Part shown: one piece after another, positions 1 to 64,000 of the stretch
How positions within the stretch are numbered: the first letter of the stretch is position 1
Layout: every line of letters begins with the position of its first letter
NCBI GenBank assembly: GCA_977016875.1
Contig: CDRNST010000013.1
Coordinates: forward strand, 620,001-684,000
Direction: 5' to 3'
Length of the DNA stretch: 64,000 nucleotides
Source of the DNA: Pavona decussata
Lineage: Eukaryota
The notes under the pieces: model-generated
What the model was told of the DNA's origin: nothing
The model's database searches: none
What the model saw: the letters and a program-made list of their open reading frames with translations, nothing else
Made by a program: the position numbers and the translations under genes

Positions 1-139
1 GGTTTTTTTGGGTTTTTCTTGGTAAATGGCTTTATTCCGAACAAATTCCCAAACTTGGTAAAATCAAGCATTCCCAATTACATTAATTCTTGGAAATTGT
101 ATCCTACCAAGGTTTTCCCCAAATAAGACAGACATTGGT

Positions 140-1320
140 AAGTTGTCTTTTACCAAGAAAATACCAACGTTGTTATTTTAATTTAATTTACCAATGTCTG
201 TACTAATGTTGATATTGTTACCAAGTTTGGAATTTCGTTTTGAAATTCATTTACCAAGAAAAATCCCCAATTCCCAATCTTGGTAAAGATTTGTTATTTT
301 GTGTTAAATCACAACAATATCCCAAAATTGGTAAAATGGACTATTTTCAATTTCATTTTAATCTTGGATTAAGCTCCCAAAGACAAGTCACCAAGAAGAT
401 ACCAACACCTTGGGAATACTTTACTTGAGCAGTACTTTTTAACAGCTGGGCAACACATGTGGCTATTTTTATTCAATCTTACAGTGTACAGGTATAACAA
501 GAAAGAAAGAATCAAGCATGAGTTCTTAATTAATAGAACGAAAAAAGACTAATAAACAGTGAAACTGGAGGAGGAGTTTAATTTCCTGTTTCTCAGTCTG
601 TAGTCTCAAAATGGCCAATGCAACATCAATAAATTGTTAAATTAAACTTTCTATTAATGTCATTTTTAGGTAACAAACATCTGGAAATGCAAAGCCTGAG
701 ATATTGTCTTTTACTAAGAAAATGCCGTTATTATTTTCTTGGTAGAATTTCTTACCAAGTTTGGAATTTCGTTGGGAATAAAGCTATTTACCAAGAAAAG
801 TCCCCAATTACCAAACTTGGTAAACATTTGTTATTTTGAGTTAAATTACAACAATATCCCAAAATTGGTAAAACTGACCATTTTCAATTTTATTTTAGTC
901 TTGGATTAAGCTCCGAAAGACAAGTCATGTTATACTAAGAAGGTAGCAACACCTTGGGAATCCATTATCATACCAATCTTAGTTTGTGATTTTTACTTGA
1001 GCAATACTTTTTAACAGCTAGGCAACACATGTGGCTATTGTTATTCAGTCTTACAGTGTACAGGTATAACAAGAAAGAAAGAATCAAGCATGAGTTCTTA
1101 ATTAATAGAACGAAAAACGATTAATAAACAGTGAAACTGGAGGAGGAGTTTAATTTCCTGTTTCTCAGTCTGTAGTCTCAAAATGCCCAATGCAACATCA
1201 GTAAATTGTTAAATTAACGTTCGGTTAATGTCATTTCAAAATTACTGTACCAGTATCATCACACTGAATTTTGAAGTTAGATAACAAATATCTGGAAATG
1301 CAAAGCCTGAGATATACTGA
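140..1320. repeat. Two diverged tandem copies of a ~560-600 bp unit, rich in TTACCAAG/CTTGGTAA motifs
   Basis: 421-665 matches 992-1236; 215-420 matches 752-960; AACAAA(C/T)ATCTGGAAATGCAAAGCCTGAGATA at ~672 and ~1283. Confidence 0.85.
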
Positions 1321-3629
1321 CATTTTGTCTGACAGTGGTACCAAGTAGGGCCTATTTGTTAACTAAGCAACTGAAAAACCACAAAGCAGTTCTCGTCATA
1401 ACTCAATACTTGCAAAATTAACTCTATATGACTTACTCTGGGAAATCTGTTGTTGTGGTTAAAATTAACTATTGTAAACAACTAAGAGGCAACAAAGTAG
1501 CCAGTACTCTGAACTAGAATACCTGCCCTTAACTTATTTAAAGTTTAAGGCAATACTGTCTCTTTGTAGGCAATAAAAGTCTGCATCTGGTTGCAAAACT
1601 ACTGTTTTGTTTAAGTGGGAGTTGTTTATCCACAGCCATAATCAAATCATTCTTGTCCTTGGATTTGAAATGCTTATTTTTCAAGTCACGGCACAAGGGA
1701 AGAAGGTGCTTTTCCTTTTTTGAATCTTTGGTGTATCCTTTCTTGAACTACACCAACAGAATGGTCTCAGCTGTACTAAGAGGAACATTTGATGCACTTC
1801 CTGCATGTCAAAGGAACATAAATTTTGTTAACATGAAGTTTGCATGGATATGAGTAATTTAATTCACCCATCCCAAGGTAATTAGTAACACACGCATGAG
1901 AAACAAAACACACCCATGTTATAGTATTTTCCAGGGCTGTCTGAAGAAGCTGGCAACCAGTTTCTATAGCCAGCTACTATATAGTAAAATCAGCTGGCTA
2001 CTCTCTGAAAATGAGTAAAACACAACAGCAACAGGAAGAATTGCTCTTAAAAACCTTCTTATCAAAACCTTAATGACAGCCCTGATTTTCAGTAATGCTT
2101 CCAGATTGCCTAGTAACTTCATTTCCTCCTCAGGGACATCAGAATTACTGTAATCTGTATCCCTGCTGTTTGAGTGGCTAGTGTTGCTTTCATGCTCATA
2201 CGAACCTCTCTTCCCCTTTCCTTGGGTATCCTTTCTTTCTCTTTGTGAACCAGGAATGGCTTGCTCACTGTTTACTTCAGAAACATCCTCGTTTTCTCTA
2301 CAAATTTTTCTTGTTTTCGTCATCAGTGGAACTGGTTTCCTGTGCACACACCAAACAGATGACATTTTCTAATTAAATGTGGTTGCTAAACTTGGTATTG
2401 TTTCATTTCAAACTTTGTTACATTTTATTCTTTTGTAACGGAACTGAGACGACACATTTGAGCTACTCTCGATGAAAGGAGAAGAATGGTGAAAGAAGGG
2501 TACAACTATGAGACTGGCATTTATTTGTAACAGATTATATTAAAAGTAATAGTAGGTGAAGCTTTTGATTAAAAGACCTTGCCATCCTACATACATACGT
2601 GTACTTAGAATTATAGGTCCTTAAACACCAAATTTTCAAAGCTCTCTGTATTTGTAAAAGAGGTTTTCAGGAGGAGTGGCATGCATTCATAGTGTTGTAA
2701 TTTGAATTTTCGTAGCACATGTTGCCGCATGAATGACTTGCAATCACTCAAGTGACACAAGATTTGTATTCACCAAGAAGGATTTTTAGTCGCAATTGGC
2801 AAGTGGGTGACAGCTAACTTTGAACCCTTCCCCATCCAGATAATTATTCCACAGTCCCTAAGATTTCAAAACGTGATGCAAGCTTTGTTTTTTCAAAACA
2901 ATTTGAAAGTTCGTTTGACAACTGTATGTGTTTGAAGTTCACCTAACATTAACTATAAGATTAACTCATCGAATTTGAAAATGGTTAGGATGCATAGATA
3001 GGTCATCCAACTTGGTTTACGCAATTGTTTAAATAATAACTTTGACACGAGGCTAAACCAAAGACCTAGGCCAGAGAATGTTAACATATAATAGGTCACC
3101 AAAGATATCAAAAACACAAAGTTCATTTACTCTGAACACTCAAAATATTTTTGATTTGTTTATTGTGTTTGAAGGAAATCCAATCAGATATCAGAGAAAA
3201 AAAAACACTAGCTGTAACATTAATTTTTTTCGTGGCCTGACCAGTACAATAAATAATCCAGAAAAGATTCTTAATGTTCACGGTTTTCTTAGTTTGACAA
3301 TAAACAATTTCAAATATTTTCATATGCTAATACAGTATTACTATCCTTTCTTCAATTTCTTCAATTCCATTGTGTTAAATTTACACAGAGTCCCCTATGG
3401 AAGTTGATGTGAAAACCGTACAAAATTGTAAGTTAGACATTTCCCTGTAAAAAGACCATGAAAAAGGAGGGTCATTTAAATTCAACAATATTGTTACTGT
3501 TTACGTGATAAACATTGTATTATTGCAGTGTCAATGCTCCAGTTGCCAGCGGTCTCTCTCTGCAGACAGTGATTTATTCCCCTTTAAGGAAATTCCGGTA
3601 TTGTTGTCTGTTAAGTTAAGTTCAGGCAT

Positions 3630-4030
3630 CATGCCATACTAAGATTGACCCTGGGAAAGTGCTAACATAAGAACTTCATTAAATGCTTTCTCTGCCTTCA
3701 TATGAGCTGCTGGAAAAGTCATTTCTTTAGCACAACCTCCAGCGACTGGGAAACAAATTTGGTGAATGGGGTTCCGGATAGCGTAGTCATGATTGAACTT
3801 GACAGTAATTTTACGTTTTTCTCTGGTGATAGGCTTGTTTTTTTTCTGACCAGTCAGCCATCCCATAACACCTGCAGGTGTAAGGTCAGGAAGGAGCAAC
3901 TCTATATGTGATTCTGCAACTTCTCTACCTGTGTTTTCACAGCTTGCCAATGGCTCTGCATACCCAGAAACATTAACATTTGGGTTGTCTTCAAGGTGAA
4001 ATAAGAAAATTTGAAGAAAGTCCATCGTGG
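3630..4030 (-). pseudogene. C-terminal fragment of a HECT-like (G2E3-like) E3 ubiquitin ligase, probably TE cargo
   Basis: PDLTPAGVMGWLTGQ...ITVKFNHD...ICFPVAGGCAKEMTFP...FNEVLMLALSQGQS follows the HECT C-lobe pattern (FxTG...LPxAxTCxxxLxLP...GF) with the Cys retained; N-terminal part absent. Confidence 0.6.
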
Positions 4031-4085
4031 ACTCTTCAACTCCTCTTCTTTTGCTGCCTTCCGGTGCATATTCTGGGGGCACAAT

Positions 4086-4222
4086 GATGACAGATTTGGA
4101 TGTTCTTCCAAGGCCGCAGTATTGGTTTGAGACTTTGTTCCATTCCAACGCATTAAACATGTGGTGGAAAGAAAATTTTCGAGTTTCAAGGGAAACATTT
4201 AATTTCATTTGCACAACTGTTT
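4086..4222 (+). mobile_element. PIF/Harbinger transposase N-terminal fragment
   Basis: PRPQYWFETLFHSNALNMWWKENFRVSRETFNFICTTV contains the typical W..NFR(M/V)S+.TF..(I/L)C motif. Confidence 0.75.
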
Positions 4223-4949
4223 ATCACAGTTTGCTTTCCGCGTTTCTTTTCGTTTCATTTCTGGTGACGTCTTGAGGGATCGGATTTGGATTAGAATATC
4301 CAGAATATACAGGAAATGCTGAAACTCCATATGCCAGCAACGCCGGGTAGCTGATGAACTCCATGCTATCCAAAACTCGACTGGGTCTGGCTTCTAAATT
4401 GTTTGCCTGAAGCCGCGACAACCCAGAGAATAGATAGCCGTTGTGGTATATCGGCTTGGCCGGTTCTTCTTCAGGATTCAATCTGTTTCTGAAACGAAAT
4501 TTGTCTTAAATTAGATATAATATATTCGTACAAACTAAACCTGGAGTTAATCAGAAAAAAAAAGGAATTCAGAAGCGATTTATACTCACATGATTTCTTT
4601 AAATCGCGACGTGGATTTTCGCGTGTGCGCGGCAAAATCTTCAACAGAAGTCATGCTCTCAAGCGCTTACAAAATTAGTTTCACAACATTATAATTCTGG
4701 ATCTGTCACCAGCGCGATCGCCAATGAGCGTCCATTGGTCGGCTACTCTGGGATTTGATTTTTCCTTTCTCTGCTTTAGGGTAGTTGTCAAGGGAAATCC
4801 ATAGGACATTCTTTTGTTCTCTTGCGGTTTTCAAACCCCAGAGGATAAAACTTTCCCGAGGTAATTTACTTGGGGAAAAATCGGTCACACTTGCAAAGTT
4901 GAGTTTCCAGTTTCCCTAGGACAAAAGCCTGTAGTGTGACCACAGGTAT

Positions 4950-5870
4950 TGACATTACCTATCTGGATCTTAGATGACACCTTTGTGCAGGAACAGGGTT
5001 GAGATGATAGTGCCTTGTTGATGACACCAGCTGCCAAGTATTTGTTTGCTTGTTGTTATGACCTTGAAGCAGCCAGTGCACTTCCTGATACTACCGGCAA
5101 TTCTCTTCAGAACCAGTGGTGCACTGGGTGGTGGGTCAGCTGGTCTGGCTGCTCTCCTTTCCACAAGTGTTGTTGGATTTATTACTTCATCTTGGAAACT
5201 TGCTTCTGTATCATCTGCACCTACATCTATGGGATTGTGGACTACCACTTCTCTTGCAGTCAAAGGTCTCTTTCGGGATGTAGCCTTCCCATCATTCCTT
5301 GGTGCAGTAGCTGTCGATATTCTGCTGAGGTTTTGGCCTTTATTGGCCTCTGCAACCTTTACCACCCATCTAGATGTATGGCGATTGCTACACAATGATG
5401 ACAAAGGTTGTTTCGTCGAAAGAATTGACAATCACAGGAACGTTTTCCGCTTTTCAGGCACTGAACCTGGTGAGGGAGTGCTTCCCCACTGCCCAAGAAA
5501 TAAACAATTTCCTGGAAACCCTGGTAAAACTGCTCATTCTGTAGAACACTTTAGGGTTTTTTCAGAAGACTTGCCTGTTCCTCTCTTGAAAAGTGATCAC
5601 TTAATGGGGACAGGTCGCCAATGTCACAAGTGGGATGCCTTTTAGAGGGACCAACTGAGGCACTTGAAATGGATGATGTCTTGAAATTGCAGCGTTGCTC
5701 ATATGCTCCTGGATCTGGACATACTTTTCAATCTTTTTAAGAAAAGCCTTTCACTCTTTAGGGGTCATTTCTGCATGGCTCTTTCTTGGCAAGTATTCCT
5801 GGAACTGGTGGCAAACCTCCCACTTGTTGGACAACTATGAATGTGATAAAACAGGATTGAGATAGAACAA
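4950..5870 (-). mobile_element. Decayed MULE/Mutator-like transposase C-terminal region with SWIM zinc finger
   Basis: Minus strand ~5500-5375 reads PHQVQCLKSGKRSCDCQFFRRNNLCHHCVAIA (CxC..CxH); after a frameshift NLSRISTATAPRNDGK..RKR and LVLKRIAGSIRKCTGC. Confidence 0.7.
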
Positions 5871-5934
5871 GACTGTGCCAAAGGCGCGGGAAAAACAAAT
5901 TGGGTAAAAAAGAATACATAAACTGAACGATAAC

Positions 5935-6917
5935 GATTGAATGTGCTGAGAAATGCGTGAGACAGCACTAGTCTGTCTGCCAAAGGCAGTGTCAAATACA
6001 GCATATAGGCATCAGATCTCCAATTGCCTTGGACTTTGATGAGCTTGGAGGGAAACCCCCATTGAATTGCAAAGGTAGCACCCCCGCGACGCAAACTGTG
6101 ACCAGAGTAATCCTGGGGATCAAGACACGCCAGAGAGGCCAAATGCTTGATGCCATTGTTCAAGGATGTTGCTGTGATGCAGTCATGCTGATGTGAAGCA
6201 GTAGTGTAAGTAAAGAGAGGGTAACTGGCTGGGGCGGAAACTGAGTTGAGCAACGATTTCAGGGCAGCTGTGGTGCAGAGGGAAGATCCTGGAATACAAG
6301 GAATGGGAATCACGAGAGCAGTGTCTCCAGCCTGATGTGTGTTGGTGCAGGTAACTGTGAGGAGGGCACCTGAGCTGGCAAAAGTGACGCTGGCCCTGGA
6401 CAAGACTTGATGAGTGGAGAACTTTTCGAAAGACCGTGGTACAAGGTTGGCAGTTCTGAAGAAGGAGAAAACGCCCACAAGCAAGGTGTACCACAAGGCG
6501 AGATGAGCAGAGTCAGATATTGAGATGGTAGAAAAATTGCAGCAAAATAGCCGGTGTGAGAGGAGCCTTGCATTGCGGAAGGTGGACCATGGACTTCTCC
6601 AAGCCTTTTTGTGTTAATTTGACATGGTTATCGTCGAAGGCATAGGTATCAAAATGACAAGACACATGTAAACGCCGAAGGGCACTCAAGTAATTATTAA
6701 CAGTATGATATGACTTCATGGAAAAACTGAGCAGGGCAATGAAGGAAGCGATGGTTGATGTAGAGGCTGAAAATGGAGTGATGGAGTAAAACTGGCAGAA
6801 TTTCGAGTAAGTGTTCCAAACAAAGTGATAATTACGTTTGGTAGAGTCAGGAAGTGTGAGGGCTTGAATCCTGGTGACGCAGAGTTGAAGGTCGCTGTTG
6901 GAGAAACCTGCAACCAA
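5935..6917 (-). pseudogene. Tyrosine recombinase (SAM-like N-terminus plus catalytic domain) of the DIRS/Ngaro element, frameshifted near 6510
   Basis: STKRNY..W..Y..FC, FFRTANL (catalytic R), YSGHSLRRGGAT (HxxR), GNWRSDAYMLY (W, catalytic Y). Confidence 0.9.
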
Positions 6918-6929
6918 ATAGAGAGATGA

Positions 6930-7249
6930 TTACCATAGACATTTGAGGGTGTCATAATAAGGAGAAGCAGCCTCATAGAAGGTGGTGCTAAACTGAAGAT
7001 GAGTGTCCCAATGACTAAGAGCATCAGCGATAATATTGGCATAGCCAGGGATGTGAAGAGTACACAGTTCAAAATCATAAAGAGATGCGTAAAACCACAA
7101 GTCACGCAAAGAGGACTGGATAAAAGGCATGCGAGAACGGCCAGTGTCGATGGCTAGTTCGGTGTTAAGGTTGTCAGTTTAAACCAAAATTCGTGAACTG
7201 CGTAGCTCATCAGACCACAACTTGATGCTGACAGTAACGGCCAACATTT
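6930..7249 (-). pseudogene. RNase H C-terminal half of the DIRS/Ngaro pol
   Basis: LAVTVSIKLWSDEL...TDNLNTELAI..GRSR.PFIQSSLRDLW...HIPGYANIIADALSHW. Confidence 0.85.
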
Positions 7250-8820
7250 CAAACTCAAACCCAAGCAGATCTCAAAGCGCAAAACAGAGGGGGCCATGAT
7301 TAGGAGTAAAGGAAGATGGTGCAAGCAAGGGGAGCAAAACACCTGATATTTCTTTAATCTCGAGAGACAAAATCATCTGAACAAATACATCACCGAGCTA
7401 AAAACAGAAAACCTTACCTTAACCAATCCCACCGAAATCTTAAACGAGGAATATTGTTATTATAAAAATCTATACACTTCTAATTTTACAAACCCAAATG
7501 ATTTCGATTTCGTTGAGTTTTTTGACACGTACTACCCTCCCAAGGCTGACCCCACAGGAAGCCGATACTTGCAATGGTCTATTAACCAGGGAAGAATGCC
7601 TTGCCTCTCTTAAACAGTTTTCCAAGGGTAAGTCACCCAGTATGGATGGATTAACTGCGGAGTTTTACTTATTTTTTTGGGAGCTATTGGGTCAAGACCT
7701 TGTTGACAGCCTTAACCACGCTTTTGAGGTGGGTGAAATGTCAATCTTGCAAAAAAGAGGAGTCATCACTCTTATCCCAAAGAAAAATAAAAATAAAGCG
7801 TTTTTAGATAACTGGAGACCAATCTCGCTTCCCAACACTGATTATAAAATTGCTACCAAAGCTATCGCCTCTAGAATTTCGAAAGTTTTACCCGTTCTAA
7901 TAAATGGAGATCAAACCAGTTTCATTAAAGGCCGATCTATTGCTCAAAGTGTACATTTAATTGCTGACATTATAGAATACACAGAAGCGCTCAATACTCC
8001 AGGCATCGCTTTGTTTCTGGACTTCAAAAAGGCTTTTGATAGCATAGAATGGAACTTCATTTTTAAGACCCTTGCGACTCTTGGTTTCGAGCTGCCCTTA
8101 TTACAGCGGGTAAGGACTTTTTAATAATAATAATAATGATCGTTTATTCAACCTTTTTGCAGTATAAACTGAATTACAAGGCAGGTCATTAATTACATAC
8201 AAATATAGCAACATTCAAAGCAGTGTTGCAAATAACGGTCACACAACGCCTTTCTTTGAGCTGGAACGCGACGTAAGACAAGGTTGTCCACTTTCTGGTA
8301 TTCTTGTCGTAATTGATTGTTGAAATCTTAGCAAACTCCATAGCGGCACGTTTCTATATCTACACCGCTTCCAAAGAAAATGAACCTCTTTGCTTCCTAG
8401 CATTTAAAACTCTACTAAAAAGTAGACTATGCACGGAGCCCTCTTACGTCCAGGATTCCGTGAGCCTTTAGTTTTCCTTTTTCTGTACAGTGTTGGTTTG
8501 ATCATCGTGAATCATTTCTTGTAATGCATAGTGTTTGTCAGCCAGTATTATCAAACCTTATCATCGTATTAATAAGTCTTCGTGCAAACTAATTAGGCAA
8601 CCGAAGCATTTCAAGTATTATAAGTATCGCAAATTTTGTTTTGTAGAGTCAGCAGTATACATATGATAAGTATTGTGTGTCTTAAAGTATACTGGGATTA
8701 TCATGAGTTAGTACAAATAGTATATCTCGTTAATGTCAGAATCGTAATTGTTATAAGTACTCAACGTAGTGTTTATCATTGTTAATGTTGGTGTCGTGAA
8801 AGACTAATTAAAAAAAAAAA
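7250..8820 (+). mobile_element. 5'-truncated L1/Tx1-clade LINE with internal deletion, poly(A) tail and 11-bp TSD
   Basis: KSPSMDGLTAEFY, NWRPISL.NTDYKI, LDFKKAFDSIEW, VRQGCPLSG; A-run 8809-8820; TSD GGCCAACATTT at 7239-7249 and 8821-8831. Confidence 0.92.
8123..8203 (-). mobile_element. Short L2-like LINE 3' end inserted in the L1 RT
   Basis: Minus strand ends in AATAAA plus (ATT)n; it splits the L1 frame RVRTF|YSNIQSSV. Confidence 0.7.
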
Positions 8821-8830
8821 GGCCAACATT

Positions 8831-10168
8831 TTAAGTGAAGCGATTGAGAGGGAGTTTGGATCGATGCATGCCGGAAAAGGGGAGTGGAAAAAAACGACCA
8901 GAAAAGAAACCACCGATACCAACAGCGCAGGCGTCAGTACAAAAATGATGATCACGCAACAGGGAAACACCATTGTAGACAGAAAGGAACTTGTTCCACC
9001 AATGTAAATCGGACACCATGTCTGAACTGGGCAAGAAACGAATGTGCTTAGAAGGAAGTTGGTGGAGCTTGTTAAGAAGGCACTGCATAAAAATTCTTCC
9101 CTGGCTGATACAAGCGCAGATGTAGGAGAGCTTGCCAATGAGGGACTGTAGATCTGGATTAGTGGACTGTGGAGATGTGAGCCACTGGTGTATGAGATCA
9201 AAGGTAGTGTGAAGTTTATCCAGTGGAATCTCTATGGACATTGTGACAGTGTCATAAGTGAGACCAAGAAAAACCATTCTGGTGGAAGGTGAACAGTCCT
9301 TGGATGGAGATGATTCGAGGCCTAACTCATTGAAAAGACACTCCAGGTCACAGAAAGCATCCTCAAAGGGGGTTTCAATCCCACCAAAGTGATCAATATA
9401 ATTGATGTAGTCGTGGTTAAAGACTGATTGGAAAACGTGGGCGATCGCGTTGGTAGTCCGCTGACAGGCTAGGGTGGCAGAAAAAAGACCTAACGCAAGC
9501 ACGAGGTCAAAATATAAGCAGTCACTCCAGTGGTAAACGAGGAAGATATAATCTGTAGGATCCATGGGAATCTGTTGATACGTGCATTTCAAATCTTTCC
9601 TGTAAAGGTAGGATCCTGCACCCTTGGACAGAATAAGGTCGATAAAATCTGAAGAACGAGGTAGGGAGAGATGGAAAGGCTGATCAAGGTAAGAATCTGT
9701 AGGAATTCCATCGTTGTTGGAGGTACCAGGAGGGAAGCTGAGATCAAGGGTAACACGCCTTTTCGAGCCGTCGTTGGGGACGGTTTGCAATAGAGATGTA
9801 CGGATAGCGCCTGGGAAAGGATTAGACCTGAATGGCTCAGCGGTGGCAGTATGTTCAAGCTCTGTAGACAAGATGGAGTCAATAACATCTGGAAAGCGGG
9901 TAGCTGAAGAGTGGTTCGGGAGTTGAGATGGGAGAGAAACTATGGAGTGGCAGTTAATAGGCCATCTAAAGGCAAGAAAATCAGCTACTATGGAATGGGA
10001 ATAATGTTCCAGGTACGCCTGCCAAACAGGAATGTTCAACTTCGACGGGACGGGAATTCGGGTTCCAAAGGCATTCAGGTGCAAAGAAGGTGACAAATAA
10101 TAGCAGCGGCGAGTGGTCATGAGAGAGGGAAAGCTGACCAGACAGCGATGTTGAGGGAGCAGAGACAA
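8831..10168 (-). pseudogene. Reverse transcriptase and RNase H N-half of the Ngaro/DIRS element
   Basis: DLSFPPGTSNNDGI, KDLKCTYQQIP, YIDHF (YxDD mutated), FLG, LQSLIGKL, TDAC. Confidence 0.9.
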
Positions 10169-11059
10169 CTGGAGGCTGCGCCGGAATGGAAATAAAGCCT
10201 GGTTTAACGGAGGCTGGCAACAAAACGGTAGACGAAAAATTGCTGCTCGACAGAAGACATGTGGAAGCTGAGCTGTGGATAGTCAAATGGGGATAGAAGC
10301 ACTGGAACTCTTGTTTTACGTTTCCTGGCGGCTTGAGCCATAGCAAATGAATAAATAAACCAAACGACACGAGAGCGAACGAACGAAAAGCAAAGGTATC
10401 AGATGACAACTCGTGATGAAGAGAAAGACCTAGCTAACGAACTGCAAGGACCTGGGAATATCAACCCCTTCCCTAAAAGGAAGGAATCTCCAGATTCACG
10501 ATCACATGGAATGATAAAGCAAAATAAAGTCCATCAGTCCAGTCTCTTAACAAAAACTCTTGAAGGTTTATCTCTCTACAAGAAAGAACAGTTTCAAAGT
10601 TCACACAATGTTCTAGCCTTCTTCAGCAATTTTGGTCTCAGCTTCTTGATCCGCGCCTTGTCCATTCTTTGCTTGTCCCCAACATCTTCAAGTCGTTCTA
10701 CATCTGCTGTAAGTTATTTAGAATCCATTCACCATAATGGTCTGGAGGTTTCCTAATGCATACTGATCTTTTGCTGTGTCTGGCTAGCTGTTCTTCTTCA
10801 GCATCCTGTTCGTCTTCTCTTTTCTCCTCTCCGCTCATGACCATTTTGATCCTCTTCCAGTGGTCTACCTCCCTCTGTAGCCGGCATGTCTACTACCTGA
10901 TCATGTCCACCACCCTGTTTGATTTCTCCGACTAAAAGCGTATCAGCAAACAAACGATTGTAACACGGGTTAATGTGATTAAAGGTTGAACAACACAGTT
11001 TTCACTTTTCAGTCAAATTTAGCCTGTTGCCATGTTTTTACGACCGTAAAGAAAGGCAT

Positions 11060-11510
11060 CATGGTTCATGGTTCATTTATTTCACACTATTTACACAACA
11101 TTAACATAGAAAGAAAAGTATTACAACAGATGATTACAAGATAAAATAAATACAGTAAAAATCCCACACTAGCGTCTTACTGGAATTGGTTACTTGTCAG
11201 GTTGTTTTATTATCACTTTATCTTGACAGAGAGGGCGACGCCTTCGCAAACCATCGGTGCGTAGAGAACCAGCCTGTTGCAATAACTTCCTAAACTTATT
11301 TACAAAGTCATGCACCTTTTTCATTGAAATAAAAAAACGTGTCACTAGCATGCTTCGAGGAAAATTTGTAGTTTTACCGAGGCGACGAGCTGGCGAACAT
11401 CTCAGATCATTATTTTCGCCATGGACTTTCTTGGCAATGTTTGAGTGTTTCTCGCACTACAGGTACAACTCACAAAGAATTACAGGCAAATAAACTAAAT
11501 AGATAAAGCA
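11060..11510 (-). mobile_element. Probable 3' end of a non-LTR retroelement
   Basis: Minus strand ends in AATAAA followed by (TGAACCA)n; short degraded coding tail upstream. Confidence 0.45.
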
Positions 11511-11732
11511 TCCTCAACACAACTTGACTCACTGATTTTAGTGAAGGGGTCTGCAGCCCATTTTAAGTGTGTTTATGAATGATTACAATGGTTACAAATG
11601 ATTACAAAGTTATAGTGTTATGCTTGTGGGATCATGCCACTCGGTAAATGCTTGCACCAGTGGCTAATTCATTGGAAGCACAGTTCAAAAGTAGCTCCCA
11701 GAAGACAACCACAGCCATGCTAACATATTTAA

Positions 11733-11935
11733 CCCTGTAACTCCTAATATTTGATTACTAATTTTCCCATCTAGCTGTTTTACATTTCTTTATAAATTAG
11801 TGAGGAGAATTTGGTGTTATATCAGCTGATGACAGCACCTAGCTGATATGATGTCTATTTCTCAACACCTGTATGCTGGATAAAGTACTGATATTGTAAG
11901 GAGAAGATACTTAATCTTTTGTGGGAGTTAAAGGG
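11733..11935. mobile_element. piggyBac-like MITE
   Basis: TTAA|CCCTGTAACTCC ... GGAGTTAAAGGG|TAAA. Confidence 0.7.
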
Positions 11936-11981
11936 TAAATGGAGCTGAAATTAGAACTGCAGGATTAGTTGTCACTGTTAA

Positions 11982-12125
11982 TGTGCAATTCCAGAAATCA
12001 CCCTAGGAAATTCCAGTTTAGCTTCATACATTGCTTCTAAAATTTTGACTTTTAAGATCCCCTCCCCCTAGGAATTTCTGATGACCTTTGATGAGGTGGG
12101 TATGGATTTTTTTCTGGAACTACAC
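11982..12125. mobile_element. Small MITE (TGTG.A.TTCCAGAAA termini)
   Basis: TGTGCAATTCCAGAAA ... TTTCTGGAACTACACA; related end sequence at ~49515-49540. Confidence 0.6.
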
Positions 12126-12308
12126 AATGAGGTATGGCTGTGGAGGTATTTCGCAAAATTATGGAGTATTCATGAAGCTGAAGCTTCTGAGCATTAAGTA
12201 TCATCTTTATATGAGAGAAAATGCAAACAAGGACAAATAGAAAAATTGTACACAAGGACAATTCGAAAATTCAAATACGGACAAGAAGAAACCTTCAAGA
12301 CAGGTGTT

Positions 12309-12349
<41 letters not shown>

Positions 12350-12352
<3 letters not shown>

Positions 12353-12954
12353 AATTATTCACCAAAGTGGAGGTGAATAGTGATGGATATTTACCGAGCC
12401 GCAAAGCGGCGAGGTAAATATCCATCACTTTCACCGACACTGAGGTGAATAATTGTTTTAGTATATACCACACCAGCTGAATAAGAAATGGACCAAAACT
12501 CACTTAATTTTTTCAATATACCGACAAATGGCGCGAAATTTCAAAATCTCGCGCGCCGCGCGGTAAGCGATTTCGTATTGTAGAATTAGTTCCGTCTCGC
12601 TTTCTTGTAGACAAATAAAACTTCTAGAGGCACTTGTTTAGTTGCTACGTGCTTTTCTTCGATTGTTGTGTGAAATTTGTCCTGTTGTTGAGACTATACT
12701 GCAAAACATTAGATGTTTCATTGTTTACATTGTAATTATAGTGCTCGACAGTTTTCGTAATTAATGCATTGTATTTTTATTTTTTGCCTTAGATTATGAG
12801 GTTTAAAAGATTAAATAATTTACCATGTAATGCCGTCAAACCAAAATTTGTTGTATTTTTGGTAATAGCCGTCTCTTTTATCGAAATATTTTCCTCTTAA
12901 GTGACCGTGGCGAAACGGGTTATCATCTTGTTTCTCTTTGGTTGCTCGGAGGTG

Positions 12955-12991
<37 letters not shown>

Positions 12992-13034
12992 AGCGCGCGC
13001 AAAAAGCACTATTCACTTGTGTGGTATATACTAA
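12350..13034 (-). mobile_element. Non-autonomous Crypton-like element, copy 1, inside an (ATT)n microsatellite
   Basis: ~108-bp terminal palindrome 12350-12457; inverted TTAGTATATACCACAC/GTGTGGTATATACTAA; remnant M.TRFATVT*EENISIKETA resembles Crypton/DUF3504 N-termini; second copy at 55092. Confidence 0.65.
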
Positions 13035-13264
13035 TTATTATTATTATTATTATTTTGGGAAAAACTGAAAACTCAGTGCTAAGAACCCTAACTCTTCAGG
13101 GTTACACTTGGAGATGACTGTAGCATTATGTCTGTTACACATAATTTTCTATATCAATAATATGGACTATGAAGTTTCAACAAATAATGAAATGAATTTG
13201 TTTTTGTGGAAAAGCAGGGATGTGGTTCAATATAAAGTCTCTATCTTGTCTCTATTTGGTTAAG

Positions 13265-14442
13265 GTGCACAAGCTGTTGTTGTTGAAGAAGGATTTGAGC
13301 AGATCAGTGGTTTTCCACGAGTTTTTGGGGCAGTTGATGGATGTCACATTCCAATTAGGACTCCATCCGTAGACCCTCAGTCCTATCTAAATCGTCTGAA
13401 AAGTCATTCAATAATTCTACAGGTAATGGACACAACTAGAAAGAGCAATAATCTTACAGCTAGAGGCCTTAGGGTCTAATAGTCAAAGCAAAATTATAAT
13501 TAATGCTTGGGAGATAAGACAGGCTTTTGTCCATCAACCCTTACCCCATAAGATAGAGAATATATATATTAAGCTTTTAACTGAATTAAAATTGAATTCC
13601 AGGGTATATGTAATCATAAAATGCTGTTCACAGATATTTATGCTGGAAGGCCTGGATCAGTCCATGATGCACGAGTTCTCAGAAATTCTTCTTTGTACCA
13701 TACAGCAGAGCATCACTTTCAGGGTGACAGCCATCTGCTTGGGGATTCCGCCTATCCTCTTCACAGGTACATAATAAAATAATGATGTTTTGACCACCCC
13801 CCAAAAATGAAAAGATACTGATGTATATATTGTAGTTTTAAATAATTAATTTCAGCTCAAAATGGGATGTTTCATCTTGATTGGATTTTTCAATTCTTTT
13901 TTGCTTGTTCTCACTATAAATAAAGGGGAAAAAAGGAAAAAATTGTTGAAATCATTGACCTGAAATTCAAACTACAATGCAGACTTCAGTATCAAACTAT
14001 ATTGAAATTGGTAATATTTATTAGAATTCCACAAACTCACTCTGTCAGATTTAAACTTATTATGCCTATCATTTTCTTTTTTAGATGGTTGCTCACACCA
14101 TTCAGAGATAATGACCACATATCAGGACCCGAGGTAAATTACAATGAAAAACATGCCAAGACACGCCAAACAATTGAAAGGGCTTTTGGTCTACTGAAAG
14201 GGAGATGGAGAAGGTTAAAATTTATCGAAATGGAAAATATTGATGAGTCTCCAGCTGTTGTAGCAGCAGCCTGTGTTTTGCATAATTTTTGCCTGCTAAT
14301 TGATGAAGAGAACATTGATGAATTTTTTGATGATGATGATGGGGAAGATTGTGAATTACCTGCTTATGATCCAAGACCACTGGCTGTGGCAAAGAGAAAC
14401 CAAATGGTTATCTTTCTTACCACTGAGGTCTGTGTCTTTTAA
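13265..14442 (+). mobile_element. Harbinger (HARBI1-like, DDE_Tnp_4) transposase, three spliced exons (13265-13422, 13603-13766, 14085-14442); 5' exons not found
   Basis: GAVDGCHIPI, SYLNR..HSIILQ|GIC, PGSVHDARV, LGDSAYP, IERAFGLLKGRWRRL, CVLHNFC; GT-AG junctions keep the frame open. Confidence 0.92.
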
Positions 14443-14800
14443 TCTGCTTGCTGCCTTGGTTCTTTGAAATTTGTAGCAAGGGATTAGACCTATTTTTCAC
14501 AATTGAAAGAATGACTGCATCGCAAAATTTGCAGTTTTTATTTGTGTAAATCAGAATTCTAAACGTAAGTCTAAAGAGGAAGAATTGTTATAGCTATACA
14601 CTTATGTAGGGGCATGAGACTTGGAATAAACATGGATAAGTTAAGGTCAGAGAGTGGCCAGAACTGAAGATGAGTTACTTTTATTTAAAAAATATGGATC
14701 TTCCCCCGGCAGGGAAACATGGATCTTGAATCATCAGTTTAGAGCGGTAATTAAAGTGCCATAGACAAAAAATGATAATGTTGTGTAAAATGCTTACATA

Positions 14801-15211
14801 CAGTCGAACCTGTATTAAGCAGCAACGTATTAAGCGGCCACCCTCTATTAAGCAGTCAGTTGTCAAAGTCCCGAAAATTACTTCCCTTAATTACTGTAAT
14901 CCTGACCTGTCACCCTATACTAAGTCCCAACGAGCTGTTTCTATTGTCTTGACCTGTTTTAAACGGTCACTTTGGAAAAGGAAACCACTTAAACATGGTA
15001 CCAAATAGCGTGCCAGGCAACTGAGTTTCTAATGAGCAGCACAATCGTGGCGTTAATGTTTTACTAGTCCGTTTCAAAACCATGGTTTCCTTTGTCATAC
15101 TATTTTATCGCCGAACTTTCTTAACCAAGTAAGTGATGTATTCTGTGCAACCTGTATTAAGCGGTCACTTAGCCATTCCCCGAGGGTGACCGGTTAACAC
15201 AGGTTCGACTG
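14801..15211. mobile_element. Tc1/mariner (pogo/Tigger-like) MITE with TA TSD
   Basis: TA|CAGTCGAACCTGTATTAA ... TTAACACAGGTTCGACTG|TA. Confidence 0.9.
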
Positions 15212-15538
15212 TAATGAGAATGACTGTTGTAAGAAAAAAGCAAATGATCCAATAACAACTACTGCCTTTTCAAAGACCCTGCAAACATTACAAAGGGTAT
15301 ATTGGAATACAACAATAATTAAATTGCGTAATTTTGGATTGACAGTTGATCTAATTGAATGCAAGGGAGGAACTTTTTACTTTAGCGGTCTGTCAAAGGA
15401 AATCAACTTCTTCTGAATGTAATAGCACACGGTCATAAAATTTGTTATGTGCAGTACGAACAATAAAAAGGCGACTTCTCTGCGACTTCTTACATGCACT
15501 AGCTGTCAACGTTCACAAAGCGATTAAGCTTACTTCTT

Positions 15539-16250
15539 TCATAGAATGCTAAGAAACCGCTCCATTACATCCATTTTCTCCTTGTGCATTTTTGTAATGA
15601 CATCAATTTTTTCTTTCGCTCCTTTCTCTTTGTCTTCTTTAAATTCCCTGAGGAATTCTATCATCTCCGAAGCTGATGACTTCGATTTTCGTTTTCTTTT
15701 CTTCTTGGGAGGCTCATTTAGCACACTGCCATCTTCATCAGACGATAAATCTCCTTCACAATGGCTAGCGGTTATGGTAGAAACGGTAGAATGTGGGATG
15801 ATTTTGGGGTCACTGCCAAAGAATTCGGCAAGTTCGTCTTGAAATTCCATGTCTTTTCTGTCGCTCCCTGTTTTTTCGTTGTGCTCCTGAACCTTCTTAA
15901 ATTTTTTTTTCGAGCTTTTTCCATTTATTACAATATTGTTCCCTGGTTACTTTAATTTGCGAGTTTTCGTTAAATTTTTCAGCAACCCTTTGCCATGCCA
16001 CGTTTTAACGCACTTTGCCTTTGCAAAAAAGATTATCTTGTTCTTTTCTCAAGGAAATTAACAGTTTCGTAGAAGTCTGAGTCCAAGAACAGAGTTTTGC
16101 TTCTCCTGCAACGAGCAAGAATTTTAAAATGGTAAATGAAACGCGTTTTCGAACTAGTAATTGTTTTGATTAGCAACAGAAATTTGAGACGTGTGTACTT
16201 ACCAATAGTTTCTGATGTTGAAGCAACTGAGAAAGCAGCAGCCATCCTGA
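15539..16250 (-). pseudogene. Myb/SANT-like DNA-binding partner ORF of the Harbinger element, convergent with the transposase, disrupted
   Basis: AWQRVAEKFNENSQIKVTREQYCNKWKKLEKKFKKVQEHNEKTGSDRKDMEFQDEL...PPKKKRKRK; has stops/frameshifts. Confidence 0.8.
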
Positions 16251-16299
16251 TGTTTTCAATAATATAATTTTCTACAAAATTTTGGTCGAACGAGATGTG

Positions 16300-16486
16300 A
16301 TATTGTACACTGAACCTGGCGCGAAAATTTGCTGCGGCTTTCCACGTTCCGCGCTGGAATGAGAGAACTGGCTGGCCCAACTCCAAGAGCAGGGCCAGTT
16401 TGGCCAGAACCAGTTCTGCGAACTGACGTGTACCATTTGCGAACTGACCGACCCAGCCAGCCAGTTCTGACTAATGGTAAGTGCCC
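16300..16486. mobile_element. Right terminus/TIR of the Harbinger element
   Basis: Ends ...GACTAATGGTAAGTGCCC followed by TTA (GGGC- terminus, TWA target); GAACTG/CAGTT subterminal motifs. Confidence 0.7.
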
Positions 16487-17845
16487 TTAGTGTAACCTTG
16501 CAGTACCTGATTGGAATTTCAGTAGCTGCAAGTACAAAGGTTCCAGTGTCATAGTGAATTTGACATTGAAAGTGCAGAAAAAAATCTGAACCAAGGATGA
16601 ATGTACCACGTGGCCATTGTAAATTTGATGCTATGATTACAAAATTTTGTTTTGAATTTCTAAATGCCATTTGCCATGTCGTCTTTTGAAAGTTTTGTTT
16701 TCATTATAAATTTCCGATCTGCAATTACGTTTTGCGATTGTCTTCCGTATTTCAGCCTAAAGCTTACTCTTTTCTTGCATGTTTTCCTCGGTTCCATGTA
16801 ATATCTATCTGTTTTTTATTCCTTTATTATCTTGCTTTGATTGTACCTTTTCATGATATATATTGTCTTTTGCATGTTGTAATTTCTTGCCTCGATATTA
16901 TGTTGGTTTTTTTTAATGCTATCTTTCACTTTATTTATTCCTTCTTTTTTATCTGCCTCGACCAGGAGCACTGATATCCTTGCCTTATTTGCGAAACACA
17001 TTCCGGCGTGAGTTAAATATTGTTGTTAGTATCTTGAAATTAATTTGCTTTATTTATTCCATTTTTCAACTTATTTTCATCTTACTTATTTCTTTTGGTT
17101 CTGTCGAATCCATATTCTATAATTATTGTTTCTGCATTTTGAAATTATGTTGCCTCGATTTTGTCTGATGCAGTGATGGGGCGATGGGCGGGAAAAGATC
17201 ACATGACCTAAAATGCAGGAAATTGGGGAGTTTTCTTCCGAATCGTGGCGGATCTAATTCAACTGGATTTTGAAGGCAAAAGTACCGATGAGTCTCATCA
17301 AAGCAAGAATTCCTCGATTTTTTAGGGTACCCGAATGTTTCCACCTAAAAATCGTAAAAAATGGCAAGTGTGAAAATGTATGGCCGCTATCCAACTGGTA
17401 CAAAAAATGCACATGTGATCACCTTCCCTGCCAAAGAGTAAGACTTATAAGAGGAGCATGTCAGGGTCTCCCCCTTATTTTAGACCTGGAGTGGGGCCCA
17501 GATGGTCAAGGCACCAAGATACCTTGTTTTGGTTAGAGAAGGGGCCCTTCCCTTACCTCCAGGTCTGAATCTACCACTCACTGTACATAGATAGTAAACC
17601 TGATATAAGTTCAACCATAGTAATAATGATTTAGAGTAAGAATTTACCATATAGTATAATAGATGGTTAGAGGTCCCCCTCTCACACACCCAGAAGTTCA
17701 TACATACAACTACTACAATAGGTTTAAATGGTAAAAAAGAAATGCACTGTTACTTTAAGAAACAGTATAAAATTTTCTTTATAATAATTACATGTACTTT
17801 TTATGATACACTCACTCCTGATGACTGACTTTTCGTTTTCATAGG

Positions 17846-18219
17846 CTCGAAAACAAGACACGTTTTCAGAGATAAAAGGAATGTTTAAAGAGATCTAAGA
17901 TGCCCTTGAAGTAAATAATGAAAAGAAAAGGGTGAAAGAGATTATTAAGTGTGTTATTTGCCAATCCACATGTACTGCATCACTGTATTTTTGTGTTGCT
18001 GGTTGTGGCCAATTAATTAGGTGCTTCTACTGTGCCTCCAGATTGCAAGACTGCCCCCTACGTAGGGTGAGTTTGCCAGATTCAGAAATTCACAAGCCAC
18101 TTAAGATAGGTGGCCTGGCAGAATTCTTGGGTACTGCTGATGTTTCCATGACATCAGCACTGAGGGAAGCCAGAATTGGTGCAAACAATGACGGAGATGG
18201 GGATGACAAAATCCTCTAA
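17846..18219 (+). pseudogene. RING-finger-like exon, degenerate
   Basis: CVIC..x..CVAGCGQLIRCFYC....DCPLRR; acceptor ATAG at ~17845; in-frame stop; candidate first exon MASVKMYGRYPTGTKNAHVITFPAK at 17361-17436. Confidence 0.6.
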
Positions 18220-18452
18220 TGCAAATCCTCTAATGCAGCATAAGCTGTTCATGTTTTCACTTTTCTGCTTTGTAGTGTTGTTGACATTAATGTAATTTAA
18301 CTGTCTTTCACAGTAGAATATCAAAGTTTGTTTCTATTAATGTTATGATTTAACAGTACAACGTACATGTATATTCCCATTTGGGAAATAACCTAGCAGT
18401 ATGCAGGATGTTTGTCCCATGAACCTAGTTTAATGGCCTTAGCTCCAACGAG

Positions 18453-18525
18453 TCTCCTGTAGCTCAGTGGTAGAGAATCCGAACTAGTAATCGGAAGGTC
18501 TTAGGTTCGACTCCTGATAGGAGAA
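18453..18525 (+). tRNA. tRNA-Thr(AGT)-like sequence within the repeat, D-stem mismatch (pseudo-tRNA)
   Basis: A box TAGCTCAGTGG, B box GGTTCGACTCC; D-stem 3' side GAGA instead of GAGC. Confidence 0.55.
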
Positions 18526-18711
18526 CTCGGATTTCTTTTTTCTGAGTATGCCTGCGTCACTTTCCAGAATAATCATCATTCTCATTCATTCACCAGGCTG
18601 GAAATATACCATCACATTTCTTTCACATACCACACGTTCGACATTCAAATCCTAGCAGTATGCAGGATGTTTGTCCCATGAACCTAGTTTAATGGCCTTA
18701 GCTCCCACGAG

Positions 18712-18784
18712 TCTCCTGTAGCTCAGTGGTAGAGCATCCGAACTAGTAATCGGAAGGTCTTAGGTTCGACTCCTGATAGGAGAA
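18712..18784 (+). tRNA. tRNA-Thr(AGT)-like cloverleaf with 8-nt anticodon loop, within the repeat
   Basis: TCTCCTG/TAGGAGA acceptor, GCTC/GAGC D-stem, TCCGA-ACTAGTAA-TCGGA, TTAGG-TTCGACT-CCTGA; T-run downstream. Confidence 0.65.
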
Positions 18785-19578
18785 CTCGGATTTCTTTTTT
18801 CCGAGTATGCCTGCGTCACTTTCCAGAATAATCATCATTCTCATTCATTCACCAGGCTGGAAATATACCATCACATTTCTTTCATACAACCTCTACACCT
18901 GTTACTAAGTTAATATGTTTAAATGCCTCAGGCCTGCCATTTATTGTTATTGAAGGTAAATCAAGAAGACTACTTTCTTTTTTTTTTTTTCACGTTGTTT
19001 TATTATTTATTTGCACTGTTTATAACACTATATATTATACATACATATGGGCATACACTGTATTTACTTCTTACACGATGCTTACTCTATGTTAACGTAC
19101 ACTACTTACAATACATATATTACAATACAATTACACTAGTCAAATTAAATTACAGTTGATCTGTTTACAATGACATTATTGTTCGTTTGTTAATTATTCG
19201 AGTCACTTATAAGAATTTTGTTTGTTACTACATAGGGTGTTAATTTTCTAGAATTCAATAGAATATTAAATAAATAGGTAGCGAAAGCAAACAAATCAAA
19301 ATCCAAAAGCTTAAAAGAAAAAAAAGACACAATACAATTTTATAAAGACAGAAAAAATTTCCATTTGTTTCTGAATTCTTGCTCCTTATTAGAAGTGACA
19401 GCAATATATTTTTCCAGATTGATTTTTTCGCACACAAGTGAGACAAACTCATCGAATTGAGACAGCTTATACATTTAGTTTCTAATGAAAAGATAGACGG
19501 GGTATCCAAGAAATAACGAGAATAGTTGTCTTAGACATATGCTCACAGTGCGGTTGAAATTTATAACAAGGCTTGATA

Positions 19579-20184
19579 CAGTTAAACCTCTCCACAACGG
19601 CCACCTTGGGGACAGAAGAAAGTGGCCATTGTTGAGAGGTGGCCGTTATGGGGAGGTGGGGGTGTAATATGACACCTTTTTTTTTTGGGAAGTACAACAT
19701 GTTTATTGTGCCAAGTTCATGCTTACTGTAGCCTATAATGACAATCCAATCTTAAATAATATATATAGATAAAAAAACACAATAAAACGTAAATAATCTT
19801 TTGAATCAAAATGTTAAACGGAAAGACGAAACGAGCAAGGTTCGGTATATTATTGTAGACAATTTATGCTTACTGCAGCATATAAATGGCAAACAATTAA
19901 AATACGTATATCATTAAAATGGATACAGAAACGTAATTTTCCGAAGACAAATGTCGAATACTGCATCAGTTTATAGAAAACGGTTTTTACACATGCAAAA
20001 GAACTGTATACTGGCCGTTGTCGAGAGGTTATTTTAGCAGTTGGGGACGCGCTTTAGTGGCCGTTGCCGTTGTAGAGAGGTTTAAACAAGAGCTAATGTA
20101 TGGACTGTCCGCCAGGCCAAAAAAAGTGGCCGTTATAGAGAGGTGGCCGTTGTGGAGAGGTGACCGTTAGTGGAGGTTCAACTG
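19579..20184. mobile_element. Tc1/mariner (pogo-like) MITE with TA TSD
   Basis: TA|CAGTTAAACCTC ... GAGGTTCAACTG|TA; repeated GAGAGGTGGCCGTT subterminal motifs. Confidence 0.9.
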
Positions 20185-20407
20185 TATTTGTTACAAAACA
20201 AGTTTGATCAACATGACAGAAGAGAAAGCTAACACTGAAACACACGCGGAAACACATACGAAAACACATAACTATTACGGACTTACCTAAACCTTTGTGC
20301 GGCGTCTTGACTGGGTATATAAAGAGTGGAAAGCTGCAGCACTCAAGTGGGTGGCTCCGTAGAGAAAAAAAAAGTAAACTAAACTACGGTTTAGCTTCCA
20401 TTTTAGC

Positions 20408-21292
20408 TTAATTGTCCATTAAGCGCCCATAGAAAGAAAATTGTGATGTTTCTTCACCACGGTAGAGAGCACCGTCGCTGATCAGCTTTTCGACGTTGAA
20501 GTATGCAGCCTTCTTCTAACGCTTGGCCGTCTGTAATATCAGATATAACACCTTTCTTACTTCGTCGACTTCTTTAGGAAAGTCGTCGGATATTCCAAAT
20601 CTGGTACCTCTTGGAAGATTCTTGATGAAGGATTTGATGAAAAATTTATCTTGAAAATCCGTTAGCCTAACTATGATCGGTCGTGGTTGAGGATTTCGGT
20701 CATTTGATTGTGAGGGGCGCGACGGAATTCTGTGAACTCGGTCAAAATGAATGTTTTCTTCGTCGACTGGAGGGATCTTTAGCTTCGTACGCATGAATTC
20801 TCTTAGGGCGAGTTCAGTGTCATTGTTTGTTTCGTTTTCATGTTCTTTTATTCCGTAAAATTTCATATTTCCTCTACGAATGTGACATTCGAGTTTAACA
20901 TGTCGACGATGTAGCTCTTTGAGTTCTCGCTCCATTCGTTCACTGGAGGTGTTGGCTGTTTCTTGCTTGAATTTGACATCATCAACAATGGCTTTTAGGT
21001 CTTCTATCTCTGCTTGCAAATACTCCAAGCTCGTTTGCAGGGCTTTGTTTTCTTCTTCAAGAAGGTTAATTCTCTTTTTATAAGTTTCCAGCTCGGGAAG
21101 TATAGCTAATAGCATGTTGAGTTTCTCTTCAATACCGGAGAGCCTCGAGTTTGTGGTTTCGAAGCACTTTTTGCGTCCTTGCTCGTGGTGTTGATTGGAC
21201 GCGTCTTCTTCATCAGTTTGAGAGCTACGCTCCCTTGTTCGTTTCCTGCTTCTTTCCGCGGCTTCCTTTTTCTTCGATGGTTCATCAGGCAT
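20408..21292 (-). pseudogene. L1 ORF1p-like protein (coiled coil, RRM, CTD); one premature stop at 20516
   Basis: Heptad region, RRGNMKFYGIKE, FDRVHRI, PRPIIVRL, ISDDFPKEVDEVRK; reading continues KKAAYFNVEKLISDGALY. Confidence 0.88.
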
Positions 21293-21864
21293 TTCAAATG
21301 GATAACAAATATTTCCTAACTACCGTTGAGGCTGCGAAAACGAAAAGATACTTCGAGCACATTTTTGGCATGACCGCCATCTGTCATGCCTCGTCCCAGT
21401 CCCCAGAAGACTACTTTCATTTATTATAAAGGTTTTATGTGTTGTTCATGATCAAACGTTCATTTGCAATAAAAACATCTGTTAAAGTTTTGCTATTGAA
21501 AATAAAGTACTTCTAGTCATAGAGTGGCTTGTGTTTGAGCTAGGGAATCTGTTATCTGAACAAAACTCTTGATGGCATTGAATAATGTTGCAGTCCTGTC
21601 ATGAGCAACTCTTGATTACATTACACCTTTTGCTTTTCATTTAGAGAAAATACACAATCATTTGCACTAAAAGTCAGACAATAATGCTAAAATACGTTCA
21701 TTTCCGCCAATCGGCATTCAATTGCTTGAAATGCACCCTCCACAAGGATATCTGCATAATTATAAACATTCAATTGTTTCAAGACTTTTATTAAGGTCTT
21801 GTGAAAGTCAAACTCGTCAAAGCAACTTTCATTTGTGAACATCTGGACTGCCAGAAATCACGGG

Positions 21865-22205
21865 AGGGGGAGGCAGGGTGAGCGTGCATATAGAGAAGTA
21901 TGCGACCAGTGAGGACGGAACGTGACTGTGGCCCTAGCAGTATTGCCCGTTAAAGGCCTGGTGTTTTATTCCGCCAATATCGGCGGGATGAATGCACCTC
22001 GCTTTAACGACTTCTTGGGCCAGACGAGGGAAAATCTGGACCCCGACGAGGAAGTGATCTTCATTTACGATGATGCACCAACACATCAAAATCCCGCCAT
22101 CCACGCGGCCAATACCGAGCTGGAAATGCTCCCAGCCTACAGCCCATTCCTGAACATAGTGGAGCAGGCAATCAGCTCACTGAAGGGAGGGATAAAAGGA
22201 GACGT
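21865..22205 (+). mobile_element. IS630/Tc1-like (DDE_3) transposase fragment
   Basis: VIFIYDDAPTH...LPAYSPFLNIVEQAISSLK. Confidence 0.85.
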
Positions 22206-22214
22206 AACGAAGAT

Positions 22215-24170
22215 TTCAAATTCACCTGATCCTACGGGAAAGAAAGTTCAGCACAAACTGGGAGTGGGCTTTGCTGAGCCCTCTCTCCACTTTAGGCTTC
22301 TTGACAATGTCATCACTATGATGCGATAATATCACAGGTATTCTGCATCTCTCATTGAGTGAACGTCTCCATCTGAAACCAAGCGCTGCACGATGTGCAG
22401 GACGTATCAGCAGTTGAGATATGTTTGCTGGGGTAGAAAAGATGGACGCCCTTGACAAGATTAGGTCCACTTCATTCTCGATGTCACTAAGCGTGAATGC
22501 TGATTTATGAGCGTTTACATCCCTATTACAACTAAGCAAAGGAACACAATCGATTGATCTGCTTCTGTCTTTTGAGTCTGAGTCACAGTGGCCTCCTGTA
22601 AATTATTGCAAGAAATGAGCAGTCACTGTTCATAGCTCCAGAGCACAGTTCTTTACATCTTTACAACCGGGCTACTTACTGTGAAAAGGGTTTCCTCTAA
22701 AAGATTTTCCGGCATTATTCTCTCCTCTTTGAAAGTCACATGCAAGTAATAATTGTTCGCATATCACTGTCACGGTGTTGAGTGTGTCATGCAATAAAAT
22801 CATTTTCGGTGGAATACCATTTGTTTCATTCATAACACAACCAACCAAAAAAAGGGGGGGGATACGACGAGGTAGACTTGAGAAAACTTTTAATAAAACA
22901 GGTAGTTTTTCATGAATTATTGAGAAGAGATCTCCAGCTGTCAATTTGTATAAAGAGACCGACTTTGGTGGGGATTGAATTTCATGTTGCCATAAATGCA
23001 GGTCAACAACTTTCTACCAAGGCTTTCCACCAAACTTGTCACAGCTTTGTTTGCTACAAACGCACAAGATATTTTTCAAAGCCCCTTAACAAAGATAGAC
23101 GGTTGGGTTTTTTTCTATCGTTTGTTATTATGCTGGTTTGGTTCACGGGGTGGGAAAATTACTGACCAAAAACAAAAACGTGTCAATAGCGGAGTTGTTT
23201 ACTCAAGGCCACGGTAATTAGGAGATTTTATTCGACTTTACCTCGGCTGTACGAAGCGTGGGTACAATTACCTAAGACAAATTTGACACAAGTTTTAGAA
23301 AAACATGTTGTGTCCATGCAGGTGGAATTATAGACAGAGGGAGCATGTGCCACATGGTTAAAATCCTCGTAGCGTTTTCAGGGTAAAAGCGCCTTTTTTC
23401 GTGGCTGAAAGTACAATATCCCGGATCATTATCAGGTCTCAGTTTTCCTGCAAAATACTTACAAAAGGTCTTTTTAATCGATACATTACAAGAGAGTTTC
23501 AATAACTTTATATATATATATAACTTTAATAGTAACATCCTCGTGAGGTTTTTCAGGAACTATTTACAAACTATTTCCAATTTATAAAAGCAAAAATGAC
23601 AATAAAAACTCGAAATCACAATTTATGCTGGTATTTTACTAAAATTTAAAGCTTATGAAGGAAATGTCTGCCTCAATAGTGTGTCTTTCAGGGTGCGTTT
23701 GAAAGATGCCAATGAGGCACTTTGCCTAAGTTCATTATGCAAGTTATTCCATATGTAGGCCCCTCTATAGGAAAATGTGCGCTGGCCTATAGCCGTTCTG
23801 TATAGCGGAATCTGCAAAGAGTTCCGTGTACGAGTGTTACGAGTATGTATATTTGAGCGCTTGGTAAACTTGCTCGTTAAGTATTGAGGCACAAGATCGT
23901 TCTGACATTTAAAGGTCAAAACGGAGTCTCTATAGAATAATTTATTCCCTGTTCGCATGCGGTACACATTTTGGGAGCTACCAATTTGGCTATGATTCTG
24001 TGTGTAATTGAAGCCGTCATCAGCCTAAAAAGATTTTCGACCACTTTTTCAAAATTCAGGCGGTATTTCGAAAAACAAACAACATCACATTTGTTTAGAC
24101 AGAAATACCCATCAACAACCCAAATCTTAGCAAAAACTAAATTTTCGCCTTGACCATCAGACCTTCGCTG
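22215..24170 (-). mobile_element. 5' portion of a Sola3-like transposon (Cys/His-rich N-terminus plus long terminal region)
   Basis: CVPLLSCNRDVNAH...EVDLILSRASIF...PAHRAALGFRWRR...CRIP parallels the N-terminus at 31557; possible degenerate end CGCTG|TTAA at ~24170. Confidence 0.5.
23505..23950 (-). mobile_element. L2/CR1 LINE 3' fragment
   Basis: FKCQNDLVPQYL...HTRNTR...GQRTFSYRGAYIWNNL...SFKRTLK, then ATTAAA and (TA)n tail. Confidence 0.85.
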
Positions 24171-26439
24171 TTAAGAACACCTAATATTTGGGCTGTTGCT
24201 GGACGTTCTTACTTATTTTTTGGGAGCAATTTTAGCCTGAAATTAAGTTCTCTGTTATATTATTTCAATAGATCTATGCAGACGTGACCCAGCCACCTAT
24301 AAAATAAACAGCAATATGTGTCATAATGGGGTGTCAAGTTGCTTGTGACATGCTCTGTTGCACAGCTTATAATTTATGTACTCCAGTGCTGGGTACAAGA
24401 CAGTACAGACTGAAGTTTTATGTGTATTATTTTATCCATATTTATACTGTCCATTTTACAAACATTTTGTCAAAGATTCACCCTGGGTAAGGTTCTTAGG
24501 TATGTTCTTAAATTTCAGCAAATCTCAGCCTCAACATTCTCAGAAAAAAGGTTCTTGTTAAGAAAAATTAAGAGTATGCTGTTAGTACAAAAAAATTTCT
24601 TGGTAAAAGTGAGGTACTTAAGTAATCTTTATTTATACACGGTAAAAATTCATCAGGTCTAAAAAAGTACAGAAGTATAAAATGTCAATATCTAAGTATA
24701 AAATATATCATATAAATACTATGCTAATTACAATGTTAAAATTTACTTATCCTAATAAAAACCTGTTTTCCATGAATGCCGTGCCTTATTTTGTCTTGAG
24801 GTACATCACAATGCAGTCAACTACCTTAAGGGAAGTTGTTCACAATTCTGTGCATGTCCATGAATCAAAAGACTCTTTCGCCCTTGCTCGCTAATGTTTA
24901 ATTTAATTCATTGTTTATGAACCATTCAGAAGAGAGTAGGTAACTTGGGTGATAATTTTTTGAGATGATTGCATTATTTCGCATGCAAATAACTGTAAAA
25001 TAATCAACCATGGAATGAATCCTTCGGGTCAACACTAAATTAAATATTGACAATGTCGGTACAATCCACTAGCATTTTTTGTGAATTTTAATTGGTCATC
25101 TGTCATTTTGCTTGGACTAATTATAGTGTGTGATTATGACTGAAGTACTTGTGAGTGGGATTTTTGATAAGAAAGAGAAAAAAGCATTTAGATTCATGCA
25201 CGTGCGCTGAAATGTGAAACCCTCCCTTTAAAGCTGCTTAAAGGTGAAGAAAACAGAAACAAACAGATCTAAAATTAGTTCATTATCCTCTGCAGTTGAC
25301 TGATAATAGCAAGTTCCTCTTTAGTGTACTTTTGACTAATTGCTGACAATGTGAGACGGATTGTTGTCATGCTGTACACAAGTGTTATGTGAGTATTTTT
25401 TGTCAACAACAGCTGTTGCCTTTGAATGTCTGCGTGTGTTTCAATCCTTCGCCCAATTTATGAAGATAGCAGTCAATAACTGGGCCAGTGAGTTCCAGCT
25501 TATTTCTGCATACTTCCTTATGAAGGGAATCCATTTCACCCATTCCATAGTTTGGTTTATACCCCGCCATTTTTGGGGGTTATTTCAAAACGTTTGTGGA
25601 AATCCGCTGCTTATCAATGAGCCCACACAAGCCTTAAGGGAGGGGCCGCTGAATATTAGATGAGCCCGCACAATTGGGAGATTTTACCTTGGTTAACGAC
25701 CATCTTGACTCTTTGTATGTTTTCCACATCTGCTTGGGTTTGCTTAAAGGTTTCAGCATGTCTCCCTATTGCGTTTCCAGAGATTCGTGGTTGTCACCTT
25801 TGGCTGTCATCTTAGCTTGTTGTTTCTAAATCGAAAAATTGAGGGCTGAAAGTATACTCACAGAGCTCTCCTGTTGTGTCCGACCACAGGTGAAAGTCTT
25901 TGTTTGTTCTTCAAATCCTCTGTTTTCTAGTGTCATTAGCTGTCTTCCTTGTAATCTGAGTTTGTTATTTTGGTTCGGTCTGATAGAAAACTTATCTTGT
26001 TTCCCAGTCTTCAGCAGTAGTTACTTTGATCGATTTTCATGAAACTTGATCACTTTAAAATCACCATCACTTAGCTTAAATACAAAATGTCAATGCCCAG
26101 TTCTGGTCATAGTTCATTTCAAATTCTGTTAGGTTCTGCTGACTACTAGAGCTGAAATACAGCGTGCCTTTCAATTGTTGCGACCACCTGATTGAGTACC
26201 ATCCAACCAAAAAGGATTACTGCCTAACAACAATAGAAAAAAAATAGCTCAGAAACAGTCAATATTTATAAGTATGTCAGTGTTTTGTTGGTTAACTAAT
26301 AAAAGACGGATTGAAATGCACAGATCACTTTCTACAGTCTTCGCAGCCAATAACATCATGGCTTACTGACAAAGGACTAATAACATTGCAACTTCATTGA
26401 CCAATCAGGTCAACAAGCAGAGACATTTATACCGTCTAC

Positions 26440-26580
26440 TTACGTTCACAATTTACTTGACTCTGAAGATGATTTTTGCTCAGGTTTTCAAAACATCAGT
26501 CAATGTCACCTCAAACATAGGACTACACTCACCTGTATTTGAATACTTAGGACATGACTCCTGGGTTCAGAACATTTATA
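26440..26580 (+). mobile_element. Penelope-like terminal repeat remnant with degenerate hammerhead core
   Basis: GACTCTGAAGATG...CTCAGGTTTTCAAAACATCAGTC...GACTACACTCACC...ACTCCTGGGTTCA; GAAA core mutated to AAAA. Confidence 0.6.
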
Positions 26581-26666
26581 GTCAATATTTAGATGTGCAA
26601 CCAATAAAAAACCTCTTTCCTCCAGGGAGCACAAAACACATGGGCCAAGTATTGCACTAGTCTCCA

Positions 26667-27030
26667 CTACTCACTACAATATTTATCTGGGTGCTGAAAA
26701 CTGCCTGGGGGTGGCAAAACAATCTTACTCTTCGTCGTCAACAAATGGTTGGGCGTCAAAGGACTGGGCGCATCAGGATTGTTGAGGTTCTCAACAGACA
26801 GGGGTTGGCTGTTAATGATGGCCTCCGCTTTGCACATCAGAGTTCTGAGGGCTCCATCATTCAGGTTCAAACTATTATCTTGCAAGAATGCAGTCTGGAC
26901 ACTGCGGACGGATCTGGTTTGGTTCTCCCAGGTCCCACCCATATGGCTGACCGAGGGAACAATCAACCTATAGTAAATCCAGTCAGTCTCCTCACACCAT
27001 CTCAGCTCTGATCCAGTCATGATTAAGTTA
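26667..27030 (-). mobile_element. BEL/Pao LTR retrotransposon integrase fragment
   Basis: PSVSHMGGTWE..RSVR...LRTLMCKAEAIINSQPL...PLTPNHLL. Confidence 0.88.
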
Positions 27031-27799
27031 AAAACATTGATTCTATGTCCCACATAAAACCGACTGGTTCTTGACAAAACCAATAAAGGACTGAAAGGGC
27101 GTTGTTAACACTGGGATATTCAACCTTGATAGTTTGTAGCAAGTTCTCGATAACGGACAAAACTGTTCTGTGTGCAACTATTGAAAAGGTGAATACAGCA
27201 TTCCACTTTACCTCCGTTCCTATCCTACCCTGGTTAATGATGACTGCACTGATGTGCCAACTTCTTCCTCGTTTGCTAAAGAAGTCACTCATTTGTTCAC
27301 GATACTGCATCAGAAGAAACTCCAAGCAAAGTCCAATCCATTATTATTAGGCAAGATTCACTGTCAAGTTTATTGAGCACATCTTGTTTTGCTTCTTCTT
27401 GTTTGCAAGACTGTAGTAAATGAGCCTTCCATGCCCTGATGTCGTCCAAACTCTCTGCAAACTCGTATTGTAATCTTATTTTCTGTTCTTCCGGTACCTG
27501 CACGTCATCCAGCATTTTACCAACGTCCTCTAAGACTTTCTCAAGCGCTTCAAATCTTCCACACTGGTATTGATGTTCGTGATCGCATTCAGCACCAAAC
27601 TCGGAAATGGCTTCGTCACTTAGAGCGTGAACAGTACAATGATCACTGCATTGCTCCTCTTTGCCAACGTGCGTCTTGTGGTCTGTTTTCAAAGATCTTC
27701 TGCCATCTTTAGTAACATTTGAGTGGAAGCTGTACTAATACCATGTTCCGCTAGACTTTCGACAATAGCTGATATTTTATCAAAAGCTTCCGTTCCCCC

Positions 27800-28700
27800 T
27801 TTTTTTTTTTTTTTAAAGAACACTTTATTGAGTACTTCAGAACAGTACATTTCATTAATTATATTACTATATGATACTACTTTACAAAACAAAAAAGAAG
27901 CATACTTAACTACAGTTACCTACACAACAAACTAGCTGCACAACTTGCAATACATCTAACACCGGTACTAACAAGTATATCGTTACTTGCAATACGATAC
28001 TAATTACTTACAATACTTACATACTTCAACTGACGGTACTAACGATGTTTACAATACTTATGATGCTTTTAAAACTACCAACTTAAGCAACAAATAACAC
28101 AGTTACACATTACTTGGTGGCACATGGTAGCCTTGCAAAGCAACATAGCAAAAAAAAAATGAACTAAAATTAAAAGGCTCAAAGACTTATTTGCAACGTA
28201 GATTTGTGTTTTTCAATTTCAAGGTGACTCTTTAATATAGCAGAATAGGCTTCCCAGATATACTCTTCTTCTCTTCGTGACACAGTATAGATGTAGTATT
28301 GGGCAATAATTAAACAGAGGTTCAAGCCAAGGCGACGAGAGAGATCTCTAGTGAATTCGTATATTATTTCTTGTTCTGATAATGTGATTGAATTAAGGGT
28401 TTTTCCCTTCCACCAGAGGAAAAACTGAGTCCAAAAAGTCTGCACAAAAGGGCAAGTTACGAAAAGGTGTTTCAATGTTTGTTTCTCGTTACAAAGGTGG
28501 CATTGCTCTTTTGAAACAAGCGAATCCCTGAAAAGAGTGGAATTAGTTGGTAAAATATGATGAATGATCTTAAACTGAAAGATAGCAAGTCTAATGTCTT
28601 TAGTAACTTTGAAGGGAATGCTGTAAGTGAGTTGTACCGATTCTTTGTCGAAGTTAGCCTGTTCCATCCTCCTCTCTGCTGTAGATCTTTCGAATTTCTT
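27800..28700 (-). mobile_element. 5'-truncated L1/Tx1 (zf-RVT domain, 3'UTR, poly(A)) inserted in the Sola3-like transposase
   Basis: FQFKIIHHILPTN...CHLC...TLKHLFVTC...FW; poly-T 27800-27814; imperfect TSD TTCCGT(T)CCCCT at ~27788 and 28701. Confidence 0.9.
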
Positions 28701-30302
28701 TTCCGTCCCCTTTGCCGTGACGTTGTCAAGTCCATGCAAAGACTTTTGCATAGACGCTGAAGATACCTCTATCATCCTGTACAGGGAGCGCTTGCTTGCT
28801 GGAAGAAAGCCCTCCTCTCTGCAATACTTCATGTATTGGCTTATTATTCGAGAAGGAATAAGTGTTCTGATTATTGCAGGAATAATTATTCTTTCGCCAG
28901 AATTGAGCTTCATGGTTTTAGTGCCGAAGGCCACATCTTATACAAACTCTGGCCTTGAAATGAAGTTGATAAAGTAGTCGACTTTGACAGGGTCAATTTT
29001 GGTGCAGTATATGGGCCTATCAAGAGGTGGCTGTCCTTTACCGGCTACTGTTGCGTGTTGACAGGCTTGATCTATTCTCCATTTGGACAAACCTGGAACC
29101 ATATCTTGCAGCTCGCTTCATGTGAAGTCATTCGCAAAGAGTGAGAGAATCTGGCGCTTTGTCTGCCAGGAATCAGGTTGATTATAAGGCTTTATTAATA
29201 CTTCTACGATCCCTGTAGATGAATCAAACCGCTTGCGCTTAGATGTATTCTCCAATAGTGGCTCCGTCTGTAATCCCTTCCACACAAGCTCCTCTTGCCC
29301 TGGTGCTATAACGGAAAGAGAGACAGTAAAGGTCTCCTTAACCTTGCGTACTTAGTAGCGCTGCTGCGTGTCAGAAATATCATTCCAATCAGTATTCAGT
29401 GTCGACCGGACAGGGCTGTACCGTCCATCTGAGATATTATGGACTGCTTCATTTAACTTTTGCTTCTTTCGATTTTGTTCCTCTATCTCATCGATCCAAA
29501 TGCTAACTTCCTCTTCAGGAATAGAACTGCTCGCCGATTGTGAGGACTGTGAAGACTGCGCGGATTGTGAGAATGTCAATGAACTGACTGTTTCCAAACA
29601 GACACCAGCCACGGGCTCATTGATTTCAGTTGGTTGGGGTGCCAAAACGTCACCGGCCTCGGGCGAATCTTCTTCATTTGATTGGGGTGCTGAAAGCTAG
29701 AAAATATAAATTCAGTTTATCGCTAAACAGTTCGTTGATTTCTCAGCATTTTGAATACTCACCATGTTACGATCTTTGATTGAATAAGCAAATATAAATT
29801 ACCAACCTCTTTTTTGCTTTTGATGTCACGTGCCTTGTAATGTTCTTTGTGGCAAATTGTACATATGGCTACAGTTGGACAAGAAATAGATCGTACATTA
29901 AAAAGTACTAGAAACGTTACATTAAACGCTAAACAAATTATCAAATCTATTCACAGCAATTAGGGCAGTGGTTCTCAGCATGTATATATGCAAGTAAACT
30001 GCTCGTGGATTCCTGTGTCCTGTCATGTAGGCCCTTTTCTATTTCAGAGACAGAAAGCCTCAAAGCAACAAGATATCACTTACACTCTTTTCTTTCTTTT
30101 TCTCCTTTATAGTCAAAAATTCTTTGGAAAAGTCGAGATATTGACGAAATTTGTGGTTACGGACAAACTCTACAGAAACATGCACCTCCTTCATCTGGGG
30201 TAACAAGAACAGTACATAAAACTCAATTATAAAACTGGCGGGAGGGACAACTACAGGCCACCAATTTGCAACAGTAATAGTATATTTTGTGAAGCCAAAA
30301 AT

Positions 30303-30646
30303 AATCTCGTACCCAGCGTCCTCTGGCTTTTTTGTCAGCGGGTGGTCGACGATCCGCTGACCAAAAAGAAAGAGGATTCTGGATATGAGATTGGGCCAGG
30401 AAAGGCTTAATCTCGTACCCAGAGTGAGTGGACCTCAGGCTTTTAGGTCCACAGGTGGGCGCCAGGAGAGACTCTGGGGTACTGGAATTTTATTACCGCA
30501 GGATTTCTGCAGTAAAACAATGGAAGCCAGTACAAAGCCGTCAAGGGACAGCCAATCAAAAAATTTCAATAAAATTACAGTCCCCCAGAGTCTCTCCTGA
30601 CGCCCAGCCGCTGACCAAAACGCCTGAGGACTCTGGGTACAAGATT
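30303..30646. mobile_element. Two adjacent palindromic AATCTCGTACCCAG...CTGGGTACGAGATT-type MITEs
   Basis: 30303-30391 and 30410-30646 each have matching inverted termini. Confidence 0.75.
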
Positions 30647-33600
30647 GGGAAAGACTAACAGTTCGGTCGGGGATGGAAAAAAGAGAGATCCTGGGAACGA
30701 AGGCTGCTGTTGTGTCTGCGTATCCTGTGTTTGTCGCTCCTGTCGTTTCTTGCAACTCAGGGCAGGTTGATTAAAATACCAAAATTTATCTTAGGATTAC
30801 ATCAATCTGGCCGCTCCTTTTTAGTCTTTCAGTTGCTACTCTTTGTTACTGATCGATCCCATTAATTTCAAGTGTCTGACCCTATCAACATGGGTTGAAT
30901 CAATTAGTGAAAAAATACTAAGTGAAAAACGGGAGCTTAGCGTAATGTGGATCTCACAGTGATAGTGGTTATTCTGGGCTTCTGTAAATGCCATTTTTGA
31001 TAGGTTTCGCAGGTTCCACAGATTCTGGCTTTCCAGTATTCCATTCTGCTGTGCAATTCTAGAAATAAATAATTTCCTTTAAAACATGCCGATAACCCAC
31101 TGTACTATTGAACCTACTATTAAACTCTCTTTTCTCCCAGTCCACTTTGAAGTATTCAAGACCTTACCTGACCCAATGGGAACTACTTTGCCATGTAAGT
31201 CAGATTTCCAAAGACATAGGAGCAGTAACTCGGCATGGATTGGCTAGCTTCTTTTGTGGACCCTCGTGAGAAGGATAAGCACACTTATTGGTTTTGCGGC
31301 CAACGCAATCTGTTGTGAGTGAATTTCTGTCCTTTGGACAGACAGTCATTGCGGCCTTCTGTTCAGGAGTAACACGTAAGTAGCCAGCACCATTAAGAAT
31401 GAGGTCATCTTCGCCAACAACACTTCGACTGCTAGCGCCGATGGTTTTCAGTAGAGGTTTGACATCTCTTGTACACGCTGCTAATGGTATAATAGTATTT
31501 CCTATACCGACTTGGTCACAAGGAGAGTCCTCAAAATGGAAAGAGCAGCTCGACTACATTCGATTACTTTGACTACTTTGTATACGTGCTGTTCAGTGAA
31601 AACACTGGCTCAAATTACATGATGTGACAGAACGACAACTGGGAATTGAAGCATCGCTACCAAATGTACAGGTATGTTCGAAGTGTCGTGCCTGGTAAAA
31701 TGGAAAAAATAAATAAATAATACAAAACAAAATGATAAAACGAGTTTTTATAACTACAGTTTTGAGCTTCCCCTTTGTAACTGGCGATCTTTCTTGACTC
31801 TTTAAAATTTTAAGTTATTTGAGCGCGTAACGCAATAACAGAGGTCACTGTGATCAGTACGAAATCAATTAAGTTAACTTAGTTTATTTTAGCTAATTTA
31901 TAACGAGAATGAAAATGGACAGATTTTCAACAAGCTGTTTGGATTTTCTAAGCAAAACTACAACAACTGGTTGTAAATTTCAATTTGTCATGTTTAGCGT
32001 TTAATGCAGAAATCATCGCATGTGAAACTTGATCAAATGTACTTTTAACATTTTACGGTAAACATCGCACATGAAAACTCAAACGTAATTAAATATAGCA
32101 TAACTTGCTGTAGAAAACAGCAATGACACATCAGATCAGACCGGTACAAAGAACATATTTATGGTTAAAACGCAAACCTGCGGACAAAATTGTAATTATT
32201 CGCTCAGTCAAAAAAAGAAAAAAAACAATGGCGGGAAAATGTATTCTGATTTTCCCAATTTAGGTCGACTGAAATGCCCAATTGTGCGAAAGAATTTGGA
32301 GATCCCAATCTAACTTTTGCTAAACATTAAACATGGATGGCTAAACTGTGTAGACACCGCTTTTCGTTAAAATTCTATCCACCCAGATGCTAGAAAATGT
32401 TTTTTGAAAAGAGCTTAAAATTTTCGAATCTGTCAAAAGCCACACAAGACGAAAATTTGCACATTTACCGAAGACATAAAATATATCCTAAATCATTCAT
32501 CTTGTGCATGTGTTTTGATAGAATGTCAAATATTTTTTATAAATCATAAGAACACTAAAAAGCAGTAAGACGTAGGTGAAATAACTTACGCAAGTTACCC
32601 TAAATCTGAAGCTTTTTTCTTATGCAAATTAGCCAGAAACAAGGGGGGTGGTCAAAATCGCATGAAAATAAGTCAGTTCTTTTTGAAAGGGAATATTTTT
32701 TAATCTTATCCGAAAGGTAATCTGTGGTAGGAATTTGAAAGGAATTGGCCGACCTTGAACCGTGGGCCCTGCCCGTTTCTCTCTGACAATGACACTTAAT
32801 GTCGAGGTTAGTATTTGTATGTGTCATACGTGGAACAAAACTGGCAACCTAGGCTTAAGCAAGGTAGCTTAGAAAAGTATGTTGTTATATGGTGATATGT
32901 TCTTCCGGAGGCAAACCTTTTACTTCCTCTTAAAGTTTTGTGTTGGCATTATGAAAAAGGGAAATCTCAAATTCTGGGCAGGAACTGTAAGAGTGACATT
33001 CAGTTCAACTGATTCAATGTGACGATGCAGCAAATGACACCCTGACATGTACCACAGCGCTTAATTGTCTCCTGCAAAGACAAAGTTTGTACGCTTTTGA
33101 ACTACAATCCTGGCCAATATTTTTCAGGAGAGATACGAAAACAGGCTTTGCAGTGTTCATTCGTGTTTTGGATGACTATAACCAGTCGTTGTAAGGCTGG
33201 TGGTGCTGTCATTGGAAATGTTTGGAAGCCCCCCCTCCCCTGGTCCAAGCAATGTTGATAAGCACTGATTTATTTGTACTGCACATAAACACAGCAACAT
33301 GACTACATTGCATGGGGATGGGGAGACATTTCGTGTTGAATTTTGCAAATCATCCCGACATTTTTGCCAAGGGTGGTAGATGATAATCCTTGGCTGCTGT
33401 GCGTAACATTTCCCTGACCGTCTTTATTGCAGAATAGCTGTGATGCAGGATTTCCTAATGAAATATGCAGATATTTCATGATCAATTATGCCAGCCTTTC
33501 TCCAGGTAGTCTTCAGTGCTGGTGACATATCTCTACTCCTCATCTTCATTACAGTACTTTATTTGCCCAAGGAGATTCTGACCTTTTTCATTTAACTGAC

Positions 33601-34689
33601 CAATGATCTTGACCTGATTCTGTGTTAAGTCTGTATTGCCAAACTCTTGATTTTTTTGTGGAGTAATTGGGCGAGAAATCCTTTTATTCTGTTTCTCCCA
33701 AAATCCCTCACCTCTTTCTGATTGCACAATTCTCCACATTTTCTCCACTTATCGTACCACTAGAGTAGCCAGTTAAGGAGCTTTCTGATCTCCATCGGGG
33801 CTAAGGTTCCATTTCTCGAACATCTCAACTATTCGTCTACTCTGCTGGTCCACTGTGAAAACTTCTGTATTGGTCTCTTCAACATCACTACTTTCTTCTT
33901 CATCCTCTTCAAAATATTCAGTATCATCTTCACAATTGCTTAATTTCGTTTCTTTAACAGTTGCTTTCTGTAGGGTACAAGAAGAGCTGGCTGTTGAACA
34001 TGCTACTAGAAGTGGCAAGTTTCTTTTATTCATCTCAAAGAGGTCAAGTATTTCTGCAGCCAACTCCTCACTTGCTATGTCACTTTAGTCACTATATATT
34101 GTTACCAATGCCAGATTGCGAGAAGCCCTTATGTGGTGAACTGGTTGGGATTTTTAACAGCCTTCCAGTATTGTTTGGTACCCTTCTGCTAACCATGTTG
34201 TTTGTGCAAGTTCTTGGAGAGATAAGTTTGTTTTTCATCCACATTTAGTGCAGCAATGCAGTATTTCTGCTTTCACTTACGATTCACCCCTTTTGGCTTT
34301 GCAGAATTTTGTTTATTGTGATGCAACTTCTAGTGATTAACAGTATTCCTGGCATGTTTGGTGTCCCAGTCATGGACATTTCTTAAGTGGCGTGGCAGTT
34401 TGATACTCTTGAACTACAACAAAGGGGGCAAACAAACTGGTTCCTTTAGTGAGCTCCCGGAATTCATACATACATAACACCTGATGACAGAGAATGTGAA
34501 AGCCTTGCTTCCAATGTTATAAAAGCTGACAGAAGCTGTCGTTTAGACATAGAAAGGGTCTGCCTCTTATGACTTGGCCTGAATGGATGGTAATTTCTTC
34601 CTGAGCTGGCTGGAATCAGCAGTGAACACTGCATTGGTTGTCACTTAAGGGTTCCGTAGTGTATTGATCAGAATATGAACATTGTCGCT

Positions 34690-35560
34690 GTTTAATTCCC
34701 TGTCTACAAATTGGCTAAGTTCCTCAGGCACCATGTCTGAGTAGCCATAGCTGTGTGAGCCGGTGCTCCACCTTGTAAAAAGGTCATTCTCCTATTGAAG
34801 CTGAACAACTTTCTTTTCATGAGTTCTTCTGAAGTTGATCTGCGGTTAGCTAAAGGCTTGACATCCCTTTCAAATATATTGTTAATGTAATAGTTAGATT
34901 TTAAAGTTTGTTCTTGCAGAACAAAGTGGAGGTTTTTTAAGCTGCAGCCTGTCATTCTACCCTAAATGATCCACTTTGCACTTTGCTTTACCTGGTATGC
35001 TGGTGGGACTTGGCTTTCTTGAGAACCCCAAACCACATCATTCTTTAGATTAGGTTACTGGAAAAGGTACTAAGGACATTCATCTGTAAAAAGAAAATCC
35101 TCCCATTCTTCTGCTGTTAGTGTTTGGTATTTATAAGCAAATTGCAAGTAAGCTTTTGGTTGTTTATCAGTCGAAAGTAGTTTCTTTTGACATCTGAAAG
35201 GTTTCCACCTTTTTTTCATATGTATTGCCACACTGTTGCTGCAGAACCAGGAAGGCCTTTGCTCAAAAGCTATTTCGAAATCTTTCTAGTGGAGTTACCT
35301 CGTTTATACTTCGCATTCTCAATAAGTGTTTCGGAGGTTCTGCCCGGAACAGCTGATCTTCCCGTTCTTGGTTTGTCTTCAAAATCACCCAGTGCTCGCT
35401 TCTCTGTAATATTTTTGATGATTCTCGAACGGATATCCCAGAGGACCTCACACTTGAGGCTTGTGCTCATGTTTTCATCTTTGTAAATGAGAACGATTAC
35501 GAAAACAGGACAACGGCTGAACATGGAAAAGAAGGCGGGAAACAGATAAATGTGTGCACT
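34690..35560 (-). mobile_element. Tc1/mariner-superfamily transposase pseudogene; 5' TIR displaced to ~38180-38207
   Basis: EDKPRTGR, STRKIS, EWEDFLFTDEC, FLQGGAPAHTA..TQTWC; ACTGGGTGTTTCAAAAGTTCG on minus strand at ~38207. Confidence 0.85.
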
Positions 35561-35764
35561 CGCAGTTTGCACATTTTGGCGGGAAAATAATGATTTTAAT
35601 CTTGTTCTTTTTTAAACTTTTGAATAACTAAAACTTAAAAGTAAGTAATATCGGATAATTGCTCTTAAAATTGTAGCTCCCAGAATGCGAAAATGACTAA
35701 GATATAGGCTTTCATAGTGATCTACAAACTGGGAACAGCAGTTCCATAATCTTCTTCTTAAAGC

Positions 35765-36240
35765 AGGGAGGTGTATGCACATATTGAGTGTGCAAGAAGT
35801 ATGGTTATGGTTTACAGTGCCTACATTACCTCTTTCATAGCCTGACAACATTTCTTTTTACTTATGTTATTTCACTATGGGGAGCTGATACCTATGATAA
35901 GTATCTTTCTAGAATTGATAAGTTCCAGAAAAGAGCAGTTCGATTTGGCTTCCTTAAGGAAGTTACTGTTGTAGTATGCCTATCAGAAACCTCAGACAGG
36001 AAGTTATGAAAAGGCATCACCAGCTCCACCGAAAGCTCATTGGCAGACCTCTTACTACCCCACTTAGGAATAGGGGTCATACCTATATACTCCCACAGAT
36101 TAGAACTGGATGTTTTAAACGCTGTTTCATTAATAGATGTCTTTTTAACTATATTTAATTTTCATAAATTCTTCATAAGGTTCATAATGTAAATTTGTCC
36201 TTTTCAGCTGTTGTTCAAAACGTTTGTTTTTGGAATCAAT
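35765..36240 (+). mobile_element. L2/CR1-group LINE 3' fragment; its AATAAA and (ATT)n tail continue at 38134-38170
   Basis: CKKYGY...YVISLWG...IDKFQKRA...LRNRGHTYILPQIRT.CFKRCFINRCLF. Confidence 0.8.
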
Positions 36241-36762
36241 CGTCATCATCAGCCAACTGCACTGCAATCGGTCAATAGCCTTCTCCACACCTTCCGGTCA
36301 TTTACCATGGTTCGAATCTCTTCTGCCGTTGGTGGGTATTCCTGGCTGATTATGCTGGCAATGTACTGATGAAACATCAGCTTTGGGCGACTGGGCTTAC
36401 GTTTGCCATGTTTTGGGTGGAAAAGGGCGTACCTGTTGCCCAATTCATTCTCTGGTTTCCTGAGGATATGCCTTAAGAACTGAAGCTGTTGTTGTTGAGT
36501 CAGCTGGATGAGCAGATCTTGTTTCACTCTCTTGGGGACTTCTTCATTCGAGATGAAGTCCATTCTCTTGATACCCAGGATTATTCTATTGCAGCTGCTG
36601 GCGAAGCTGTTGAGTTTGTCTTCAAGCTTTTAGGTTGATGTCCACCCTTCACATCCGTAGAGAAGGATCGATAGACAGGTCGCCTTAACCAGTTTGATTT
36701 TAAGTTCTATGGGGGTAGTCTTGGATTGCCACAGCCTCTCTAGCTTCCAGAATGCTGACTAA

Positions 36763-38050
36763 GGCCTGGGGCAAACGTCGAATCTTAGTCGAACTTAATT
36801 CGTCGAACCTATTAATTTTGAAATAGGCGCATGAATGGTGCGACGTTTGCTGCAATTAAGTTCGACTCAAATTAATTGGTTCGACTCCAGCATAAGTTCG
36901 ACTTGCCAAGTCGGATAATGCGACAGTGGTACGGCGTTACAGCAAACGCCGTTCTAAACACGCGCTGAACTCAATTCATAAATCATGCAAATTACAAAAT
37001 AATTGATTCAAATGTGATGGACTGCGCAAAAGTCACAAAAATACGGACTCCCCATCTGCCAAACGCTATTTCCCCCCCCCCCCCCTGATGAGCATGCGCT
37101 GTACAAAGACAATTTCGCGACCAGAAATAGCGAGCTATCGAAAGTCATTGCTGACATCGCACAGCGTGATGGAAATGTGTTTTTCGTGTTTCATGAACAC
37201 TAAATATAAATGATTGAAATGCAAATTGCCTATTTGCAATAAATGCTCAGTGTTTGAGTGTTTTTTTTTTTCTATTTTTTTGCAATTAATTGCCAAAGAA
37301 AAGCCCGATGAGCACTGTATTTCAGCATTTCGCTAGCAAGTCCTAGCAATAACTAGCCGCACATCGATAGACTTTCTCAAAGTCGCTCGCTTGCTTCTCA
37401 TTGAATGGACCTTGCTCTCGCTCGCGCACCGCGCTGGCTCGCTCGAACTCTGACGATCGCGCTTCGCGCTCTCTAAGCTCGACTTGTAAGCAAGTCTAGC
37501 ACATCGAGTGAATAGGGACCTTACGAATGCAAGACGGTGACGCCAACGCAAACGTCATTTGAAAGTATAACTTTATTTCATTTGTGCTACTTCGCGATTA
37601 TTTTAACTCATTCAACTTGTATGCACAAACGACAAACTAGCCAGGAACCAAATTGGTAGGAGTACCGTTCAAGTAAAGGAAGAGAATGAAAAATTCACTC
37701 CCGTGGGTTCACGTTCTCAACAAAACCTTGAATTTGGTCATTTCACGTTGTTGTTTTGCAGAGGACGACAAAGAAATGTACCAAAATTGAAAACGCACGT
37801 GCAGAGCGATTGTTTTTGCTCATTAAGCTTTTTGTGTTGTGGCGTTGTCGTCGCCGTCGCCGTGGTGTTTTCGTAAGGTCCCTAATAGCACGGGGACACG
37901 TGCTTATTCCCATATTTCACGAAGTACAACTTGAGAATTAGGGTCTACGCAGGTTTGACGTTTGCTACCACACTGGAATTAAGTCGACTCTTTGTCGAAC
38001 CTATTTTTAATAAATTCGACGCGACTTAGATTCGACGTTTGCCCTAGGCC
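36763..38050. mobile_element. Harbinger-type MITE with TAA TSD
   Basis: TAA|GGCCTGGGGCAAACGTCGAATCT ... AGATTCGACGTTTGCCCTAGGCC|TAA; TCGAAC/GTTCGA subterminal repeats. Confidence 0.92.
37514..37883. mobile_element. MITE with 3-bp AAT TSD nested in the previous MITE
   Basis: AAT|AGGGACCTTACGA ... TCGTAAGGTCCCT|AAT. Confidence 0.9.
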
Positions 38051-38484
38051 TAAGCGAGGCTAATGCGCCTTTCACGTCACTTTTGGTGGAAGCCATCTTT
38101 GACCCAAGGTAGGTGAAATCATTAGCCAATCTATTGGAATCAATAAAGAGCTTTATTATTATTTATTATATTGCAGAAAAAGGGCACGAACTTTTGAAAC
38201 ACCCAGTTGATGGTTGCTTGCACCATTCAGAGATAATGGCCACTTATTAGGACCAGAAGTGAATTGTAATGAAAAACATGCCAGTGATAGAAGAACCAGT
38301 TGAAGAAGCATGGTACAAACCTGTTCTGGAGAAAATCAATGAGTTGTGCAAGAAGGAGCTTGCCTGGATTCTGTGTCGTTTAGTTCACCAACAACCCCGA
38401 GCTACAGAAGATACCTGAGTGGTCTGGTTTTAACCAACTGTTGTCAAGCAATCAACACCAGGTTACAATGGCTGGTCCGCTAGT

Positions 38485-39556
38485 CGTAGCTTGGCCCACA
38501 AGCAGTACTTTTCTAAAAAGCGCCGTGAACGCGTAAGTGCCTGGCCAGGATCATGTGCGCGTTACTGACATCAAAGAAGTGAATATCGAGTTGCACTGAG
38601 TTGTTTTGTTACACTGGCTTGTTGATTTGAGCTGTCGCTGCTTAAAACGAACTCTCAAAACAACACGGAAGGAACAAAGTCACACCTTTTTCTCCATTTT
38701 ACTGATCCACTGCTTCATTTAAGAAGATAAAGGAGCTGTAACGTTTGATTTGCAGTACTTTTGCCTGCGACATCGAAATGGTATGCAAATTTGTTGCACA
38801 TGTTTCGTAGGCTAATTGACCGGAATAAATATATTATTTTAGAGCAGAATAGGAAAGAAATCTGGGATCAGAAAACATTGAATGGCTGTCTTCAGTCAGT
38901 CTGATTAGTTTTAGGGACCAATAGGTGATGTTTGGAAACGTTCACGGGCTCCAGATGTCAAGTGTTTGTGGATCGGTTCTGATCTCATAATTCCTGACGT
39001 CAATTTCGAGCCGCAAGAATAGCACGCATATACGATGTTCCTTGAGTGGGAAAGAGTTTGAATCAGAGCTTGAAACTTGGAACAAATAAAGTTCTTTTCT
39101 TCGTCTTTCGAGATATGAGATTTAATTTAGACAAAATTACATACCAGAAACACTTTTATTTTAATGAAAATATGCATTAGTTTCAAGGCCATTTAGAGTA
39201 GCGTACCCAAATCTGCATGCTTTAGAAAGTAGCCAGCGAGTTTTGATTGTTTATTGTATTAATTTTCTTGTGAGATTGTTGGTCTAGGTTTGTGTAAAGT
39301 TTCAAGTCCATTGGGTTATTTTACACCGTGAATGGGGCTTCATCCTTTGACCTAAATTGTTGCGGTTTTATCGGCCCGTGACCGCACCTATGCCGCATTT
39401 CAAACTCTTGCAATTTTCTCAAAAAATAAAATACCTTGGAACTTTAAAATATGATTTTCGAAAATAGTTAATCTAAGGGTATCTTCAGGCAAAATATCAG
39501 AAATTTGACCAAGTGGTCGCTGAAATGCAGTTCTCGATTCTTACAGGCAGCCGCTC
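38485..39556. mobile_element. Long terminal region of a Sola3-like element
   Basis: Ends GGCAGCCGCTC|TTAA; non-coding; partner end not seen. Confidence 0.45.
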
Positions 39557-39599
39557 TTAAGTTCTTATTTTCTGGTGCAGCCTCATTTCCATGCTGCAG

Positions 39600-40320
39600 G
39601 AACAGGTGCCTAGAATGAACACCCCCTAAATGCGTAACTCTTAAGATTTCAAGCTGGAAACAGTGATATTCTTATTCAGGATGACAAGATGAAGATTGTA
39701 AACCATGTTTCCTGCTTTTACTCAAAATGTTTAGCGAAAATCATTTTTCTGCTATCTGCCTCCTGACTGTCTTGTGAGTCACTCTCTATTTCTTCAAGAA
39801 CGGATAAATCTGCATTTAAAGGCATTGTAAAAGCTTTCAAATTTCACGGATTTGTGCATCCCTGGACAGGTTTCCCGCAGCGAAAACTCTTGAATTTGCT
39901 GCGCCCTCCATCTGTGCATCGCACCGTAGATTTCTCGTGCTTTCTTATAGCATTTTCTCAAGTCTAGCTGCTTGATCACGTAAGTTCTGACTTGAGAGTC
40001 CGAGATCTCCATATCCTTTCGCATCCCAGAACTCCTTCATAATTCTCATATAGCCTTTTTTGTTCCCATTGCCATCAAGCAATGGTTGTTCCATTTGTGT
40101 CATAGACACGCACTCGTGTTTGCAGCTTACAAGGTAGGCGTTCATTTGTTCTGTCCATTTGTCTCTAGGGTAAAATTGCCTTCGGTCAGTCATGCCATAT
40201 ACCCCGTTAGGGACCGTTTGTTGTCTTACTCCCCTCCATACCCCTCTTGTTTGGGTCACATGATGTTTTTTGTGAAACCGTGTGCTTCGGGCAATTTATG
40301 CCTTTGCTATTTAACATAGT
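39600..40320 (-). mobile_element. N-terminal fragment of an RLE-type (R4/Dong/NeSL-like) non-LTR retrotransposon
   Basis: KWTEQMNAYLVSC...KGYMRIMKEFWDAKGYGDLGLSSQNLRDQAARLEK. Confidence 0.6.
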
Positions 40321-40574
40321 CTGTTGGCTTTTTACGATTCGACTTAGAGAGACAGGATCATGATGCCTAAAAATATCTGAGTTCCCATTTTGACGGCTTA
40401 AGCTGGTTGTAAGTATTTCTGTGTTTGTTTATGCCCGGTTTGTGAGCTCCTTGATTTTGTATTTTTCCAGCTGTACCATGCAGACGCCAAAAACACAAGC
40501 GAGTGAAAACAATTGGAATTTGAGTGTAGCGTTTTGTGCGATGGATAACGAACATCTTCAGTGGCTACTGTTTT

Positions 40575-42400
40575 GTCTTTTGGTTCTTCCAACATCAAAC
40601 GAACAGATATTTGGTGGAGAATCTGGAAGCATGAGGCTGTTTTTGTGGAGAAGTTCAAGTTTGTAGTTCCATGCCAGATTGGATTACACGTATATGTTTA
40701 GCGCTAAAAAACCCAGCTTTCAAGTGTATCATCCATGTTTGTGTTCTAGCTGTCTGTTGTACTTGGTTTGCGTTTTGCGAGCAAAATGTATCTTGGAATC
40801 AGCGGACAAAGGAGCTTGCCTGAGGAGAATCTATGTGTCAGCGTTCGACCTCAAAGGAACAATGTGACTTTAGATGCTCAAGCTGTTAATCTTGAGAAAA
40901 TGGCATCCATGAGAAAGAAACGTGGTGGCTATGCATCGCATGTAACAAGGACTTGATGTCTTTGTTCGACAAGGGAGCGAGTGTCGGTTGCGTCCAGAGA
41001 AGGGCTGCTCTTAAACATTTGTTTGATTGTAATACTAAACTTCTAGACTTGTCAGAGACGGCTGGTAGAGCAGAGGAGGTTCCCTGGGCCCGAATGTATT
41101 AAAGTGAAGCTGAGAACAATTGCAGTGAGGTATTAAAAATTGGTAGAGCAACGCCTGAGTGTGGCATGTGCATTAATCTGTCAAGTGATTGGTTAGAAGA
41201 CCATGTAGATCCAGAAGATAGCATTACCCAAGCTTATCAGAGTACAAAGAAGTCTTCTTCGACTATCGCATCAAGTGCGAGGTTGAAGGCGGCAGCTAGA
41301 AAGGCAGCTTTAACGGCTTCTGCACAAGTTTTAAATGAGGGTTTGGAATTGAAACAAAGGCAGTGAAAATTGTAACACGACCAAGAGCAATTGAGCCTGA
41401 GAGCTAAGATCTCTGAAGTAGAAGCTGAGGAAAGGGTCTACCAGATGTTTGAAGAGAAAGGTGTATGCAGTGATCGTACTAGTGTTGTAAGTTCGTTCAA
41501 TTAAGAAGTCATCTTTGAACCCAAACGACGCAGAGTGGCCAGCATGTATGTCAGGCGAGGTGAAGAAGGAGATCCCTGCTGTGCAAGATCAAGGCGCTAA
41601 AGTTGAAGCAAACGGGCCAGATGCCCCTGTACAAGGCATAGTACCTCATGCCAGACCGAATTCTTTTCTTTGCAAAGAACTAATGCTTCCTTCAGATGAT
41701 TAACATGATGCAGCCGCCAAAGGCTAAGCTATGACATTCAACGGGGACCCTTTGGAGTTTTGGATGCGTAGTTTTGATAACAGCATTGGGAGTGTGGTTA
41801 TAGATGATGGTCCAAAGTTGAACAGGCTTTTCCAGTATTACAAAGGAAAAGCCTTCAAGGTCGCCAAGTGCGGTGCTGTGCTGTTATGAGGCCTTCAGAG
41901 GGATATTTCGAAAACTAGAGTGTTGCTGAAAGAGAGGTTTGGAAACTATTACAAGATCTGTGAGATTTGGGTTAAAAAAGTTAGAGAAGGGCCCATTATA
42001 AGGCACAGTGAGGGGCGTTGCCTTCAGAAAATGGCAGATGATCTCAGAAGTTGTAAGGAGACTTAAGGAGCGATGAACAAACTTGACGAAATTGACACTA
42101 GGAGGAGTATTTTAGGATTGTTGAAAGACCACCTCTGTTCGTTTAGGGGCGATGGTGGAAATTAGTGGTGAAGACCTTGGAAACAACTGGTAGATATCCC
42201 TCAATTACCAGTTTGATGTGTTTTGCCTCGGTAGCTGCTTGTGAGGCCACCTATCCTTTGTTTGGAGTTTTAGAGAACAAACCGAAGGATTTCAGTGGAA
42301 GAGGCCTCCTCAAACCAGAAAGGGGCAAAGGAGTTACTTTTGGGGTGCAAGCTGATGTGCAACAGTGAAGCCCAGCTCGATGAGCGAAACCAATGATCCT
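40575..42400 (+). mobile_element. BEL/Pao gag (DUF1759-like) remnant with PBS-like sequence
   Basis: TGGTTCTTCCAAC at ~40581; PEDSITQ..ASSARLKAAARKAAL; LMTFNGDPLEFW...KLNRLFQY...LLKERFGN. Confidence 0.8.
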
Positions 42401-43044
42401 TAGGTCAATGAAACTAAGGCCAAACTATCTGTTTGTTGTCTGTTAGCAAATCCCCATAGACTGTGTGGCCTCTGTAGGTCAACAGCGGTCCACCAAAAAG
42501 AAGACTTGGTCTTAATTGCCATTGAAGTGGCTTGGTCTTTGACCTTGTCCATCGTTGGTGAGAAGAGGTCATTCAGGAACTGTGAAAACAATTAAAACAT
42601 TCTTGATCAATTGGGTGTTTAACATAAATTGGATTAATTAAATTTAGATAAATTTCTTAAGTTCGTGTGTTTAGATAAATTTCTTAAGTTGGTGTGTAGT
42701 TACTTTAAATATCGCAGAATATACTCTAAACAAGCTGACTCATTTGCTATGTATAAAAGTACTGGATTGGGAGGCAAGTTTTGCTCAATGCCGCAGTTCT
42801 TACCGGCCAAAATGTGGTGTACAAATTTATTACGACTGCAGGACAGTTTCTAGTTACGTGGGATTTATGAATACTGGGCCCTGTTGCTGCGACATTAAAG
42901 TACAACTCCCAAATTAGAATAGAGGTCTATTAGCCTAGCTTACTCGAACTTCTGTAGTGAATAAAAACTTAAGTTCAAAAGCCGATGTCGTATGAGATGT
43001 GTGGTCTCATTAACTGTTCTATGATCGATCTCTATTGAGTGCTT

Positions 43045-43316
43045 CAGGGTTCATACGGGTCACAGAAAACCTGGAAAGTCATGGAACTTTAGAATTTCAT
43101 TTTCCAGGCCTGGAAAGTAATGGAATTTTGGTGTGGGTCATGGAAAGTCATGGAAAATGATGTTTATTAGAAAGTACAAAATAAATTGATTTTCTTGCAA
43201 AGGAAATAGCAAAAACATACCCAAAATAAATTTAGGTCATGGAAAACTTGGAGAAGTCACGGAAAAGGTCATGGAAAGTCACGCAATTTCAAAAGCTCAA
43301 AAGAGTATGAACCCTG
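43045..43316. mobile_element. hAT-like MITE
   Basis: CAGGGTTCATAC ... GTATGAACCCTG; GGAAAGTCATGGAA repeats; GTGCTT on both flanks. Confidence 0.8.
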
Positions 43317-43399
43317 GTGCTTACCTGAACAAAGATGTCTTTTTGTGATTCTGCCCAACCAATGAGTCAATTACACGGAGGAGTGTTGATTTTTTAAAC

Positions 43400-43978
43400 T
43401 CCTCTGGTGGCTGTGTGGGTTGCTGTTAATGGAGGAGCTCGGAAGCAACATGATTTTCGACATGAAGGGCAGCTTCTACTCTCAGGATGTTGTCAACTTT
43501 TTTTGTTTTGAGTGGTGTTCAGCCTTTTGTTCGGCCTTCTGCTCACGTCTTGGGGTGACCACTATTGCGTCTCTTGCGTTTCTTTGCGGGGCGGCAGGGG
43601 GTTTCCTTTCCTTGAGTGCCACATTTTGGCACTGCTGTGATAGGCTCGCTCTCCGTGATTCCCCTTTTCCCGAGCTTGAAGCGGTTGACACTGGGTTCAT
43701 GCCGGGCTTGTAACCCAACGTGTCGCCGAGTTTCTAGTAGTATTTGCAGGTTTTGGCTCCTGATGTGGTTGCCCTCTTGTTATCTTCGACATCAACAAAA
43801 CTTTTCTTGAGTTGCTGACGGATGGTAATTATTTGCTTTATGGCTTCCACAATTGCCTCCCACACGCTTTTGTTTATAAAGTTTACGTCAGCCCGGTTGT
43901 GCTCATGTTCTTGATAGATGAATAGCTTCACGCTTTCGTCCGTCCGTCCGTCCGTCCGTCCGTCATAAAGCCTCCATC
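43400..43978 (-). pseudogene. Myb/SANT-like (Harbinger ORF2-type) remnant
   Basis: DESVKLFIYQEHE...KSVWEAI...LKKSFVDVEDNKRATTSGAKTCKYY*KLGDTLGYKP. Confidence 0.6.
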
Positions 43979-44002
43979 TTCTGTTACTGTTGAAGAGCCT
44001 GC

Positions 44003-46455
44003 TGTATCACTGCTAAATGTAATACAAACCATAAATGTAATAAACTTTTACGTTAAATGTAATAATCTACCCAACTGTAAATGTAATACATTTTAACGCT
44101 AAATGTAATAAATTTACCAACCATAAACGTAATACAACATAACGCTAAATGAAATAACCATGTCAACCTTTTGAATAGGGCAAAGGATTCTCAACCTTCT
44201 ACAAGCGATTTTCATGGCTAGTTTTTTTTTTTTTTCATATCACCCTTCTTCAAATTATTTTTCCCTGAAAAATTATTTAATTTTAAATATGTTCCTCTGC
44301 ATAAGCTAGTTTTTGCACTTTTTATTGTTAACAGTAATAGTCTGTAACAAAGAATCAGAAACAAATCTTATATTGGAACAAAATCTGTAAGTACTGTAAT
44401 TAATTACCGATCATTAAGAATAACTATAGGTCATTTGAAATGTATAAATATGAAATATGAATTGAACTTTCTTCATGTAGCATCGAAACAGAACAAACAT
44501 GAACAATATAATGACCTGATTAACGTGAAAATCATTTCTTGGTAGTCTTAAAAAAGTGAAAACTTCAATTACGATAAGGTCCTTAGTAATTATCCTATAT
44601 TGGGTTCAATTCTTGTTTTTATTTCTCCATTTGATAGCCCTTATGTAAAACCAAGAGCCTGTTCCAGTGTAAAGAAGTCATACCCATGCATGAATCCATT
44701 GTGGACTGTCTATTATGGCCTTAAGAGCTAAAACCAGCCCACTTCCTCTTCCCCAGTTCCTGCAAATCTCCCTCATACTGTGATATCCAATTTAAATATC
44801 TCTGTCATAACTTATTTTCGGTAGCCTCTGAATGTGTGGTGTAACTAGTCTTCTGAAATGGGTGTTGAGAGCACATAAACTGTTGTATGTAGCAACAGTG
44901 ATTCTGGGACTTTCGCGTTAATGGAAAGTCAACAATAAAGCTTAGAACTTCAATTGGAAGACTTTCTATGAAACAAATTCCATCGCCATCGTTTATAGCA
45001 TTTATGATCAAGTTTCCTGGGCGGATATCTTCATCCACGTGATCTTCTGAAATCTCGTCACATTCGTTTGCGTTTCCATTTTGATCTGCATTGCCCCAGA
45101 TGCCATTGTCTACAGCATACTCATCATCAGTTTTGTTGCTGACGGATACGACCATTTTTTCTTGAGACTCTTAATTTCCACTGATCTCTTCAACCGCATG
45201 ACCCTGGGAAATCACCCCATTTTTATATGCGTGGCTCTCTAAAATGTTTTCATCATTGGGATTAAAATCGTGCTGCTTTAAAATGTTATCTAGATCCTTT
45301 TCCACACAATTTACTTTGGTCTGCACGGTGTAATCTGGAACTCTTAGACAGACATTTTGAATGCCGTCATTTTCAGGGAAATGTGCCAATGTGAATGGAG
45401 CAATGGGTTTAGAATTTTGTGGGGAAATTATTTTTTGTACGTCTGGCCCTAACGAAGATATAACGACCAGCTTTTCATTATAAACATTTCCCATTGCCTG
45501 TAGGCTAATATGGTCACCATAAGCACCTTTGTGGCTCATATTTGCTAAGACCACGGAACCCCGAACAAATAGCTGAAAAAAGTGAAAACGGTCTTGGGCA
45601 AGTGGATTATTGTTGAGATAATCAACAATTTCCTTCCGCAGAGTTTCTTCCGAATGCAATATGCCAAGATGTTGAAGAAACCAACTTAAAGCTGCAAACT
45701 GGCAGTTACCATCACTGGCTGGGTTGAAAGAAACTTCGTAACCTTGATCGATCGAGGAATGGTTGATAATAATCCTGTGTTGTCATAACAATGCAAAACT
45801 TTTCGATGGTCCGATTTCTTAGTGTCCTTCTGTTTATCTTGATTTGACTGAGTCAAATGTCCTCGTGCAGCTGGTCTTTTACGTTTCTCCTTCCTGGCCG
45901 TTAGGCTAGTTATTTCCTCTACTGACACCCGTTGGGTGCACGGCTGTTGGGTTTTGGGGGATTCAAAAGTTATCTTGTATTTCCCAGTTGGAAGGTTTCG
46001 TTTCAAAATTTTCCCTCCAAAACAAATCTTTTTCTGGGAGCATCCCAACTTTTCCGGAAAAATGGATATCTAATCAGTACTGTTTCTCTAACTTTGTATA
46101 TAGATGGGGGATTGCCTTTTATCTTTCTTCGGATGTACCTTTTATCCCAAATGTTGTTTGAAGTTATTGCTTTAGAGCGAAAGCGGCAAGATTGGTCAGC
46201 GCGCTTCAAATAGTCGGACTCCTTATGATTTATTATTAGTCGCACAAGAACTACTTTGTTTGTAGGTTTTTCCACCCTCCACCATCTGAGTTAAGGCATT
46301 GGACTCCCAACAATAAAACACTTCAAAGAGGGATTGCCTACCGAGCACATCCATGGGTTCCTCGTTTAAAATTTTTTTGATATTCCCTCAACTTGGACGC
46401 CCAGTTTACTCCAACCTTTGAGAATCTAAGTAGATCAAAAGAAATCTTTTTCCGC
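44003..46455 (-). mobile_element. 3' half of a Ginger-like DNA transposon: integrase C-terminus, OTU protease and F-box-like tail, with TGT terminus
   Basis: KVGVNWASKLREYQKILNEEP...FEVFY; PPSIYKVRETVLIRY; NPASDGNCQFAAL...YGDHISLQA (OTU); terminus TGTATCACTG with TAAATGTAATA array 44013-44160. Confidence 0.75.
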
Positions 46456-46639
46456 TGTGACCTGTTTTCTATGTCATCAATTTTATCTTGTAGATCTGCA
46501 ATCTCATTCTCAAGATCATCCAGTTGTGTTCATGAGTCGCTGGGAGTTGCATTTCTATGGTGGCCCATCGCTGCCATGGGCATTTTTACCTTTTATGTAT
46601 ATTTTTTAGATTGATCTTCGTTTTCTTTTCACTTTCATT

Positions 46640-47230
46640 ACAAAGTCATTTGCAAACGAAAATGATTTCCAAAAAGATATACATTTGCAAAATCATTTGC
46701 AGACGAAAATGATTTTAAAAAATAATTCATTTGCAAAATCATTTGCAAACGAAAATGATTTAAAAAATAATTCATTTGCAAAATCATTTGCAAACGAAAA
46801 TGATTTAAAAAGTAATTCATTTGCAAAATCATTTGCAAACGAAAATGATTTTAAAAAATATTTACATTTGCAAAATCATTTGCAGAGGAAAATGATTTAA
46901 AAAGTAATTCATTTGCAAAATCATTTGCAAACGAAAATGATTTTAGAAAATATTTACATTTGCAAAATCATTTGCAGACGAAAATGATTTTAAAAAATAT
47001 ATACATTTGCAAAATCATTTGCAAACGAAAATGATTTTAAAAAATATTTACATTTGCAAAATCATTTGCAGACGAAAATGATTTTAAAAAATATTTACAT
47101 TTGCAAAATCATTTGCAAACGAAAATGATTTTAAAAAATATTTACATTTGCAAAATCATTTGCAAACGAAAATGATTTAAAAAAAATTCATTTGCAAAAT
47201 CATATGAAAATGAAAATGATTTTAAAAATG
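46640..47230 (+). repeat. 45-47 bp minisatellite (~12-13 units) in the left TIR
   Basis: Unit ATTTGCAAAATCATTTGCAAACGAAAATGATTTTAAAAAATATTTAC. Confidence 0.95.
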
Positions 47231-47322
47231 TAGCAGCCCATTGCTGCCATAGCCCATGGTGCATTGCGATTCCTGCTCTACGAGGAGACTAGGTTCTAAT
47301 GTCGGTTCTGGTAGTTTACAAA

Positions 47323-47790
47323 ATGGCGGCTTGTGCACCTTGGAAGAATTATCAGAAAAATATGGCTCAAAAACAGTATGGAAAAGCTAAAAATCTGGTT
47401 TTAGAAAGACGCTCCATGATAGTACAGAGGCTAAGCTCCGAAGATTCGGGTAAGGCTCAAAAATACGCCAGCCAGGGCGCCCGTGAGTTTGTACCATAGG
47501 AGTACGAAGATTTCACTCTGGACAACCTGAATGCTGCATGCAGGCAGCATTTTTCCGGAGACCAAACTGATGAGTACGTCTATGATTGCGACGTATTGGT
47601 TGGCGAGCTTGGACCATCCTGTAACTCGGTCGATCAGCTTCCTGATACAAAAGTGATATACATCCGGTTTATTGACGAAACTGAAGAAGATGATGGAAGT
47701 GAGCGAAGCCGAAAGTCTGGGGCGAAACGAAAGCGGCCAGTTAAAGCAACAACCACAGACACAAAACGATTTGTGATTAGTGCTAGCAAT
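47323..47790 (+). pseudogene. Truncated left-hand ORF of the IS3EU-like element
   Basis: MAACAPWKNYQK...VQRLSSEDSGKAQKY...REFVP*EYEDFTLDNLNAACRQHF...CDVLVGELGPSCNSVDQLPDTKVIYIRFI reads as one frame with one stop. Confidence 0.65.
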
Positions 47791-48849
47791 GCCAATGCTA
47801 AAGAGAAGTTGTTAATTGATTTGATATTATTTTTGAGATACCAGAAAATAGAGGATATTACATGACATGGGGAGATACAAATTGGTTGAGTGTTGAAAAT
47901 ACATCTCATGAGTGAGAAGCAAATGTATCATGAAAATGTTGGGTGGGGTTGAATACAGAAAATATATGAAAAGTGAGAGGGGCTTTCTGCAGTCCCACCA
48001 AGAACTACGGAGTGTCTACCTAGTTGTTGCTGTTCAAGAAAATTTTCCTCTCATTTTCACCTGCATGAATATTTTTGCAGTAACCCTATCACCTCTTCAC
48101 CAAAAAAAACTTACACAGAAATGAAACCTTCTAGCAGAAAATACAGTCTTTAAACTTTAAAAGGTTATATAAACAAGCCTTGTAGCTTAAATTGTGGCGT
48201 GACACAATTTGTTTTCCATGGACACCCCGCTTGTGTGGACATCTCTACACAAGGGTGAGCGTGTCTGTTATATAAAGGTTACACTGTATTGCAAGTTGTC
48301 CCAGCAAATTTCATTTTTGTGACAGGAAAGCTTTGGTTAAGCAAATCAGTCAAATGTTTGTTGTGCCAGCATTTGGAAAGTAGCATTTCTTGGCTAATTG
48401 TTCAATGCAACATGATTCCCGTACAAATATTGGTCTGAAAAAATATCTAGAGTTCACAACTCTAAAGAAAGCCATATTTACGCTTGTTCAAACTACAACT
48501 GTATTACAGAAAATGTTATAAACGAAAACAGAAAAAAAAACTACATCTGGGAAACTTTCTGCCTCCAAGTACTACTGGTATTTCTCACAATGTTCATCAT
48601 TTATTTAGAATGTTGTTTTATTAACAATGTTAGAGCGGTTTTCATGTGACTGTACTGAAACCACAGTACATGTAATTACACTATTTCTGAATAGGAGTAA
48701 TTGCAAATTACTCGCAACGGTCATGTCAAATCCACTCTATGTACTCCCATCCCACTGGCTATTTGCAAACTTTGTATGCCAGGATGGTCTACCAGTATTT
48801 TCACTGTTAGAAGACAGTGCTATGGAACCTAAAGTTGCCACTACTCTCC

Positions 48850-49030
48850 ACTGAATCTGTCTTTCAAATACAAAAACGCATCCACCCCAATCAGTTGTTT
48901 GAACATCATGAACATTGGGGATGAACTGTTCACACTTTGCTCTAAACTGGGGTTCAAGGAAGTCATGTCAAGCACTCCAGAATGTTCAGCTGCCTCTTGC
49001 AGTTGCTCATCTGTAACTGGTAAACCTTAT
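48850..49030 (-). pseudogene. Last exon of the right-hand (putative integrase-core transposase) gene of the IS3EU-like element
   Basis: Acceptor then LPVTDEQLQEAAEHSGVLD...DAFLYLKDRF; start MAARAP at 50286; catalytic core not seen. Confidence 0.45.
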
Positions 49031-50374
49031 ATAAAAGGAAGATTGATGTGTCATTCTAAACCTAGAAAAGGGAAATAGAATAGTCTTTGAACAGGCTCTC
49101 CAGTAACCTCCTATGCAGGCGCTTTAAAGTTCCTTGGGAAAAGCCCTCCAGGCCCACAAGAAATACTATTAGCTACAGTTGCGACATCACAAAAAATAGG
49201 CAGACAAATGTAACAAGCATGTGCAAAGCTTGCAAAAACATTTAACCTGGAAAACAGTAACTGACTGTAATCACAGGTTGGGCATTTCTGGTTGTTTTTT
49301 CCCCGATCTCCATACTAAATATCAAAGCTTCAAGGACTAAATAAAAATGATAATTTAAGACACTACTTGTAAACTGTAAAATTAACAAAATTCTATAAAA
49401 TAGCTGTACCTACCCCACAGTAGGTTTTTAGAAAATCTGAAGGGTAGGAGGGGAGTTACGAGTTTGGAAGTCTGATTACAGGGGGGTCCTTGCTTGGCTA
49501 GGGGGAGGGGGGTATGTATGGATATTTTCTGGAATTAACCAATAAGCTACTCCCACCATCCACACTAAAAAAATCTATAGGCTTACCATCTTCAAATGAA
49601 AAGAAACATCCTGACACATTTTCTGCTAATCATAAGCCCTTGCAAATGCTCTTTAAAACGATATAGCCCCAGGGCATCATTTTTTAATTTTACGGTAGTT
49701 GGATACAGAGTGGTGAAGAGGGAATATCAATCACGAATGAAAATTTTATATGGTTTCACAGGTGATGAAGAACCATTTCTCTCTAAAGTCAAACTTGACA
49801 ACGCTTGAACTCGTAAGATGACTAAAACGCTGTGGTACATTGCTTATCTTAGTTAGAATTTTTCAAGCAGGCTAAGATGCTACCAAAAAGTGCACATTCT
49901 AATTTAGATAGAGAGCATGGTTGGCTCGAGGTTGACTCGTGGCTCGAACTTGACTCGGGCTCAAGCTACTTGTTACTCTCAGAGAGAAAGGGGGATCTAA
50001 ATCTAAGACTTCTAACTGTATCAAATTTTGTTCAAAGCATACATATTTTGATTGAGTACTCCTTGGGCAGCTTACGCTAATAACACAAGGGGCGGCATTA
50101 AGGGGACGATTTCAGATGAGCTTGATTGAGTTCTCTCGTGTTCGTTTCATTGGTATATATTTCGTATGTTTTTCTGGGAGCAAAAAAACACACATGAAAA
50201 GCAAAGATTATCCTGATCAAAAGAACCATACCTTGAGAATCGTGTGATTTCTTCGCACTATCATTCTTGGGTGCACGAGCTGCCATTTTGTAAACGTACT
50301 AGAACCTAGTCTCCTCGAAGAGCAGGAATCCTAATGCACCATGGGCTATGGCAGCAATGGGCTGCTACATTTTT

Positions 50375-50875
50375 AAAATCATTTTCGTTTTTAAATGATT
50401 TTGCAAATGATTTTGCAAATGTAAATATCTTTTAAAATCATTTTCGTCTGCAAATGATTTTGCAAATGAATTTTTTTAAAAAATCATTTTCGTTTGCAAA
50501 TGATTTTGCAAATGTAAATATTTTTTAAAATCATTTTCGTCTGCAAATGATTTTGCAAATGTAAATATTCTTTAAAATCATTTTCGTTTGCAAATGATTT
50601 GCAAATGAATTATTTTTTAAATCATTTTCGTTTGCAAATGATTTTGCAAATGAATTATTTTTAAAATCATTTTCGTCTGCAAATGATTTTGAAAATGTAA
50701 ATATTTTTTAAAATCATTTTCGTCTGCAAATGATTTTGCTAATGAATTATTTTTTAAAATAATTTTCGTCTGCAAATGATTTTGCAAATGAATTATTTTT
50801 AAAATCATTTTCCTTTGCAAATGATTTTGCAAATGTAAATCTTTTTGGAAATCATTTTCGATTGCAAATGACTTT
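50375..50875 (-). repeat. Inverted copy of the 45-47 bp minisatellite (~11 units) in the right TIR
   Basis: Reverse complement of 46640-47230. Confidence 0.95.
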
Positions 50876-51839
50876 GTATTGAAAGTGAAAAGAAAACGAA
50901 GATCAATCTAAACAATATACATAAAAGGTAAAAATGCCTATGGCAGCGATGGGCCACCATACATTTCCACTTGCTTGCTCGATCTTCCCACCTTTCAAGT
51001 CTTTCACTTCAGCTTACATGAATTCAAGGGTTTGCCGTAGATCACTGATCTTCTCAAGAATAACATCAATATGCTTGTTTGTCACCTCCTTGTGCACACG
51101 AAACATTGCAGATATAGTAGACTCTTGTAATTTAATCAGTTCCCTTACTTGTGAAAGGGTCACAAACTCAAGGTCACCCTCCTCTGTTGAGTTTTGGTGG
51201 GAGCGAACTTTGGAACGTCTGCTAACTGTGATGTCTTGTGCAAATTTAAAAATAAAAAATAACCATTGTGGAGCTCCGCTTTTAGGCTTGGCTAAATATA
51301 TATTTTAGGGTGGTCACTTTTGTTTTCAATTTGATCAAGTGTCCTCGTTTAACTATTACTAATGCTTCAATGCTGACAAGAAGGTTTGCACGAGACAGTC
51401 TGTAGTCCTCTGTAATGATGGCTGCTAAGTTTTGATTACGTGACTTGTGTCATCGTTTTTTTTTTCATTCAATGGTTGTAGTTTCCGTCAAATAAAAGCG
51501 GTGCTGACTGTAACTTACAATAGCCGATGAATATCAGCTTCTGTCACGTTATAGACTGCCTGTCTTCAGCATCTGTGCACATAATTGAATGAACATCTGA
51601 CAAACTACTGAAAAGAATCTCTTTTCTGAATGATACTATAACAGTTCAAATCCTGTAGGATATAGTTGTCTCTATGATTATGTCCTTAAAAATCCTTGTT
51701 CAATATTGCGTGTTTATTAATTTTGAGTAGTTACTGTGACATTTTCAGATATAATTGTTTTTTCGGTACACATAATGGATAAGGTATGGGATCGACATAA
51801 GGATAATCAGGGATGTAATAAATATTTTCGTCTGCCAGC

Positions 51840-52140
51840 CGTTTTTTTTGTTAAGGACTTTGCTTGAACTTCCTGGGGAACTGATTTCAATTGCTCTTTG
51901 CAGATGCCTTCAAAGTGTCCAAAGCATTTGACATGAAGAGCATAATAGAAAGATCTGCTCAATGCTTGGATGAGTGCTTCTTCTCCATATTTTCCAAAGG
52001 CAAGAAATAAGGAGACCCCTTTTTCAAGCCCCACTAGGTTTGAAAGAAGGACGTTGTAAGTGTCGAAGGTCCCTCTTTGATGAAGCAACATTGGTCCAAG
52101 CATAAGTGGGGTTTTCCCTGTTTTCCTATCCTTTAACATC
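51840..52140 (-). mobile_element. MULE transposase core fragment
   Basis: PLMLGPMLLHQ...AFGKYGEEALIQAL...ALHVKCFGH (degenerate TDGE and CxxH). Confidence 0.8.
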
Positions 52141-52375
52141 CAACTCTGTGTTGCCTGCCTTTAATGACATTACACACACATAAGTATCATACGCTTAATA
52201 ATTGTGTGCGCGTCTCATTCAACTCTGTGTTGGCTGCCTTCAATCACATACATGCATAAGTATAGTATGCTTAGTAATCGTGTGCTTGTCTCATTTAATA
52301 CTATGTTGGCTTCCCTTAATCACATTATACATTCATAAGTATTCTACGCTTAATAATTGGCGTGCATCTCATTCA
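52141..52375. repeat. Three diverged tandem copies of a ~77-79 bp unit
   Basis: ACTCTGTGTTG...CATAAGTAT...GCTTAATAATTG...GTCTCATT repeated. Confidence 0.85.
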
Positions 52376-52976
52376 TCGTTAGGTTTTAAGTTTTTTTTCT
52401 CAAAAGGATGATGCAGACAACATAAAAACGGGAGAAGGTATATACTGAAATAAATGTGATGGAATACTATCATATGTTATCAAGACGACTATAATATACT
52501 TTTTTTTTAGTGAATTTATTTAAATTACGTATTAATTTCAAATTATTTGTTTCCTTGACCTAACCTCCAAAAACAAGATATCTCGCTTACCCAAAACAGA
52601 CACGGCTAAAATAGTGCGTGATCTGGACTCTAAATGCTGTGAAAGCAGCTGTTAAGTGGAGATACCTCCATCAGGTGTGGAGGAGAAACGCCACGTTTAC
52701 TTTACTACTACTAACAAATGCCATTTGGTAAGCGACAGTCTTGAAGGGGCCCGTTCATTGTTGACTGTGTACCTTGTTGTACTAAGGCATGGTGTATAGT
52801 TTATGGCATATCCCTAGCGAGGTCTAAGGTCTTCCACGTATCACAAAGAGGCGCGTATTGGTCAGTAATATTTTTCTACTTAGAAAGCCTTAATCGTACT
52901 AATGTGTGGGACAACCATTCTAAGTAAAAAAAAATCCTATAGAGGGTTTATATCGTCTGTACAATAACCTTAAGCC

Positions 52977-53482
52977 ATAATAATAATAATAATATTTCAT
53001 ATTTATATTGCGCATTTTCTATAAAAATAATGAAATGCGCATTATAGACATTACAATAAAGTCTAAAAGAAAAAAAATGGTAATAAATAAAAATAATAAG
53101 AACCCGTTAACATTACAATAACTGTGAAATAAAAAGACAAAAACTACAGTATTTACAATTTGCTATAAGATGGCAATATTTACAACGGCTGCAAGAAAAG
53201 TAATTTACAGAAAACTATATAAAGCTAAAAGGCTAATTATAAACTAATTTGACTGAGAAAATGCCTTACTGAATAAAAATGTCTTAAGTTTCTGTTTAAA
53301 ATCACTTGTGGTGCAAGCAGATCTTAAATGCATGCTGGAAAACTGTTCCAAAGCCGTAGCATGGCCACCATGAAGGATCGATCCCCCATGGTAGCTTTTG
53401 TGAGACGCTTTGGGGTGCTCAGAAGAATTTCCTTGTTATTTCACCTTAAATCATAACGGGATAACGGTAAAACAGAAATGTC
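52977..53482 (-). mobile_element. L2 LINE 3' fragment
   Basis: RYDLR...TKATMGDRSF...LWNS...FKQKLKTFLF; TGCGCA stem-loop and (ATT)n tail. Confidence 0.85.
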
Positions 53483-53968
53483 ATGCTAGTGATTAATTTA
53501 TAAAAGAAAGAGTCAAAGGGAAAAGAAGAAAGAATATTCGATGTCTATTCAGAAATAAACACACAAACAATTATGGATACAAATAGAAAACCAAAATTGA
53601 ACTGAGTTTAAAAATAAGCGCCTCTGTGGCATACCGACTGCTCACCAACCTGTTTCTTAGGGATTGTGTTTTATTAGCCTCCCATGCAGTGGTTTTTAGG
53701 GGACTCGTATTACCCCCCAGTCCCCTAAAAACGACTGATTTCTTATCACACAGCCATACAGTATCCTCCAACGGTAAATGCTAGTTGAAGCTGGTAGTGT
53801 AAATCTTGTCAGTTCTGTAGAGTAGACATCACAATCAGCAGATGTACTTCACAAGAGTAGCATTGGTAACTTCGGAATGGAGAACTGACCAATTTCCGAT
53901 TATTCTCAAATGCTTTGAGATATTTTTGTATAAAATGTACTAAAAAGGGAAGAATAGTTTAAGTAATG

Positions 53969-54269
53969 TTTAAAACACAAGCTGCAGTGTTTTATCGAGA
54001 TTTAAAATCACGAGCCACAGGCGAGTGGTTTTATACCCGATAAAACACATGCTACAAGTTTTTTGAACGGCTTCAAAAACATACCTGGGAAGGCATGTGT
54101 CAAAAGAGTTCACAACAACAATGCATTTGTGAACTTTGGAAATTAGCATACGAGAAAAACATTAAACACTGCATTTTAATAAGGAGGAGGTTTTATCGCG
54201 TTTTACACATGATGTTTTATCGACCATTTGATAGGTCAATGGGCTTATGAATTATTAATTAGTTTTTAA
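53969..54269. mobile_element. Crypton-like non-autonomous element (second family) in an intron
   Basis: Terminal hairpin GTGTTTTATCG...ACGAGCCACAGGCGAGTG...CGATAAAACAC. Confidence 0.5.
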
Positions 54270-55091
54270 TGAAATGTACTCTGCTAATATTTATATATAA
54301 GATCCCAAAAAAGTCTTCCTTTTTCCATTTCAGCTATTACGAGAGGGCAAAACAAGCGAGAGAAAATGTGGAAGCAAACACCAAGAAGCACGACAGAAGA
54401 GGTTGTTCTGTTGCATACACTCTAGCGTTGGAGTGGTTCAAAAATTTTGAAAAAAATGCGGACCACATGCCCAACTGTGCCACAAAAACCCTTCCCTCAT
54501 GCCTTTCAAAGACAGCCATGTTCCAGCTGTACTGGGAGCAGATGGCTGGGAAGCCTACGTTAATGCGTACTTCTTTTGTGTATGGAATGTGGAAAAAACA
54601 TTTCAGAAAAACTTAATAATCCCAAAGGTTGGTGGAAATAATACCATGTATTACACACGCATTTTATTGGGAGCCTGTTTTCAGGCTAGATTTGGTAGCC
54701 CAGGATACATTACTTTCTAATAATCCATATCTTTGTACGCTATAATGGAGATGAAATTGTCTCCACCCATGAAACTGACGGTTAGAACAATAATTGAGCC
54801 CAGGACACCACCATTTTACTCATTTCCCCCTTTATAGGGGAAAGGGATAATGCTGGTAGAAACATATTTTATTCTGGATATGGCTAAAGCTTATTTGATA
54901 AAGAGGATAGTAACTTGCAAAACTGATTGATGCAGAACACTATCACTGCATCGTGGCCTCTTCTGCATATTCCTTTGCAAGCCTTAGCTATGAATTGATG
55001 GCTATCGTCAATGGTCGACGAACTGATCAATTATAAATAATTTAGCAACGTTTAGGAGACAGCTCGTCTGCAAAGGCAAAATAATTTAGGT

Positions 55092-55134
55092 TTAGTATAT
55101 ACCAGACAAGTGAATAGTGCTTTTCGCGCGCGCT

Positions 55135-55171
<37 letters not shown>

Positions 55172-55727
55172 CACCTCCGAGCAGCGGAAGAGAAACAAGA
55201 TGGCTTCCCGTTTCGCACAGTCACTTAAGAAATACAAAAATGGCAACAAAGTTTGGTTTGGCGGCATTACATGGTAAGTTATTTAACCTTTCAAACCTCA
55301 TATTCTAAGGCAAAAAATAAAAATACAATGCATTGTTTATGAAAACTGTCGAGCACTATAATTACAATGTAAACAATGAAACATCTAATGTTTTGCAGCA
55401 TGGTTTCAACAAGCGGACAAATTTCACACAACAATCGAAGAAAAGTCACGTAGCAACTAAACAAGTGCCTCCAGAAGTTTTGTGCACAATAAAGTGAGAC
55501 AGAACTTTTTACAATAAGAAATCGCTTACTGTGCGGCGCGCAGGATTTTAAAATTGCCCACCATTTGTTGGTATATTGTCAAAAATAAAGTAATTTTTGG
55601 TCCACTTCTTACTCAGCTTGTATGGTATATACTAAAACAATTATTCACCTCAGTGTTGGTGAAAGTGATGAAGCAGCTCAGGGAAATATCCATCACTATT
55701 CACCTCCACTTTGGTGAATAATTGTTA
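55092..55727 (+). mobile_element. Non-autonomous Crypton-like element, copy 2 (inverted relative to 12350-13034)
   Basis: Colinear reverse complement; MASRFA remnant at 55200; hairpin centre partly deleted. Confidence 0.7.
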
Positions 55728-57138
55728 AATGATTATTATATCCATTTACCTTACTTCCTTAAGATGCTTAAGAATTGAAATTGAAATAACAATAATGCAT
55801 TTTTCGCTTTTATTTTTTATTTTTTTTTAACAGCAAAGCAGGTTCAGTAAATGTGCAACATGTGTGCACATTAAAGAACGCCTTTTGAGACCAGGTACTT
55901 CAGCTGAGAGAAGGATTGAGCTCGGTTTTATGAGGAGAATACACCTCACGCAGCAATTGTAAGTATGACGTGAACAAAATGTGCTTCACATATTGCATTG
56001 ATTTAATTAAAGTAATGGGAGATAACAACATCAACAGGGAGCATGTAATCCATATCAAAAAGGTAAAGTGGGAAGGATACATAAAAAAAACGTAATTCAA
56101 ACAATTTTTCCTGAAATGGGATGACCCAAAACTTAACTTGGGGCTAGATTGCATTGACAATCATGACGAGTTTTGAACTTTTATGGAAGCGGGTTATTCT
56201 AATTAGAAGAGGTTATTCTAATTACGTACTTACTAATCTACAGGGCGGAAAGAAACAAATACTATAAGCATGGGTTGCAAGCGAAGTCCAACCCAGAGAA
56301 GTACTTGTTCATCATCCTTGGTGGTATGGATTAGGGCAAACACAATTTGCTGCACTTCACCACAAACACTAAGGTAAACAGCTAAACTATTATTTCAGCG
56401 AAATCAAGAGTTCACGATTCAGGCCTTCCCACCATTGGAGAAGTAAACATATGCTATTATTTAAAAATGTATTGGAGTTTGCTCTCCGAACGTTCAAACC
56501 AACTTTACCAAATTTTCTAGGGAGATTGAAAGAAAGTCGTGAACTTCTGGAAAGTAAATTTCTGGCTAAATTGTATAAGTTAAATTGTGACTTACAATGA
56601 ATGATTTTCATTTGCATGTAGGTATACCATTTCCTTTTATTAACCTTTTAACTTCAATCTTTTATCCTGCAGTCTTGGTTAAACTAGCGTTTATTGGGAG
56701 ACTGAAAAAATAGCTTAAACAAACAAAAAAAAGGTTATCAGGTTCTCTTGTAGCATATAATTTGACTTCATTACATTCTCGTGATGTAGCCAACTTGGTT
56801 ATTTTTAAAGCCAGTTGAAGGGTAGTTATAATTGTAATAAATACATCATTTAGCTCTTGAAATGAGCCTTCAACAAACCGACTTTATTGGTTTAATTTCA
56901 GGTTGATGGAAGCGCCTGGCACTTAGAGATCCACATAACAGGGTTCCTGGCGAACCAGAGGTCTGCCGGTGCTGCCTTCCTTGACTTGTGCCAGTGGCCC
57001 CACGATTCAAACCTTACCATAAATGTCCTTCTCCACCTGTTGCTATGGATACTTTATGCTTTAATATCTGAAGTTTGAAAGGTTAAAACAAACATAACTA
57101 AAGTTTTTGTGACACATCAACGAAAGTGAAATAATTGT

Positions 57139-57312
57139 AGGGGAGTAGGGATGGTACAGTGCTGAAAGCACTTGCCTCCCACTAGTGTGGCCCTGGTTCA
57201 ATTCCCTGATTCCGCATCATTAGTGGATTTATTTTGTATGTTATTTTTGTCTGGATGTTGTTGTTACTCCAAGAGGTTTTTCTCTGGGTACTCTGGTTTT
57301 CCCCTCTCTACC
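57139..57312 (+). mobile_element. tRNA-derived SINE, degraded
   Basis: A-box-like TGGTACAGTGC, B-box-like GGTTCAATTCC, conserved core GAGGTTTTTCTCTGGGTACTCTGGTTTTCCCCTCTC. Confidence 0.8.
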
Positions 57313-58419
57313 CTAGAACGAATTTTGAGCCATTTTTGAGATATTCTAGCTTTGCACTTAAATTAACTTGCTTAATCACTTATTTGCTTAATGGCATTCG
57401 TCCACAACTGACTTCTTTGTTCAATTTTAATTTGTCTAGATGGGCCATCTGCCACCTACATTGTAGCTTCAAATGGACAACTGTTGGAGCGAGTGCAAGA
57501 ATCGTTATATTTTAACCTTTCTCGCCCTCCTCGTGGAGTTAGATATTTTTAAGAAGGTAAATGCTAATAATTGATCTCTAAATTTCCCAATTTAGTCTCC
57601 ATTCCTTGAAAGTTCAAGCTGTACCACTCTTCATTTTCATAGTTGCTGCAGATTTCGTTAGCCAGAACAGAAAACACAGCAATACTCTGGCATTTTTTTT
57701 AATTGATAGAACCTTCAGTTTTATATTTCGTCCCATTGAAGATACTAATCAACCTTCCCTTGTCAGGTACTCAAGTTTATAAATTTTAGTTCTTACTGAA
57801 GTAATTTGGTTTATTCTCTTTTTTATTTTAGATCAAACTTTGTTTTATAATGGTAGGCCACATGCACGAAGACATGGACCAGCTATTCTCTTACATTTCT
57901 CGTCGACTGTTAAAGTTAAATGTTTTGACACTGCCAGATTTGCTCAAGGAAATAGGTAAAAGCTATACGCCAGCCATCCTCATGTCCCTGTTAAAGTTCA
58001 TGTTCGACGTCAAAGATTGGTTGGAAACATATGCGGAAAATGATCTCAGTAGTCACGTGGAATAGCATCAATTCAAGGTAAATATTAGATGGCTTTGGAC
58101 TTGATATAAATTTAAAATTTTAAAGTCATTCGCCACTCAATGGCTAAGCCTGCTGGTAGCTCCATGCTTACAACATCAAAACCTAAGGACATAAGTTTTT
58201 CGGAAAGATTTTTCATTCATCTGTAGTTCACACGGTTGACTATTAATTTAAACATTTAATTGACAACAAAAAATGTTTCTAGCCCCACACACTGTTCTTT
58301 GTGATACCTAGTGCTCGATACCTTTTATACTCTTCTAAAGAGACAGCTGTCATACGTGAGAAACGCAACTGATCATCCTGTGAGCTTGTGTTCTGATCAC
58401 TGAGGTTTAAACGAACATT

Positions 58420-61400
58420 TCTCACAAACTTAACAAATGTTCCCTCGTTTATAGCTCCAACAACCTCTACTGGTTCACATTTGCACTGGCTGTTCTGTTG
58501 TAAATCAGTGGGGAAAACTAAAAATCCTCACAGTTTTCTTTCAAATGTCCCTCTTTGTTGGCCTCAAGCTTTCTTATGTCATCACAGTCTCGTGCAACAA
58601 CTGGGTCTTGAATTCTCTTTTATTGTTCTGTAGCTTGGCCACGGGCTGCAGCCATTTCCCCAGCCTCCCTTAATACCTTTTCAATCTCTGTGACTTCTTG
58701 GTCGTCAACTGCCATTGTAGCGTTTTCAATCTCTGTGACATCTTTGTTGTCAACTTCCACTGTAGCCTTTTCAGTCTCAATGGCTTCTTTGTTCCGCCCT
58801 TTTGCCAATTCTTCAACACTTCCAACCGGTTTCAGAAACTGACGTAAGGCAGCTTGTGGTGCAGCCTCACCTTCTTTTTTACTGTCTCTGCACTTCTTTA
58901 CTTGCTTTGTAACAGACTCTTTTCACTGTAGTAAAGTCAATTCCTCTAAGTGTTTTCTTTTTTTCTCAGTTCATCCAACTCCTTTGAAACATCAAGTGCT
59001 TTGCTGAACTCCTTTACATTAGCACATCGTTCATGTTGCTTAGCTGTGTAACTAACTTGTATGTCAACATCTCTTAAGTCTTCTTGCAACTGCTCTATCC
59101 TCTTCTGTCTAAAATCTTGGCTAGTACGCTCTTGTTCAGGCCGACTTCCTAGCAATTCCAATTTAGAGCACAGCAAAGTTGGATTCTTCAGAGCAATATC
59201 AAACGCAGCTTCAATTATAGCTTTGTGATAATCAAGTAACTTATCATCAGGCTTGAGCTGATATATCTGTGATTCCCTGCAAACTTTGTCAGGATCTTAT
59301 GTGATTGTCTGGGTAATAGATGCCCCTGATGCTGCCCTGAAAGCAAAAAAATTCGCTTTTACTGTCAACGTAAGAAAAGATTTTCTATAACCTCGCTTAT
59401 TACTAAAAAGGAACTGTCGTTCTGTAACAATAACAGCGTATAATGTTAGTCTTTTTAAGGTGTCCCTTACATCAAAATTTCACTATCCACTTCACAGCAA
59501 CACTTACACTTTCCTGTCTTAAACTATTTAATATTGAGTTGGTGCTGCAACTTATTAAAGTGGAACAAGTCCATCTCAAAATATTATTAAAACACCCCCG
59601 AAGTTTGAATGAATCCTGAATAAAAAGATGAACAGAGTTGTGATTCTTTTAATTGGCATGGGTACGGCATTAAAATGACCATAGGTGTGTCAAGGATGTC
59701 TTTGATAAGGAAAATAAACTAAAACTAATTATTATTAAAAGTCAAGTCAATATGTACCACGACTGTCTACAGTGTTCAACGTCTTTCATGATGGTGGAGC
59801 AAGTACTATCTTTGCAACATATTCATTGTTACTGTTGTTTTTGGAGGTTTTGTACCTGTATTACAGCTGGTCCAACCATGATTTGACCGCCCTCAAAACA
59901 CAGCGTTTTCTGGACAGCTGATATGAAAAGCAAAAACAAGAAAAAAATCGACAACAACAATACAACAATTACCACCAAACATTTTGAAAAAATAGAACAT
60001 TTCAAATAATTTCTTGCAACATTCGGATTACCTCTAAGTTTAATACATGCCCTACTGGAATCGTTATCAATAACTTCACAAACAGAAATCTATTTTACCA
60101 TTTATAAGGGCCCTTGTTACTCGGTCATGTTGAAACGCAGACCATGCAGACTGCAGACCGTGTAGACTGTGCAGACTGAGTGTTATTTTTTTTACTTGTA
60201 CCTTAATTTTTCTTGTAAGACACTAATTAAAGTAGTAAATACTTTTACTAGCTAGTTTCCCGCTTCCTTTGTTACAGTGCAGGCCAGAATTTTAAGTGAG
60301 GAAGCCTGACTTGTAATAAGCCACGCGGTTTCTTTCAGGTTTTCTCGCCATTTATCTTCTTTCCTTAACTTTCTTCATTTCTTCCATCTTGTGCTGTAAA
60401 TGTTGTGTATATGGGAAAATAAATATTGTATTGTATTGTATTGTATTGAATTAAGCGAACCAAAACGTACGTGTAAAACGCGTCTGCTGCGGACACGTAT
60501 ACGTGTCTAAAAATCTGCAGATGTGCATCTAGTCAGACTCATTAGCATGCATGAGCTAGCTTGCTGCTACGCTTGCAGTATTTTGGGAAACGAGACGAAA
60601 CGAGCTGATGAATAAATCTGTAGAATTAAAGATATCAAGACTACAACAGACAGATTTCTGTGTGTGAGAAGCTAAAAGAGGAATAAATCACCAGAAGTGC
60701 AGAGTTTCTGTACTTTGCGAAACGAGCTCTGCGTAGACCGTGAAGGGAACTTGTTTGTTTATATTTGTAAACGCTTTTCTTATTTATCCCTTGCCCCAAT
60801 GATGATTCGGTAGGTAGTTTGAGAATTAAACAGTATTTGTAGGTAAAAGATCATATAGAATAAACAAATAAATAACGACCCGGAATAAAATCAGTAAATC
60901 CACCAAACAATTTTCAACAGACTTCGCTCCTCTAGTGCGCTTCAGTTCCGATTTGCACATTTGCTGACTTACCATGAACTTTCCCTCACTCTACCTCAAG
61001 CATTTACTATCTCCGGCCTCAAAATGTAGTCGTTCAGTTGACTTTAAAGATGCAAGGCAATTCCGTTGGTAAAAGACTTGAGGTAAAACAGGAAACTTCA
61101 ATTTTGCAAAATTTATTCGGGTCCAGTGTGAGCGATCGATTACCCGCAACAAACGTAAACACTGCGAGTCTACTGAGTACCGCAACGCTTGACGCATTTC
61201 TATATTCAGTACGTTCGCTTGGATAAAGCCAAAATAGCATCTTTTGCAAGATTGAAACTTCTACTAACGTTATAAAAACTGACAGAAGCGGTCGTTCGGA
61301 CCTAGAAAGGAATTGCCACGCTGAAAACTCTGGCAAGATTTTTGACACGTGCTAGGCAACCAAATTCCTTCTCATGTATCAAGTTACATTCTGCAACAAC

Positions 61401-63871
61401 ACGATGCAAGAACAAAATTTACAGAGGTTCTTGGAAGGAAATCTGGACGCTTTTTTATTCTATCAACACGGGAGCCACAGTGCCTTTCCAATTATACCCA
61501 ACTTGTGCCATTTTCAGCCCTTCGAAAAAATCTCGAAACACATTAATATGTGTACCTGTAATGGCCATGGCTAAAAAATGAGAAAATCACAAGAAAAATT
61601 AAGGTACAAGTAAAAAAAATAACACTCAGTCTGCATGGTCTGCACAGTCTGCATGGTCTGCATTTCAACATGACCGCTTGTTACTTGCAAGTCTCACAAT
61701 GAACTAAGTACACCATAGTTGCAAACCATTAGATGCTCATTCTACAAGTTGACTTAATCCACAAAAACTAGAAGTGACTCTAGAACATTTCGTTACGGGA
61801 ATAATTTTTATTGGTTTTGAAGACAATAAAAAATCCCAGAAGCAAAACAGCAGGGAGTTCATTGGGCCAGGTTTTTCAAAGCTGTGCATGCACAGTTAAC
61901 AAAAAGAAGTATAATATTTTCAGACTTAATAAGATCTTTCAAGGGTCAGTAGTTACTTGACCACTGCTCAATGACAATGAGGGTGCATTGTATTTTGAAT
62001 TTAAAATATCAAACATCCCAAGAATTACACAGTCACTCCATGTTACCTTTTTTCCGACAAGTTACATTATTTTCCAGTATTGCAGAGGCTGGTTTGTCTG
62101 CTACAAGAACTATTGCAAAAATAGGCTTAGTATACAAATAATGTCAAGTTTAGTCAATGTTTGGTTGTGACATTATCATCTGTTTAGGCATTTTGTAATC
62201 TCAGTTTGCAGCCAAAGTTTAATATAACAGTCATGTTTTGTTAAGTAATCGTTAGTTTGATAGTCCTTGACATTTGTATAAGTTTAGCAACCTTCACTTT
62301 ATAATGTATCAATAAATTATTTTTGCCTTTTGCAAATCAAGCTCGATCCTTATTCACGCTGCTTGTCCAGTTAAATATCGACAAATTAATCTGACCCTGG
62401 GAAAGCTTTCTCCCTACCAAAGTCTGCAAATTCCCCCACTGTGTGGGGCTTCCCTAGCCTGAGATGTTACATGAAAAGGTAATCAAATACCATAAGTCAT
62501 CATTACTGTCCACCCACATTTAATATAATGTCAACTACGGTAGCTCATATGTTACTTTTCTTTGCTCCTACTAATGCACTTATCAGCGGTCATCCAGGGG
62601 GGCTGACTCCGGGGTACCCCTGGGCATTTGCACAATGACGTTTACAAATCCCCCCTACCCAAAATCAATGTTTTTTTTTACAGAAAGATGGAGAAAGCTT
62701 TTATCTGGTGCAATTTTATTTGAATGGCCTCCCTGTCAATATCATCTACTGTCTCATTACTCGTGAGGTCATTGGTCATGCAGGTCGAACGTAAATAAAA
62801 TCATGCTGGCATTGCTGGATTTTATCTACCTTTCTCTAATATAGTATACATAATTTTAAAACCGAAAAAAATCGTTTTTGCTATGTTTAATACATAGTTA
62901 CAAGAAGAAATAAGTTAGTTAAAATACCTTCCTGAATAGTTTGAATGCCTTCATTCGTTGTGCCTTCATGATCTAAAGTGGGAACTTTGATTTTGATGGC
63001 GAAGATGGTGGATGATGGAAGCTCCCCAGAGATATCTTCATCCACCTAAGGGCCGTCTTCAGTGAGGATCTCAACCTCTGAATTTAACTCAAGTCTTTCT
63101 TTTCCTGATGTGAATAAAATTTAGTGAATATTATTAAACGTTGCATGTCTTCACTTGTATTTGAATATTCTATGTTTTTTTATACGAGTCAGTAATTTAT
63201 TATTAAAAATTGTTACAAGCTTTTCTAATATTTCTCTACCTGCAAAATATTAACTTGTTTGGGGGGGGTGGGGCAAACACGGCAAAATTAATACAGTGAA
63301 TGTATGGTATGGGGAAAATGGGGAGTTTGATACGCGATAAAATAAGGACCGTTGACATTCTTAAATTTTTGTGAATTGCAAACTAAAGATACTAGCTAAA
63401 AGAGTTTACCGAGTAAATTTGAAGGAGATCGGTTGGCTGGGAAGCGAGAAACCTTACTTTTAGATTTCATACAAATGCTTATAAACAATTTCCCGTGAAC
63501 GGCTGTTCCAATTTCAAACGTATATATGAAACCGTGAAAAGGTCTATCGAAGGCGACGGTTACACAATCGACAAGAACAGAAAAGCCGCGGTTGTTTTTT
63601 TTTTTAATATGGCATACAGCTTCATAATTTATGAAAAAAACTCATCCAACGAGTATTTGAATATATGTTAACAAAGACGATCGCCAAAGGACGAGAAGAT
63701 TTAAATGTGTAAATATTTATAATCTGCGGGTGCAGCATTCTGTCACGCCATGAACTTAAGAAAAAAATAAATAAACAGAAATTGCTTACCTTTTGAAACA
63801 AGTTCAGCATAGTTTTCGGGCACAACGAACTTTTTCTTCAACCTCTCCTCACTCCAAACTTTGAAAAGGAC
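58420..63871 (-). pseudogene. Spliced gene with N-terminal CIDE-N domain (exons 63871-63790, 63104-62928) and probable downstream coiled-coil exon (~59338-58420)
   Basis: Spliced VLFKVWSEERLKKKFVVPENYAELVSK|GKERLELNSEVEILTEDGP*VDEDISGELPSSTIF matches the CIDE-N pattern FKV....K..V.....EL..K....L......EDG.EVD.D....LP..T; joining to the 3' exon is inferred. Confidence 0.65.
60122..61676. mobile_element. Non-autonomous MULE-type element with ~95-bp TIRs and 9-bp TSD
   Basis: CTTGTTACT|CGGTCATGTTGAAA ... TTTCAACATGACCG|CTTGTTACT; GCAGAC repeats in the TIRs. Confidence 0.88.

Positions 63872-64000: not shown

What the first reader, a model, noticed from the sequence alone, without database searches (positions are those of the whole stretch)
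18392..18886. 259-bp tandem repeat with a tRNA in the middle, not at the 5' end as in SINEs
Seen: 1.9 near-identical head-to-tail units inserted in unrelated sequence. Each has ~60 bp before the tRNA cloverleaf and ~125 bp after it, with no poly(A)/simple-repeat tail and no evident TSD. A Pol III transcript starting at the tRNA could not copy the upstream 60 bp in a single pass. Inference: a permuted multimer fits spread through a circular or concatemeric RNA, like retrozymes or Penelope-mobilised repeats, but with tRNA processing in place of a hammerhead (I found no hammerhead core in the unit). DNA-level rolling-circle amplification is an alternative.
Basis: partly seen in the sequence, partly recalled or inferred. 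Interest (0 to 1): 0.7.

Follow-up and report, generated by a model that had tools for sequence, protein, structure and literature searches.

The report
tRNA-bearing tandem retroelement, Penelope-type insertion
The 259-bp repeat is one copy of a young, high-copy, non-coding jumping element of this coral genome whose insertions carry the marks left by Penelope-like retrotransposons, but which holds a tRNA-like gene where related elements ("retrozymes") hold a self-cutting hammerhead RNA.

Summary
Window 18392-18886 has 1.9 head-to-tail units of 259 bp. Each unit carries a cloverleaf tRNA-like sequence with 61 bp before it and 124 bp after it. There is no ribozyme, no A-tail and no target-site duplication (TSD) at this copy.

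It is neither a local duplication nor an ordinary SINE. The unit is dispersed (about 2,300 candidate sites, copies about 99% like their consensus).

In 40 independent insertions:
- 57 of 63 arms end at one of two fixed 3' sites, unit position ~193 or ~234, which defines a 41-bp "tail".
- 5' ends fall all around the unit.
- 22 insertions have two head-to-head arms. In 20 of 20 readable cases one arm is short-ended and the other long-ended.
- 19 of those 20 are flanked by an 11-16 bp duplication.

[quoted passage not shown] Variants are nearly all-or-none across the units and arms of an insertion, which points to repeated copying of one unit-length template.

Still untested: RNA circles, tRNA-type processing, and which PLE is the partner.

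The scan had already reached this reading on other copies (s1-501635, s1-493687).

Verdict: new variant of a known kind.

The parts
18392..18886 (+). Whole insertion: a single-armed array of 1.9 units. The 5' end is at unit position 1 and the 3' end is at the long start site (unit position ~234-236). No TSD.
18392..18650 (+). Unit 1 (full, 259 bp; 97.7% identical to the family consensus)
18651..18886 (+). Unit 2 (unit positions 1-236; 99.2% identical to the consensus). It ends where reverse transcription is inferred to have started.
18453..18526 (+). tRNA-like cloverleaf 1 with an 8-nt anticodon loop. A box at 18460-18470, B box at 18504-18514.
18712..18785 (+). tRNA-like cloverleaf 2. A box at 18719-18729, B box at 18763-18773.
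18526..18546 (+). Stable hairpin whose loop holds the T6 run (18536-18541), a Pol III terminator-like signal. Its twin is at 18785-18805.
18572..18584 (+). Short 3'-end site (unit position 193, ...ATCATCATTCTCA|). It is internal in this copy. Its twin ends at 18843.
18585..18625 (+). 41-bp 'tail' between the two 3'-end sites (unit positions 194-234). Its twin at 18844-18884 forms the actual 3' end of this insertion.
   Evidence: PMC11167929

Best explanation
This is a non-autonomous retroelement mobilised in trans by a Penelope-like element (PLE). It is the structural equivalent of an animal non-LTR retrozyme, but it has no hammerhead and carries a tRNA-like module.

Shown by the sequences:
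- Each insertion is a ready-made multimer.
- Its 3' end lies at one of two sites 41 bp apart.
- Its 5' end is random.
- Many insertions have two head-to-head arms, always one with the tail and one without.
- The whole structure is bounded by a TSD of variable length.

Inferred mechanism:
- A sense-strand RNA (tRNA sense) is the template. It is probably not made by Pol III, because every unit has a T6 run before the start sites.
- A PLE RT/GIY-YIG enzyme cuts both target strands and primes cDNA on both.
- One cDNA starts at the short site and the other at the long site of the same RNA species.
- The two 5'-truncated cDNAs are then joined in the middle.
- The template behaves as a single unit copied over and over, either by rolling-circle reverse transcription on a unit-length circle or by repeated template jumps.

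The tRNA-like module sits 58 and 99 nt upstream of the two start sites. This is about where the hammerhead sits in the anole PLE PAc. Its role is not shown. It could serve in RNA processing, RNA folding or stability, or a Pol III/TFIIIC function.
For: Dispersal: the unit gives 2,297 first-look candidates and 161 scored matches at 93-100% identity on many contigs. Copies are about 99% like the consensus.

3' ends: 57 of 63 arms end at unit positions 188-202 (30 arms) or 234-239 (27 arms).

5' ends: they occupy all 13 bins of the unit.

Two-armed insertions: 22 of 40 insertions are head-to-head. All 20 readable ones pair one short end with one long end (P about 9e-7 if the ends were independent). 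Of these 20, 19 have an 11-16 bp direct repeat, against a control mean below 1 bp.

One template per insertion: both arms share private variants, for example 148A/208C in 4 of 4 units and 114A in 4 of 4. Segregating variants are fixed within an array 38 times and partial 11 times.

Published PLE signature:
- Partial tandems, an inverted 5'-truncated copy, and a 30-40 bp tail at one end only (PMC8557442, PMC3846280).
- Two adjacent internal RT start sites that define the tail, with both target strands cut and extended (PMC11167929).

Internal control: PLE family A of this genome has RVT_1 and GIY-YIG domains. It has a short end, a long end about 85 bp further on, and short+long inverted pairs in 6 of 6 cases.

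PLE abundance: there are 933 GIY-YIG candidates in the genome.
Against: - No autonomous partner was identified. The only PLE family that could be read shows no sequence similarity to the unit.
- No RNA data could be obtained, so the template, its strand, its length and any circularity are all inferred.
- 18 of 40 insertions are single-armed, and most of those, including the window copy, have no clear TSD.
- 6 of 63 arm ends are non-canonical.
- Eleven block-wise partial variants show that pure copying of one monomer is not the whole story.
- Homogeneous arrays could also come from DNA-level unequal exchange.
- The small hairpins at the two start sites are thermodynamically weak.
Confidence: 0.82

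Rival explanations
1. An ordinary tRNA-derived SINE moved by a LINE, later amplified locally into tandems.
For: It has a tRNA-like sequence with perfect A and B boxes. It is short, non-coding and high-copy.
Against: - The tRNA is internal: 61 bp precede it.
- A T6 terminator lies 10 nt after it, before the 3' end sites.
- There is no A-rich or microsatellite tail.
- Multimers are the rule and are bounded by one TSD.
- Head-to-head arms and two alternative 3' ends are present.
Confidence: 0.03
2. A DNA transposon of foldback or MITE type whose inverted ends are built of 259-bp repeats, or a Helitron/HINE-carried satellite.
For: Inverted two-armed structures bounded by TSDs are seen in 22 of 40 insertions.
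Against: - 18 of 40 copies have only one arm.
- The inner junctions fall at random unit positions.
- The two outer ends always differ by 41 bp.
- TSD length varies from 8 to 16 bp instead of being fixed.
- There are no Helitron termini.
Confidence: 0.05
3. A Penelope-type passenger as in the best explanation, but the template is a long linear transcript of an existing array and no circle or monomer reiteration is involved. Array homogeneity would come from unequal exchange at the DNA level.
For: The authors of the anole PAc work propose a multi-copy mRNA as the template, and hammerhead cleavage was not needed in vitro (PMC11167929). Block-wise partial variants in L065, L070, L067 and L074 fit duplication of neighbouring units or a heterogeneous template.
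Against: Several lineage variants (175T, 248T, 215T, 182A, 231C, 164T) and private ones occur on all 3-6 units and on both inverted arms of young arrays. A mutation in one unit of a linear master cannot reach that state without a single-unit stage.
Confidence: 0.3

Closest known systems
Animal non-LTR retrozymes (Cervera & de la Pena 2020, PMC7229834; preprint 10.64898/2026.07.22.740005)
   Same: - Non-coding units of 170-400 bp in short dispersed tandem arrays.
- Low GC (43% here).
- TSDs longer than 4 bp.
- Found in corals.
- Thought to be passengers of PLEs and to use a unit-length RNA.
   Different: There is no hammerhead or any other Rfam ribozyme; a tRNA-like cloverleaf is present instead. 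The unit does not fold into a rod: the 185-nt spacer has z = -0.05. Circular RNA was not tested.
Penelope-like elements (Penelope/Poseidon type; PAc of Anolis, PMC11167929; PMC8557442; PMC3846280)
   Same: - Partial tandems.
- Inverted 5'-truncated arm.
- Tail at one end only.
- Variable TSDs, AT-rich targets, two internal RT start sites.
- An RNA-cleavage-type module about 60-100 nt upstream of the start sites.
   Different: There is no ORF. The unit is 259 bp instead of about 3 kb. A tRNA-like module stands where the hammerhead would be. The tail is 41 bp, against about 85 bp in the PLE family read in this genome.
Sm-alpha / Sj-alpha SINE-like elements of Schistosoma
   Same: Tandem and dispersed repeats of about 335 bp that tRNA finders call as tRNA pseudogenes (2,342 tRNA-Gln hits, PMC2770079). 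This is a precedent for a tRNA-related part in a retrozyme-like element.
   Different: Sm-alpha also carries an active type I hammerhead (PMC2770079, PMC8490949). The coral unit has none.
Non-autonomous Chlamys PLEs such as MRC1 of Chlamydomonas (PMC8557442)
   Same: Non-coding PLE passengers that form pLTRs and multicopy head-to-tail insertions without a canonical hammerhead.
   Different: They share 3' sequence with their autonomous partners and have no reported tRNA-like part. No partner was found here.

Membership tests
PLE-type insertion (mobilised by a Penelope-like element) | Partial or multiple head-to-tail copies with random 5' truncation | tested here: met
   Arms span 0.2-5.8 units. 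5' ends fall in all 13 bins of the unit.
PLE-type insertion (mobilised by a Penelope-like element) | Adjacent inverted 5'-truncated copy (head-to-head) | tested here: met
   Seen in 22 of 40 insertions.
PLE-type insertion (mobilised by a Penelope-like element) | Tail of about 30-40 bp, present at one end only, which implies two RT start sites | tested here: met
   3' ends lie at ~193 (30 arms) or ~234 (27 arms). 20 of 20 two-armed insertions pair one of each.
PLE-type insertion (mobilised by a Penelope-like element) | TSD of variable length | tested here: met
   19 of 20 canonical two-armed insertions have an 11-16 bp repeat that includes 1-3 nt of microhomology. It is absent at the window copy.
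PLE-type insertion (mobilised by a Penelope-like element) | 3' sequence shared with an autonomous RT+GIY-YIG element of the same genome | tested here: inconclusive
   PLE family A shows no similarity. Other families (933 GIY-YIG candidates) could not be fetched.
Non-LTR retrozyme | Type I hammerhead ribozyme in each unit | tested here: not met
   No Rfam ribozyme at E<=10 and no CUGANGA core. The same Rfam model does find hammerheads elsewhere in this genome.
Non-LTR retrozyme | Unit-length circular RNA | not testable with these tools
Non-LTR retrozyme | Short dispersed tandem arrays of a non-coding unit of 170-400 bp with low GC | tested here: met
   (GC 0.43)
tRNA-derived SINE | tRNA-related head at the 5' end that drives Pol III through the whole element | tested here: not met
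   61 bp precede the tRNA. A T6 run lies 10 nt after it, upstream of both 3' end sites.
tRNA-derived SINE | LINE-type 3' tail (A-rich or simple repeat) | tested here: not met
   Ends are ...TTCTCA| or ...CTTTCA| with no tail.

The most novel reading that the evidence does not exclude
The tRNA-like module is a working replacement for the hammerhead. Host tRNA-processing enzymes would cut multimeric transcripts to unit length. The unit RNA would be closed into a circle (or reused by template jumping) and copied round and round by a Penelope-like RT. Protein-dependent tRNA processing would thus have taken over the role of a self-cleaving ribozyme in a retrozyme life cycle.
Probability: 0.2. Interest if true: 0.85.

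Novelty: new variant of a known kind. Interest (0 to 1): 0.62.

Why it matters
Retrozymes and Penelope-like elements are defined in part by their hammerheads, yet the role of the hammerhead in transposition is unknown. In vitro it was dispensable for the anole element (PMC11167929).

Here a young family of about 2,300 copies thrives without any ribozyme, carries a tRNA-like fold at the equivalent place, and lives in a genome that also has hammerhead-bearing repeats. That makes it a natural experiment on what that module does.

The family is also a clean, short reporter of PLE integration. The strict pairing of one short end with one long end (20 of 20, and 6 of 6 in a true PLE) and the shared variants in both arms constrain models of how the two target strands are primed.

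For annotation, these arrays will be miscalled as tRNA pseudogenes, SINEs or satellites.

Tried and rejected
Nothing about expression, RNA ends or circles could be tested.

2. Partner search.
- Thirty GIY-YIG loci turned out to be one PLE family with no similarity to the unit.
- tblastn of the family A protein against all held DNA found no other PLE.
- Unit sites and GIY-YIG sites listed are not neighbours, apart from L031, which is an ordinary insertion about 460 bp beyond a PLE end.

3. The 87% tRNA-like match in L045 looked like a PLE pLTR. It lies outside the PLE end and next to an LTR-element LTR, so it was dropped.

4. A rod-like fold as in retrozyme circles was not found.

5. Hairpins at the two start sites are present but weak, at -0.9 and -1.2 kcal/mol.

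6. An empty-site paralogue for the window copy was not found.

7. An apparent excess of 5' ends at unit position 1 was mostly an artefact of BLAST not reporting short extensions.

8. The Ferbeyre 1998 paper on Sm-alpha is not held.

9. Cross-species comparison was not possible, because no animal genome collection is on hand.

Full report
**1. The observation**

Tandem Repeats Finder reports window 18392-18884 as 1.9 copies of a 259-bp unit with 98% matches and a score of 965. Alignment to the family consensus carries the array to 18886.

ARAGORN and Rfam both call a tRNA-like cloverleaf at 18453-18526 and at 18712-18785 on the + strand. The Rfam scores are 48.8 and 56.1 bits against a gathering score of 29.

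The cloverleaf has textbook A and B boxes (TAGCTCAGTGG and GGTTCGACTCC) but an 8-nt anticodon loop.

Each unit has 61 bp before the tRNA and 124 bp after it. Ten nucleotides after the tRNA a T6 run sits in the loop of a stable hairpin (-8 kcal/mol, z = -3.75).

No Rfam ribozyme matches at E<=10 on either strand, and the CUGANGA hammerhead core is absent.

This copy has no A-tail and no target-site duplication. Its left flank is unique in the genome. Its right flank is unique for about 90 bp before an unrelated repeat begins.

**2. What the family looks like**

The unit is not a local duplication. A search of the window's own 602-Mb genome gave 2,297 first-look candidates. It also gave 161 scored matches at 93-100% identity on many contigs. 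Earlier notes of this scan call the genome a stony coral.

Forty-seven full units differ from their consensus by about 1%, so the family is young.

I read 40 independent insertions. L029 and L061 are the same structure on two contigs and were counted once.

- **3' ends.** Of 63 arms, 30 end at unit positions 188-202 (mode 193/194...ATCATCATTCTCA|). Another 27 end at 234-239 (mode 234...CACATTTCTTTCA|). Six end elsewhere.
- **5' ends.** They fall in all 13 twenty-base bins of the unit.
- **Arm length.** Arms are 0.2 to 5.8 units long.
- **Two-armed insertions.** Twenty-two insertions consist of two arms in opposite orientation. Their 5' ends meet in the middle and their 3' ends face outward.
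- **End pairing.** In all 20 two-armed insertions with both outer ends readable, one arm ends at the short site and the other at the long site. Two like ends never occur together (P about 9e-7 if the ends were independent).
- **TSDs.** Nineteen of those 20 are bounded by an 11-16 bp direct repeat. Shifted controls average below 1 bp. The repeats are AT-rich and include 1-3 nt shared with the element's terminal CA or TG.
- **Single-armed insertions.** There are 18, including the window copy. They end at either site and mostly lack a clear TSD.

**3. What this matches**

The literature describes exactly this set of marks for Penelope-like elements (PLEs):
- partial tandems;
- an adjacent inverted 5'-truncated copy;
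- a 30-40 bp "tail" often present at only one end;
- TSDs of 8-10 bp (PMC8557442; PMC3846280).

Work with the purified anole element PAc showed that the tail is the stretch between two adjacent internal start sites of reverse transcription. It also showed that the enzyme cuts and extends both target strands at AT-rich sites (PMC11167929).

The genome gives an internal control. A GIY-YIG search found 933 candidates. The 30 best belong to one family with RVT_1 followed by GIY-YIG. This family has a short 3' end (...TTCTTTTATCA|T) and a long end about 85 bp further on (...CTTGGACTTGAC|). In 6 of 6 inverted pairs one end is short and the other long.

The 259-bp unit therefore inserts the way true PLEs of this genome insert. 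That family shares no sequence with the unit.

**4. The template**

The fixed ends lie on the 3' side in tRNA sense, so the inferred template RNA is tRNA-sense.

It must run through several units, each of which contains a T6 run. A Pol III transcript of the tRNA-like gene would stop before either start site. The template is therefore probably not the Pol III product. This is inference.

Within insertions, variants are nearly all-or-none. Lineage variants (175T, 248T, 215T, 182A) and private ones (114A, 148A/208C, 200T, 45A, 231G) occur on every unit and on both arms. Where three or more units cover a position, variants are fixed 38 times and partial 11 times.

Both arms therefore copy the same RNA species.

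A mutation in one unit can reach all 4-6 units of a descendant array only through a single-unit stage. That stage could be rolling-circle reverse transcription on a unit-length circle or repeated template jumps on a unit-length RNA.

The 11 partial variants lie in blocks of neighbouring units. DNA-level unequal exchange could also homogenise arrays.

**5. The tRNA-like module**

It lies 58 and 99 nt upstream of the two start sites. In PAc the hammerhead cut site lies about 85-92 nt upstream of the start sites (PMC11167929), so the positions are comparable.

5' ends are depleted inside the tRNA (8 observed, 18 expected, P = 0.002). They are enriched in the 23 nt just 3' of it (13 observed, 5.6 expected, P = 0.003). 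These bins were chosen after seeing the data.

This would fit an RT that stalls at a folded tRNA plus hairpin. It would also fit templates partly cut at the tRNA 3' end. Either way it hints that the module is folded in the template.

Whether it acts in processing is untested. RNase P and RNase Z leave 5'-phosphate and 3'-OH ends (established knowledge). RtcB, the ligase that circularises retrozyme RNA (PMC7229834), does not use such ends. A simple functional swap for the hammerhead is therefore not a given.

The same genome holds canonical type I hammerheads, some in inverted pairs 280-500 bp apart. Ribozyme-bearing and tRNA-bearing designs therefore coexist, and the hammerhead model's silence on this unit is meaningful.

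**6. Comparison with known elements, and novelty**

The closest known kinds are:
- animal non-LTR retrozymes, which are coral tandem repeats with hammerheads, now argued to be PLE passengers (PMC7229834; preprint 10.64898/2026.07.22.740005);
- non-autonomous Chlamys PLEs such as MRC1 (PMC8557442);
- Sm-alpha of Schistosoma, which carries both a tRNA-related part and a hammerhead (PMC2770079).

Six full-text searches found no report of a ribozyme-free, tRNA-bearing PLE passenger. I therefore class it as a new variant of a known kind.

It fails membership of retrozymes on the defining hammerhead. It fails membership of SINEs on head position, terminator and tail.

Two earlier follow-ups of this scan reached the same reading on other copies of this family or a 250-bp sister family (s1-501635, s1-493687). 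They are not independent evidence. My own counts agree with them.

**7. Limits**

- There is no RNA evidence.
- No partner was identified.
- The sample is 40 of about 2,300 sites, chosen as the best full-length matches.
- There was no cross-species comparison.

Noticed in passing
L031-L060 (for example L045:726-2053; L058:1-1809): A young autonomous Penelope-like family (RVT_1 plus C-terminal GIY-YIG) with a short 3' end at ...TTCTTTTATCA|T and a long end about 85 bp further on. Inverted pairs always combine one short and one long end (6 of 6). Rfam finds no hammerhead in the parts held.
   Followed up: partly
L045:2401-2700 and its paired genomic matches 5.2-5.6 kb apart: A ~300-bp repeat that occurs in direct pairs about 5.3 kb apart on many contigs, most likely the LTRs of an LTR retrotransposon. 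In L045 it starts 8 bp after a solitary tRNA-like copy (L045:2296-2392) that is 87% identical to unit positions 63-158.
   Followed up: partly
L029 (contig C379) and L061 (contig C207): The same two-armed insertion, with the same inner junction and ends, appears on two contigs in mirror orientation. This is probably a haplotig or a segmental duplication in the assembly.
   Followed up: no
window 18975-19386: An unrelated repeat family (20 candidates, 78-98% identity) begins at a long T run about 90 bp downstream of the array. It could be a minus-strand retroposon with an A-tail.
   Followed up: partly
genome places listed (for example C8:760893-761422, C44:356323-356649, C47:1929663-1929998): Canonical type I hammerhead motifs over the Rfam threshold occur in inverted pairs 280-500 bp apart. 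This suggests that hammerhead-bearing retrozyme-like repeats insert head-to-head in the same genome.
   Followed up: no
window 18209-18237 and 20126-20169: Two small tandem repeats: 14 bp x 2.1 copies and 17 bp x 2.6 copies, near the array. No link to it was seen.
   Followed up: no

Follow-up and report, generated by a model that had tools for sequence, protein, structure and literature searches.

A decayed IS3EU/GingerRoot-like transposon from the coral Pavona decussata and the probable cassette structure of its inverted ends

The window analysed here, a 64,000-nucleotide stretch of the genome of the coral Pavona decussata, contains at positions 46556-50961 a cut-and-paste element of 4,406 bp. 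Direct reading of the sequence places TATGG at 46556 and CCATA at the opposite margin, ending at 50961; the element opens with TATGGTGGCCCATCGCTGCCAT from 46556, and the reverse complement of TATGGTGGCCCATCGCTGCCAT closes it at 50961. It is bordered by a target-site duplication of exactly 6 bp, CATTTC, identical on the left (46550-46555) and on the right (50962-50967). The left inverted end, on the side of an alpha-kinase gene remnant, covers 46556-47322 on the forward strand (767 bp up to the ATG), and the right inverted end, on the transposase side, covers 50287-50961 on the reverse strand (675 bp up to the ATG). Over the outer 166 nt the two ends are 96% complementary, further collinear blocks that are shifted by whole repeat units are 91-96% complementary, and the symmetry dies out about 797 and 702 bp into the element. 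These measurements bear out the initial annotation, which had reported the duplication, the termini and inverted repeats of about 785 and 690 bp that differ mainly in the copy number of a repeat unit; the difference in length amounts to roughly two 47-bp units plus a 12-bp leader indel. The outermost feature is a terminal motif in which TGGCCCA-nnnn-TGCCAT(A/G)G comes after TATGG (46556-46580, forward strand), which is conserved across all related families. A 22-nt terminal pattern has 40 genomic matches at ≤3 mismatches against none for a reversed control, and the structure of the window element is not due to chance.

The interior of the element contains the remnants of two convergent genes. 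The alpha-kinase remnant (47323-47865, forward strand) comprises only the N-terminal region: homology extends over 47341-47697, an in-frame TAG lies at 47497-47499 and there is no kinase domain. This left ORF is the N-terminal third of the alpha-kinase gene of the family and matches its residues ~5-135. Facing it, a C-terminal transposase remnant of 63 residues (48844-49026, reverse strand) corresponds to residues 345-407 of a 408-aa relative with 41% identity. The start on the transposase side, MAARAPKND... (50230-50286, reverse strand), is conserved as DNA in two further copies, C2 and C96, and the resemblance of the right ORF to intact transposases is limited to the first few codons. A candidate splice donor after MAARAPKNDSAKKSHDSQ was dropped: the transposase of intact relatives is single-exon, and past the opening codons the sequence shares no homology with it. 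Nine internal ORFs of the element were scanned against Pfam and gave no meaningful match. Of the transposase, the window copy has the first codons and residues 345-407; because the DDE core has been lost and only these ends kept, it counts as a non-autonomous derivative rather than as an autonomous member of its family. Lacking the kinase domain as well, the window copy is dead and inert on its own. The insertion site is filled in all three DNA samples of one study, and no empty-site joint was seen in these contigs. The element sequence is absent from RNA-labelled runs, one of which shows just short dispersed repeats; since the data are assembled contigs only, these observations prove neither silence nor fixation.

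The family to which the window copy belongs occupies three loci in the coral genome and has no autonomous copy. The initial annotation had looked to paired copies with 6-bp duplications elsewhere in the genome and to an integrase core in longer copies. For the exact family no second paired copy was found genome-wide, the other two loci (C96 and C2) being one-ended fragments without transposase remnants; the sister families provide paired elements, and their termini are all the same as those of the window element. Perfect 6-bp duplications flank five of these paired relatives (C142, C196, C397, C90 and C161), which brings the number to six including the window copy; two (C120 and C219) have no duplication, and that of C191 is imperfect. 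A looser search recovered small paired elements of 259 bp (C161) and 91 bp (C31), while 17 further single matches to the terminal motif have no partner within 9 kb at ≤6 mismatches. The integrase core is indeed present in longer sister-family elements, as Pfam PF24764 matches in the transposase pieces of C196 and C120. Full-length anthozoan homologues of the transposase match PF24764 at E-values of 1e-19 to 1e-22, and their HTH_21 and IS3 signals are weak. The opposite gene in the relatives matches Alpha_kinase (PF02816) at E-values of 4e-30 to 7e-35. In intact relatives the DDE transposase measures ~406-425 aa and the alpha-kinase ~430-480 aa; on C43 (912062-915741) an open alpha-kinase frame of 440 aa and an open transposase frame of 425 aa converge, about 2 kb apart, and intact 425-aa transposase frames are found on C43, C61 and C117, three elements known from their coordinates and open-frame lengths alone.

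The two ends of the window element resemble each other as far as the genes that they flank. The ATGs lie at 47323 on the forward and at 50286 on the reverse strand, and both ends share a stretch, ACAAAATGGC(G/A)GCT(T/C)GTGCACC, that runs into the ORF starts MAACAP and MAARAP. The inverted symmetry thus enters the first codons of two inward-facing ORFs, with ATGGC(G/A)GC on both sides, just as had been proposed, and it extends to ATGGCGG in three related families. Gene models from Exaiptasia and Dendronephthya, made independently, begin at the same codons; in Exaiptasia, LOC110237033 and LOC110237035 share one contig. To have the start codons inside or bordering the inverted repeat is a design common to the whole family. 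Upstream of the left ATG, a TATA-like box (47220-47229) is followed by a second, inner occurrence of the terminal motif (47233-47252) and then by the conserved tail CCCATGGTGCATTG, the whole occupying 47220-47266 on the forward strand with an equivalent motif in 12 of 12 ends; on the right side, comparison of the ends places the inner copy at 50332-50365 on the reverse strand. This second terminal-motif copy lies upstream of the gene start in each of the 12 ends examined, and wherever ATGGCRG was located it is found 43-79 nt downstream of the inner motif. In most ends an A-rich box of the (A)TAAAAAT type is situated just upstream of the inner motif. The TATA-like box sits in DNA of 79-88% A+T, and the pattern could be partly compositional. 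The conserved TATA-like box, the position of the ATG and the inner motif together suggest that the cassette may act as a promoter. The initial annotation had envisaged one duplicated promoter/ATG cassette driving two convergent genes; the repeat does reach both start codons, in three families, and as the genes here are fragments nothing functional is driven in the window copy.

Between the terminal and the inner motif the ends are dominated by a tandem array of a 47-bp unit, which on the left occupies the AT-rich spacer (46641-47228, forward strand; 12.7 copies, 91% matches by Tandem Repeats Finder) and on the right covers 50402-50876 (reverse strand; 10.3 copies, 89% matches by the same program). 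The unit had been described as a hairpin. Every unit does contain a 10-bp palindrome, AAAATCATTT / AAATGATTTT, but the predicted folding is weak (-4.7 to -6.2 kcal/mol, z -1.1 to -1.5) and indistinguishable from that of shuffled sequences. A genome search confines the unit to the three loci of the window family, so that the array is not a free satellite, and the suggestion that it might seed one finds no support. Nor is there support for the further proposal of a transposase-binding platform: the array is family-specific, and the motifs that the families have in common lie on either side of it. No conserved spacer motif was found between families (7 shared 7-mers; shuffled controls average 4.8 and reach 13), whose spacers are alike in AT-richness only. 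A functional array, either as a multimerised binding platform for the transposase of this one family or as an enhancer-like multiplication of promoter elements, with copy number tuning activity, would fit the copy numbers at the family's four ends (12.7, 10.3, 4.8 and 6.7), the palindrome in each unit and the small tandem duplications in the equivalent spacer of sister families (83 bp x2 and 44 bp x2.2). We nonetheless consider it unlikely: the unit lacks the motif conserved across families, both the shared 7-mers and the hairpin energies fall within the range of their controls, and the family, reduced to three loci of which none is autonomous, is near extinction in this genome, so that long arrays have brought it no visible success. 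The 47-bp array is probably a lineage-specific expansion of the AT-rich spacer, and it is the growth of this spacer into an array that gives the ends their foldback-like look.

We read the window element as a decayed, non-autonomous DNA transposon of the IS3EU/GingerRoot superfamily whose ends would be mirrored motif/spacer/ATG cassettes and whose array would be a spacer expansion, and we put the probability of this reading at roughly 85%. IS3EU elements are characterised by TA..TA, typically TAYGG..CCRTA, termini, 6-bp duplications and oppositely oriented genes for an integrase-type DDE transposase and an alpha-kinase, and they occur in corals and other cnidarians (PMC6839031; Kojima 2023, PMC10045372; Kojima 2025, PMC12730594). 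The window element has such termini, it shares the 6-bp duplication with five relatives, and the alpha-kinase gene lies opposite to the transposase gene both in the relatives and, as a remnant, in the window copy; an integrase-type DDE transposase is encoded not by the window copy itself but by longer relatives with the same termini. The IS3EU-like identity put forward initially is thereby upheld. The window element departs from the published pattern in lacking both catalytic domains and in the length of its ends, which at 675-767 bp exceed the published inverted repeats of ~30-150 bp because of the 47-bp array. Two-motif ends and start codons within the repeat are not described in these three papers.

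Capture of gene fragments has been reported for GingerRoot elements (PMC6839031), the interior of the window element is unique at the DNA level and its left ORF is a fragment without a kinase domain, features that would suit Pack-type capture, with a piece of a cellular alpha-kinase gene fused to the start codon of the repeat. However, many diverged related families have the alpha-kinase gene at the same place, ~270-480 bp inward of one end, and in the same orientation, its pairing with an oppositely oriented transposase has been published for fungal IS3EU, and no closer parental host gene outside transposons was found: the best paralogues share just 40-52% protein identity, and the ones inspected are themselves parts of such elements. 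Host cargo is thus largely refuted and very improbable as an account of the left ORF; both ORFs are the alpha-kinase and transposase genes that belong to the family itself rather than arbitrary cargo. A different, FB/MULE-like superfamily that mimics IS3EU is refuted, for although it is a foldback hallmark to have long inverted ends of tandem repeats, the duplication is 6 bp and not ~9 bp, the termini are TATGG, and in place of MULE-type coding capacity there are IS3EU-type coding remnants on both sides and intact IS3EU-type sister elements.

The anatomy of the element, its kinship with other families and what its two gene remnants once were are matters of observation, and they suggest how such ends might work. 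Each end runs from the terminal motif (TATGG, then TGGCCCA-nnnn-TGCCATAG) through the AT-rich spacer to the TATA-like box; after this come the motif again, in direct orientation, a leader of some 40-100 nt and the ATG. Intact relatives carry two convergent genes, each starting some hundreds of bases in from one end, and since both ends are built alike, both genes start from near-identical inverted cassettes. The two motif copies may be binding sites for the transposase, the inner one coupling binding to expression; a transposase bound there, on the core promoter, would feed back on both genes. Homogenisation of the ends would reach to a variable degree into the coding regions: it spans six shared codons in the window family, and on C86 and C153 a 48-codon transposase N-terminus is copied ahead of the alpha-kinase gene. 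The AT-rich spacer that separates the two motifs would be able to grow freely into arrays. As a model for IS3EU ends in general, in which inverted copies of promoter, 5'UTR and ATG serve the transposase and the alpha-kinase alike, with feedback through the motif on the core promoter, homogenised ends and a freely expanding spacer, this is a tentative proposal to which we give somewhat less than an even chance.

Parts of this scheme have counterparts in better-characterised transposons. MuDR of maize, a member of the Mutator superfamily, combines the transposase gene mudrA with a convergent helper gene, mudrB, and has a promoter for one of them in each of its ~200-bp inverted repeats (PMC8224964). 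Its operating logic matches the cassette logic proposed here, but its transposase belongs to an unrelated superfamily, its duplication is 9 bp, it has no alpha-kinase, and its promoter function has been shown experimentally whereas for the window element we infer it. Foldback elements of the FB type share long inverted repeats that consist largely of short tandem units, in numbers that vary between ends and between copies; the likeness is structural only, the duplication length, termini and genes of the window element being those of IS3EU. In the P element a transposase or repressor site overlaps the promoter, and both binding and repression have been demonstrated. A binding site at its own core promoter would permit autoregulation, which is the role proposed, from its position, for the inner motif of the window element.

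IS3EU/GingerRoot is among the least studied superfamilies of DNA transposons, and the literature consulted says little about it apart from its termini, the length of its duplication and the genes it carries. In itself, the window copy is an ordinary dead derivative whose sole consequence for the host is the interruption of single-copy DNA. Together with its relatives in the same genome, the locus provides a concrete map of the ends, with two direct motif copies, an AT-rich spacer capable of expansion and start codons that lie in the repeat, and this map opens to testing the sites of transposase binding, the way in which the two genes are expressed together and the purpose of the alpha-kinase.

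The transposon occupies 46556-50961 (4,406 bp) and, read directly in the window, lies between two copies of a CATTTC target duplication (46550-46555 and 50962-50967). It opens with TATGGTGGCCCATCGCTGCCAT at 46556, and its closing bases at 50961 are the reverse complement. The ends are 96% complementary over their outer 166 nt, and deeper in, collinear blocks 115-158 nt long show complementarity of 91-96%, offset by whole tandem units; Tandem Repeats Finder reports a 47-bp unit in 12.7 copies on the left (46641-47228) and 10.3 copies on the right (50402-50876). Up to the start codons at 47323 (+) and 50286 (-) the ends measure 767 and 675 bp, respectively, and the inverted symmetry passes through ACAAAATGGC(G/A)GCT(T/C)GTGCACC before fading ~797 bp (left) and ~702 bp (right) into the element. 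The initial annotation, which had described the 6-bp duplication, inverted termini, ends of tandem units and symmetry into the ATGs, is confirmed. It had also cast each unit as a hairpin: the palindrome (AAAATCATTT / AAATGATTTT) is indeed present inside each 47-bp unit, but its fold as single-stranded DNA is weak (-4.7 to -6.2 kcal/mol, z -1.1 to -1.5), many shuffled sequences folding equally well. The flank adjoining the insertion (46100-46555) is single-copy in the genome search, and ~0.8 kb upstream of the insertion a 203-aa open frame (45174-45782, -) carries an OTU-like cysteine protease domain (PF02338, E 2.7e-8).

According to Kojima (2023, PMC10045372), TA..TA termini are invariable in complete IS3EU families, 6-bp duplications are the usual case, and IS3EU groups with GingerRoot in a single clade. 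Fungal IS3EU elements combine TAYGG..CCRTA ends and 6-bp duplications with an oppositely oriented transposase and alpha-kinase (Kojima 2025, PMC12730594). GingerRoot was described by Cerbin et al. (2019, PMC6839031) from sea anemones and a coral, Acropora digitifera, with inverted repeats of 100-150 bp. Across the P. decussata genome (602 Mb, 1,180 contigs) the 22-nt terminal pattern, allowing up to three mismatches, has 40 matches against none for the reversed control, and inverted pairs are frequent among them. Paired relatives exist, as do longer copies with an integrase-core gene, both of which the initial annotation had required. The 6-bp duplications are perfect on contigs C142 (5.7 kb, CTTGTG), C196 (5.5 kb, CAGTTC), C397 (5.5 kb, GACCTG), C90 (1.1 kb, CTGGAC) and C161 (259 bp, C161:1877028-1877286, CACTAT), imperfect on C191 (6.3 kb), and absent on C120 (4.9 kb) and C219 (3.2 kb). 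A 91-bp element with the same termini (C31:1700125-1700215) has a duplication matching at five of six positions; it and the 259-bp element are MITE-sized derivatives of the superfamily. The long relatives contain two convergent genes, the first matching the integrase core domain PF24764 and the second an alpha-kinase (PF02816, E 4e-30 to 7e-35). Full-length anthozoan homologues of the transposase (406-408 aa) have PF24764 hits with E-values of 1e-19 to 1e-22, their HTH_21 and IS3-transposase signals being weak. Judging from coordinates and frame lengths, 425-aa transposase frames are intact on C43, C61 and C117, and C43 also has, ~2 kb from its transposase frame, an alpha-kinase frame of 440 aa on the other strand, in convergent orientation. 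Sequence features thus support the IS3EU assignment, all those open to testing (termini, 6-bp duplication and the transposase/alpha-kinase pair in relatives) agreeing with it. IS3EU is an already known superfamily; what is unusual here is the very long, array-filled ends.

Both genes of the window copy are dead fragments of the canonical pair of the family, and the copy is a decayed non-autonomous derivative. Its left ORF (47323-47865, +), interrupted by one in-frame TAG (47497-47499), matches residues ~5-135 of the alpha-kinase proteins of relatives at 36-48% identity and ends before the kinase domain. An origin of this piece as captured cargo is rejected; it is the element's own second gene. 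On the right, likeness to the transposase start (MAARIRN...) is limited to the first few codons (MAAR...); residues 345-407 of the transposase are matched at 41% identity at 49026-48844 (-), and the right end is therefore the transposase side. Neither the DDE core nor the kinase domain remains, and short dispersed repeats occupy the interior. One stretch of ~75 bp (47846-47916) has counterparts of ~80% identity at 35 or more dispersed loci; it is probably a small repeat, nested or shared, of MITE- or SINE-like type. Another (49922-49962, an 18-bp unit repeated 2.3 times), with many genome matches arranged as inverted pairs ~950 bp apart, resembles a terminus of a different short element with inverted repeats.

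The terminal 105 nt, array and leader occur genome-wide at three loci only, namely the window copy and single ends on C96 (4.8 array units) and C2 (6.7 units). About 0.8 kb of right-hand interior is common to the C2 and window copies, and an insertion of ~1.2 kb (L006:3570-4738) splits the C2 array from the leader and inner motif; transposase remnants were found in neither the C96 nor the C2 fragment. Downstream of the C96 copy (L005:4699-5766) lie two open frames, one protein-kinase-like, which by eye look unrelated to the element. The array had been proposed as a satellite seed; it is absent from the genome outside these three loci, and therefore no satellite has been seeded here.

Comparison of paired ends shows the inverted symmetry reaching the start codons in three diverged families, which supports the view that the inverted repeats carry them. 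It extends ~six codons beyond the ATG in the window family; the C120 family has a repeat of 430 bp, 98-99% identical, that finishes on both sides in AAATGGCGG; the nearly perfect repeat of the C196 family halts ~20-50 nt before the ATGs, yet both leaders finish in ACAACATGGCGG. Gene models of other species have the same first codons (MAARIRND..., MSEKDWKDF...). An inner motif, which is a direct copy of the terminal TGGCCCA-nnnn-TGCCATAG, is present in each of the 12 ends examined (six families or more), and after it comes a conserved CCCATGATGCATTG-like tail. Most of the 12 ends have an A-rich (A)TAAAAAT-type box that finishes a few nucleotides upstream of this motif, and ATGGCRG, where located, lies 43-79 nt downstream. 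The spacer between the two motifs is poor in G+C (12-21%). Sister families have short stretches of it duplicated in tandem (83 bp x2, 44 bp x2.2), and it is exactly the segment occupied by the 47-bp array in the window family. No spacer 7-mer is conserved beyond composition (7 shared, against a control mean of 4.8 and maximum of 13), and the suggestion that the array is a transposase-binding platform finds no support. On C86 (L044:4377-5906) and C153 (L045:3863-5374) the promoter-like cassette is doubled in tandem on the alpha-kinase side, the outer cassette including the first 48 transposase codons in frame with the alpha-kinase (a 482-aa chimeric open frame), which suggests that copying between ends can reach into coding sequence. 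Elsewhere, five direct copies of the terminal-like motif TATGGTGGGCCATCGTTACCAT lie 12.4-14.5 kb apart (C233:1621404-1673924), a spacing that suggests a tandemly repeated segment with one end of a related element inside.

Four DNA-like sequencing runs, from three samples of one study, contain the locus, all runs being searched as contigs. The flank-to-end junction is present in all three samples and the empty-site joint in none, which in contigs from one study is no proof of fixation. Contig depth within the element peaks at 49922-49962 and 49416-49579. RNA-labelled runs contain none of the locus sequence, which in contigs is no proof of silence; the contigs of one run guessed to be RNA hold short dispersed repeats only.

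A promoter function of the ends is plausible from sequence. In maize MuDR, mudrA and mudrB have their promoters in the inverted repeats of ~200 bp (PMC8224964); the likeness lies in two genes with their promoters in inverted repeats, shown for MuDR and inferred here. The core promoter of each gene would consist of a TATA-like box and the inner motif, in which case mirrored cassettes within the ends would express both genes. Both motif copies may be transposase recognition sites, the inner one being placed so that binding would couple to expression, and the array would represent a lineage-specific expansion of a length-tolerant spacer. The transferable outcome is a two-motif map of IS3EU ends.
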